The position numbers were made by a program, and so were the translations under genes. Shown here piece by piece: positions 1 to 64,000 of a stretch of 64,000 nt of DNA. The stretch comes from Dimorphilus gyrociliatus (Eukaryota; Animalia; Annelida): NCBI GenBank assembly GCA_904063045.1, contig CAJFCJ010000046.1:176028-240027 (forward strand), given 5' to 3'. The notes beneath the pieces were generated by a model. The model was not told where the DNA came from. It saw nothing but the letters and a program-made list of their open reading frames with translations, and searched no databases. Position 1 is the first letter of the stretch. Each line of letters opens with the position of its first letter.

Positions 1-2
1 CT

Positions 3-2308
3 AATTCAAATGGTTGTATCGATTGTTCAGATAGTGAAATATCAAATTGTACAGATTTTCAATTGGTTAATGATGTTTGTACATGTTTACGGTGCTCATC
101 TAATTATGTATTGAAAGAGAATTTAGAATGCATTGATTGTCAAACAGGTGGTGGTGGTGCAACTGAAAATTGTGAGGAATGTTCTTTAATTGATGGAACT
201 TCAACTGTTTCTGAATGTAGTAAATGTATATCTGGATTTGGTTTAGAACCTACTTCTGCACCAGCTAAACCAAAATGTTATCAATGTCAAAATGGGTGCT
301 CAGATTGTACAGTTGATGATAGGTCAACACCACCAAATACAATTAATAGATGTACAAATTGTCTCCCAAATTATGCACTTAACAATGAGGGAACTTGCAT
401 AAAATGTCCATTAAATTGTAGTGAATGTAGAATTGATCCTGAAAATCAAAATAATACTTTATGCTTAACATTTGGCTGTATTGCAACAGCTTTGAGAGAT
501 GAAGATTTCACTTGTGAATCATGCTCTATTGATTATTGTTCAATATGTAGAAAGCATATTGATGACTCATTTGAATGTTTGCAATGTGATGCTGGTTATT
601 ATAAAGACAATACTGGAAATTGTCAAGCATGCTCAGATGGTTGCAGTTTCTGTTTAAATGGTATGACTTGTATACCACATGGCTGTAAAGAAGGATTCAT
701 TCGACATAGAATAGATGGAACATGTATCCCATGTCCTGGTGATGGTGTAGCCAGATGCTCATTCAAGAGTATAACATCTGATGAACTGGTAGCAGAATTA
801 TGTAAAAATGGCTTTAGGATTAACACTGCTAATAGTCCCACAACATGTGAAGGTAAGATATTTACTTTGATGTGTGTATATATAAGTAAATAGGTTTAAT
901 TTAGCATTTATTATCAAACAGAATGTGACCCAAATTGTAAGAAATGTGATGTAAATGGAATATCAAAATGTGATGTTGATGAATGCAAATCAGATTATTT
1001 CTTTGATTCCAGTGATAAGAAATGTTATAGAAATAATGATAATTGTATGAAAAGTACAAGACAGAATGGAAAGATTGCTTGTTCTTCTTGTAATACAAAC
1101 ATATCAGTTCTTTCTGATGGAAAATGTGTAAATTGTCCAAATCAATGTTTGGGTGGTTGTTCATTTGACAAAACAAATAACAAATTTACTTGCATTTCTT
1201 GCATTATGGAATACTATAAAACCAGGGATAATTTCTGTAAATCTTGTCCTACTGGTTGTAAGACTTGTTCATTGATTGGAGATAATGTTGAATGCACTTC
1301 CTGTTTGCCAAGTTATGGATTAAAGAAAAATGGATTATGTGAATCTTGCAATGTTGACAAATGTCACAATTGTGAAACAACTCCTGGAGAGGATTCATTA
1401 GTTTGTACATCATGTGCTGAAGCATTCTGTTTAAATTCTGAAGAATGTGGAAAATGTCCTATAAATTGTCTAGAATGTTCCCACACCAATAGATATGAAT
1501 GCACAAAATGTATGGCTGGTTATGCTAAGACACAAGATGGAACTTGTATCCCATGTCCATCAAATTGTAAAATATGTACAGCCAACTCTAATAGAGAAAT
1601 AAGATGTGTTAAATGCGTTTCTAATAAATATTCACTTCAAACCAAGACAGGACAATGTATTGTCTGTTCAGAGGCAACATTTTCACATTGTGCAACATGC
1701 AGTATAACACCAATAAATGGAAAAACAAAATGTGAAACCTGTAACATTGGATACACCCTTCAAGATGATGAAGAAGCCTGTGTTAGTTGTTCAATAGACA
1801 AATGTGATCTATGCATTCATGGAAGAGTATGTTCGGAATGTAAAGCTGGATATTATGAACATAATTATTATAGAGAATGTGCACGTGAGTAACCTAATAA
1901 TCATATTTTTGAAATTGAGAAGAAACAGAATTTTTCTTCTTCTTTTCAGAAAAATGCTTTCAATGCAAAGGAAATAAAGCTGATTGTGGAAGAGATTTAT
2001 CAAAATTCAATGACACAATTACTGATACAGCTATACAAATTGTTGACTGTTCAAGTGGAGATTGTTGGGCCTATAGACAAGAAAAATCTGGAATAGTTAC
2101 ATATGTTAGGGAATGTTCACATAGAACTTGTACTCTAGCAGCTCAAAATGAAAATTGTCAAACAGTTGAAGATAAGAAGGAATGTGAAAAATGTTGTAAA
2201 GGTGATAAATGCAATACATGGGAATTGGATGGTAAAGCAGGTGTTGGAAAAATAGCATTTGTTGATTACTTCATTATTGTTTTCAGTTTTATTTTCATTG
2301 TATTTTAA
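3..2308 (+). CDS. Cys-rich furin-like/EGF-like repeat protein ending in a Ly6/uPAR (LU) domain and GPI-anchor signal (5'-partial; exons <1-852, 922-1884, 1950-2308)
   Basis: The frame is open from position 3 with CxxC...CxxC..GY repeats. GT-AG introns 853-921 and 1885-1949 join the ORFs in frame. The last exon translates QKCFQCKG...DCWAY...RECS...CEKCCKGDKCN (LU motif CCxxDxCN), then a hydrophobic tail YFIIVFSFIFIVF*. Confidence 0.85.
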
Positions 2309-2629
2309 AAGAAAATAAACTATACTTCATTGTTAAAAAATTGTAGGAATTTCTGTTTTATACTAACAGTGTTTGTCCTTTCCAATTCATAGAACTGAAA
2401 TGTTCAACCTAGTGACAACTAGTTTTGTTCCAATCATTGTATCTCAATCTGGGAGAATCAACTTGAAACAATCTCCACTGAAACAAGTCTTACACTCCTT
2501 TAACATTGGCCACTAATGTGGTGATTTGGTGACCTTTATTTAGACTTTGCCAATAAAAAAATCTTATTTACAACATCTTCAATAAGATCATTTTATCCTT
2601 AGTTAAAAGTATCTAAATTTTTAAAATAT

Positions 2630-2875
2630 TGTACAACTTTGGTTATATTTTACATGCCATCCATCTACTCCTCAACATTGGAAGACAATTTGGTAATTTG
2701 GCAGCCTGCTGTTACGAACTCTCTACTCTGCTATTGAACTCTCATATAATTACTTGCTTAAGTATTATTATTGCAAATAAACCATTTTAATTAAAACATT
2801 TGTTTAAAAGATTTGAGTAGAACCAGTATTGTTATAATTTGCAAATGCATAAATTTGCCAAGCAACAGCAGTACA
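2630..2875 (+). mobile_element. Internally deleted solo LTR (same family as 33492-34127 and 63129-63764)
   Basis: Starts TGTACAACTTTGGTT, ends CAGTACA, and is flanked by the 4-bp TSD ATAT. It matches both ends of the 636-bp copies but lacks about 390 bp of the middle. Confidence 0.78.
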
Positions 2876-3340
2876 ATATATTAAATTTAGTGATTGTTCA
2901 TACTAGGTAGTTGGAGAATGAGCAAAGTCTGTAGAACATCCAGAAAGAGTTCAGAAGAGATATGTTTATACATGAAAGAACAACAATTTTTTAAATATGC
3001 CAATAATTCTAAATATTCAATTCACTTTGTTTTATAATTTTTTTAATTTGAATAAATAAAGATTATCTTTTCTTTTCTTTCTATCTCTCTTTTAAATTAT
3101 TGCATTATTTTGGAAAATCAGGGCCAGGAAAAGAAAGAAGATAGAAAATCTACTGCAAGTTTTGGCTTTACTTTTTAAATACCAAAAAATTGTCAATAAA
3201 TCTAACACCATAATGAAATATAGTTCATTTATTCTATTCATTTTTACATGATTTCAGGGTACTAAGTGATTAAACTTTTCTCAATAAACTCTATAGCATA
3301 CTTAGCTAATCAGCTAACTACAGTGAAATATATAGGTTTA

Positions 3341-3547
3341 GGGGTCAACAGAAAACATCCACAAATGAGAAATTTCAAGACAAAAATTTGTATTGAGAAA
3401 TGGTTAGGCAGAAGAAGAGAGCAACTGATTTGTACTTAGGAGGGTCTCCTCTAAGGGTTAGGACTAATGGAAAAGGTAAGGTACAGCTAAGGGCTGGGAT
3501 AGGGTTAGGGTAAAAGCACTCATTTGTGGACGTTTTCTGTCCCATCC
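3341..3547 (-). mobile_element. Telomere-repeat-containing Mutator-type MITE
   Basis: TIRs GGGGTCAACAGAAAACATCCACAAAT / ATTTGTGGACGTTTTCTGTCCCATCC, with internal GGGCTGGGATAGGGTTAGGG. It is the reverse complement of the copies at 24030, 35135 and 60229. Confidence 0.85.
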
Positions 3548-3778
3548 CATTTGGCTTTTATTTCATTATCAATCTGTTATCAAAATTGTTTTTTGAATGT
3601 AAAAAATAAAATTAATATACTTGTTAAGGGACTTGTCAAAGTTAAAGACAAACATAATACTACATAGTCATACAAATATGATTTAAATGTTGTGAAAGTA
3701 AAGTATGATTTATGTGCTCATATGAGCTATGGTTTAATCAATTCACTAATTCATGCCTATAAACTAAGGGTTCTGGAG

Positions 3779-4330
3779 ATGGCACCAACATCAGTTAGCA
3801 ATATTCTACAATATAATCCACCAAAACAGGAGAATAGGGGCCACCCAAAGAGACCTACAGAGAGAGACATAGGCAGGATGAAGAGAATAATAAAGAAATT
3901 GAAAAGAAATAAGGAAAGGGTTATAGCACAAAAACTTTTGAAGGAATTAGAAGTTGATGTAAGCTTAGCAACAATTCAAAGGGAGCTGAAAAGACAGCTG
4001 AGAACCTAACCTAACCCTAAGAATTCAGGGTGATGAAAAATATGGGCAGAGGCGGAGTCATGGTATGGGGACTCATAACATCTGATGGAATCTTTGAGAT
4101 ATGGAGGATACAGAAAAGACTGAATGCTGACAACTATAGCAGTTTTATTGTGGAAGATGTTCTGCCTGTAATAGAAGATATATCTGCTAAATTGGGGAGG
4201 CAGTACATCTTCCAGCAAGACAATGCTGGGTGCCATACTGCTAGGACAACAAAAAGAGCTTTTCAAATGAATGGCATTACCCTCTTGATTGGCCAGCAAA
4301 GAGCCCTGACCTCAGCCCTATACAAAATTT
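3779..4330 (+). mobile_element. Tc1-like transposase remnant with internal deletion
   Basis: The N-terminal part reads GHPKRPTERDIGRMKR...VSLATIQRELKR and the catalytic part GRGGVMVWG...IFQQDNAGCHTA. The ISDES segment present in the 15.7-kb copy is missing. Confidence 0.75.
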
Positions 4331-5244
4331 TTCAATATATGAAAATTTTCTTTTTGTGTTGTTCTTCTGCAAGAATGTGTAATTTCTGAGGCAGTTCAAG
4401 TATATAATTCAGAAAAACTTTTTGATCAACATCTTTCCAAATTAGAGACCAAACATTTTATAAAATTATTAGGAAAATAATCCCCTGATGCAGAAACCAT
4501 GGATTGCTATTAGGTGTAAAATACATTAGAATATCAATACTGAATTCCTTTCCATTTGTACTTTATTGTATTGTAATTGAAAGAATTTCTGGTCTTTCAT
4601 ATCATTATTTTTTCTTTTGTATCAAATACTGTGGAATATACTACTTGTGATGCATTTCAAATAGATATCTGCATATAGGATGGCAGATATCAAAAAGCAG
4701 CATATTTTTGATTTTTATATACAATTGTGAACAAATCTAATAAATCAAGATATAGTGGCAATTTCAATCTGAAAAGATATCCTGATAGTGTTATTAAAAA
4801 AAATCCTTATTTATAACTATGATCAAAACTGCACAATCAGTAACAGGTTTATTTTATAAACTGAAAAAATTTTGAAACACTTTTTTTATGACACAATCAG
4901 GGTTTGAAGAGTTGCTTGTTTTAAATTGTTTCTTTATGTTGTACTGTTCCTGGTTAGAAAGTGTGAGTGATACTGTGAAATTAATTTTGTTAACAAGATA
5001 AATGATATAATTACTATTAAATATTCTTTATATAAAACAGTGCTGTCCATGTTTTAGTTATACCTTTTACAAATTTTCTCTAGTAACTAAATAAGAAAAA
5101 TTTCATAACTCCTAACTATAACAATAAAATACATCATAAATTATTATTCATATGTTTGAAAAAAGTAAGGAAATTTAACAGATGAAAAACACAAGATAGA
5201 GCTACAATTGTAGAAAACAAAAGTAAAAAAGTCCTGTTTTCAAA

Positions 5245-5644
5245 ATGGCTGCCAAGTGATCTATAATAATATGAAACACAAACTAAATGTTCAAAATACT
5301 TGGAATTGTTCGTGAGAAATGATCAAAAAATGCTACCTTGTCAACACACATATCTTTCTCAAAGTATTCAACAATTACCAAAGGAAAGTATTGAATTCTC
5401 CTGTCCACAATGCAAACAGAACCTTGACAAAAACAATGCAAATCAATGTCAACAGCAATCATTGAAGAAAAAAAAAGAACACCAATTTTTGAAACTTTGT
5501 AATGGACTTCAAATGTCATCAAACACCTTGAAGAATCTTAATTTACATTGCTGTAATTTAAATGAAGAACAAGATAATTGGATTGGAAATTTGCTGAAAC
5601 ATTGTTCCATACTGGAAACAATCAATCTAGCATGGAATAGAAAT
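5245..5644 (+). pseudogene. RING finger-RI-type LRR gene fragment, truncated by a MULE
   Basis: A degenerate RING (KCSKYLELF...KMLPCQHTY...FSCPQCK) is followed in the same ORF by LCNGLQMSSNTLKNLNLHCCNLNEEQ...IGNLLKHCSILETINLAW, which stops at the MULE TIR. Confidence 0.65.
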
Positions 5645-8191
5645 GGTTTATGGAGAAAATGTCCACAAGAGAAAATGTCCACAGGAGAAAACGTCCACAG
5701 AGGAAAATATCCACAGGAGAAATGTCCACAGTGGAAAAAGTCTATAGGGGAAAATGGCCATGGAAATTAAAATTAATAATGTATGTACATTGTAGTGATA
5801 ATAAAAATTATGCAATGTCAGGTTCTCCATTTTGTTGAGGAACTATTTCCTGTTTATGATTTCCTGTTTTTGTTCCATACAAAGGAGAGTTTGATTCAAA
5901 TATTATCTGAAAAGGATATTTCACAAGTACAACACAATATCAAAAAAATTCAATACACCAGAATATCTCTTGATAATTCATTTAAATTGAATCAGTTTAA
6001 GGTAAAACTTTAATTAATAAAATCTCTTTTAAAATATTTGAGCAGCCATTTTGGGGTAACTTTCTCTTTTTACTGATAGATAATGGCATTTTGCTACAAT
6101 TGTAAGGAGAAAATGGTTGGAAGACAGCATAAAGCAAAGTGTCAACTATGTCACCATTGGGTAATAATTCACAAGAAATGCATGAAAAGTAGGTTAAATT
6201 CAATTTTATAGCATATATCATTTTTTTAAATGATTGTATTAACAGAAAATCATCTCTTTCTTTGCAATATTTGTGAAGATATTTCTAAGAGAACATGTTT
6301 GGTCACCTTACAACAGCTGTCTACTAGTCAAATCAAAACAGTGAACTCTGAAGTGGAAAAGGAAGTAGAGATGACATATGAAGTTCAAAATACTATGAAT
6401 GATGTTGTTGGTAATGGTCCAGATATTTATGAAAATGAAAAAGAAAGTGATAGAAATATGAGAACAGATGTTGATGATAATGATGTTCTTGTTGAAAACA
6501 ACAGCACAGATCTAATGATTGGGTGTAACATTGAAATCACAACAGAAAATCATTCACAGGATTCAAATAATTTGATGGAAACTTCTTTCATAAATTCTCC
6601 AATGTCAAAAAGAGTAGATATGGAGCCAACTTTCAAAATTCTGAAAGGAATGAGTCAAAAAGGTAAAGACCTATTAGCCTATGACGGTTATATGTTTACA
6701 ATAAAGATGAAAAGGTCAACAAAAACATTTTGGACATGTAGTGTAAGGAATAAGAACAACAAATGCCCAGCAAGTGTCAATCAATTGGAAGATCAATTCT
6801 ATCCTGGAAAAAAACCCCATTCCCATAAAAGAGAAGATTGTCTGGAAAAGAAAATTTTAATTAAAAATGAAATTAAACAATTGTGTGAAATTGAAACTTT
6901 CTCTTCTGGAAAACGCTTAGCTGAGGAAGTATTAAAACATCATTGTGATTGTGAAGAAGCTATTCCATCAATGGATAACTGTGCCAGGTTGGCAAATTGG
7001 ACAAAAAGAAGATTTCAGCCAGAAGAGCTGACAGATATTCACTCAAATTTTGAAATATCATTTATACCAGATGAGTTTCGGGTAAAAGATATTAAAATGA
7101 AAGATGACAGAATAATAATTTTTTCAACTCCAAAACAAATTGAACTACTGTCTAAAGGAAAGAAAATTCTTAAAAAAAGTCCATAAAGGAGCTGACCAAT
7201 CAACATTTCCCAATGAAATTTGTGGTGGATTTTGAAAAAGGTATCTGGAGAGCATTGTCATCTGTTTATCCTGAGGTTATAATTAAAGGATGTGTCTTTC
7301 ACTGGACCCAATCTGTATATAGGAAAATTCAGATAACTTTTATCATCATCTGTTGCAAAAAAATTAAGAAATGTAATAATTTTAGGAATTGGGCTACTCT
7401 TGTGAATATAAGGCAAAAGGAGAGTGTTACCATGCAATGAAAAAAATAATGGCATTACCATTTCTGCCATCAAACATCATTGAAAATCCATTCAAAAACA
7501 TTGAACAGACAACCTCAACTCATTTAGGACCATTTATTGATTACATCAAGAACCAGTGGCTATATGGATATTACCCACCACATACCTGGTCAATATATGG
7601 TGAAGCAATCAGAACCAAGAATGACCTGGAAGGATGGCACAATAGATTAAACAGGAATATCCATGCCAATTCTTCATTGTATGTTATCATTGATGAATTA
7701 AAGAGAGAAGCAGAGTTGATTACATTGTACAAGAAATTATTAAGTGAGAAAAAGATATGTAGACAACAGAGAAAGCCTTATCAGAAAATTCAAAGTCAGA
7801 TCTTTGGCTTATGGTAGCAATTTGAGGTCAGATTAATATCTGCATCAGATTTATTGGAAAAGGCAGCCAGCATTTATATTGCATCATAACTCATTCATTT
7901 AGCTTGTTACCATGTTATAAACTTAGTCTTTTATAATTTTTTTGCAGTTTGTTTTGTAGTTTTTAGTTTTTGTTTTCAACATATCATAATATCATAAATA
8001 CAAATTATATATTTATTCTCTCAATTTTCCTTTTCATCTTAATCTCCAAAGGTTTTAAAAAGAAAAATTCTCTTTCACTATGGACATTTTCTCCTCAGTT
8101 GTGGATGTTTTCTCCTGTGGACATTTTCTCCTCAGTTGTGCACATTTTCTCCTGTGGATGTTTTCTCTTGTGGACGTTTTCTCCTGCACCC
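5645..8191 (+). mobile_element. Mutator-like (MULE) DNA transposon, PHD-FLYWCH-DDE transposase, decayed
   Basis: Both ends carry inverted tandem arrays of GGAGAAAATGTCCACA units. Coding remnants: PHD-like CYNC...CQLCHHW..HKKC (~6090-6180), FLYWCH GKDLLAYDGY..FWTCS, DDE core VVDFEKGIWRA...GCVFHWTQ, and RTKNDLEGWHNRL. Confidence 0.87.
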
Positions 8192-8989
8192 ATGTGGTGG
8201 GTAATAACTGTTGGTTCTTGATGTAAGCAATAAATGGTCCTAAATGTGTTGAAGTGGTCTTCTCCATGGTTTTAAATACATCAGTGATAGCATCAGTGCT
8301 TGTTTGTTCAGCTGTTATCTTAACTTCTTTTTCCAATACAGAGTCCATTCTTTTCATTTGGCTGATAGACAAAAGTTGTAATGTGACCAAACATATTCTC
8401 TTGGAAATGTCTTGGCAAATGTTTCAAAGAAACAGATCATTTCCTATTTAATGCAATTATCATATAGAATATAATACAGTTTGTTATAAAATTGAATTTA
8501 AACTTACCTTAATTACATTTCCAATGAATCATTGTCAAATGGTGGTATACTTGACATTTTTCTTTATGCTGTCTTCTAAACATTTTCTCCTTGCATTTGT
8601 AGCAATACCCCATTCTCAAGTTAAAGCTATCAAAAAATGGTTGCTCAAAATTTTCAAAAACCTGATTTTATTAATGATAACTTTACCTTAAATTGATAAA
8701 AATGTAAAAGATCTATCCAAAGATATTCAAATTTTTCTATTATTGCTATGTTTTGTAATTAAACTTAGTAAATATCTTTAACAGATAGTATTTTAACAAA
8801 ATTATTCTTTTCGAAAAAAAACCAAAAACAGGAAAACATAAACAGGAAATAGTTCCTCAACAAAATAGTGGATGTATCATTGCATAATTTTTATAATCTC
8901 AAAAGTTTAAAACAATATTTAACCCCAATTTCAATATTGATTTTCAATTCCATGGATAATTTTTGTTGTGGACATTTTCTCCTGCACCC
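8192..8989 (-). mobile_element. Internally deleted MULE of the same family, truncated by the right end of the 5645-8191 element
   Basis: The TIR ...TTTTCTCCTGCACCC ends at 8989. The reverse complement matches the 5.76-6.4-kb region joined directly to the TTSTHLGPFI segment (~7.5 kb). Confidence 0.7.
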
Positions 8990-10839
8990 TGTTTGCTATA
9001 CTATGTGTTTCACATAATTATTGTCTAGCTTGACTTGATTTCGACCCAAGATGTGGTCCAAATGTGACATCACAGATGAGTAGAGTCAAACACTCACTTA
9101 ACTGACACAACTAGAACTCAAGTCAATCATAAAAAGGAGCGAATGTAACACAATGGTGTGAGAAAACAATAAAAGGTTAACAAAAAAATCTGCAATTGCA
9201 ATTTATTGATATAAAACATTTTTTAAAGCTCAATTCAGAGTAGATCAATTATTTCGTATATCTGAGGATAAAGTTTTCAAGTTATCAAACTAGGGTCTAA
9301 TGTTGAAGGGGTTGTTTCCAGCTGATCCATCTAGTGATAAATATCAGAAAAGTTGTATGGAGAGATAATATTGTAAAACACAAAGTTTTGGAAGTCTTAA
9401 AATCTCTCCAAGAAGATAATTGATAAGCAAGAGCAGTAGAACAATAGCATTGTACTATTTATTTGTTTAAGCATATTTTTTTTAAAAGCACTACCAGTTT
9501 TTTTAGAACATTAAAAAATCTTTTAAACAGATATTTCTAAAATACAAACATTTAAACATTTGTATGTTTTTTTTTCATTTTGACCAATAGATATGAAAAT
9601 ATGAACCACAAGTATATCAGTAAATGAAACAAGGATAAGAGTCCTCATTTCGACATTGTAAGCAACGTTCTCTGGTAAGATAATCCTTAAAACAAAAAAT
9701 CATACTATAAGAAAAGATTTCTTTAGTTATACAAAAATACTTTTAATTCTAGTACCTCTTTAACAAGCAGTTGTTCTAATAAATTATTATCTCTATCATT
9801 CAATTCCTCTGCCAATTTATCTTGAAATGAGGCGGAAAATGATTGGTGGGCAAGCATTACCACAAAGCAAATTACAAAAATATTTTTCATATTTATATGA
9901 GAATTTGATGAAGAAAAGAGAAAAATTTCTGGTTGCTGTACAACTTTATTATATGCACAAAATTTCCTTTAAATAGTTGCTAAAAAATTAAAAAAAAACA
10001 CAGTATAAAACCAGTATTTTTTTAAAAAAGCTGGTATTGACAATTGCTGATAGATTTGATAGCCTTTACCTTTTTTGTGTAAGGTTGTTCATATACAATG
10101 ACTCTACAATTTTCTAAAATATCAATCAATATTGATGCACTGAAGTGTGTACATTAGGCTTTTTTCTGAAATATTTTGACTTACTTTGGATAACATAGCA
10201 AGCATTCAGTTGTGGATTAAACCTGTTAATCAATAGAGCTAGTAAAAAGGAGCAGTTTTTATTGAAAAATCATTCGCAACCCAAAAAGCAACAAAACATG
10301 TAACTAGGTACATACTGCTTATCTCTATCAGTATGATACTGTATATTTCAGATTAAAAAATGGTTAGGAGGGTAAAGTAACTATTGATTTGCCATTTTGA
10401 GAGGTTCCACTTAAAATTAGGGGTAATGCGAACCATACATTTCATGATGTTTTCAGTCACATTAGAATACAAATAGTACAACAAACATCTTTTTTTAACT
10501 CTATTTTTAACAAGTAACCAGTCTTACTTGAGCCATTTTCACATTTTTGTGTCCAAAAATGAAAATTATCATATCCCATATTATCACAAATATCCCTAAA
10601 AAACCTTCTGCCACCATATGGTCTTAAATCCAAAAAGAATGTCTGATTTAAACTTTTTATATGAACCTGCAACCTTCCATAAGTATAGTAATAATTATTT
10701 TATATTGGATCAAGCTTATATTGAACAGATTTAAAGTTGTTTCCTTTTATGTTTAATGGTTGATAAGATAGATCACATGTTGGCAATACTACAATGGGAA
10801 TTTGTGTTAAATATGAAGAAATATTTTTTCAAATGTTAA

Positions 10840-12400
10840 CTCAAAGAAATGATGTAAATTGCAAAAATGAGAAAAATTGTTCTAAAAGTCTCTGAAGAAA
10901 TATTCATTTTCTGCACATTTTAATCACAATGATATAAGTAAAATTGTCTTAAAGTGTTCACAGTAGAATGGAGTCAATCATAAATTACTTTCAACCCTTT
11001 CTTCATACCTTGATTTTCAGATGAATTAATCATTTCTAATGATGAACACTGTCTGAATGTTGCTTCTAAACAGTTTTGCTCGGTTATCATTTAAACCACA
11101 ATTACTGAAGTCAACTTGTTTCAAAGTGCTTAAAGAAGATTTGAGACCATTAGCTAATGTTTCAAATTCATGCCTGATAGTTTGATTCTTAGATAATTTT
11201 ATTATTTCTAATTGATAATGAACAGGATGTTATACGCTCTGTTCAATAGTGTGAGTCAGTGTGAGTCAGTGAATGTATGTCAGTATGTTAGTGTCACTTA
11301 AAGGGGAAACTTGACTTAGCCAAAGTTAGGATAGTAGATATAGAACAATGTGGCACAAATGTGGCACCACGAATGAGCAAGGTCAAGCACCCAGTTAAGT
11401 GATGCTAGCAAAGGTATAAAATAGAGTGAATGTATCCAAAATGTTGTGAGAAAGCTGAGAAAAAATTTTAGACAGAATTGTCAGCAATTCTGGCACAGAA
11501 CATGGTTAATTAGCTTTTCTTTTATTCATTCTCCCACAAGCAAAAGTTCACCCACGACTTGGATGAATAAACTCCTTTTTTTCTTGATTCTGTATCTTCT
11601 CTCCACACTATTATGACTTGGCAGAATTTCTGTGAGGACGCCATTTATCCATCATGAAGCTTCATTTAATTTTATCAATCTCCTTTGCTATGGATTTAAA
11701 TATCCTGAAGTTGTTTGAGAGAATTTGGGAGAGCCTTTTTTCTTTGGCCCATACTCTTTGTGTGACAACTTGTTGGATTTTGTGTGGAAGCCTTCCACCA
11801 TGTCGACCTCACCAACTCGCTTTGCAGGCAGATGAAAAGTAGCACATAGGCTTTGCCTACCTTTTTCAACTTAAATGGCCCAAAGCCAAAAAAAAATTTG
11901 ATCACTATAAATTTCAATACTTCCAACTGTTTTAAACTACTCTTATAAATTGCAATAATTTCAGAGTGTCTTCTTGGTTGATTTTGAGAACCCAATTTTA
12001 AAAGAAAACATATTTTAGAACAATGTTTCAGTAGATTTCCAATCATTATACAATCACTTTCCTCTAAATTACAATTGTCAAAATGAATTCCCTTCAGATT
12101 ATTTGACGAATTTTGAAGTCCTCTACAAATACTCACCAATATTTGACCCATGTGATTATTACCACTTAATTTTATTTTTTCAATTTTAGAACAATTTATA
12201 ACCAAATATTTAATTTCTCTATGTTGTTTTTCATTTAAATTACAATTAATAAAGTCAATTTCTTTCAGAGTATTTGAGGATCTCTGACATGCTCTACAAA
12301 TATTCAATAATCTTTTACCCATCTCACTCCTCTTTGAGTCCTCCAAGATTGAAGATGATTGTTTCAAATTTGATACTGATTTTTCTATTTAATATTTACA
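10840..12400 (-). pseudogene. RI-type LRR gene interrupted by a BEL/Pao remnant
   Basis: LRR units lie on both sides of the insertion: ICRACQRSSNTLKEIDFINCNLNE (12.0-12.4 kb) and NGLKSSLSTLKQVDFSNCGLND (11.0-11.2 kb), with frameshifts. Confidence 0.7.
11228..11990 (-). mobile_element. BEL/Pao LTR retrotransposon 3' remnant (integrase fragment plus ~300-bp LTR)
   Basis: The minus strand reads FGFGPFKLKKVGKAYVLLFICL (integrase start) and WINGVLTEILPS..ERRYRIK (BEL C-terminal-like). A purine run GGGAGAA precedes TG at 11528, and the LTR-like segment ends ...TATAACA at 11228. Confidence 0.6.
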
Positions 12401-12924
12401 AATTGCCTAGCTACCCAGCTCAAAATGGTGGTTGGTTTTTTAATTATTACTTTCATTTCTAAATATATGTTTTGTATTATTTTTCAGCTTGAAATGAGTC
12501 AAAGGCTATTATTTATTAAAAAAGAGGAAGACGTGTATATTTATATTTGGTTTTATATTCTAAGCAAACTCTTTTGAATTTTACTTGATAGATTGCTTGG
12601 AAAACATTACCATGTCTATATTTCTTTGACCTTGAGTTTTAGAATGATCTTCAACAAACTACCACTTTCACTCTTCCCTTTCAATCAACCTCAAATCAAG
12701 ACATGGTCTTATTGTGTCTATTAGAGTACTGCTTTCTACTTTTGCTAACTCCACACCATGCTTTAGTAATACCCATTTAATAATTTTTTGGTGTTTATAA
12801 TAAAAAATTTAAATTTTTTAACTTGTATACTAAATATTTAAAAAAAATGTATAAAAAACAGGTGTGAAAGTAGAAAATGAAAGTAAGAATAAAAAAGTCT
12901 ACATACAATCAAAATTGGTGATCA

Positions 12925-13500
12925 TAGCAGACTTAAAAAGTCATCAAGAATTGAAATGTGCTTTTTGCTTGGAGATTTTCCTTAATTTGACTCAAAACAT
13001 ACTTTTGTGATAAATGTATGCAAAAGCTGCAATTTAAAAATGATCACACATTTTCCTGGGTGTGTCAACAAAACATTAAAACACCAAAATATTAAACCAA
13101 ACAACTATCACATCCTTATTTTCCATATACCATAGAAAATTTATCGCAAAAACTGGAATCCACACCTTATTTTACAAATCTTTATGGAGAATTTCAGGAA
13201 TGTTTAGACAGTCTGAATTAAGAACAACTTGTAAAGCATTCAAATCTGGAAGCTTTTTGTTCCATAGATGAAACAGGTAATGTAACAAGAAATAGATAGA
13301 TGCACAATGGAATGCTAAGCATTTCTAAATGATTTAATATTTCAACATACTATTTTTAAAGTCTAGAGTTATCTTTTTGTATTTTAAATGAAGAGCAAAG
13401 CACAGAAATTGAAATATTGCTAAGAGGAATCTTGAGTTATCAGAGTGTAATTCAGATAAAGAAGAACATAAAGAAATTGAAAATTTGCTTTGTACTTTGT
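12925..13500 (+). pseudogene. Second RING-LRR pseudogene
   Basis: ELKCAFCLEIF, then (1-nt shift) HTFCDKC...FSWVC, then LRR-like SLELSFCILNEEQSTEIEILL. It contains several stops. Confidence 0.5.
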
Positions 13501-13559
13501 TTTATTGTAATTGTAGGAATTTCTGCTTCTTCTGAACAGCATTCAGTAATCAATAAGAA

Positions 13560-13950
13560 TCCATAATTTCGATTTCAAAAACTTGGAAGAATGCATAGTA
13601 CAAGGACCAACTATTAACATTACTGGATCTATCTGTGTCACTTATTTATATAATTTGAAAAAACACCAAATTCAAGGTAACATATATTTTGTATTTTATC
13701 TTTCATTCTTACATTAAAATTTCTTTTTTAAGATTTTAGCAACTAATCAAAAATATCAATACTATTTTGACTATAAAGTTTTCTTTGACAAACAATGGCA
13801 TATGAGAAAAATCAACTTTGATTATAAGCATAACAATATAATGAGCTTAAATTGAATTTTCCTTTATTTTTTAATGTTGAATGATACTTGAATGTAGAAC
13901 CATGGAAAATTTCATTTCATGTATTTACATATCAATGGGTACAATTTCGC
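13560..13950 (+). pseudogene. MAM-like exon pair paralogous to 43560-43870
   Basis: Direct nucleotide similarity (e.g. GAAGAATGCATAGTACAAGGACC vs GAAGAATGCCTAGTACATGGACC). It translates ECIVQGPTINITGSICVTYLYN. Confidence 0.65.
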
Positions 13951-14142
13951 CTAGGTATGGTTTTTCTAAGTGAACAGATATAATAAATTTTTGGCCTATT
14001 CAGCAATATAATCATAGAAATTTCATTATGATCATCTTTTTAAGTAATCATAAAAATATAAAAATCCATTTTTTAAACATTTTTATGTTATTTGTCAAAG
14101 TTTCCTGTTTATTGTAGATATTTTAAATTTCTTCCTGTTAGA

Positions 14143-15072
14143 TTATTTTTTAGTCAAATTTTCCAATTGAATAATTTGTTGTCTCTGTAAATTACAGTTT
14201 GAGAAATTCAAATGTTTCAAGGAATTTTCTGATTGCTTCAGTACTGTATAAAAATCATCAAATCTATTGCTGACTTCTGTATTACCATACAGATCTATAA
14301 CTTCTAAATTTCTACAAGTTTTCAGCAGTTTTAGCAATTCTGATACATCTACATCATTTAAAGAATTACATGGCAAATAGATATTCTTTAAAGTACTCGA
14401 TGATTTTTGTAATCCATTACAAATATAGCACAAACCCATTCTCTTATCTTGACTCCATCTTAAACTAAATGTCTCTATTTTCAAACAATTTATAAGCAGA
14501 TTTCCCAAATACTTACATTATAGCTCATTTATATGACAATCAGAAAAATCTAAACTTTTCAGAGTGTTAGATGACTTTTGAAGTCCTTCGCAAATATTAT
14601 AGAATCCATTTCTCATAACTGTATTATTAAATAAATCTACAGTTTCTAGTTTACAGCAATTTTCCAGTAAACTTTGTAATATTTCACAATCTTTCTCCTT
14701 TAATTGACAACCTGAAAAAGCCAAATTCTATAAATTTCTTGATGATTTTCCAAGACCTTTGCAAATATAAAAAAATCCATTTTCTTTGTATTTACTAAAG
14801 CATAAAGCTATTGTTTTTATGTTGGAGCAATTTTCAAATAAATCTCCCAATTTTTTACATTGTTCCTCATTCATGTGACAGTCTGAAAATATCAAACTTT
14901 TTAAAGTATTCATTGATTTTTGAAGCATCTCATAAACATCAAAATATCCATTTCCTTTATATAGACTCCACTTTAAAGTTATTGTCTCAATTTTAGGACA
15001 ATCGTTAAGCCGTTTTTTCAATTTTTCACATTGTTCATTGTTAATATAAACATCTGAAAGATCCAAATTCAT
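14143..15072 (-). pseudogene. RI-type LRR array (NLR-like LRR), frameshifted
   Basis: Three consecutive ORFs repeat the unit CxGLQKSSNTLKxLxFSDCxxNE..C..L..LLxNCxKIETI. Confidence 0.8.
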
Positions 15073-15674
15073 TTATGTGTTTTTTTTATGATTATAGAAG
15101 ATCTGTAGAATTGTGGAAACAGAGAAGTTGGCTTGAATCTACTTCAGGGAAAGAGTATCAAAAAGTAATAAACCCTTCTTTGATTGTTATTCCATTAATA
15201 TTGACAACACCGTATTCTTTCTCCATTGGGTCTAAATTGAAATTTTTGTTGTTATATCTCCAGCCGGAACTTTATTTAAAATTGTAATAATAATATTCAA
15301 GATTAGATATGGTGTTATGGACAACAGGTGATATATTCATTTTACAATGGCTAATAATACTTGAAAAATCTAAATATTCAAAAAATGCTCACAATTCTAT
15401 AAATTTACTGTAAAACACAAAAAAGATACTTGGTTATATAATGATTTATTCTGTCCTTTAAGATTGTCTGTATATGATTTAGTGATTAGAACAAACAATT
15501 ATTAAGAGAAATTCACAGTAGACTCAATTCAAAAATGGAAGCCAACTGCTCATTTTACAAACTGATAGATGCCCTTCAATTTAAGCATTTGTTTAAATGT
15601 TGAACTAGAACCCACACAATGATATTTTTTTCGATCCTGGAAATGTTCAAGAAACTATCTGGCCCCCTACATTC

Positions 15675-16222
15675 CTAGATCATTACTCCTCCACCACCCA
15701 TTGGATGTTTTGTTCTTAAGTTTTCTGTTTCTGGGTTGAACTGCCAAGTTTGAAAATTGTCTGGCCCATCCAAGCTGAATCTACTTTCATCAGATATAAT
15801 TGTTTTGTCCCAGTCAAATTTATTTTCAAACCAGCCTCTACATATTTCTACTCGCCTTAGTCTATTTTTCTTCTTTAGTGGGGGATTTTGAGGGATTTTT
15901 TTAAATTTCCCTCCAATTTCTTTTAGGGCTTTCTGTATGGTGGTCTTTGATACAGTTAAGTTGCACTTGGATACCAACTTTGTACTTGTAACCCTTTGTT
16001 TCTCCTCTTTCATTTTATTAATCTCCCTCTTCATGATGGTTCTGTCTCTTTTTGAAAGGGAACTTGGTCTCCCAACACCTCCACTTTTTGGTAAGATGGC
16101 TTCAGAATGTATTGAACAGAAGATTTTGGAATTTTCAATAACTCTGAAATCTCCCCATAGGAAAAATCCTTCTTCATGTTTTCTCTTAATTAATCCCTTA
16201 ATTTCTTGACCATACGCCATAT
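15675..16222 (-). mobile_element. Tc1-like transposase remnant
   Basis: GRPSSLSKRD HTH linker, SKTTIQKAL, WDKTIISDESRFSLDGPD (first catalytic D) and GGGGVMI. Confidence 0.82.
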
Positions 16223-16450
16223 TCAAATGTTATTTTTTATACTGGCCTATTAATATTATACATGCCTATCATACTCATTGAGTACTTGTCCTAAACTACA
16301 CATAAATTGTATTTTATAGAATTTTTATATGAATTAAAGTACCACCACATATATAAGTATGGAATCTTTTTTTGTATATAACTGTTGTTTGTATTATTTT
16401 AATTACATATAAGAAAAAAGTATAAGTTGATTTTATAAAAAATACCCTAC

Positions 16451-16550
16451 CTGCCAAGGAAGATTTTTAATATCAGCCCTTGAACCATCACTAATAAAAG
16501 ATGTGTCTGATATCAAACCACAATTTTTAGAATTTACTTCAATCTTATCA
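16451..16550 (-). pseudogene. Possible trypsin-like serine protease N-terminal exon fragment
   Basis: The minus strand reads NCGLISDTSF-ISDGSRADIKNLPWQ, followed by a phase-0 GT. This resembles the CG...IVGG..A....PWQ zymogen motif, but no catalytic exons were recognised. Confidence 0.4.
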
Positions 16551-16995
16551 ATATATTAAAAACAAATGACAACATTAATTAGGGCCTACATACTATTTGG
16601 GATCTAATATAAGGCATCGAGGATCTAAATATTGTGGAAGTTCTGTCTTTATTCACCCGAATAAAAATGAATCATTTAGTTCTAGAATTGCACTTATAAA
16701 ATTAGATAAAAAAGTTAAATAAGCAATTCAGTAAATGTGGCTTGTTTAAGAAGGCAACCATTAAGAGGAAAAGAAAATTTAATTGCTAGAAAATTAAGAA
16801 ATGAAATAATTAATTTTTCTATTTCAACAAATATGTGATAAACAAATACAAGTTTTTTTCAGGTCAGCCATTTTGAATTTGTTTGTTGATTACTGATAAG
16901 AGAATCTTGAAATTGTATTACAAATATTTGTTTCAAAGTTTTCTGCTGCTTTTCAAATAATAAATTAAACATTTCAAAGCTGCACATTTTGAAAT

Positions 16996-18000
16996 ATGGC
17001 AATCAAGTGCAAAAATTGCAAACATACAGTTTATGGAAGACAGGAGAAAAAATTATGTTTGCTATGTAATGAGCGTCTTCATGAAAAATGTCTCATCAGT
17101 AAGAATTTTGTAATTCATCTGGTCAATTGTAAATATACAATTATTTCCTTTCAGATTCAAGGCTGTCAGTTTGCCTGGATTGTGAAAAAAGACAGTGTCT
17201 TCTTCAAAGGACAAGTCTAGAAGATCAAGGAATGAAAGAAAGAGTTGCAATGGATGAGAATGAAGATGAAAAGATTGATGAAGAGGCAACAGATAACAGA
17301 AAAGGTGATGATGTAAGAGATTCAAATGCAAATAATGATGAAATATCAGTCAATGCTGTTGACACTTTCCAAGAAGTCATGGATAATGATTTTCAAATAA
17401 TTAGTGGTGGAAGTCAACTAGGAAAGGACATTCTGATAAACAATGGATTTTCATTCACACTCAAGGCTAAAACTTCTGAAAGTAGCATTTGGGTGTTCAG
17501 TAAAAGAACTAAAAAGCAGAGATGTCCTGCAAGAATCTGCCAACAAGGAAATTCATTTATAAAGGGAAGCAAAAAACACATTCATGGAGCAAATCAAAGT
17601 TTATTATCCAATATATCAATCATTGGTTTATAGATGGAAAATTTAAGATTGTGAAAGATCCATTCTATTAACTAATATCTATTCATAGCTATGTGAAAAA
17701 GAATGGGCAATGAAACATATTCCCCTGGCATTCATTTTTATATCATCAAGGCAAAAAAAATATTATAAAAAGGCATTTAAAGTATACATTTTAATAATTC
17801 CTTAACAATTTTTCTGATACTCAATTCACAGTTCAGAGCATCAGAAACTTGACCTCAATATCATAGCCTGAGAAAATAACAATGGATTTTGAGATGAGTT
17901 TGTGGAAAGCTGTCTCTAAGATCTATCCAGAATCAGAAATTCATAGTTCTGTTCCCCACTTCACCCAGACAATCTATAGAAAAACATGTAATTTACATAG
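16996..18000 (+). mobile_element. PHD-FLYWCH-MULE transposase remnant
   Basis: MAIKCKNC...CLLCNERLHEKC (PHD-like), GGSQLGKDILINNGFSF..WVFSKR (FLYWCH) and DFEMSLWKAVSKIYPE (DDE region). Confidence 0.7.
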
Positions 18001-19119
18001 AGTACAAATTATTCAATTGGAAAATTTGACTAAAAAATAATCTAAAAAGAGTCATGAAAATGTTGATAAGTAGAACAGGAAGAAATAAAATAATATCTAC
18101 AATAAACAGGAAACTTTGATAAATAATAATAAGATGTTCAAAAAATAGATTTTTATATTTTTATGATTATTTAAAAATATTATCCTGACTTGCATCAGTA
18201 TCAAGTTCGTTCCATACCATTCATTTAATAATTTGACTACTTTGATATATTTGCAAAGTAAGGTCACTATAAACAATAATTTTCAAGGGCAACTTTTTGA
18301 AAGTTTTTATAAAATATTGCAAAACAGCAAAAATAGCATTTTTTTTCATGGTTTAAGATTTTCACAACAGATAAAATATCAGTTTTTAATAAAATACAGC
18401 TAATAAAGTCTGTGGCAGTTATTTTATAGAATCATTAATGAAAGTGTATTGAGATAAGGTGTTCTGACTTTTTCATCGAGTTGTTATCTTATTAGTTTCA
18501 AAATAAATATTCCTTCTAAAAATCTAGCAGTTGGAAGCCAAAGTCAGTTGCTAGTGCCATCAGTAAACCTCCAAAAAGGTCCTATAACAACACCTTAGCC
18601 TAACAAAGGAAAAGATAAACCAGGATACAATACAATTTTATACAATCTGCCTTTGGTGTTGTGAATAAAAATAAGGATTCTAGTTTTCCAACACTTGATA
18701 ACAAGTATTAAATTTTAATTAGAAGTAGTTACCCTCAGTTCAAAGTGGTACAAATTATACTATTATTTGTGTTCCTCTGTTCATAAAAAGCTCTGTTATT
18801 CTCATATTTTTTATTGTACAATAAAAAGAGATATATGTGAATAATTCATTTTGTATTGAAGTAAGTTGTTATCTGATGATCATAATATTGAAAAAAATAT
18901 GTCCTTGATATCTGAATACATTTTGATAAATATACCAAATTATGATCATTGCAAATACAACCAAAAATTGAAATTGTCATTGTGAAATAAATTTTGATAA
19001 GAGAAAGATAAAAGATTTCATGTAAATAAAATTGAAAAAAAAAGTTTTTCCCAATAGATTAGACAATAAAATATCATAACAGGTTTAAATATTATTTTCA
19101 TTTTAGTTGGATTATCATT

Positions 19120-20740
19120 GTGAAAATATCTGATATGTCTGAAACAATTTGTGTTTTTGAAACTGTAAGCAAACTATCCAAATTGTCTTTGCAAGTTTTG
19201 TTATCCAATTTTCAAAGGATAATAACATATTGTATGGAAAATGAGACTAATCTGCCATTTGAAATTTGTAAAGAAATTTTTTCAACTGTGAATAATCATT
19301 TTTTTTGGTTTAAACAAAGACCAATTAATGTCTTGGAAACAAATGCAAAAGCATTTTAACAGATTTTCTCTATACGGAAATTATCTTGAAAATGCTGACA
19401 GTTTATCATTCCTCAAAGATCAATCATTAGATTATTTAGAATTGAGAAGTTTTAAAGAAAAACTATTCAGCCAATTGTCCAATTTCCTAAATATTCAAGA
19501 AGTTAGAACCTTAATTCTAGCTGATTGTCAAGGAATCCATAGTCTAATTGAATCTTTTCAATCAATACAACATCTGAAATTTTTAGATGTCAGTGGAACA
19601 TGTTTTGATAATTCATATTTTAAAATCATTTGCAATAATTCAATTCTTTTAGAAGATTTAAATGTGTTTTATACAAATATCTCTGAATTAGAGCCTATTA
19701 TTCAGTTGAAAAATTTAAAGATTTTCCAACTGATGATGCGAGATTCAATTATTCGTTTTCATGACTTTCAATATCTAATAACACTGGATAATTTGGAAAA
19801 ACTTGAAATATGGGTACAGAGTTTTACTTTTAAAAATTTAAAAATCATAGCAAATGACAAAATATGGAAGAATATGAAAATTCTAATTGTTGGAAAATAT
19901 GAACCAATAAAGGATGAAATTCATTTAAGGTATTATTTCTTGTTTATTCCTGCTATAAAAAAAAATGCAATTTTATCTCTCTTTGTTTTGATTAAACAGA
20001 AATTTCAAGTAAAATGACTAAATTTGTTATTTTTATTTTTTATATTCTCTTCTATTAGGATAACGATTTAATTGACTTGAAAATTCTTGCCAAAGCATTT
20101 GAATATTTTAGAAACAGTTATAAAAATCATTTATTCTATGCATTACAATATTGGATTGGGTTACTAAAGAGAACTTCTCCAAAATTTCTAAGCAGAATCT
20201 ACTACAGAGTAAATGATAATTATACATAAATGAAGAGTAATTTACAGTACTAGAGTACTTAAATCTAAAAAAAATCTATAATATCTATATATCTAAGCTT
20301 AAATCTATTTTTGAACTATAAATTATCTGATTACAGATTGTTTGTAATGAAATGGAATATCTGATAAAACATATGCCTGTTACTGAAAGCAAAACAGACT
20401 TTGTAGTTCAAAGAATGGCAGAAATCTTTAGAACTTTGAGAAAGTATAAGAAATCATCTAATTCAAAGTCTAATCAACAAACGTTTGATGATGTAATCGT
20501 TTTGTGCCTTCGATACATCAAATTTTTTTATTATAATTTAAACAATAATTGGAATTTATCAGATTTTTATTCTCAATTTCTTTCATTAATCAATTCAAAT
20601 TGGAATTCTTTGAAAGATGTAAAACAGAAATTTTTCATCTTAAATTCAAATTATTTTAAAATGATAATTTTTTTCTCAGAAACAATTGGAAATATTGTCA
20701 GTTTTACTTTCAACATTCAATGTAAACATTGGTAACCCTC
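19120..20740 (+). pseudogene. ZYG11/ZER1-like BC-box/Cul2-box LRR protein, frameshifted
   Basis: N-terminal SKLSKLSLQVLLSNF and LPFEICKEIF, then LRRs (HLKFLDVSGT, LEDLNVFYTNISELEPIIQLKNL). One frameshift lies near 19340. Confidence 0.55.
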
Positions 20741-20884
20741 AAAATATCAGAAAACTAGAAATTCTAATTAACAAATGTGATTTTTCTGATGTAGGTTATA
20801 AAGATTTTATATCCACTTTTTTAAAATCATCCCCTCTTTCATTTTTATTTTTCAGCATTCATTAAAAGACATATTAAATTTTCG

Positions 20885-21030
20885 AGTTAGGACAGTAGAT
20901 AGAGAATGACATGGCATGAATGTGGCACCACGAATGAGCTTGTTTGCAAAATCCTAACTTTGGCTGAGTCGAGCTTCCCTTTTAAGTGAATCTTACATAC
21001 TGATATACATTCACTGACTCACACTAACAC
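20885..21030. repeat. Copy of the 11.2-11.5-kb LTR with an internal segment inverted
   Basis: 20885-20940 matches 11325-11385 directly, while 20951-21025 matches 11250-11330 as reverse complement. Confidence 0.6.
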
Positions 21031-21054
21031 ATAATATATAAATGTTCTGTTCAC

Positions 21055-22820
21055 GGGGATCCGGACAGTTGACCCCCTGGACAGTTGACCCCATAGGACA
21101 ATTGACCAATATTATAAATATAGATGTTGTCAAAATATTTTTTTTATTCATTTAAATGGTTGAAAAATTGTATTCAAGTTATATTTTATTCTGGAAATTG
21201 ATTTGTATCCTATTATAAAGAGTTGATTTCATTGATTAGGATAAAAGGAGAATTTGAAATTTTGAATTTCCCTCCATTTCAGAGAAATGACAAGAAATCT
21301 TCAGTGGAGAAGGAGGAAAAATGTACTTCCTTTTCTATTTTCACTCAATTTGGGGTTAGTCATTCTGGTTGTTTTTGATGGTTTTTAGGGATTAATTGGA
21401 ACTATTACTGTTCTCCTCTTTATTTTTAACAAAACTAAAATATTCTGATATATATTTCATCAACATTTTTTGAAATTTGTGGCAGAATATTGATTTAACC
21501 ATGTTTTATGTTTTTCAATGTATTTATTCCATATAAAACTTTCAAATTGAGTTCAGATAGGGAATTTAGATAAATTTACATCTAACAAATGTCTGCCAAC
21601 TGCTTATACTGCCATCAAATAATTTGCCCACTGCAAACAATGGAGTCCTGCTCTTTGTGCACACATATGTTTCATCAGGATTGTCTGAAAGGTCAGTGTT
21701 ATTGTAATCATAAATTTTTGTAATTTCAATTTAAAAACTAAAGGACAAGACTGTTGTGATATATGCATAGATATAAAAACAAGAACATGTCAGGTACAGT
21801 TAGTTAAATTGTCCAAAAATGATATAATACTCAGCAGCAATCAGCCTGAATTGAAAAAGCTAAATCTTCAATCCAAGTTGAACAATATAAAGGAGCTTGA
21901 AAATGAAAATGAACTATTCAAGACACATTTCCAACAACAATAATTCAAGGATGTGTTTATCACTCTAAAAATGCAGTTTTTAAGAAAATTCAAGTAAGTT
22001 TTAGACAAACAATCAGTGAATAATTGAAAAGGTCTCCTTTGATACAGAGTCTTGGATATACAAAAGATTATAAAGAAAACGATTATGAAGGAAAAATGCT
22101 GAGAAAAATTATGGCTTTACCATTTTTACCTGCCAATATAATTAAGACAATTTAAAATTATTAAAAGACAACTTGTGGAAAAAAGTTTATTTCTGGATTT
22201 TTTGGAATACTTTGAAAGAATTTTTATTAGAAATAATATATGGAAAATAAATAATTGGTCAATCTATCAAGTCACCATCAGAATCAACAATGATGTAGAG
22301 TCTTGGCACCATCGATTAAATAGTCAATCTGGGCAAAGTCTAAATTTTTATGATTTGATTTTGAGGTTAAATCATGAATCAAAAGTTGTTGCTCTTTATG
22401 AAAAGCTGTTATCAGAGAAAAAGATATGCAGAACTCGGAAACATAAATATAAAGAATTGGAAGGTAAAATTTGTTTAGTTTGGAAAGAATTTGCAAATAG
22501 TAACAAAACAGCTGATGATGTTTTAACAGAAGTTTGCAACATGTATTATCCATAACTTTTAAAATACAAATTTTGATGAGAATGAAATAAATTGTCAGAG
22601 TTTATATTACTATTCTTTTAACTTGAGTGTAGGATATATGATAGTTTATTATAACATAATGCTAATCTGCTTTGGTAGTAAAACAATATCAAAAGAAGGT
22701 TTTCATTGAACAACACAAAAATATTATCAATTTGTTTCATTAAACTTTCCTAATCACATACTATCCAGGGAATTATAATCATGGGGGTCAACTGTCTGGG
22801 GGTCGGCTGTCCTTTACCCG
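21055..22820 (+). mobile_element. MULE with GGACAGTTGACCCC terminal arrays, decayed
   Basis: Left array GGACAGTTGACCCC x3, right GGGGTCAACTGTC. Transposase remnants include SCSLCTHMFHQDCL, an RKIQ/intron junction and RINNDVESWHHRLN. Confidence 0.75.
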
Positions 22821-23174
22821 TATTGAACGAGTATTGTACTATGCAGATAGCACTCATAGAGATCAGAGTTAGCTTGACTTCCATGGCAACTGAAAATGAA
22901 ATTTGGGATTCATTGGATGAAGAATTCAATCCAGATCCTATGGCTTTTAAAAAAGATATTGACAGATTGAAACAGTTTGATGATGAAACTGTTAAGAGTT
23001 TTATTAAAAGTAAAGAACTTGTAGAAAAATTCCTATTTTATAAGATTTTGTTTTTTGCTTATAGCATGAAATTCCTAAGAATTTCGTATAAATTGTATTT
23101 GATGTTCTTTTGGTCACTCACACTCATAACATGTAATGTGAACAGAACATTAGCATATAACATTCTGTTTACAA

Positions 23175-23345
23175 ACAATGGAGTCATGCTCTTTATGCAA
23201 ATATGCTTTTTCATCAGGATTGTCTGAAAAGTCAGCATTATTGCAATCATAAATTTTTGTAATTTCAATTTAAAAACTAAAGGGTTAGGGTTAGGTTAGG
23301 CTGTTGTGATATATGCAAAGATATAAAACAAGAACATGTCAGATA
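23175..23345 (+). repeat. Duplicate of MULE segment 21640-21830 carrying a telomeric-repeat insertion
   Basis: Nearly colinear with 21640-21830, except that ACAAGA is replaced by GTTAGGGTTAGGTTAGG at ~23281-23300. Confidence 0.78.
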
Positions 23346-23419
23346 TGTTTAATTTGTCTAATAAACCTAGAGAAAACCTATCTTGTTACATTACCTATCT
23401 TATCCTGTATATAATTAGG

Positions 23420-24029
23420 ATCACAGGGTGACCCACATTTCCACCAAAGTGTTGTTGATTCAAAAACTGGGCAACTACATGAAATCTGTTACGATGTTGT
23501 TGGCCAATCAGGTCAATCAATTCATATTCTAAGTGATCCAATCTTAAAGGTGAAGGTTGACGGAACTCTTAAAGATGATTATTATATGCATGAGATTCGG
23601 ATAACAATGAATACAGAACTAATTATAATAAAAACATATGTAATAATTCTTTCCAATGATATTATTGAATGAAACTATAGTAACAAACCAAAAAACTGTT
23701 CAAAGAGGACAATGTGCTGTTTTATTATCTAAAAATAAAGTTGAAATATCTATTGAAAAGAAACAAAGAAATCTAACAATTAAAATTTCAATAGGGGAAA
23801 AATCTTTGACTGGCCCTTTTCTAAATGTTCTATTTGACAATGCCAATATGGCGATTGGTATTTTCGGAGGAATTATTGGAGATATTGGAAGAAAACATTT
23901 CAATATTGTCCGATCTGTTCAGAATAATTTTAAGTCAATAGTTCAGATTGATGGTCAATATGCAGGAGCAATTAAAAAGATAAGATATGGAAAAAGCTGC
24001 TTGTTTATTGAATTCAAAGATTTAATATC
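23420..24029 (+). pseudogene. Inter-alpha-trypsin inhibitor heavy-chain C-terminal domain exon (stop/frameshift, MITE-truncated)
   Basis: After a TAG acceptor it reads GDPHFHQ...EICYDVVGQSGQSIHILSDP..VKVDG, and later GIFGGIIGDIG. There is an in-frame TGA and a frame change near 23650. Confidence 0.6.
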
Positions 24030-24236
24030 GGATACGAGAGAAAACGTCCACAAATTGGTACTTTTACCCTAACCCTAACCCAGCCCTTAGGTGTACCTAA
24101 CCTTTTGCATTACACCTAACCCTTAGAGGAGACCCTCCTAAGTACAAATCAGTTGCTGTTTTCTTTTGCCTAATCATTTCTCAATCTAAACATTTGTCTT
24201 GAAATTTCTCATTTGTGGACGTTTTCTGTCGACCCC
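24030..24236 (+). mobile_element. Telomere-repeat MITE
   Basis: GGATACGAGAGAAAACGTCCACAAAT...ACCCTAACCCTAACCCAGCCC...ATTTGTGGACGTTTTCTGTCGACCCC. Confidence 0.9.
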
Positions 24237-24629
24237 ATAAAAAGGGTGGGGCAGCATTTTTACAGTGATGTTTTCTTTGGTGAATGATGCGTCACCATAA
24301 ACATTTTGTTGTATCAGTTGCAGTTACAAGGTATGGTCCACTCCATTTGCTTGTATTTATTCTGTCCTGTCTTGAAAGGCTTCAGTACAATCACCATTAG
24401 ACTGATTATTGATAGGCTTGATGTACCCACAGCTCAAAGATTAGTATCTGCCGCTATTAAGTCGACCAATAAAATTATTAAAAATTTCAAACTGCTCCGA
24501 TATCTATGAGATTTGGTATAGGGTTAGATCAGGAACGAACGAATGCCTATACAAAATTTAAGCAAAATCTGCCCACCTGTTTAGGAGCTTTACCGGTTTG
24601 AAAAAGACAGTGGTCACAAGTGGTTGTTA

Positions 24630-24860
24630 CAATGATTAGAATAAACAGTGAGGATTTTTATACTGTGATATTGGTTTCCAACATACAATCATCACTTTGT
24701 TGTTGGTGAAATATCTAGTTCAGATTTATCTTTAGTAACAAAATGTCACAAAGTCTAAAATTTTAGGACAGCTAATTTAGTTAGAACTTGGCCACAGCTT
24801 AGGAAGGCTAATTGAGTTATCATTTGGCCAAATCTTTAACTGGTAATTAAAGATAACCTT
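24630..24860 (-). mobile_element. Diverged relative of the 636-bp LTR family
   Basis: Colinear similarity to 63410-63640 (CAATCATCACTTT, TTTAGTAACA, ACTTGGCCA, TAATTAAAGAT). The ends are not defined. Confidence 0.45.
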
Positions 24861-25277
24861 TGTGGATGACTACTAACAAATGTATGAGTTTTTTTTCAAA
24901 TAAAATTTGAATAAGAAATTCGTGTCAGTATGCTTTAAGACAACTATCTCTCTTATCCAAAAACAGGGGCCTTCTTAACAAAACAAAATTTTTTTTTTCG
25001 AATGAAGGCCAATTGTATCTATATTAGCTTTAAAGCAAGTTTCAACAATCAATTAAAAAGGAAAATAGAACTATAGAACTAATTCAAAACTTTCTTTCCG
25101 GGAAAGGTATTTTACAAAAGTGATATATTTAACCATTGTTTAATTTTCAGTTATTCACCTGTGTAAATATTCTGCCATTTTTTGTTTTCTACAACTTTTA
25201 TTATATTTTATGCTTTTATTAATTTTTGCTTTTAATATTTCAATCTGGAACTTTAATTAGAGGAGTGTATCATTCCT

Positions 25278-26191
25278 TTAAAACAAAGATTTTATAATAT
25301 ACAAAGAAGAAACAATTGAGTACAATACTGTAGAAAGTACTATTTTGGAACTTGTATTCTTTTTTCCAGAATCATCCGTTCCTCCATCACCTTCACTCTC
25401 TCCTATACTCTCTCCAATATGTCTGTTGCATTTATTAGTGTTACAGTAACAACGATATGCGTAAGGTGTTCTTTGGCACGAAGAATCATACTTTGTTGGT
25501 ACACAGGTTCTAAAAACAGTTTCTATACCTATAAAAAAATGGTTTAAAAAAATTACTGAAAAAAATCAAAAAATTAAAACTTCAATATGAAATTTACCTT
25601 CAGACTTCTGATAGTAATAAGAACAAGTTTCACCTAGACACGTCGAAGTTGATGTACCACTTGCACAGCCAATGTCATTAGCACTTGAACAGCTGTAACA
25701 AGTTACAGCTAAAAGAAAAAGAAATAGATTAATACATACATAAAAAAATATAGTTACCTCCAGCTCCTCCACTACTTTCACTTTGTTCAGTTTGTCCATT
25801 GCATCTATCAGTGTTACAGTAACAAACATACACACTATTAACTGTTAGGCACCTATTACCAAGGTTGCCATAAGTACAGCCTCTACCAAAAACTTTTTTA
25901 CCTATAAAAATTGGTAAAAAAAAAAGATACTGATAAATCAAAAAGTCATAAGTTCAATGTAAAATTTACCTAAATTTGTCGAATAGCCATAAAAACAAGT
26001 ACCACCTTGGCATGTAGTAAATGTACTACTGTCACTTTCGCACTTTTTATAATCTGCACATTGGTAACAAGTGAGAGCTAAAACAGAAAAAAAAAACAAA
26101 GAAAAGATTATAAAATATCTAACAAAATATAATTGAACTTACCATAAGATACTGGCAACAAAGTCACAAAGATAATTAGAAGTTTAAACAT
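25278..26191 (-). CDS. Secreted GPI-anchored protein with two tandem Ly6/uPAR (three-finger) domains; 5 exons (26191-26143, 26077-25970, 25901-25758, 25708-25598, 25528-25278)
   Basis: Signal peptide MFKLLIIFVTLLPVSY; LU1 LTCYQC...CYCNTDRCN; LU2 VTCYSC...CYCNTNKCN; Gly/Ser linker; hydrophobic C-tail. All four GT-AG introns are phase 1 and the frame is intact. Confidence 0.87.
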
Positions 26192-27131
26192 ATTTCTCGT
26201 TTTTAATTTCTAGGTATTTTGTCTTACAATGTTCAGAATCGCAAATGTTATTCTGCAAAAATTTCCCCTAATGTTCTATTTTTATATCAGATAATTTATA
26301 ATTTATTCAAAAAATTGTAATTTGAAATATGATTATTCATATATTTAATACCAACTACTTTCTCATTGGTATAACCTCATGAATAATAATAAGAAAATGG
26401 TGGAAGCCATTGAATCAATAGGAAGTAAATTAGACATATTGAGTCTGTTAATCATTCATTTAAAATGTTATTAAGCTAAGCCTCTGGTTTTTGGGAAAGC
26501 ATTTATAATGGAATGAAGTGCATATTTAAAAATCAGAGAATAACAGGGGAAAGGAAAATGGCGGAAAATGACCAGGATTAAAAATATCCAGACTAAAAAA
26601 TGGCCAGTGGATTAATTGAAAACAGTCACAATATTAATTGAAAATTTGCTAGAACCCAGATTGAAAGTTGACAAAATCTATTTGTGTATATATATATATA
26701 TATAGCAATATCTGTTTTTAACTATTAAATGTGGGTTTAATACGATTTATCATTAATTTATATCACAAAATTAGTTAATAAGTTAATTTCAATTCTACTC
26801 ATAATCTCCATTGTCTCTTTTTCACCATACTATTGCATTTTCTTAAGTCTGCTTTTGTCAAGATCCACAATTGATTTTTCAAGTTCAATTTACATTCTTA
26901 TAGTCAGTTATTGAATGCAAAATATTAAGTAAATCCTATATTGACAAACACTGACAAGAATTTTCAAAAAATATTTTTCAAGCCATAAGTTACATATTAG
27001 CTTAATTGAATAAAAGATCTATATGAATACTGCTTTAAGCATACTTAAAAGAAATTACTTAAATCTTAGGCCAAATTCAAGACTTTCAGGACAAAACAAG
27101 AAAATTGTATTTTTAATCGTATGATGTTTAT

Positions 27132-27580
27132 TTGGGGATCCAGACAAAACGTCCCCTGGACAGATTGTCTCTTGAGCAACAGAAGTGAAATAATTTCTTT
27201 ATTGTACTAAATAATGTTTTATTGAATTGCTAATTAAATATTAATATAAAAAGTGTTTCAAACTATTTTTAATGTACTTAAAATTAGAATTATTTGATTT
27301 GAAAAAAAAGTACTATTTTACAGGAAGTCTTGTCCACTTCCTGTTTTTGATACATGGTAACCATCATTTTTTACTACACTTTTTATTTTTGGTGCTGTAA
27401 CCATTGTTTCTGATTTAAAACAAGGTGGTTTTGGTATAGATATTTAACTAATTGACTATGTCGATAAGCAATGGATTTCTTGAGATTTCTTTGTTCCAAG
27501 TACCTGGTCAGTCTACAGAGAAATAATTAGGACTAACAATGACTTGGAAGGTTGGCATAATATGTTTAATAGAAATGTAT
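27132..27580 (+). mobile_element. MULE remnant (TIR array plus transposase C-terminal piece)
   Basis: GGGGATCCAGACAAAACGTCCCC terminus, and later PSTWSVY...RTNNDLEGWHN. Confidence 0.55.
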
Positions 27581-27648
27581 CTGCTAATATTATAATATTC
27601 TCCTTATCATTATAGAAAGCAAATATTTGTTTTTCATTTTAAATCTTG

Positions 27649-27854
27649 GAAATATGCTCACTTTAATGTGATAGGCCTAAGCCTTCTTTCTATTGTCTTG
27701 TATAAGAATTGAATTTCCAATTCTGAAATTTTAAAAATAAATGACCTATAAATCTGGTGACACTATTCAATAATCAGGGTAAATTTTTTGAACATAACTG
27801 ATGCTTGTACTTTTCCATAAATAGGCCTATCACATTAAAGTGAGCATGTTTCCT
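27649..27854. repeat. ~31-bp inverted repeat pair (small foldback/MITE-like)
   Basis: GAAATATGCTCACTTTAATGTGATAGGCCTA versus TAGGCCTATCACATTAAAGTGAGCATGTTTC (1 mismatch). Confidence 0.75.
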
Positions 27855-28099
27855 CCATGTATTTAACAAGATCATATAACTGTCAATATCAGCTAAATTT
27901 CTTTTAATTTTTTTTAATGTGATGTTTCATGATATTACTGGGAAGAAATGGAAAAGCTAACATCATCTTCATTGCATGCCACTTTCCTGTTTTGTTTTTG
28001 TAGTCTGTACTGTAGACAAGCTCATAGTGTTTTTTTTTTTACATATTAAAAATTTCAAAATCTATTTGAAATCATTACTTTGATTTTTCTAAATATAGC

Positions 28100-28790
28100 C
28101 TGAGATCACTGAAACAAACATCCACTTACAGTGGTGAAAGAAACTTTTCGTTGGATGGAATATTTTTTTGTAAGGGCTATTTTGAAGGGTAATCAATGGC
28201 CTTGTTTTAAAAAAATATTGACTAAAATGTAGGAAATTTTGTCTAGTTTTATGAATAGTTTTCAGATTCTCTCTACCTCTCCTAGTTTACAAATTATTTG
28301 CATTTATCAATGCACCAAAGTACTCACACCACATAGAACCAGAGCTGACTAGCTTGGGAAATGCATTTCCTTTTATACATTTCCCAAATCTTGGATTCAA
28401 TTTGGTGTTTTGTAATTTGGTATGTAAATTCAGTTTGTTTTGAAATAAAATTTTGAGATATGATCCAATCTATCCAGAGAAGGGGGACTATGTTGATTAT
28501 TTTTAATGTTTTCAACATTAGCGTTTGATTTGAGGGTTGATTCAGGAAAAAGTCCATTAGACAAATTATAGGGAATAATTCAGGATCTTTAATGAAATAT
28601 ATACTTAATTTTATCAATTTGGTTTGTGATTTAATAAATCTAATGATATTATAAGTCAAAGTCTTGGAATTGATTGTCAGCTTCTTTGAATATGAGGGAT
28701 AGAAAAGCTATTCCTAAGACAAATTTCACCTTGTTTGTCTATTGAGGAATATATTTGAAACAAAGCCAATTGTTTTAAACTATTAACAGC
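28100..28790 (-). pseudogene. BC-box LRR (ZYG11-like) pseudogene
   Basis: MAVNSLKQLALFQIYSSI (BC-box-like) and a frameshifted FPKLVS-LVLCG LRR, with multiple stops. Confidence 0.4.
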
Positions 28791-31148
28791 CATTATATTC
28801 AATATCCGCTGAAACTGAAAGCAAAGACTATGATTCTCTAACATAAATTGTGGTTTGGACACCACAAAAAGCAGAATTAGAACAATTTTCGAAATTCTTT
28901 TATGTTAAAAAAAATATTCTTTTACTCTCTTTCTTGATTTTTTAATAACTTTGTTGCATTGGAATTTCATTTTTTATTACAAAGACAAAATTTTTCCCAG
29001 CAGCAGAATCAAAGGGATTATTCAATGGTACACAGCCAAAATCATCTGTACTGAGTATTCTAAGCTTGCATTATTGAAGCCTTTATAAGGAATTGAGTTC
29101 ACTTTACAATATTCAACACTATCACACCTAGATCTGATAAATAAAGCAATAATACAATTGTAACATGGCAGTGGCATAACAAAGAGCTGTTGAAACCCTA
29201 ACCACTTAGCAGAAATTATATGTCAGCTTTCGCTACAACTTATCGATAGTGAGTTTTCAGTATTTCTATTTATTATACCTTTAAATTTAAGATAATCACT
29301 TTGAAAGCTTTTTGTAGATAAGACTGTCTTGATCTATACATTTGCGAGAAAAACTAATATTAAATATTTTCAGCTACCTTAATGACAACTCATTATTATG
29401 GATTCAATGGAAAACTTGTGTTTTAACTATTATGAAAATACACTTAAAACTATACTAAATCATTCATTCATATTTGATTTATTCTATTGTCATTTAACTG
29501 AGAAAAGAATCATTAGCGATCATTTTGGCAACTTTCCAATCAAACCGTATAAAACACACAAAAGTGAAGCTATTATAGAGCTCACCAATGTAATGAAAAA
29601 CTGTAACTTCATAGATGTTATTGATATTCTACGCCAAACTAGTGACATCAGCGAAGAATTGGCTACAAATTTAAGTTAGGAAAAAGTTTCCATATGAAAA
29701 ATTTGATGTACAAGTTGGCAAATGAAGAATGGAATTCTGATTATAATGAAAAATTGTTTATATTCATTATTTTGAAAAATGTTGCAAAAGACACAACAAT
29801 TTATGAAGAGATTTATAGACAAACTTTTAAAAACATTTCTTATATCAATCAACATATTATTCAATTGTTTTTTCAAGAAAGAAAAAAGATATTGTATTAT
29901 TAATAGATGGAGCAGATGAGTTTCATTTGCCAACACATCAACTTCATGATATAATCAATAGGGCAAATTGTGATATTCAACCTGCTCTTTGGACTAGAAA
30001 ATGGAAAGGGGAACAAATCAGAAGCACTTGCGACATTGCATTTGAATTGACTGAATGGACTAACCATCAAATGGAAATATTTTTTCAAAAATGTTTTTTT
30101 AAAGACAATAACAAAGCTAAGAATTTAGTTGAAAATGTTGTTAAGAAATATCAGATAATTAAAAATTTATGTCAAGTACCACTTTTAGCAATGATTCTAA
30201 TGTATATTTGGACAGAAAAAGGTGATATTTCTAACAAAAGTGTTTTTCAACTATATGAAGATTTTGTTAGTATAGTACAAGAGAAAAATTTGGAGATTAC
30301 ACATAGAAGCAAATGTAATATAGAAGAAATATATAAATTATGCTTTATCAATCTTTCAAAAACTAAAATTATCCTTGACATAAATACAGATTTTGAAAAA
30401 GTTATTGAGAATTGTCTAAAAGGTTTAATTGGTATAGTTCCTTCTATGTTGATGAAAAAAGAGTTACAACTGTATCATTTTTCTTTTCAAGAATATTTTG
30501 CAGCCAAATATTTAATAAAAGAATTTGAAAAGAAACCTAAACACAAAGTTTGGACAACAAAAAATTCACTGAATGAGAAAATAACTTTGGATGAATTGTT
30601 CGAAGAATGTCACAATATCAAAGTGTATAATACATTAGATTTTGTTAAACAATATTCTGAATCTATATTCAAAAACATTTTCCTCTCTTCTAAAATTGCA
30701 CAACAAATATTTGAATGTAGTGAAAATGTGCAAAATTACTAATCAAATCATTAATTGCAACTTTAATTCTATTATTATGACTAACTAGATGATCTCTCTC
30801 CAAATAATTTAGTTCTAGTACTGTGTTATTGAAAGATAATCTTTTTGACAATTTGGTGAATACTCTACATCAAATTTAATAAATCTGACAAATATATAAA
30901 GAAAAATATTATTTTATCAAAACCTGAGGAGGTGAAGAGATAAGGATTAAGGGATTTAATGATTATCCTCTCACTCCTGCATGATAATTGATAAACTTTA
31001 TTTTCATAATCTTTTAATTCAAAGGATAGAGATGAATCTATTACATCACTTTTTTTCTTTTTCACCAAAATAATAGATTTTTAGAGATTTCTTTACAGGC
31101 ATGTGATTTACATGAAGAATACAGTGTACAATTTGGAAATTTTCTAAG

Positions 31149-33064
31149 GGGGTCGGGAAAAAACGTCCTAATTGTTGGGAAAAAACATCCTAAAGGCTGG
31201 GAAAACACGTCCTATGCCTGGCACAAGAAATACTTGGCATAATTTTTGATACTTATAATCAGAAATGTTTTTCTCTTTGCTGTTTACTTCATTTATAGAA
31301 TAAAATATTAATATTTTTGAAGAAAGGGATATGTATTGTGATGTTTTTACCAGTTTTCTCTCAATTATGTAATGCTATTAAAAGAGAAATGAGCTATTTC
31401 CTTGTCTTGTCTGTAAGTGAAAGATAGATTTTGCATTTCTTGGCATATTTTCAGGCTAATTTGTTTTTTAAGCATTGAAACTCTTGTATTGATTTGGTTT
31501 ATTGAATATTACAAGATTATACATTTTTTTAAGAACCCTTCTTTCCAGTGAGTTATTATTTATAATTTTTGTATTGGCAGCCATATTTGAAATGAAAGAT
31601 GATAAGTGTTCTTCATGCAAAAGTTTGAGTGAAAGATATTGTCTCATTAGTTTATCAGATGTGATTAATGATGATCCCATTGTAAAAGCTGCTCTGAGTT
31701 GTACTCATAATAACATGGTTAAAGACAATTGTAGTCTTAATGAAATTAACAATACTTCTAATATGGAGGAAAATTTATTGCATGAAAATGAAACTGAAAA
31801 TAATGAGAACACTGAAAGCTCAGACAAATTTCATATTATTATTGGTGGAAGTCAAAAAGGGAAAGATATTTTGACCAACAATGGCTATGCTTTTAATATA
31901 AAATCTAGAAGTGACAAGAGAACCATCTGGAGATGTTCTGTTAGAAATAAGAATATTCAATATCCATTAGCTAATTCCATTAGCATTTGCTTTTTTAACA
32001 TCAAAGAAAAAAAGTGTACAAAATGATTCTTAAAGAAAGTATCATTTGGTTATTTAATTCTGTTTCATTAACTTCATCTTATCAAAAGGAGATTCAAAAA
32101 TTGACAAATGGTTTTCAACCTGACAAATTTTGTAGTTGATTTTGAATTAGGTATATGGAGTGCTCTTAACTCAGTTTACCCTAATATTCCTATTCAAGTT
32201 TGTGTCTTCCATTGGACACAAGCTGTCACAGAAAAATTCAAGTAAGCTTATATTTAAATTCAGTGCTTGGCCTTATTATTAAATTATTGTAGAATTTGGG
32301 ATACACACAACAATATAATAGGGAAAAGAAGAAGGCAGGACTGCTGAAACAAGTTTTGGCATTACCTTTTCTTCCAGATGAAGCCATTCTAAACAGTTTC
32401 TACATGCTAAAAGATGAGGCCTTTGAGAGAAATGAATTTTTGGATTTTTTCCAATACATTGAAAGTACTTGGATTAAGCATTCAATTTGGACACCAAATT
32501 GTTGGTCTGTATTTGGTCTTGCCATCAGGACCAACAATGATGTTGAAGGATGGCACAGAAGAATAAAGGCAAAAGCAAAAGGGTCATTTTATATGCTCAT
32601 AGATATTTTAAAACAGGAATCAAGTCTTATTCCAGTGGTAGAGAAACTTCTATCAGAAAAAAGGCTAAAGAAGTATCAGAAGAAAAGTGTCATCCAGAAG
32701 CAGAACCAAGTATTTGCTGTTTGGGATGAATACAAATTGGGAATGATTACATCTGCTGTCCTCTTGCAGAAGATTGCATTAATCTATTCAAAATAATTCT
32801 CAGTGTGTTAACATACTTTTTACTTTATTCTAGTAACTTTTAAACTTTGTATAACATTCTTAGCTTTTTTTATTTTTAATACATTTTAATAAACATATAT
32901 TCATTAGTAATTATTATATTCTCAGTATATTGCCATTGGTTCCCAAAATAGAGCAATCTTTTTTAAAATTCAAATATCTTTTCCCACTACTTGTTTTTCC
33001 CAACCTTGGGACATTTTTTCCCACCTTGGGACGTTTTTTCCCAGGGACGTTTTTTCCCATACTC
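31149..33064 (+). mobile_element. Full-length but decayed FLYWCH-MULE with 8-bp TSD
   Basis: Terminal GGGAAAAAACGTCC arrays are inverted at the two ends, with TSD TTTCTAAG (31141-31148, 33065-33072). Coding remnants: GGSQKGKDILTNNGY..WRCSVR, VVDFELGIW..CVFHWTQ and RTNNDVEGWH. Confidence 0.9.
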
Positions 33065-33491
33065 TTTCTAAGACACTGCCTAAAAATGGAAAGAATAAAT
33101 CTCTCAGATAATATGAATATGAGAAATGGAATATTTCACATTTTAAAAGGACTTTACAAATCTTCAAATTCTTTGAAGCAACTCTGTTTCAGTTCATGTG
33201 ACTTAGATGAAGAGAAAGGTATAGAAATTGGAAATTTGATAAATAATTGTTATCGTATAGAAACAATAGACATATCTGAAAATAATGAGCTTGGACATGG
33301 AATAATTAATATTTGTGAATTTCTTGAAAAATCTGGCAATTCTTTGAAGAATATTCAATTTCAGACATGTGATTTAAATGATAAAAAATGAGCAGCAATT
33401 GGAAATTTATTTACATATTGCTCAAACTGATAAAAATAAACCTATCACATAATTCAAACATGGGAAAACAATTAAGTTATATTTGTCATAG

Positions 33492-34127
33492 TGTACAACT
33501 TTGGTTATATTTAACATGCTTGAACTGTATTATTTGATGCAACTTATACATGTACATCTTAAAACCTATGCAAGAAAATGCTACAACATTGGACAAACAT
33601 AAGTCTGATTAGTCAGCTTCAAGGCTCATCTTTAATCACCAATAAAGGTTTGGCCAAGTTATAATTTAATTAACTTGCCTAGGGTGTGGCCAAGTTATAA
33701 TTCAATTAACCTTCCTAAGTGTTCAACCTTGTAACATCCTGTTACTAAAGATAAATATGAACTACACATTTCTGCAACTGTAAAGTGATGATTGGATGTT
33801 AGAGGCAAACCTCAAAGTATATAAATCCTCACTATTCTCATTCTGCATGCAGCTTCCATCTGGACCCAAGCACCTGGGAAGATAACCTGGAAACAACCTC
33901 CACTGGAACCATCCATCTACTCCTCAACATAGGAAGACAGTTTGGTAATTTGGCAACCTGCTATTACAAACTATCTATTCTGCTATTGAACTCTCATATT
34001 GTTATTTGCTTAAGTATTATTATTGCGAATAAACCATTTTATTTTAAACATTTGTTTAAAAGGTTCGAGTAGAACCAGTATTGCTATAACTTGCAAATTG
34101 CTAGATTTTGCCAGCAAGAGCAGTACA
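33492..34127 (+). mobile_element. Solo LTR (Ty3/gypsy-type termini), 636 bp
   Basis: TG...CA ends and the 4-bp TSD ATAG (33488-33491, 34128-34131). Removing it restores the LRR reading YICHRLIRSSNSLK. Confidence 0.87.
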
Positions 34128-35134
34128 ATAGACTTATAAGATCTTCAAATTCTCTAAAGAATATTTGCTTTCGAAATTGTAATTTAACTGACAAACAATG
34201 TAAAGATATTGGGAATTTGTTTCAATGTTGTTCAAAATTAGAAACATTAGACTTGTCAGATAATGGAGATATGGGAAATGGATTTTTAATTATTAGTGGT
34301 AGACTTCAAAATTCTGCAAATACTTTGAAAGAATTATATTTTCGATCATGTAATTTAAATGAAGAACAGGGTAAAACAATTGCGTCTGTTCTACGAAATT
34401 GTTCCAACATATGTACATTACAACTGTCCGAAAATAGAAACATAAGAAATGGAATATATAGTATTTTTAATGTACTTCATAAATCTTCGAATACTATGAA
34501 GAAATTGGATTTTCGGTCATGCAATCTCAATGAAGGACAAAAGTTCCACTCTTGCTAGTTTGCTGATACAGTGCCCGAAATTGCAATCAATCTATATATC
34601 ACAAAATGAAAATATGGGATATGGAATATTTAATATTTGTGAAGGACTTGAAAAATCAGTAAACACATTAATTGAACTCTCTTTACAGGCATGTAATTTA
34701 AATGAAGAAGATTGTAAAGAGATTGCATATTTGCTGAAAAAGTGTCCAAACATGGAAGTAATTGCACTTTCTTGGAATACAAGCATAAACGATGGAATTT
34801 TTCATATTTGTGATGCACTTCAAAAATCTTCAAATGCTTTGAAAAGTCTTTACTTATATGGATGTAATTTCAAGGAAGAACAAAGTAAAAAGATTAGACT
34901 TCAGCTTCAACATTTTTCAAAGTTAAACATATGGATGTAATTCCTATACATAGAAAAAGAAGGTTGATGATTTGAGCACTTTATATCTAATAAATACCAT
35001 TTATGTCTTGCTAGTTCAACTAATTGATGTCAGTTGTGCGTTTATATTACCATTAGGTTCATCTGTCAGGTCAATTTTTGGCAAGTAATTGATTGGAAAA
35101 AAATGTAGGAGTGGTTTAAATATTATTTATCCTT

Positions 35135-35342
35135 GGATGCGACAGAAAACGTCAACAAATTGCTGCTTTTGCCCTAACCCTAACCCAGCGCTTGGCCGTA
35201 CCTAACCTTTTCCAATAGCCCTAACCCTAAGAGGAGAACCTCCTAAGTACAAATCAGTTTGCTGTATTCTTCTTCCTCACCATATTTCAACTCAAAATCT
35301 AGCCTTCAAATTTCTCATTTATTGACGTTTTCTGTCGATTCC
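35135..35342 (+). mobile_element. Telomere-repeat MITE
   Basis: GGATGCGACAGAAAACGTC...CCCTAACCCTAACCC...GACGTTTTCTGTCGATTCC. A degenerate 9-bp TSD is possible (6/9 match). Confidence 0.9.
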
Positions 35343-35539
35343 TTGTTTCTTTATAATTATTTTCTAAATTTTCAGTAGTAAATAACTCTTACATTTGTGA
35401 AGTCTTAACCTTTAGCTCTCTCTCTCACTCTGGACATGCTAAACATAAAGCATGTGTTTATACATTATAGCTTATAATGTGTTCATTTAAGATATTTGTA
35501 AATTACAATGACTGAAAATATATTTTGTAAAACAACTAA

Positions 35540-35762
35540 CTTGCTCAAATTCTAAAGGTTTTAACAAATTTCCAATCTCTCTATTGTGTTCAAGATTTTT
35601 CAAAGTATCTGATAAATTTTTAAGTCCTTCACAAATATCCAATAATTCATTTTCCTTTGTTTAATTCAATAATATATATATTGTTTCTATTCTAAAACAA
35701 TTTTTTAGTAGATTTCCAATCTGTCCACCCTGTTTTTCATTTAATTTACAGCAGTGTAGACT
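35540..35762 (-). pseudogene. RI-type LRR fragment
   Basis: The minus strand reads SLHCCKLNEKQGGQIGNLLKNCFRIETI*...ICEGLKNLSDTLK. Confidence 0.6.
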
Positions 35763-37047
35763 AATATGTAGAATGAGCCTTTTAAGTTGACCCGACTGTT
35801 CATCCTGCTATGCCAACCTTCTAGACTCTTATTTATTCTAATTGACAAGCCAAGAACTGACTAATTTTCCGGTTTCTACTATCTATCTATCTTCTATATC
35901 TAACATAAAATTTTAGATTCATAAAATAAACATCTTATTTAACTCTGAAAAGAAATCAATATTTAAAAATGAAGACAAACCATTGCCTAATGCCACTCAG
36001 TCAAAATGGTAGAATTCAATATTATGTACATTCAATATGAAGAAAAAAAATCAAAACGTCTTACTTAAAGTGAGTAAAATTATTAAAAACTGGTACATTT
36101 GCTTGTAACAAAATATTGTGGGGTTCTAATAGAAGCGAAAGTGTATTTTTCATTTAGCATTTAGTGGCTAATATTCAATTCTACCAATGTGTATAAGAAC
36201 TTAAAAGTTAGCAATAGCTTTTTCACTTTGATAAGAGTCATTATCTATTCAATATTTTTTTCAAGTGATAACCTAGAAATATAATTTATTAAAGATTTTG
36301 AGTAATATTATATCTCTAGTGAAATTGTAATAAAAGGTATGTACTGTTCACTAGTCTCCTCATAAAGTAAGACTCCAATGTATTAATTCAAAAAAAGTTT
36401 AGGTTCAAGGTCATTTCTTATAATTTTGACCTTGTGGCAGAGATCAGGACTGACAGAACGTTTTTTTCAAATGAGCCAATTACCAATCTTTGTCCAATTG
36501 GCTTTTTCAAAAAACAGTTTTTGATAGCTGCAATCATAAATTAAGTAATTAAATCCAATGGTAATGGTTCATAAATATATGGTTTTAACCTAACCTAGCC
36601 ATTATCTAAATAAGTGTCTGTAAAATACTAATCATCGTGTGTTCTGTTATATTTTCAAATTTATAGCATGGAAACACGTGATAACTGGTACTGTCAATTA
36701 GATTCGCAGATGCTCTATGTAGTTCAGTGCCATCAGATTTTGTTGTTTTAAAGCTGAAAAAAAAGAATGGAAATATTTAATTAATAATTTTAATGCAAAA
36801 ACTAAAAAAAAAATTAAATATACTCACAAGTTGAGAAGCCTATAAACTTTTCTAGATAGAAATATGGTCTGGATTTTATTCCAATTAAAGAATAGTACTT
36901 TACACTAAATTCAAAGGCACTTGAACTAGCAGTAAACAATAAGCAACATGAGAAAGAAATAAAAAAAAACTTTTTCTTTTTAGCTCTGCTCAGCAAATTA
37001 TAGTAAAGAAGAAGATTACTTAAATATAGTCTGAAAACAGGTTTTAT

Positions 37048-37400
37048 TTGTTTTATAAATATGAAATTTTTTTAATAGAAAACACTACTCTTCTTTGTGA
37101 AGCTACCAACATAATACCATTTACATTTATGTATGTTTGGCTATTTAGTACTGTTTTACCGAACGCAATAGCCAGTTTATTCTTATATAGTCCTATACTG
37201 AGAGCAATAACAAAACACAGAAAAGCAATTTCTTAAGTATCAAATTCTGTTAGTTTGGGATCTGAAGGCAGGAGTATTAGAGCTCTAACTGCTTTATTAA
37301 TATTTAACTGTTTATTATGGCTAATACCATCTTTTGTGTCTATTTTTATAAAATTGAAGTTTTTATTAATGTTTGAAAAGGTTCATAAAAACTTAACACT
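37048..37400 (+). pseudogene. Class A GPCR TM5-TM6 fragment
   Basis: NAIASLFLYSPILRAITKHRKAIS*...EGRSIRALTALLIFNCLLWLIP has the TM5-ICL3-TM6 pattern, with an in-frame stop. Confidence 0.4.
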
Positions 37401-38202
37401 TCCATTTCCGTAGTTTATTAGAAAAGAATTTTTCAGAGTATACATTTCAGTTTGGAGATTATTACAGCATTTTTAAATCAACTAGGAATGAATTTTATCA
37501 ATCTTCTCTTCAATATAATTGTTTGTAAGATTTATTTTTCAATATGCAAATGAGGTCATTAAAGGGAATATATATTTTAAATAACTAGGTCATTTCAGTT
37601 CAATAATTCAACTGGAAATTGTACCCTAAACCAGAAATCAAAGATAATTAAACCAAGTTTGTTAATTTCAACAGATAATTATGATTACTTTGATAACAAT
37701 GAAGATTGTTGTAAGTATCTCTCTTTCATTTTCACTCATCATAAATTCAATATCATTCTTGACACTAAGAAGAGAAAATACAACTGTATCATCTTATAAT
37801 TTAACAAAAGTTATAGTAATTAGGTCAATCCTTTTTCAATGTTAAGAAAAAAGGTGGGGGAGAAAATGAATGATTAATGACCTCTGTTTATTATATTTGT
37901 ATACAAATCGCTTAAACTTTCCAGAAGAAGACTATCAATGAAAAATACACAAAACAATTGGAAAAAGAATTCAATCTGGAAATGTTTCAGTCTATTGACT
38001 CCGTCTGTTAAAAGTGATAGGATGAATAAATGTGAGTTGTTTGTCTTCTTAATAAATTAGTAATTAGTAAAATCTTATTTATTGAGACTTATTAAGAGTG
38101 CACTATTGTATTTTCTATTTTGACGGGTACACTTCTTCACTTGGCACCAAAGTGGTAGAAACTTAAAACAGTGGAAAGACATATGTTTGGAAGCTTTTCA
38201 TC

Positions 38203-38972
38203 TGGGTTATGGAAAGAATGTCCCATTTTTGGCAAGATCATCCCATTTTTGAAGGAATATCCCTTTTTAAAAAGAAATATTCTATATTTCGGAAATGTGC
38301 TAACATGTATGAAGATACTGATATTTTATAATTATGTAATGGTGCATCATTACATCTGTGAAAGAAAACTAATATATTTAAAGAAAACTAATATGATTTA
38401 AAGTCATCAGGAAAAGTTATTGCTGAAACTGTACTGATTGATTATAGCAAAAAAGCTGATTCACTTCCTAAATTGGAAAATTTACAATGCCTGGCTTCAA
38501 AGGTAAAATTTTCTTTTTACAAAGTACTCAATATTTACATTTACTGTTATGCCTTCTGGAAATTCAAAGAATGACTGATAATTCAATGCCACAGGAAGTA
38601 GTGGTTGATACTGAGAAAGACCTCTGGAAAGCCTTGAAATCTGCTTATCCAGCTGAATTCATAAGAGGATGTGCATTTGATTGAAGCCAAGCAGTGTTTA
38701 GAAAGATTCAACTAAGTTAAATATTTTAATTTAGCTACAATTTCAATGTACAAGATTTACTTTTAGAATTTGGGATACAGTAAAGACTATCAATCGAATA
38801 TGAATAATGGAAGATCAACATTAAGAAAGATATTAGAATTGCTTTTTCTTCCTTCTCCTACCATACCTACAATCTTCAATTTAATTGAGAATGAAATGAA
38901 AACAACAAATAGATATTTGGGACGTTCATTCCATGAGACATTCTTTCCATGGGATGTTTTTTCCAGGTCCCT
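38203..38972 (+). mobile_element. Internally deleted MULE
   Basis: Inverted GGAAAGAATGTCCC / GGGATGTTTTTTCC terminal arrays and probable TSD TTTTCATC. Coding remnant VVDTEKDLWKALKSAYP..GCAF, with the conserved RKIQ intron. Confidence 0.72.
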
Positions 38973-39089
38973 TTTTCATCAGAATAAGAGATTAGGAGAA
39001 GGATGAAGCTGATGCATAGACATTTAGAAGGAAAACTGGGGCAGACTATTGTTTACTATAAATGATCAGTGTGCCTCATATTGATCTTA

Positions 39090-41303
39090 CAAAATGGGGT
39101 TGTACATCTGCAATTTAGCAATATAGTATTGCTGTTTCAGTTTATTTGTAAAAATTAATTTTTGTGATATTACTTCTATTTTCGAAAGGTGCAATAAGGA
39201 ATTTTTCCTCAAATGATTCACAAACATAAATTCCACTCTCTGAAGAAGAGAAAGAATTCTGATAGATACATATTTCATTTATCTTCTTTGAATTCAAATT
39301 TACGGTTGTTGTCACTAAGATATCTTCGTTTATACTCTGACCAAGAATTTCAACAATGTAGGGCAAATCTTGTGGCCATGCAACATTGTTTTCTAAAGCA
39401 AATTCTCCAGCAGTTTTTGCACAAACATTGGAAACTGAAAGAAAACATTGTTTTGTAATTGAATAGAAATATTTCAAATATTTGGGAAATACAAACAATC
39501 ATAAGTCATTTCCGTTTTTCCAAAAATATCAATTTCTAATAAGATGTGACTTGATTGAAAATTGATTGTTATACTATCCAAGATAGAGGTTTGAAAAGTT
39601 TTGCACAGTGTATTAATTGATTCAAAATTTCCTACAAATAATTGTGTAGAAAATTTATTTGTAATTAAATTGGTTATCTCAAAGGTAGGGTTTGGTTTTA
39701 ATGTCGCCTCGTGGTTCACTTTAAAAATAGGTACAAAAATACATTCAACCTTCCAGTTCATATTCAATTTTTTCATTGCTTACTTGTCAAACAGAGAGTG
39801 TTTACTAGTGATTTTGCGAACGAAATTTTCCATTTTAAAGCAACAACGAGTACAGATGCGTCACCGAAATATTCATCATTTGTCAAGAAAGAAGCACCTG
39901 GCACAACGATACCGTCGCTTTCATGTTTTACAATTTTATCTTTATGAGAGAAACTCATCACTAAAAGAAAACAATGAGAATTAAAGAAATGCAACCTTTC
40001 TTGTGTATCATTACCATATTTATCGACATTTTTAACTTCTTGTCCATAGATAACTAATTCTGACAGTTGGAATTTGACAGGAAATCCTGGATCTGCTCCA
40101 GTTATTATGTATCTACCAGTTTTAACACTATTACATTTTCTGAATACACTTTCAAACAGTCCATTTTGAGGAGGAGTATAATAATTAAAGCAAACTTCAT
40201 CGGGAAGGGCACCCATTGTATTAGGAATATAGTTAACATAAACAAAACTGTATTTCATTGTATTTGAGCTATCTGAAAATGATGATTTGTGAAGAAGGAC
40301 TGAAGAGAAAATATCCAATTTTTTTATTACCTTGGTTTGCAAGCAACATAATTGCAAACACTTTTACTGTTGTTGGCAACCTAATAACAAGCTTTGGCTT
40401 AGCAAATAAAAGTTTTGTTTCAAAATAGGTAATATAGTCGTTATCAATAGTTTTATTGTAATCTGATTGAGGAGAGGAGTATTCAGATCCAAAGAGATCT
40501 GTTGATTCGATACTTACAGCGGAATAGTCTAGAAAATAAATTACCAGTTTATATTTTAAATTTTTATTATAAATCTTTTGAACAACCTCTCTTCTCTTTA
40601 TACGTTCCAGTAACTTTAATATCGCAAATATGCAAATTAACAGCCTCATCTTGATGTTCAATATAAATAAATGATCCATCCAATGGCGTTCCGCAAAAAT
40701 AACAACCATATTGACTTGATGCAGTTGAACTTGGTGTGATTACTGGATTTGACACAGTTGAACAAACAACTCCTTCGAGTGGATAATCAGAAACCTTGAT
40801 CTTGAAATTTTTCAAATTAACGGCTAAAATAAAATAGTTAAATTAGTGATTTTGATGATTGCAAAAAAGTTTTACAAACCATTTGGACTATTTACATTCA
40901 AAATGCAAACTTTCGTTACAGTATATACTTTTTCAAGATCAACAGTCCACCATGCTTTCCCTTTAGTCTGATTAGTTTTGGAGCATTTTAGAGGCTGGAA
41001 AACAATTTTTAAATTAGTTAAGAGGAAATTTTCGTTTGTTTGAATTTACAAACATCATTTATTTCAATAGTACTATCAGTAGCCAAACTTGCAATGTGAG
41101 GATATGTTGTAGTACTTTGAAATGTCAATTTATTTCTAGCAATATCATCTTCTCCAATTACCAATGGGATAACTATACAACAGAAATAACCATAAAAATC
41201 ATTCAAGTAAGACATTCGAACAAAGTTTTTGAATGTAAAATACAAAATACTTACTGGCAAAGAACATACAGTTAACAAAACTTTTGCAATGCAAACTCTT
41301 CAT
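39090..41303 (-). CDS. Multi-domain F-type lectin (fucolectin/discoidin-like) protein with possible C-terminal Ig-like segment
   Basis: Spliced translation: DIARNKLTFQSTT..ASLATD..CSKT..KAWWTVDLEKVYTVTKVCILN..LHICDIKVTG (FTP domain), a second repeat ending FQLSELVIYG, and a later SGIYVC. Several GT-AG introns; the 3' exon structure is uncertain. Confidence 0.65.
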
Positions 41304-41565
41304 GATTCAATAGCTAAGTGCAGAAACTTTACGTTTACTTTACATACAAAAATGATCAATATATTAATTGTTGTCGATATAAGTTCCTATAGTATTATTG
41401 AGTTTTGAACAATCTTTATGTCAAACAATAGAAAGATTGTCAGTGTTTTTTCCTGGCTAGCCGATTTTTCCCTATCATTGTTCTAGTTTTTAGTACTAGA
41501 AAATTTCCACTTTTACCTGGGAGCAGGTAAAAGCAACTACAAGTCATAGCAACTCTTTCCAGTCA

Positions 41566-41900
41566 ATGAAAAATAATTGCTTTTTAGTCCATGAGAACGT
41601 CTCTGCAAAGAATATTTATACACAGTTTAAAAGCTATTTTGGGGCTGAAACTCCAAGGGAAGGTTCAGTGAGACGGTGGGTATGTAACATAAAAAAAGGA
41701 AGAGCGAATTTTGAACACTTGCCAAGATCTGGTTGCCAAAAAACATCTGTAACAGATCAAAATGAAGAAGCAGTCAATAGGCTTATCAAGGAAGACCGAA
41801 CAATGTTCTGACCATTCACGCTTAATTCATGTTGAATTTATGGACTATGGTGAAACTATGGTTAACTCCACACAATATGTGGAGATCTTGAAGAGGTTAA
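41566..41900 (+). mobile_element. mariner-type transposase remnant with internal deletion
   Basis: SAKNIY..F..YFG..P..SVRRW...IKKGR..FEHLPRSG (HTH) is joined to IHVEFMDYGET.NSTQY.EIL.RL. Confidence 0.72.
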
Positions 41901-42070
41901 GAAAGAGACTATAGGATAAAGCCTAACCTTTTCCTTTCTCTTAACCCTTAGATGAGACTTCCTTCCTGCCCCCTCCCCTACCTCCCTCTAAGTAGAAATT
42001 AGTTGCTGTGTTCCTCTTCCTAACCACTTTTCAATCAAAAATCTAATCTCAAAACTCCTTATTTGTGGAC
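41900..42070 (+). mobile_element. Partial telomere-repeat MITE (3' part)
   Basis: CCTAACCTTTTCC...AAGTAGAAATTAGTTGCTG...ATTTGTGGACG matches the other copies. Confidence 0.7.
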
Positions 42071-42550
42071 GCCTTATGTAGCTATTTAATATAATCTCAC
42101 TATGGAAAAACTAGAGTAAATAAACTATTTTTATCGGAAATTTTTCCAATGATGAAAAATCATAAAAGATATTATTGAACATATTTCTATCTCAATAAGA
42201 CAATTCTTTTCTTTTTTTTTCTCTTCTACTTCTTCTGGTTGAAAAAAAAGCAATTGAAAAAATAAACCAATAAATTTCTTTACAATCCTTTGTTTGTAAC
42301 AATGAAACAGGAAAAAATAGACTTTTCCAGTTTTTATTTATATCCTATTGAGTTAACTTATTTTCTAAAAGACAGAAATTCAAATAATCCGAATTCAGGC
42401 CAAAAATGTTCAAGATGTTTTTGGAATTAATTATTAATTCCACAATTGTTCAAGAGTCATTTTAATTTTTAACTTGATTTTAAAAATGGCAAAAAACCTA
42501 AAGAAAAATAATCTCACACAAGGTGGCACCACCTATAGTGTATGATCATA

Positions 42551-42680
42551 GGATGCGACAGAAAACGTCGACAAATTGCTTGTTTTACCCTAGCCCTAAC
42601 TCAGCGTTTGCTTCATACTTAACCGCTTCCTATATCCTTAACCCTAAGAGGAGAGCCTCCTGAGTAGAAATCAGTTGCTT
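42551..42680 (+). mobile_element. Partial telomere-repeat MITE (5' part)
   Basis: GGATGCGACAGAAAACGTCGACAAAT...CCCTAGCCCTAAC...GAGGAGAGCCTCCT. Confidence 0.8.
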
Positions 42681-44962
42681 TGTTCTTTGATTTTAAAGAG
42701 AGGCAGTAATTAGAAATTTTTAAAAATTCAAATGAAAGATAAAGTGTTCATCAAGAATTCCGCTTCCGAAATTAAACTTATCTCCTATTAGAGAAGAATT
42801 TATTCAATATGGAAGAATTTTTGGTCACGTGACTGTCATGGATTTTTGTTTTCGTCTGCATTTTTTCTGAGAATAGACGACTAGGAATATTCTGTTGACC
42901 TAGTAAAGTCTATTCTTCTGTGAGGACGTTAGAGAAAATAAATTGAAGATTTTAATATCTAATAATTCAAGATAACTATAACGATGTCGGCTAGGGTAAA
43001 TAAAATTTATTGCGTAATATTCGAAATAATCAATAAGAAAAATTAATGTACATAGTACGAAAGTGTGAATCAAACTGATACACTAGCAGTAACTTTTACG
43101 CATGAACAACAAGTTCAAACATCTCGATGCAAATTAAAATTTCGTAGCTTGGTACCATTTTTGGTTGTTGTTCTCGTAGTAGGCTCCTTTGTAGTTTACT
43201 ACGTAATGTCTGGGTATAGCGTAAAGCCAAAGACAGGCAGCCATTTTATAAATAAACCAAAAATAAAATTAGGTAACATTTTTAAAAATGTACAAGATTC
43301 TTATTTCTTTTAATGGATTATTATTATAGTTGAACAGGACTATGCTAAACTACTTTTTGAAACGTCGGCTAGGACTAGAAGTTTTTGCAAAATTACTCGC
43401 CAAATGGATGAAAGTAAGTAAGACATATAGATAGAGAGAAGAGTGAATGAGTGAATGAATGAGTGGACGAGAGAGAGAGAGAGAGAGAGAAACAATAATA
43501 ATCTATTTATAGAATTTCTTCTCTCCTAAGATGAAGAATTGTATTGGGACATAACAAGCTATGCCTTCAAAAACCTAGAAGAATGCCTAGTACATGGACC
43601 ATCCATTAACATTACTGGATCTTTCTGTATGACTTATACATATAATTCGAAAAACACCAAATTATCAATATCATCTTGACTACAAACTACTCTTTGACAA
43701 ACAATCGAATACGAGAACAATCAACTTTCGTTATGACCGTAACGATTTTCCAGCCAAAACTAAATTTTCCCTTATTTCTTAATGTTGAATTATAATTAGA
43801 TGAAGAATCATGGAGAATTGCATTTAATGTATTTACGCCTTTCGAAAGGAAAGTATTGGAAGGAAATTTAAAAATTAAAAGATTCTTCATCAAAAATTCT
43901 ATGTGCGAAAAAGGAATTTGGGAAAAACCAAAGAAAAGTTGATATAAATTATTTTGAATTTCTAGCTAAAAGCTTATTAAACTATTTATTTTAGTTGATC
44001 AACTCTCTTGCGAATTTATTGACGGTTTGTTCCAAAAATATCAGGTAAAAAGGTGATATGTTTGGAATTTGATTATAAAGATCCTAACGAAATACCGAAT
44101 ATTGATGGTTCTATAACAGTAATATTTTAATAATAATACTGCAATAATGACCTTTTCAACTGAAAAAAAAATTATTAATTATTGACAATTTGTCAAATGG
44201 AATGGAAAGATAATCCATCATTATTAAAACACGTCGATTCCATTGAATATAAATTCACCAACAAGACGCAAATTGAATTTTATTCTTACAGTTCCTCCAA
44301 AAATGTAATCTTTACACGACAGCAAAAAGAAATTAGGTCATGTCTGAAAATATAAAAACTTTCTCATTTTCAACAGATTGAAATTATTCTGAAGCAATTC
44401 AATCATGAAAATGTTAAATTGTATTATGTCGATATTTTAGATGGTTATTGCAGAAATCCATTATTTCCGAGATATGATCGGAAAGTGGAGAGATTAACGT
44501 GTAATTTTAATTGTGGATTATGCGGTTATGAAATATTGAACACAATTTATTCTACTTTTGAACTGCGATATATCAAAAATATAAAAAGACGAAGTAAAAA
44601 TATTGCTCATTTCAATATTCAACATTGAAAGTTTTATCTTTGCAATCTAGGTTATTCTCTATCTTTATTCTTTTCAAATTATCATACAATTAAACATGGC
44701 GTATCAACAATTCTATCACCAAAAATTCAAGAATTCTCATCCGACAAACGCTTTTCAATCAAAATGAAATCGAATAGAAATTTCTCTACAGACAAACTAG
44801 TTGTTTATGTAAAGGATAGATACGAAGATACTTTCAAGTAGGTATTTATTATTTCAACAAAGTAGTTGGTATTTGTTCTTTTGTATTACTATAGGAAAAT
44901 TCAAAATGGAATAAAATATGGTCAAGTCAACATTTCGAAAACTGTTGAACAGGTATTTTTGA

Positions 44963-45101
44963 AGAGAAAACGGCCCATTTACCCTAACCCTAACCCAACA
45001 TTTAACATGCCAGCATGAATTGAAAATACTTGAATGAAACTTTTCCCAAACCTAAAAATGCCCAAAATCCTACCCTAAAAGCCTACAGGGCCGTTTTATC
45101 T
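44963..45101. mobile_element. Second small MITE with telomeric repeats
   Basis: TIR AGAGAAAACGGCCC / GGGCCGTTTTATCT enclosing ACCCTAACCCTAACCC. Confidence 0.6.
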
Positions 45102-45535
45102 GATAAAGATGTTAATCAAAATTTTCCAATAGATAAAACTGGAATTTAATAGTTCTGATTTTGAATTTTTGAGAATAAATTATAGATCATTTCTCTATTT
45201 CAATAGTTTTACATTGAAATATTTGCCTTGCGAACCAGGTTGGAGTGTTTTTCTTTGGTGTTTTTTGAGTTTTTCTTACCTAAAATTCTTTCCAGTTGAA
45301 GAATGTTATAAGAACAATTATGTTTGCGATTTAAAGATTTTAAAGCGAAAAAGTTCTTTCAATATTCAATCTATTTCATTGATGAGATAATTATCTTTCT
45401 GATATCTAGGTGATGATAAATAAAATGCTAGATAATATGCTCATATTGTGTTATAGCGAAAAACACGTCTAGTCTTTTTCCTCAATAGATATAACTGCAT
45501 TTACTTCTCATGTCCTCCAGCAACTACTTACAAGT

Positions 45536-45739
45536 AGGGCCGTCAGAAAACGTCTCCAAGTGAGATATTTGAAGGCAACATTCTGGGTTGAAAAATGGTT
45601 GGGAGGAGTGAAGTAACTATTCATTTGTAGTAAGGGGATGGGGTTCCATCCAAGAATTACAATTAATTAAAGAGGTTAGGGACAGACTGGGGCTAGGTTA
45701 GGGTAAAACCATGAATTTGGGGACGTTTCTTTCGCATCC
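45536..45739 (-). mobile_element. Diverged telomere-repeat MITE
   Basis: GGGCCGTCAGAAAACGTC...GGTTAGGG...GGTTAGGGTAAAA...GGACGTTTCTTTCGCATCC. The flanks CTTACAAGT and TCTATAAGT may be a decayed 9-bp TSD. Confidence 0.7.
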
Positions 45740-48160
45740 TCTATAAGTTGTCTGTACAATTCATAATTACTCCATAGCTATCTGTAAGAAATTATGGCTG
45801 TTTTATCATTACTAGCCATACTAATTACAGTCAATGTTGTCCTTGTCACATGCATAAAACTAAAAGAACATGGGGTTAGGGTTAAGAATAAACCTTAAGT
45901 TAAAAGTCATAGAGTATTATGAATAATAAGATATTTTTCACTTATATGTATATATATATATGCTCAAAAACTGATTAAGGGAAAGGCTAAAAAACATTAC
46001 TCCAACTGAGGCTTAGGCATAGTAAGGTCATGGGAAATTTATTGGGGTTGGATTAGGGGAGAATGCCAAAAATCTATTACTAATTTCTATTGGGAATGTT
46101 TAAAATTTATTGAGAATCACCGCTTTTTTTTTACTTAAAGATAGAGATTTGATAGAGTAAATTACGAGTTATGAAATATAAAGGAAGATAGGCTATTAGG
46201 TAATAAGGAATTTTTTTAGCAGGATAATTGGGTTAGGGATTGGAGGTGGGTTTATAAAACATTTAAACGAAAGATTTGCTTAAAGGTTCGAGTAGAAGCG
46301 GTACTACAAATACACAAATTGGTTCAGTAGGAACAGTACAATATTATTAAAATAACAACAGACGGCAAGATAAAATCTTGTTTGAGTAACAGTGAGAATG
46401 ATTATCTGAGAATGTAAGAATATATTACAATTAGTAGTAACAGATGACATGTTTCTTAAATTAGCTTGCACTATTCAACAGGGCGTTGTCAATATACTAT
46501 TTACTTGATTTGCAATTGAGTTGTATAGTTTTTTGTTTTATTGTTTTTTCTCAAATCGACACAGCAAAACAGTTTAATGATATTTTCAAAAATTTATTTG
46601 TTATATTTAATCAACATTTTAAATTTAAAAAGAATTAAAAATCTATCAAATTTTTCATTAAATATTTTAGAAAATCATAAAAGTTTTATTATTGGAAAGT
46701 TATTTGTTTCTTCAATAGAGAATGATTCTATCAATGTTCCAATTCAATATGAAAATTGTAAATATAACATTTATGGACAGATCTGTTCAACTTTTCACTA
46801 TGATACATTCTATAGTGAACCAACAATTTGTCCAGGAGATAAAGGTTTAAATGATAGGCTAGAAAATACTCATAAAAGTGGAGTTGTATTAAAACAACCT
46901 CTAAAATTCAAAGTTTTTTAATTCAACTTTTCCACTAATTGGTATTTTCTGTCAATAAAAGAAATAATATTTCAATCTCCTCTCAAAAAAGGTGATATTA
47001 TTAGAATCTATTCAAGAATCAAATGGACAGCTGACTGTTGCCAATTGTGAGACATTCTTTTTTGCAATTTTTCACCTATTTTTTAATCAGAAATTTCAAT
47101 TCTATAGTCAACTCTTTAAAGAAAATTTCAAAACAAGGATCTTCACTGCCTGTTTAAAATGTTTCAAAACCAATATACCATGTTTGTATGAAAAAAGGAG
47201 AACAAAGATTTAAGCCTACATGCTTTCTAACAATTACATTGATATATAGATATTTATCTTCAGTATATAAATGGAAGAGTTAAGTATAAAGCAATACTAA
47301 GAATTAAGAAAGACAGTTTTTCTGTAATCTTTAAAGAAAATTTGAATAATATATGCTCCAGTGCTCAATTTGTAACATTTAAATATTCACTAAAACTGAA
47401 AAAAGCCAAAGAAATATTTGAAATAAATGAAAAAATACCAAGATTTAGAAATTATAAATCAATGAAGAATGAAAGTTTAATTGCAATGTGTTATTTAGGA
47501 AAGGCATTAGGTATTTGGCTAGCAGATTTCCATGTCATTTTTGTCTAAAACACCAAATATTATCAGATGACTACGAGAGTCTTTCAGCCTATTTGTTGAA
47601 TGCTAAAACGATTTCAGACTACTCACCAGTCTATATAAAAACTATCAAGTATTATATCCTAAATAAAAACCTTTTAAGCATGGCAAAAGATATTTGTATT
47701 ACGAGAAAAATGATAAAAGGACCAAAATTATTTTCCCATTCAGCCAGTGGCTTTGAAAAAGTCATTTTTCTACTTTTTCTATTTTTTGTTAAATTTTCAA
47801 TTTATAAATATTCACACAGTTTTTCTTAATAGAATTTTAATTATAACAATTATGAATATTGTTCAGTTTCTTCTATTCAAAAAACTGTTCAAGTTCAAAT
47901 TTGTAAAAGTTTGTTAAAGTTTGTTTAAACAACATTTAAAAGACAATAACATACTCTAGGAAAATATTACAGTACGTCCTTTGTTTTCATATTGCAAACT
48001 AGACAAACTTTCAGGAAATTATTGCGTAATCAATAATATTTATAAATCTATCACTTTTTTCAATATACCATGTGAGAAGAATCGAAATTTTACAAGTTGG
48101 CCAGTTTTTTCTCTTTTCTTTAAATAAACTATTCAACTGTCAATTTATATAGAAAATCAA

Positions 48161-51100
48161 ATGAGAATGTTTAATGAACATACTAAACATATATATAGTG
48201 ATTCACTTCCGGTAGGTGAAGAGATTTATGGAAGTTTACAAATATTTGATTCTGAAAAATGGCTTCCAATTAGTCTTGTGTCAGTAAATCAATTAGAAAT
48301 GGACATTGTTTGTCAGCATTTAAATTACACTATTGGAACAGTAATAGTTGCTACAGATTATGAAATTAGTGAACACTTTGAACAACCTATATTTTATGAC
48401 ATTCATTGTCCTACTGAAGCCAAATCACTTGAAAATTGTAATATTTCAAATGAAAAGTATACAACATTATCCAAAATGTACTTGAGATGATAATAATGTG
48501 TAACTAAATTCATTTTGGCATTAAAATTATGTCCATTTTCCAGGCCAAAAAATTTCATAAAAATTTTTGGTTAAAATGTCAAAAAAAAGGAAAAAATAGT
48601 AAAGACGTGGCTCTTTATTTTGAATAATTAATAGATTAGAATTTTTCTAGCATGTTTTAATTATGCAAATTATAAAATTGATGATACATGCTATTATATA
48701 TTTAAACAAAATGGAAAATTATCAATTCATGATATGAGAATAAAATGTAAAAGAAAATATTTTGACTTGATTGAAGAGCCACTCAACTCTGCTGCACCTA
48801 TTTTTGAATTATTGATTTTTTTGGGATATTATCTCTTTACCAATGATTCTCAATTCATTCATTCAGTTTACAACTCAAAATCATTTGAAAAAAGCCATTT
48901 GTTAACTATTCCAACAGGTTTTAGGAATAACAGGAAATAAAGAAAAGTCTACTATTTCTTCTTTCTTTTTTTAGCATACCAAACCAATGGAGATAATAGA
49001 TTTACACCAACAAATATACCATGGAATTTTTGGTCTGGTTATCATAAATTCACAAACACAGTTAAAAGACCTTTAAAATAAAAAATGGCATTGAAAGTTT
49101 AGGGATAGAGATTAAATTTGGGAGTAGAATTCAAGACAAACCACCTGTTTATCGAGTAGATATCAAAACTTTCTAAGCCATATTTCTAATACTAATCTCA
49201 GAGATGCTGTTTAAGATACTCAACATATTATTTTACATAGATATCCTCAAGTTCTACTCTTTCCGAAATTAAAGCCTACAACAACATAGAAGAGCAAATT
49301 AGCAGTGATCTTAGAGGAAATTATCTTGACAGTGAATGCTTTCTTATCGGGCAAACTGTGAAGGAAACTTTTCCCTATTCCAACATAATATTCTTGAAAA
49401 ATCCTATATCTTGCACAAGAAAAATGAAAAGTTTACTTTTCTGTCAAAAATTTTTAGGTAGCGTAGCGAGTATTATAATGCAAAATTAATCTGGTTTCTT
49501 ATTCCTCTCTCTCTCTCTCTCTCTATTTCTCTTTTATACAGGAAACTACAGCCTTGACATAAATATTTGGAATTTTTACACCAATTTATCAAATGATAAT
49601 TGCTTGATCAATAGTTTTTGGTGCTCAAAAGATAAGATTTGTATTTCTCTAATGCAACTGTGCAATGGAGAGAATGATTGCTTTTCTGGTGAAGATGAAG
49701 AAGACTGTCAGCAAATCTCTACATTCCTTTGCCATTCAAATAATGAGAGTATAGCCTATCAATATATCTGTGATTATAGATACGATTGTTCGGACATGTC
49801 TGACGAAATATATTGCAGTATGTTGAAAGAATTTTAAAAATTTACCATAAAATTCAAAATTTAGTATACATTTTTAAGGTCAAAAAGATTGTTCATCCGA
49901 TCAAAAGTAAGTCAACATAGTCTATTTTGAACATTTCGAAACGATTTTTATTAATTAAAAATAGGCAATGCAATAACAGACAGTGCATAGATTACAATGA
50001 ATCATGCAATAATGAGATCAATTGTTTTGATCAGAGTGATGAAGATTGCTTAAATAAAGAATTGGCAAACTTATACTCAAAACACTCTAACAGTTAAAAC
50101 TGGTTCTAAATTTTGGCATAGTTTCTATTAATAATTGTCTTTTGATCAGGATGTAATTCAAAAGAACAATTTGCATGCGATGACTCGTGTAGGCCATTCA
50201 ATATTGCTTGTGACTATGTTTATGACTGTAAAGATGGAAGTGATGAAGATGAAGAGTTCTGTTCAAGAAGGAGGGGAATTAAGAATATTAATTATGAAAA
50301 TAGATTTTGTCATCTATCTTTCGATTCATTGGGCAATCTAAGAACAAGAGTTCGTGAACCATTTTCATCTCTACAAAATTGTTCAAGATCAAGCTGCAAT
50401 GTGGGAGAATTTCTTTGTAAATCAAGTGGATATTGTTTGTCAATTGAACAGGTTTGTGATGGTATAAATCATTGTTGGTATAATGATGATGAAATGGATT
50501 GTGGTACAATACCTACTTTTACAAACATGAGAGAAAATGTCCATAAAAATGGATGTTTTTTCAATTAGCTCCAATAATCTTTTCAGTCTTAGCTTTATTA
50601 TCATAAAATTTCACCTCAGACAACTACAAGCCACAAGGACTGTTCAAGTGCCAAAATGAAAATAAGTATATAGATCCAAGTAAAATCTGTAATGGAATTA
50701 TCAACTGCAAAAGAGGTAATGACGAATTACACTGCACTAGAAACTTAACAGAGGTTTGTCCTGAAAAGTGTTTATGTTCCAAGGCAAAATATGAAATTGA
50801 ATGTCATTTTAAATATTCAAAAAATACCAGTTTCTCATTACAAACACTTTCCAACTCTAATATTAAAAGTTTAAAAATAGGAAATTTCCTAAAAATTGAT
50901 GATAAATTTTCATCAAGTTATCTTACAAAATTATCAGTTACAAACAGTAATTTGCATATTTTCAACCATCAGTTTTTTGTTCCAAATCTCTATTTTTTAA
51001 ATTTGACAAACAATAAACTTACCAAGGTTGAAAATTACTTGAACAATTCAAATCATTTGTTAGAAATATTCAATATATCCCATAATCCATTGAGAAATAT

Positions 51101-52680
51101 CAGTAATTTAAAAATGTTTATTGCCTTGAGAGTAGTTGATATATCAAATACGAAGATAACTGTATTATCTACCAATAGTTTGAAATTTATGAAGAGATTA
51201 TCTCATCTCTATATCAAAGATTGTAAATTATTAAAAATTGAGCAGGATGTTCTATTGATAAACAATTTAAAAGTGTTTGATTTATCTGGCAGCCATCTTC
51301 CAAAGAGTTCATTTAAATTTTTAGTTCAACATCTCAAAACAATTGAAATGATTAAAAGTAATTATTTTCTACTTTGTTGTTTCACTTTCAAATATACAAC
51401 AACAATTCAAAAATGCACACCAAAATCTTCAATTTTTAATACATGTTCAAATTTAATTGCTTCAACACTACTCACAATATTTCTATGCAGTTTTGGTATT
51501 TTTGCTACAATTTTAAATGTTTTTACCTTAAATTTTCACACAACGCTATCGAATACGAACCGTTCTAATTTATTTTATATTTCGATGTCATTTTCCGATC
51601 TATTAACAGCTTTATACTTGATTTTCATATCGGCAGTGAATGCTTACTTTAAGGGAAATTTTTTTGAACACAAAGAAAAATGGTCGTCTGGACAATTTTG
51701 TAAAATTTTAGGATGCATTATGAATTTTTCAATATTGTGCTCAACTTGTAGCCTTTTATTAATCAGTTATCAAAAATATCTAGCAATTGCCTTCCCAATG
51801 AATAATTCTTTTACCAAAACAAACACTCTACAATTATCCATTGTAAATTTCTCTCTATGCCTCTTTTTCAGTTTTCTACCAGTTTACTATTTTGATGTGA
51901 TTATTGATGGATTAAGTTTTAATTGTTTCATTGCGCAATGTCTAATATTTTACCTTTTTAAAACACAGAACTATTTTGGCAATTCTCCAATATGTTTTAA
52001 GTTATATATAAGAAGTGAATCAGGTGAAGGTTCAATATATTCTTTTACCATATTTGGAATAGTTATCTTTGCAATATCATTGCTAAATACAATATTTTAC
52101 ATTCAAATTATATCTAAAGTTAATGAAAATGATAAAACTATTGCTGTTGTAAAAAGTGCCGGAAGTAGAACCTTATCAAAGTCAATATATTTGATTATAT
52201 TTTCAAATCTTTTGTGCTCTCTCCCAATATCATTTCTAGGTTTGTTCAGTTGTATTGTTTTTGTGGTGAAGGAGAAAATCTTTGACAAAGACCAAAAATG
52301 TCTGGAATGAAGTGTGAACAACTGCAAAGTTTTTCTCCTGCACACCAAAGCAATTTCTCATCTCTTTTCTCTTATTAGGAATAATATCAATGCTATTTGA
52401 ATTCAAAATGAGTAATGAAGTATATGCAATTATTGTCCTAGTTTTTATTCCCCTAAACTCCATTTTAAACCCTTTATTCCATTCATATGGAAAATGTTTG
52501 GAAAGAATAAAGAGAAAGAGAATGGAAAATTACAACAGAATGTAAAATTTTCTCTATTCAAATGTTACTTTTAAAAAAAATTCCATTTCTTCCAACAGAA
52601 TTGTGAAAGCAGAACAAATTAATAATGATATCAGATATTTGTGTAAATTTTTCAAATATTCAAAAAAGCAATATCTCTAA
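48161..52680 (+). CDS. GRL101-like receptor: SRCR-like, C-type-lectin-like, multiple LDLa, LRR and 7TM domains (possibly damaged)
   Basis: SRCR-like YGSLQI..IVCQHLNY..DIHC; CTL-like DTCYYIF; LDLa repeats (CNGENDCFSGEDE, CDYRYDCSDMSDE, CDGINHCWYNDDE); LRRs (LYFLNLTNNKL). The 7TM includes SMSFSDLLTALYL, CKILG..YQKYLAIAFP and, after an intron, PLNSILNPLFHS. Confidence 0.8.
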
Positions 52681-53503
52681 TTTAAATTTTAAAAAATTAG
52701 GTTCCGAATTTATTTCATCATGTTCTAAAAATAATATTCAGTTTGTCAAATACAAACAAATTCATATACCAGTTGATTTTTCACAAAATCTTTCAAATCT
52801 TTATCAAATAGTTGACAATTTGAAAATGTCTCTTAAACCAATTAAATTTTGTCATGATTACAATTTTTCACTGAATGGTCAATTTGTTGAAAATATGATT
52901 TTTTATCATGTAATTATCAATTTTAAATTTATCTATTCATAAAAACTATGATGCTGACTATAGATTGGAGAAGAAGATATTAAGGAAATTGTTATCATTC
53001 CTCAAGATCTGAAACCAATTTCAAGTGGTTATTATTTCTATGATGATATTTTCTCTTATGGTAAATTTGTCAGCAAAATTTTGAAAAGGAGAATGATTTC
53101 AAAGAAAAAATGTTGATAATGAACACTTTCCTATAAAGTGTTGTCATTGTATTTTTGGTGTTTTTTCTCCAAAAAATTTCAATACAGTATTATTCTATCA
53201 TGTTTAAAAGAAAAGGAGACTCTAATGCTTTATTCATTGAAAATCTTTTATCATCGTTTCTTGAAATTTTTGCAGTTTGATCATTAGCTTTAATTCAAGT
53301 TCTTGCATTATCATTAATTGTTCAAGTTATTTGTATGAAATAGAATTTTCAAGTGTTTTTAGATAGAGAATGTCATTTGCAATAGTCAGCCAACATTTAG
53401 AATTATCTCGCCAATTTATTTTGCTTGAATATCTTATTATTGTATTTAAAAAAATCCTTGTTCAATTCAGTCTGTCCCAATTCTAAAACCGTTTTCTTCA
53501 TTC

Positions 53504-53560
53504 GGGTGCAGGAGAAAACGTCTACAGAGAGTAAACTTTGGGTTGAGGTTAGGGTCAAAG
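53504..53560 (+). repeat. Isolated MULE TIR followed by telomere-like repeats
   Basis: GGGTGCAGGAGAAAACGTCTACA matches the TIR at 8191/8989 (one mismatch) and is followed by GGGTTGAGGTTAGGG. Confidence 0.65.
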
Positions 53561-53729
53561 TGCAAAATGCACCTTCCATTCTTACTAGTTTATATTTATA
53601 GCTGAATGTCACAGATTTTTCCCACAATTCATCATCAGACTTTCCTAGTTCATAATGTTTCTTGATTACAAGACTCGTAAGACTATTACTCCATGCCGTA
53701 ATTAAAATAAATAGATAATTATTACATTT

Positions 53730-55100
53730 TATGGAGAATTACAATTACTGTTGAAAAATTCAATTGAAAGAATTGTACATCCATCTGATATCAGTCAAGA
53801 GAATACAACTAAACTTTGCTCTTCAATGGGCTATGATAACACTGATAGCGTTGCGTATTTTTGTGAGGAAACAAGTTGGAAAACCTTTTCAATATATAAA
53901 ATATAACTGTTACATTATATTCTTTGTTTACAGAGGACAAAAACACAGCTTTTGTAACTGACATTTCAGTTAATATTAGTGTGTATGTATACAAATCTGG
54001 TGTATTGATGAAAATGGCCACAATTGTTTCTTTTTGTCATTTTATTATTCTAACCCTGCTGAGTTATAGCAGTGGGTAAAGAAATGGTCATTTTTAACAG
54101 CTTCTCTTCATTTTCCTTCTTTAAAAAAAGAAAATAATACCTAAAAAAATTGTAGATATAAACTTTATGTTAATCATTCAGATGAAGATGGAAATGAAAT
54201 ATTCTGTTCAAAGTGCTATAAAACTAGTCAGCCATTTTGGATTTTTATATTCTTACTTTCTCACTTTTTCATAGATGATTTCTTCCACGGATCTATTTGC
54301 TATTCCAACCAAAAGTATTTTATTCACTTCTTCTACCTTTTACTTAGTTTTAAGAGATTTAAATAAAACTTTTAAAATATTTATGAAAAATGATAAAATT
54401 GAAAGAAATCTTTGCTCAAAAGTTCAATTTACGAAAACAACTGTTTCCCTAAAAGTTGAAAAGAATGTTATTGCAATTTTCAACAATTACTCTAATTATG
54501 AATTATTAGAAATTAATAATAACACCAATATATTCAAAAAATGTACAAAACATCATTTGTGCATATACTGTGTTGAATGGTAAAGACCCTGAATTTCTAT
54601 ATGGAATATTTTAAGTTGTAAATGGATTAAATCACCATTTTTTATCAAATGATGACAATTCAATTGTTTCACTGGAAGAGTACAAAAATAATTTATTCAT
54701 TTTTACTACTGGAAATATTTTGATTATAGCAAAACCCATAATAACAGCAATCTCATTTTGCCATAAATGGAAATTTTCCACTAATAATAATATATCTTTT
54801 GATACAATATCATTAAAGGTATGTTATTTGTTGCCAAATCTTATTTTTCATTCACACACTCTATCTCTCTCTAGAAAATGAAAAATGGTAGAAATGTTTG
54901 TGTTCTATTTGTAAATGAACTCTAAACTCTGGAAGAATCCATTGACAAATCAGATATATTTACATATGGTACATGCTTAAGGAAACTGATACAAAAATCA
55001 ACAACTTTAAGACATATAGTATTAAAACACAATGATGTTCAGCCAAAGTTTTGTCATTTACCTATTTTTTATAAATAAATTATCTTGAATTTTAATCAAC
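53730..55100 (+). pseudogene. Decayed paralog of the SRCR/MAM receptor exons
   Basis: YGELQLLLKN...SQENTTKLCSSMGYD parallels YGSLQIFD...IVCQHLNY at 48.2 kb. Downstream exons are fragmentary. Confidence 0.4.
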
Positions 55101-56068
55101 ATTTGTACATTTTCATTAAAGAATAACACCCTTAATGCACCTATGATTAAGAGATACTACAAGAAATTGATACATTGAATTCTTCAAAAATTTGTAGTCA
55201 TATGTAGGAAAAACTGCTACACAATCAGCATTAGTAGCTTCAAAATCAATGACAAATAATGCAAGCATCAGTGACATCTGGATATGAAAAGCTAAGAGTT
55301 GAGGATATTGCATTTCATATGGGAATTTAGCCAGAACATGTTTCTTTTGCCATCAGCATAGTAGCGCCATCTGTCATTCAAAAAACTAAAACTCTTTCTA
55401 AAATTCCACAGTTGTAATTATTATAAAATAGATGATGGGATTATGATGTTCAATCTTACTGTACATTGAATATTTTATAATCTTGTTTGTTATGAAACTT
55501 TGAAAACTTTGACATCACACTGGTGTGAAATACACAAAACTACTGATTAGTTTAAACTGAGTATAATTAGAACAACAGCTTTAGAAGAGTTGAGTAATTG
55601 GCAGAAAAAAACACATTTTATTTATAGTTGAAAGCCTTTTAACATTTCTAAGTGCAAAATCATCCTGACCTTTGTCTGTCAGATTGGTTAAATGATTTTG
55701 AAAGGACAAACTCTACAAAAGTATAAAACAAAGTACATAAATCGAAATATTTAATTAAATAACTCCAAAAAACTATTGTACTTTACATAAACTTCTATTA
55801 AAGATAAAAGAGAAATTATAATTGGGAGTGGTCTCTATCTTTTGTTGTCTTTTTCTAACTTGAATTGAAAAATAATTTCTAATGTTTTTCAAATGAAAAA
55901 GATCTCTTTTCATAAAAGTCTCTTTGAACATTGTACGTGTTATCTTCTATATTTATCTATTCATATATATATATATATATAGAAATAGCGTATTTAAACT
56001 TTCCAACTCTCTCTATTGCCACTCAACGTCTAAACTCATTGAAAAAATCAAGGAAAAGGAAGAAAAGC

Positions 56069-56698
56069 ATGGACAATGTTACCAACTCTGCTTTGGAGAC
56101 TGGTTCCCTATTCCCTGAGGCTAGGGCACTAACTATCTCAATATATATTTTGCAATCGATTTTCTTGGTTTTTGGAACAGTTGGAAATATTCTTAGCTTT
56201 TTGGTTTTCAGCAGACCATCAGTGAATAAAACAACATTATCATTATTTGTAAGATATCTATCAGATTTTGACACTTTAACATTATTTTCAAACATAGTGT
56301 TCAATTTAAGATCACTTCACGGCTTTTTTACTGTAAGTCAATCAGTTTTGAAATATTTCTTTTGTTCATTCTCCATTTATTTCACATTTTGGAGTGGACA
56401 TATAGCTAGTTGGTTAGTAGCAGCTATGACTATAGATAGGAGTATTCATGTACTTTTTCCAACAAAATCTAAGACTATATCAAGCAAGTTCCGGGCGAAA
56501 ATTGTTTGTGTTTGCATAATATCATTTTTTACAGTAATTTATCATTTCTTATTTTATGCGTTTGGCAAAGTATTCGTAATAGTTGATCCCAATGATAAAT
56601 GGTCTTCATCCGTATATTGTCAGGGTGTTAATTCAAACTTTGAGTACTTTTTATATAAAATCAGAATGAAAATGTCTACAACTTTTCACATGTCCTAG
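56069..56698 (+). pseudogene. Rhodopsin-class peptide/chemosensory GPCR, TM1-TM4 only
   Basis: GTVGNILSFLVF (TM1), YLSDFD (TM2), SWLVAAMTIDRSIHVLFP (DRY-like), TM4 and an ECL2 Cys, then a stop near a TIR-like GAAAATGTCTACA. Confidence 0.8.
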
Positions 56699-56829
56699 AG
56701 AGAAAGATAGACAGAGATCTTAGTGTTGTTAGTAACATGTTGGTTTATGCAGTATGTTATCTATTGTCTATTAAAATATAATTGTATTTTGTGAAAGGAT
56801 TGCAAACATGAATATAATTGCAAATTAAA

Positions 56830-57174
56830 TTTTAGTTTTGTTTATACATTTTTTTTAAATATTCCGGATATTTTTTCCAATCGATTTAGCGTTCGCTAGA
56901 TAAAAGAAGAGAAATTGCTGACTCAGCAGCAACTTTACAGAATTTTCTAAAACTTCTCTGGCTGTTCGTTTTGGGTTTAATCTGGATATTACGTTTGTCG
57001 CAAAACTCCATCCCTCACTCTTTTAATTTGTTCTTTATGTTGATGAACTGTGGCTGGGCGGCAATTGAATTTTGTTGCAATACTTCCTATGATCATTTTT
57101 AGCATTCTTAAATGATATGAGGATATTTTTCCCGTTTTTTGGAGATGAGTAATGCATTTTTTAAATATATCCAA
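56830..57174 (-). mobile_element. Possible Tc1-like HTH fragment
   Basis: SIATKFNCRPATVHQ resembles a Tc1 paired-like HTH. No catalytic domain was seen. Confidence 0.25.
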
Positions 57175-57484
57175 AAGAAATTGTATGTTCTATATTGTCT
57201 GTAGAACAAAAGATCAATATTTGAAGGCTATTTTTTTGACCTAGTTAAAGAAACCAATACTTGAAACACACGCATTATTGAAGTATCCGAACAAAATCCT
57301 TTTTTTTTTATTAATATTCATTCAATGAATATTTGTTGGATGACCTACTTTGTTGATGGCGTAATCATAAAATCATAATCCTAAACTATCAAAAGTAGAT
57401 TTAATAAGCACTGAATTTCCGTTTGGACACAAGAAATTTAATGGGACATGCGTCCAAATATATGGCTTTACCCAAACCCTAACC

Positions 57485-57655
57485 CTTTCTCTCTGTTGCT
57501 CTATCTCCTTCTTTCTCTGTCTCTCTTCCTCGGCCTCTGCCTTTGCCTACGTCACTGTCTTTTTCTCCTCTCCCTCTTTTTCTCCCGCCCCTTCTCTCGC
57601 TCTTTCTCTTTCTCTTTCCATCTTCTTCTTCCCTTTCTCTCTTTCTCCCTCTCTG
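57485..57655. repeat. ~170-nt polypyrimidine/polypurine low-complexity tract preceded by CCCAAACCCTAACCC
   Basis: Almost entirely C/T on the + strand. Confidence 0.9.
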
Positions 57656-57842
57656 TACTATTACTTAAATACAGCCAAATAAACTCTGTATAATTATGTA
57701 ATCTTTTATCAATCTTTCTTATCATTATCTCTGATGTTTTGAAATCTAAAAAAAATAAGAAAATGAGTCAATAGTTAATCTCTTTAACTGATTAATGAAA
57801 TTGATAGTATAATTTCATTTATCAATATATAATTACGAGACT

Positions 57843-59612
57843 ATGGAATTAAAACATATTCGGCTTTTTCTTTCGTTTTTTCTTGTTTTTTGTTCAAGTA
57901 ATCCAAAAATTTTAACTAACAAACAAATTGCCAACAGAATAGATGAATATGTTGGTGGTCTTGTAAAATGTAGAAAATTTATTGGAGCCAATTTAGCAGT
58001 TGTCAGAAATGGAAAGCATTATTTTAACTAAAGGTTATGGTTTGGCTAATGTAAGGAGGAATGAATCTGTTACATCTAATACCAAATTTCCTATTGCCTC
58101 AATCACTAAGAGCTTTCACACTAGTAGTAGTGAAATTACTAACAGAGAAACAATAAGGAGAAAATTTTCCAAGTTAAAACTATTAAGATACCACTTTTCT
58201 TTCAGATTAAGCATCAATACAAAAGTTAAGGAATTATGGTCAGGATATACAGCCTGGTCTGGATATAGCTATCATGATTTGACACTCAGGGATTTTCTTA
58301 CTCATACAATGGGGTTCCTAGACACAATTATATTTTGGTTTTATGAGGACAGAATAGAGACAATATAGTGAATAAGATCAGATTTTTAAGACCAAATTTA
58401 TCGCCAAGAATTGAACATCAATATAATAATTTATTTTATGTATTGAGTGGTAAAATTACTGAAGAGATTGCCAACAATTGGAAAGAATGGGAAAATCTTA
58501 TTGAAGATAGTTTCTTTAAACCTATTGGAATGGAAAATTCTGGTTTCTAACATAAACAAGACAATTATAATGGTTTTGTTTCACCATATGCTCCCTCTTT
58601 TAATGGAACACATGGCAACCTTGTCAAATATCCAGCTGATGTTTGGAGGTGTGAGACTTTTTCCTCTTGTTGTTCTCATTTTTCTTATCATAAACCTTTG
58701 CATTGTACAAGACATTCTTTTCAATTACACAGAAATGTTTGCAGGGCTGGACCATCAGGTTCCATTGTTTCTACAGCAAATGATATGCGTAAATGGTTAG
58801 CAATGATTGTGAACAAAGGTGTTGCCCTGAACAGTAAAAGGATTCTATCAGAAGAAGCGATTGAACATGTATTTGCTAATGAGATATCATTTAATGATTT
58901 CATACCAGAACTATTAGGTAACAAACCAGAATTAGGTAACAGAACAAGTTATGGTCTAGGCTATTGGAATGGATATCAATCTGGTGTTGAATTTCATCAA
59001 CATGGAGGTGATTCAACTGGTTTCCATTCAACTCATATTCTTATAAGATCAATCAAATCTGGTTTTTCTTTTTCAACAAATTATGGCCAACAATCACTTG
59101 AAAGAGCAATTTTGGAAAGTTCTATTCATGATATTCTCAAGGGAAGAGATTCATCAATCTCCTTAGTAAAGGCTTGTAATTCTGCCTTACATGAGAATCA
59201 CAATTCTGATACAACATTTCCAAACAAAAGAAATATTCCAAAATATTCTGAACTATTAAAAAAACAAAGATTTAACAACGAAAATATTACAAAATATACT
59301 GGTAAATATGATAATTGGGTCTATGGATTTATCAGTATTAAAAGTACTGGTGCTGCCATCTTTCGGCTATCTCTAGATTATGGAAATATGGGACAATTTA
59401 ACCTATTACCATCTGAAAAAAATATGTATATTGGAATTTGTAAACCTGGGCCTAGTGCACTAATACCGGATATGATTTTTCATTTTGGAGATGAACAAAA
59501 TGGAAAAATGAACAAACTAGTGGCATTTTCATTTGAGATATCCGATCCACCAATATTTGAAAGAGCATTAGGTCCAGAACCACCAGTTAATCATGAAAAA
59601 TGTATTGATTAA
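57843..59612 (+). CDS. Secreted serine beta-lactamase/PBP-like family protein with C-terminal extension (frameshifted; pseudogene or assembly errors)
   Basis: Signal peptide; KGYGLA; SxxK motif IASITKSF; LRDFLTHTMG; YxN motif QYNNLFY; GPSGSIVSTANDMRKW; HGG motif QHGGD. An in-frame GT-AG intron lies at 58649-58732. Confidence 0.85.
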
Positions 59613-60038
59613 TTTATTTAGAGAATTAAAATAGTTTGGTCCTATGCCTAGAGATGTCGTTAGTTTGACTTTGAAGAAAATAATCATTGTAGTATGAGAG
59701 ATTGCCTCTTGAACTATTCTAAAAAATTCCTGAAATTAGGGAATATTGTCTAATTTTGTATTCACTTTAAAATTCAAAAAAATCCAATAGTTAACAGGAT
59801 TTTTTCCACTTCATGCTCGTTAACCTTCAGTTCAGACCTACATAAACAAAAGAATATTGTAATAAAAATTTTCCTAAAACCATAAATGCCAAAAACCTTA
59901 CATTGAACTTTAGCCTAGAAAGCAAAACCTCATTTTTTAAATCAATATTCTATTGTTATTGAAAATAGCTAACTGCTTCACAAATGATATAATATATTCC
60001 ATCTTAGTGTGTTTAATATAAATGTTCAATAATACGTA

Positions 60039-60112
60039 GCTTCCATAGCTCAATTGGTTAGAGCGTCATGCTAAAAGTGTGAATGTCCTGGATTCGACCC
60101 CCAGTGGGACCA
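60039..60112 (+). tRNA. Decayed tRNA gene, most like tRNA-Ile(AAT); the anticodon now reads AAA
   Basis: A box TAGCTCAATTGGTTAGAGC, B-box-like GATTCGACCC, acceptor stem GCTTCCA/TGGGACC with a mismatch, anticodon arm TCATG-CTAAAAG-TGTGA, and a downstream T6 terminator. Confidence 0.7.
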
Positions 60113-60228
60113 ATAATTTTTTGCTTCCAATTGACAGTGTATATAAAACAATGAGGAAATAATGTCTGAAGTGGTGTCAGCTTTTCCCCAAAATAGAATT
60201 TCACTGATTTTAATTACAACAAAAAAAG

Positions 60229-60429
60229 GGATGCGACAGAAAAACAAATGACTACTTTAACCCTAACCCTAACCCATCACTAGGTTGTACCTAACCTTTT
60301 CCAATAGCCCTAACCCTAGGAGGAGAGCCTCCTAAGTAGAATTCAATTGCTGTATTCTGCTTCCTCACCATATTTCAATCAAAAATCTATCCTTCAAATT
60401 TCTCATTCATGGACTTTTCTGTCGACCCC
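60229..60429 (+). mobile_element. Telomere-repeat MITE with perfect 9-bp TSD
   Basis: TSD CAAAAAAAG at 60220-60228 and 60430-60438; TIR GGATGCGACAGAAAA / TTTTCTGTCGACCCC; central hairpin TAGGAGG-AGAG-CCTCCTA. Confidence 0.92.
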
Positions 60430-61304
60430 CAAAAAAAGCCATAGTGATGGATTGTTTTTATTATGGTTCTTGTATACTATTCAACATGCTGAATGGAAAA
60501 TTCGAATTGCTAGTAAAAATTTAATAATGAAATCTAGATATGTAAAGATGTTGTTACAAAATGAAACGAGAGACACAGAAAGAATATTGCAAATAAAAAT
60601 TAGACATGCTTTGAGAATAAAGAAAACTGGTATCCATCACTTTGGAAATATTTTGAGTTTTGTTATAATTTTTTTGAATATCTCCAACTGCTAAATATAT
60701 TATTGATTTTAATCTTAAACTAAATCCCTTGTTCTGCGTTATTGAAATTTTATAATTAAATTGGAAATCTTAAGGTCCAAAGTAGACCTAAATGTTGTAA
60801 AATATACTGAAGTGTCCTAAAATGTTGAATGTCTTAAAAAAGCCAAAATGTCATTTCATCAGCAGAGGAAAATGTAAAAGATTGAGGTAATTGATATTTC
60901 TATTCAGGTGCAATATCTAGATCATAAACCATTTGGATCAAATACTGTAACATTAGAAATGGCTGTTAAAAAATTGCAAGTGTAACAGAAAGATTAGTAA
61001 AATTTATCAATTTAATTTTGTAGTGGTCGTGATATTCAGCAAAATATATACCCAATGATTCACGTTTATAAGTGAAATTTCCTTAATAGTCATCCTGGTA
61101 TGAAACTATTTTTAGCAAAGTACAGTTAAATTTATACTTGATTCAATTCTAGCAAGTGGAATACAGTAAGATAAGGCTTATCAAATATTTTATCTTAAAA
61201 CTGAATATATGATAACAGTATCAATATATATATATAGCTAACCTACTCATACAGTCGCTTCGATCTTTCCATTACAGATCACAGGACTGAAAAAAAAAGA
61301 GATT

Positions 61305-62090
61305 ATGACGTCACAAGGTCCTCCAGATTATTTTACTGCTGTGGTAATTTTTATTTATTGTTCAAGCTATAATATATCTGTGAAAAAATTACAAATCTCC
61401 TATTTTCTTGCTTAGGGTTATAATCCAACTATAACAAGCACCAATGATGTAAGCATATATTTACTTAATTATTAATGTTGTCCCACATTGTATAAATGTT
61501 TTTCATTCTTAGACTTCCACAATTACCTTTTGCAACAATGATAATGTAAGTCTATAAAAAATGGTCATAATATTTTATGCATACCTCTTCTATCTTTCTA
61601 TTCAATTAATAAAACAATTGAATTTTTCTTTATTAATCATTAGGGAAATTCCTTCACAATTACTAGAAGTGATCCAGTAAGTCTCTTTTTAGTAACATTT
61701 TTTTATACTAATGATGCTGATATGTTTCTCTTCTTCCCTAATCACCAATAGCAGATGCCTGATAGGGCTATAAATACAACTGGTCACGTAAGTACTCAAC
61801 TTTAAGGGAAATACAAGTGTAAATTGTTATTTTTACAGATTGCTGATGCGACTTTAAAGACAACTGGAAATGTTTGTATTTTTTAAATATTTTTGAAGAA
61901 CAGAGGCTTATTTATTTTTTACATTAAAGGTTGTTGAAACTGCTTTAGATACTTTGGCTAAGGTAACTTTCTAACATTTCATGTAATTCAATTTATTGAA
62001 AAGTATTTAACATTTTAAAATTAGATTGCTGGTTCAATAATTAAATTTCCGTTTACTGTTTTGGATGTTGCTTTCCCAAAAAAGAGTTAA
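61305..62090 (+). CDS. Micro-exon gene encoding a 100/101-aa protein of 11-residue modules (exons 61305-61343, 61416-61448, 61513-61545, 61644-61676, 61752/5-61787, 61839-61871, 61930-61962, 62025-62090)
   Basis: Seven GT-AG introns (51-98 nt; donors GTAATT, GTAAGC, GTAAGT x3, GTTTGT, GTAACT), all phase 0, give a stop-free ORF: MTSQGPPDYFTAV-GYNPTITSTND-TSTITFCNNDN-GNSFTITRSDP-(Q)MPDRAINTTGH-IADATLKTTGN-VVETALDTLAK-IAGSIIKFPFTVLDVAFPKKS*. Confidence 0.88.
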
Positions 62091-63128
62091 AGATTGAAAT
62101 GTATAGGTTAAGTACAGAAAAACTCAAAATTCAAATTTCATCTTTTAAAAATTGACACACTGTTTGTCTTGTTGAATTTTTTTCTGTTTTTTCTTCTAAG
62201 TTACTAATAAAGATATGAAAATTGTATCTAGACTGCAACTTCATTTTCATCCCAACTGAGTTCCTCAAAATGAATGTTTTACACATTTGACAAATTTGTT
62301 AAAATGCCTTTTATAAAGATAGATTAGCTGGTGGGAGCAGATGAAACTGTACCTGGTTGAAATCCTATCCAGTAAGAGTGAAACTGTAGCTGACACAACA
62401 CAAATTAAGGGAAATTTTTTAATAAAAGTCATAATTTATTATATTCAATACAAGTCAGTGTGCTGTTAAATGTCAAAAGTTGATACTCCCAAAAAAGACA
62501 ATGGCTATCTAATTAGCTTGGAGAAAGCTTTACAACTGCTCTTATAATTAGACAAAACACAAAGAGAATAAATGTTAACAGAGAGCTTTCTTTCTTTTAA
62601 TTTAGTACTATCTTGAATGAATTGTCTTTAAAGAGACTCTGATTTCAATTTCCTAAGTAAACTTTCAAGATTAGCAAAAGCCTTTAATTCAGATAAGAAA
62701 GTAAGAGTAGGCTTGTCCCAATGACTTTTATTTTCATGTTTAGGATTTAATGAAAATAGCTTTTATAAGTAAAACGCGCTATTACTTTCTGCCATAGTCA
62801 GTGCTGTTCCCATTGTTTATGGCTACCTTTATGGAAATATATAAGTGATAAATAAAGAAATTTTTAAACTATCAAATTCAATGAAATTACGCGGTGTTGT
62901 AATCAGAATATATTGGAAATGGGTATTTCTAAAACGTAAAATATACTAGCGTCTGTATGCAAGAAAAGAATTGAATTATAATTATTTACTAAAATGAATT
63001 GGTGACTGATTGCCAATTGGAAGGGCGTGACAAATTGGAAAAGACATGAATTGGAGTTAAAAATTTACCTAAAAAGTAGGAAAGATAAAAGAAATATTTA
63101 GCCATTTTCAGTACAGTTTACTTTATGA

Positions 63129-63764
63129 TGTACTGCTCTTGCTGGCAAAATTTATGCGTTTGCAAGTTATAACAATACTGATTCTGCTCGAACCTTTTAA
63201 ACAAATGTTTAAAATAAAATGGTTTATTCGCAATAATAATACTTAAGCAAGTAACAATATGAGAGTTCAATAGCAGAGTAGATAGTTCGTAATAGCAGGC
63301 TGCCAAATTACCAAACTGTCTTCCAATGTTGAGGAGTAGATGGATGGTTCCAGTCGAGGTTGTTTCCAGGTGATCTTCCCAGGTCCTTGGATCCAGATGG
63401 AAGCTCAATGCAGAATGAGAATAGTGAGGATTTATATACTTTGAGGTTTGCCTCTGACATCCAATCATCACTTTACAGTTGCCAAAATGTGTAGTTCATA
63501 TTTATGTTTAGTAACAGGATGTAACAAGGTTGAACATTTAGGAAGGTTAATTGAATTATAACTTGGCGACACCCTAGGCAAGTTAATTAAATTATAACTT
63601 GGCCAAACCTTTATTGATAATTAAAGATGAGCCTTGAAGCTGACTAATAAGACTTATGTTTGGCCAATGTTATAGCATTTTCTTGCATAGGTTTTAAGAT
63701 GTACATGTATAAGTTGCATCAAATAATACAGTTCAACCATGTAAAATATAACCAAAGTTGTACA
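63129..63764 (-). mobile_element. Solo LTR, 636 bp
   Basis: Reverse complement of 33492-34127, with TG..CA ends and TSD ATGA on both sides (63125-63128, 63765-63768). Confidence 0.9.
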
Positions 63765-64000
63765 ATGATCATCAAACAAAACCTTTTATCAGATGCATAT
63801 AAAAACCTAGATGGATACTCTTGTATGTCGAAACTAACAAATCAAAAATACATTGAAGACAGATTGCTGATAGAGCCAATCCGTACATGTAAGACAGATA
63901 AGAAAGGTCTAGGAGTTGTGATTACAACTGTGTCACCTTCTCTAGAGATCCTTGGGTAAGTCTGTAAAGGTATAGCTTCTGGTTCAGGAGCTGATTGTTG

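What the first reader, a model, noticed from the sequence alone, without database searches (positions are those of the whole stretch)
61305..62090. Hidden micro-exon gene: six consecutive phase-0 exons of 33 nt
Seen: internal exons 61416-61448, 61513-61545, 61644-61676, 61755-61787 (or 61752 via TAG/CAG), 61839-61871 and 61930-61962 are each 33 nt. They are flanked by strong GT/AG sites, and splicing yields a stop-free 100/101-aa ORF missed by the ORF track. Because all exons are symmetric, any skipping pattern keeps frame (up to 2^6 = 64 isoforms). Known: this resembles schistosome micro-exon genes (MEGs), which diversify proteins by exon skipping, but MEG products are typically secreted and of mixed exon length. 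Inference: a combinatorial, uniform-module micro-exon system in a different animal context.
Basis: partly seen in the sequence, partly recalled or inferred. Interest (0 to 1): 0.92.

Follow-up and report, generated by a model that had tools for sequence, protein, structure and literature searches.

The report
Annelid orphan gene of 33-nt exons
This is a real, expressed and already annotated small gene of the miniature annelid Dimorphilus gyrociliatus in which almost every exon encodes one 11-residue repeat; nothing here shows that the exons are shuffled by skipping, and it is not a schistosome-type micro-exon gene.

Summary
A 411-nt contig of a public run of the same organism (X2, which behaves like a transcriptome) is the fully spliced form. 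All seven GT..AG introns are removed at the predicted sites. Exon 5 uses the upstream acceptor of a TAG|CAG pair, so it is 36 nt, not 33.

The product (101 aa) is 100% identical to the public gene model DgyrCDS14543 of Dimorphilus gyrociliatus, so the gene is hidden only from an ORF track. It has no detectable relative (exhaustive phmmer over 1.84 billion representatives, Pfam, PDB).

The uniform 33 nt is best explained by exon duplication of an 11-residue (hendecad) module. Exons 5-7 are significantly alike. Residues 47-100 show a 4/7/11/15/22 hydrophobic periodicity and model as one long amphipathic helix.

It fails the MEG tests: no signal peptide, introns of 51-98 nt, no homology and a single copy. 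No skipped isoform was seen, but only contigs could be examined, so combinatorial splicing is untested rather than refuted.

The function is inferred: an intracellular, surface-binding amphipathic-helix protein.

The scan noted this same stretch twice more. It also noted other symmetric micro-exon arrays elsewhere in this genome, which I did not check.

The parts
61225..61236 (+). TATA-like run (TATATA twice), about 30-40 nt upstream of the first transcribed base seen
   Evidence: Pattern scan. The spliced contig starts at 61266. Its role as a promoter is inferred.
61266..61343 (+). Exon 1: 5' UTR from 61266 or earlier, plus CDS 61305-61343 (MTSQGPPDYFTAV, with a PPxY motif at residues 6-9)
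   Evidence: There is an in-frame TAA upstream at 61239 and no upstream ATG. The AG at 61276-61277 is not used in the contig.
61416..61448 (+). Exon 2, 33 nt, GYNPTITSTND
   Evidence: Junctions 61343/61416 and 61448/61513 are present in the X2 contig.
61513..61545 (+). Exon 3, 33 nt, TSTITFCNNDN
61644..61676 (+). Exon 4, 33 nt, GNSFTITRSDP
61752..61787 (+). Exon 5, 36 nt as expressed (Q+MPDRAINTTGH). It would be 33 nt from 61755 if the downstream AG of the TAG|CAG tandem acceptor (61749-61754) were used.
   Evidence: The joint 61676->61752 and the identity of the CDS to P0001 show the 36-nt form. The 33-nt form was not observed.
61839..61871 (+). Exon 6, 33 nt, IADATLKTTGN. It matches exon 5 at 23 of 33 bases. 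Its donor GTTTGT is the weakest of the seven.
61930..61962 (+). Exon 7, 33 nt, VVETALDTLAK. It matches exon 6 at 18 of 33 bases.
62025..62156 (+). Exon 8: CDS 62025-62090 (66 nt, two fused 33-nt units, IAGSIIKFPFT+VLDVAFPKKS+TAA), then 3' UTR to at least 62156
   Evidence: The hendecad register continues through it.
62206..62211 (+). AATAAA, the likely polyadenylation signal
   Evidence: Its use is inferred, because the contig ends at 62156.

Best explanation
This is a self-contained, lineage-restricted gene of Dimorphilus gyrociliatus (public model DgyrCDS14543). It has a TATA-like element, a 5' UTR of about 40 nt, eight exons, seven introns of 51-98 nt and an AATAAA signal. As far as can be seen, it is spliced with every exon included. 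The exons are uniformly 33 nt because each one encodes one 11-residue (hendecad) module. The array grew by tandem duplication of a phase-0 exon: exons 5-7 are still recognisably alike, and the last exon holds two fused units. Eleven residues make three turns of a 3-11 helix, so any whole number of such exons keeps both the reading frame and the helical face. That is a sufficient reason for the uniform size, and no splicing diversity is needed to explain it. The 101-aa product has no signal peptide. It has an N-terminal PPxY motif, then three Thr/Asn-rich modules that are probably disordered, then an amphipathic 11/3-periodic helix of about 47 residues (about 50-96). Inferred function: an intracellular protein that is disordered in solution and folds its C-terminal helix onto a lipid or membrane surface, as synucleins, perilipins and exchangeable apolipoproteins do. 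The PPxY motif could recruit a WW-domain protein. Shown: the gene structure, its expression and splicing, its orphan status, the hendecad periodicity and the exon paralogy. Inferred: constitutive inclusion, helix-on-surface binding and any role of PPxY.
For: Spliced 411-nt contig with all seven junctions and no mismatches; no such joints in the 100x DNA run. X2 has zero depth in introns and intergenic DNA, so it behaves as cDNA. The CDS translates exactly to P0001, DgyrCDS14543. The gene call has the same range and is separate from its neighbours. The other two frames of the spliced mRNA hold 6 and 12 stops. GC is 0.36 in exons and 0.23 in introns. Exons 5/6 match at 23 of 33 bases (p<0.0005), 6/7 at 18 of 33 and 5/7 at 17 of 33. 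The introns show no similarity. Hydrophobicity autocorrelation of residues 47-100 peaks at lags 4, 7, 11, 15 and 22 (z 2-3). Residue-class similarity has p=0.0013 at lag 11 and p<0.0003 at lag 22. The hydrophobic moment is 0.49 against 0.32 in shuffles, p about 0.02. AlphaFold2 models residues 47-101 on their own as one helix (50-96) with mean pLDDT 75. 11-mer repeats forming lipid-dependent 3-11 helices are established for perilipins, apolipoproteins and alpha-synuclein, and PLIN4 repeats are rich in Thr, Gly and Val (PMC5889406). Weak leads only: the nearest Atlas feature clusters of the C-terminal half are CsmB/CsmC chlorosome envelope proteins, phasin, synuclein and Rv1893, all scoring below 0.8.
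Against: No relative exists, so conservation and selection cannot be measured. The full-length model is poor: pLDDT 44.5, with a helix only at 73-81. The helix holds Gly and Pro at module borders. It spans only about 47 residues, and a 66-residue PLIN4 fragment was too short to bind lipid droplets. The moment test is only p about 0.02. PPxY is a four-residue motif picked out after the fact. 'Constitutive' rests on assembled contigs, which drop rare isoforms. Differences between exons 5 and 6 are mostly non-synonymous (my reading), which gives no sign of strong constraint on each residue.
Confidence: 0.6

Rival explanations
1. Combinatorial cassette: the six symmetric exons are skipped independently, giving up to 64 in-frame isoforms that differ in module number. 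This would resemble schistosome MEGs or the 5' mini-exons of fast troponin T.
For: All internal exons and both NAGNAG choices keep the frame. The exon 6 donor GTTTGT and the exon 7 acceptor are weaker than the rest. Removing whole hendecads would shorten the helix without breaking its face. Contigs cannot exclude minor isoforms (tool note).
Against: Only the all-inclusive form was recovered, and no second spliced contig was laid. No shorter isoform is in the protein collections. Five of seven donors start GTAAG or GTAAT, and the introns are 51-98 nt. In this genome splicing is reported to work best on short introns. By general knowledge that favours intron definition, where skipping is uncommon. 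Symmetry follows from exon duplication and needs no selection for skipping.
Confidence: 0.1
2. Young orphan or proto-gene: it is transcribed and spliced, and perhaps translated, but its product is a largely disordered peptide with no selected molecular function. The repeat pattern is only the residue of recent exon duplication.
For: No homolog anywhere. Single copy in the window. Low-complexity Thr/Asn-rich N-terminal half. Low-confidence full-length model. Mostly non-synonymous differences between the paralogous exons.
Against: An eight-exon frame stays open in a 30% GC genome while the other frames carry 6 and 12 stops. The introns have diverged beyond recognition while exons 5-7 keep both similarity and the hydrophobic register, which continues into exon 8. 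Exon GC is well above intron GC. The contig's word depth of 21 matches or exceeds that of the neighbouring gene's contig, though this is a weak measure.
Confidence: 0.22
3. Hendecad coiled coil: the C-terminal 11-residue repeats drive self-association into a bundle of nearly straight helices, as hendecad coiled coils do, rather than binding lipid. The protein would then be a small oligomeric scaffold.
For: The same 4/7/11 periodicity and long single helix fit hendecad coiled coils as well. About 5 of 11 positions are hydrophobic (1, 2, 5, 6, 9), which is a wide face.
Against: There are only about four repeats. Gly and Pro sit at module borders. Thr and Ala lie on the apolar face, as in lipid-binding 11-mers. 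No multimer prediction could be run.
Confidence: 0.06
4. Not an independent gene: the exons belong to a longer transcript of a neighbouring gene, or an upstream exon that supplies a signal peptide has been missed.
For: The frame stays open upstream to 61242, and an AG at 61276-61277 lies in frame.
Against: The contig runs colinear with the genome from 61266, across that AG. There is an in-frame TAA at 61239 and a TATA-like run at 61225-61236. X2 depth is zero from 59642 to about 61200, apart from one repeat-like bin, and zero again after 62229. The public annotation calls a separate 101-aa gene.
Confidence: 0.02

Closest known systems
Schistosome micro-exon genes (MEGs)
   Same: Most of the coding sequence lies in consecutive, symmetric micro-exons whose lengths are multiples of three, between longer terminal exons. 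The product is small, probably disordered and taxon-restricted. Gene finders that rely on ORFs overlook it.
   Different: MEGs have 10-20 exons of 6-81 bp (mostly 15 bp), introns of 0.1-5 kb, a constant N-terminal signal peptide, secreted products, multigene families and documented splice isoforms (PMC10526429). Here the exons are a uniform 33/36 nt and the introns are 51-98 nt. There is no signal peptide, the gene is a singleton, only one isoform was seen, the host is a free-living annelid, and there is no sequence similarity.
11-mer-repeat amphipathic-helix proteins (alpha-synuclein, perilipins including PLIN4, exchangeable apolipoproteins, group 3 LEA proteins)
   Same: An 11-residue periodicity with a 3-4-4 hydrophobic spacing that gives a 3-11 helix. 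Thr, Gly and Ala are frequent. The protein is predicted to be unfolded except as one long helix (PMC5889406).
   Different: It matches no Pfam family, even at E<=10. It has only about 4-5 repeats. From my own knowledge, the repeats in those genes lie inside large exons; apolipoprotein genes are classically described as built from 11-codon (33-nt) repeats within one exon. Here each repeat is its own exon.
Exon-per-repeat genes such as fibrillar collagens (54-bp exons)
   Same: Runs of equal-sized phase-0 exons, each encoding a whole number of structural repeats. They are explained by duplication of a primordial exon (textbook knowledge, not tested here).
   Different: The unit is 33 nt (one hendecad) instead of 54 bp (six Gly-X-Y triplets). 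The gene is tiny, and its product is helical or disordered rather than a triple helix.
Fast skeletal troponin T 5' mini-exon cassette
   Same: Several adjacent small symmetric exons that could in principle be combined freely; this is the classic case with up to 64 isoforms (my own knowledge).
   Different: There the combinatorial isoforms are documented, the exons differ in size, and they sit inside a conserved larger gene. Here no alternative isoform was seen.

Membership tests
Schistosome MEG | Bulk of the CDS in consecutive symmetric micro-exons between longer terminal exons | tested here: met
   Six exons of 33/36 nt make up 201 of 306 coding nt, and all are in phase 0.
Schistosome MEG | N-terminal signal peptide and a secreted product | tested here: not met
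   The N-terminus MTSQGPPDYFTAVGYNPT has no hydrophobic core; mean hydrophobicity of residues 1-22 is 0.16. The transcript has no upstream ATG or exon. No dedicated signal-peptide predictor was available.
Schistosome MEG | Long introns (0.1-5 kb) between the micro-exons | tested here: not met
   The introns are 72, 64, 98, 75, 51, 58 and 62 nt. The criterion comes from PMC10526429.
Schistosome MEG | Protein variants produced by exon skipping | tested here: inconclusive
   Only the full-inclusion contig was found. Contigs drop rare variants, and no raw RNA reads were obtainable.
Schistosome MEG | Sequence relationship to a MEG family, or membership of a multigene family | tested here: not met
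   Exhaustive phmmer found only the protein itself. The word search found one candidate, itself. There is no paralog in the window.
11-mer amphipathic-helix lipid-binding proteins (synuclein / perilipin / apolipoprotein / LEA_4) | 11-residue periodicity of hydrophobic positions compatible with a 3-11 helix | tested here: met
   Autocorrelation peaks at lags 4, 7, 11, 15 and 22. Lag-11 similarity has p=0.0013 and lag-22 p<0.0003. AF2 models a single helix over residues 50-96 with pLDDT 75.
11-mer amphipathic-helix lipid-binding proteins (synuclein / perilipin / apolipoprotein / LEA_4) | Profile match to the family models | tested here: not met
   Pfam returned 0 families at E<=10. PDB sequences gave nothing below E 0.7. 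The Atlas synuclein cluster scored 0.62-0.64, which is chance level.
11-mer amphipathic-helix lipid-binding proteins (synuclein / perilipin / apolipoprotein / LEA_4) | Lipid-dependent folding and binding to membranes or droplets | not testable with these tools
   This needs circular dichroism or flotation with liposomes or emulsions, or localisation in cells.
Combinatorial mini-exon cassette (troponin T type) | Several isoforms with different subsets of the cassette exons | tested here: inconclusive
   One isoform was seen. No other product is in the databases.

The most novel reading that the evidence does not exclude
A non-secreted, MEG-like cassette in a free-living annelid: the hendecad exons are skipped in a regulated way, so the length of an amphipathic helix, and with it the strength of surface binding, is set in steps of exactly three helical turns by splicing. 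The same genome may hold a wider class of such exon-per-module genes; earlier notes of this scan report other symmetric micro-exon arrays, which I did not check.
Probability: 0.08. Interest if true: 0.7.

Novelty: new variant of a known kind. Interest (0 to 1): 0.35.

Why it matters
The gene is a clean, very small example of how a repeat protein can grow by duplicating one phase-0 exon. One exon equals one hendecad, which equals three helical turns. The exon borders coincide with the structural repeat, and the whole gene fits in 900 bp. Textbook cases of exon-sized repeats (collagen, and the 11-codon units of apolipoproteins) are large or have lost their introns. This one keeps an intron between almost every unit, in a genome known for keeping ancestral gene structure while shrinking. 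If skipping does occur, the gene would be a simple system for studying helix-length tuning by splicing. If it does not, the gene is an annotated orphan with an elegant but explicable architecture. It is also a practical reminder that ORF-based screens miss such genes, although the transcript-based public annotation of this genome did not.

Tried and rejected
- RNA runs: a search for RNA runs holding the stretch listed none. A search of kind 'any' gave three runs labelled 'DNA?'. One of them (X2) proved to carry the spliced form.
- Homology: the word-based search, exhaustive phmmer, Pfam at E<=10 and PDB sequences found only the protein itself or noise.
- ESM Atlas feature and structure neighbours all scored below the level at which shuffled proteins also score. 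I kept them only as leads.
- The full-length AlphaFold2 model has pLDDT 44.5. I did not use it for fold search, because a low-confidence model or a single helix gives meaningless matches.
- tblastn of the peptide against the window found no paralog.
- Intron-intron alignments showed no similarity.
- Rfam on 60000-64000 found nothing.
- Expression tables: supplements of the genome paper and of the annelid life-cycle paper were searched for the gene id. The first uses a different id series (DgyrG...) and the second holds no D. gyrociliatus ids, so no expression value could be assigned. No paper mentions DgyrCDS14543.
- Bdelloid rotifer origin, my early guess, is unlikely: the inserted repeat at 23281-23300 is TTAGGG-like (by my own knowledge bdelloids carry a different repeat). 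The protein hit then settled the organism.
- Ice-binding beta-solenoid reading of the T-I-T motifs: rejected. There are only three modules, beta periodicity is not above shuffles (95% of shuffles reach it), and there is no signal peptide.

Full report
**What is in the sequence.**
- An ATG exon lies at 61305-61343.
- Six stop-free 33-nt segments follow: 61416-61448, 61513-61545, 61644-61676, 61755-61787, 61839-61871 and 61930-61962.
- A terminal exon lies at 62025-62090 and ends in TAA.
- Each segment sits between an AG, most behind a T-rich tract, and a GT. Five of the seven donors start GTAAG or GTAAT.
- The introns are 51-98 nt.
- Joined, the segments give 303 nt (100 aa), or 306 nt (101 aa) if exon 5 starts at 61752, the upstream AG of a TAG|CAG pair.

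**Is it more than chance?**
- The bare pattern (AG, 33 stop-free nt, GT, gaps of 40-300) is not strong evidence on its own. Chains of six or more appeared in 6 of 60 block-shuffled windows.
- With the donor GTAAG required, the window holds five hits, and four of them are consecutive here. In 300 shuffles no chain exceeded two. Among exon lengths of 15-63 nt, only 33 gives any chain.
- The spliced frame is open over 101 codons, while the other two frames hold 6 and 12 stops.
- GC is 0.36 in the exons and 0.23 in the introns.

**Expression and splicing.** No run labelled RNA could be listed. Three runs of one 2020 study were listed as 'DNA?'.
- Run X1 covers the whole region at about 100x and is colinear with the genome.
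- Run X2 comes from the same organism and a different sample, with 42 Mb of contigs. It has zero depth over introns and intergenic DNA and covers only gene-like pieces.
- X2 holds a 411-nt contig that matches 61266-62156 without a mismatch and skips exactly seven GT..AG intervals.
- X1 has none of these joints, so the joined form is not a retrocopy in the DNA.
- I therefore treat X2 as cDNA and the gene as transcribed and spliced.
- No contig with a skipped exon was laid. Contigs drop rare variants, so this shows the main form only.

**Identity.**
- The 101-aa translation is 100% identical over its full length to a public protein named DgyrCDS14543 of Dimorphilus gyrociliatus (identity re-checked).
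- The gene call on contig CAJFCJ010000046.1 of assembly GCA_904063045.1 spans exactly the finding's range. It is separate from its neighbours.
- The genome paper reports a 73.8-Mb genome, a median intron of 66 bp, splicing that works best on short introns, and no trans-splicing or operons (PMC7854359). All of this fits the locus.
- The gene is therefore hidden only from an ORF track.
- The locus has a TATA-like run at 61225-61236, an in-frame TAA at 61239, no upstream ATG, and an AATAAA at 62206. Together these bound a compact independent unit.

**Relatives.** None were found.
- The word-indexed search of 5.8 billion proteins had a single candidate, the protein itself.
- Exhaustive phmmer against 1.84 billion cluster representatives returned only the protein itself.
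- Pfam gave no family at E<=10.
- PDB sequences gave nothing below E 0.7.
- The window holds no paralog.
- The run of the study's second organism holds nothing at 85% identity or more beyond 20-nt scraps.
- A caveat applies: genes like this are easily missed by gene finders in other genomes, so absence from predicted proteomes is weak evidence of absence in nature.

**Why 33 nt?** In 11-residue register the product reads:
- MTSQGPPDYFTAV (13-residue N-terminal segment from exon 1)
- GYNPTITSTND
- TSTITFCNNDN
- GNSFTITRSDP
- (Q)MPDRAINTTGH
- IADATLKTTGN
- VVETALDTLAK
- IAGSIIKFPFT
- VLDVAFPKKS

The evidence that these are duplicated modules is as follows.
- Exons 5 and 6 match at 23 of 33 bases (p<0.0005). 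Exons 6/7 match at 18 of 33 and 5/7 at 17 of 33 (p about 0.001). The introns show no similarity.
- In residues 47-100, hydrophobicity autocorrelates at lags 4, 7, 11, 15 and 22. This is the 3-4-4 signature of an 11/3 helix.
- Residue classes repeat at lag 11 (p=0.0013) and at lag 22 (p<0.0003). No other lag but 7 (p=0.013), itself part of the 3-4-4 signature, stands out.
- Positions 1, 2, 5, 6 and 9 are apolar. Position 3 is acidic in four of five modules. Positions 8-10 read T-T-G in exons 5 and 6.
- The last exon is 66 nt and carries two modules in register.
- The three N-terminal modules share a T-I-T core but repeat only weakly (lag 11 p=0.07).

The simplest account is serial duplication of one phase-0 exon that encodes one hendecad. 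This happened long enough ago for the introns to randomise. Symmetry and equal length follow automatically.

**What the product may do.**
- There is no signal peptide and no transmembrane stretch.
- The full-length single-sequence AlphaFold2 model is poor, with pLDDT 44.5.
- Residues 47-101 on their own model as one uninterrupted helix (50-96) with mean pLDDT 75.
- The hydrophobic moment of this half is 0.49, against 0.32 in shuffles (p about 0.02).
- 11-mer repeats that fold into 3-11 helices on contact with lipid are established for apolipoproteins, alpha-synuclein and perilipins. PLIN4 repeats are likewise rich in Thr, Gly and Val (PMC5889406).
- The nearest Atlas feature clusters of the C-terminal half are small proteins that, to my knowledge, mostly bind or coat lipid surfaces (chlorosome CsmB/CsmC, phasin, synuclein). 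Their scores of 0.6-0.76 are what shuffled proteins also reach, so they are leads only.
- I therefore commit, at about 0.3, to an intracellular protein whose C-terminal helix folds on a membrane or droplet surface. The N-terminal PPxY (residues 6-9) is a possible WW-domain handle.
- A hendecad coiled coil, or no selected function at all, remain live alternatives.

**Comparison with MEGs and the combinatorial claim.** MEGs are defined by 10-20 exons of 6-81 bp (mostly 15 bp), introns of 0.1-5 kb, a constant signal peptide and secreted, alternatively spliced products (PMC10526429).
- This gene shares the symmetric micro-exons and the orphan status.
- It lacks the signal peptide, the long introns, the family and any sequence similarity, so it is not a MEG.
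- The 64-isoform figure is arithmetic. The one observed form includes everything.
- Strong donors and very short introns argue for efficient constitutive removal.
- I put regulated skipping at about 0.1. It is testable in a day with the public RNA-seq, which I could not reach.

**Earlier notes of this scan.**
- The same stretch was noted twice more. Note s1-082273 describes the PPxY motif, Thr-rich modules and 11-mer amphipathic modules. My periodicity and helix tests agree with its C-terminal part, and its 'strand' reading got only low-confidence support. Note s1-083990 describes the 33-nt unit in the terminal exons and the NAGNAG site. The NAGNAG site is used at its upstream AG. The 3' exon is indeed 2x33 nt. 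The proposed 5' extension from 61278 is not spliced in the contig.
- Notes s1-080730 and s1-083588 report other arrays of symmetric micro-exons elsewhere in this genome. I could not check them. If they are real, exon-per-module genes recur in this genome.

**Verdict.** The architecture is an uncommon but explicable variant of exon-per-repeat genes. The MEG-like combinatorial interpretation is unsupported. Interest is moderate to low (0.35).

Noticed in passing
window 61219-61391: A second X2 contig matches only this 173-nt piece (TATA run, 5' UTR, exon 1 and the first 48 nt of intron 1) at 95-99% identity. It continues on both sides into about 255 nt unlike the window. The DNA run X1 shows no second copy of this piece. 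It could be an assembly chimera at the low-complexity TATATA run, an allele, or a transcribed partial duplicate.
   Followed up: partly
window 63025-63820: A very high-copy interspersed repeat. Summed contig depth reaches about 288,000 in X1, against about 100 for unique DNA, and up to about 3,300 in X2. There are many variants and internal joints. It has no Rfam match and only a 35-nt tandem pair at 63539-63609.
   Followed up: partly
window 58373-59615: The upstream gene has a second version about 9% divergent. It is called as a 269-aa protein at 58803-59612; the ORF translation looked beta-lactamase-like to me, but no Pfam family is on record for it and I ran no search. The second version is present in the DNA run at similar depth, and it is the one represented in the X2 contig (77 differences over 874 nt). 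It may be a paralog or a divergent haplotype.
   Followed up: no
window 23281-23300: A short TTAGGG-like run (GGGTTAGGGTTAGGTTAGG) lies inside unique sequence. I used it only as a hint to the organism. It was already noted by the scan (s1-083988).
   Followed up: no
window 60040-60437: DNA depth rises to 1,500-3,000 in X1 with some X2 signal. This looks like another repeated element between the upstream gene and the micro-exon gene.
   Followed up: no
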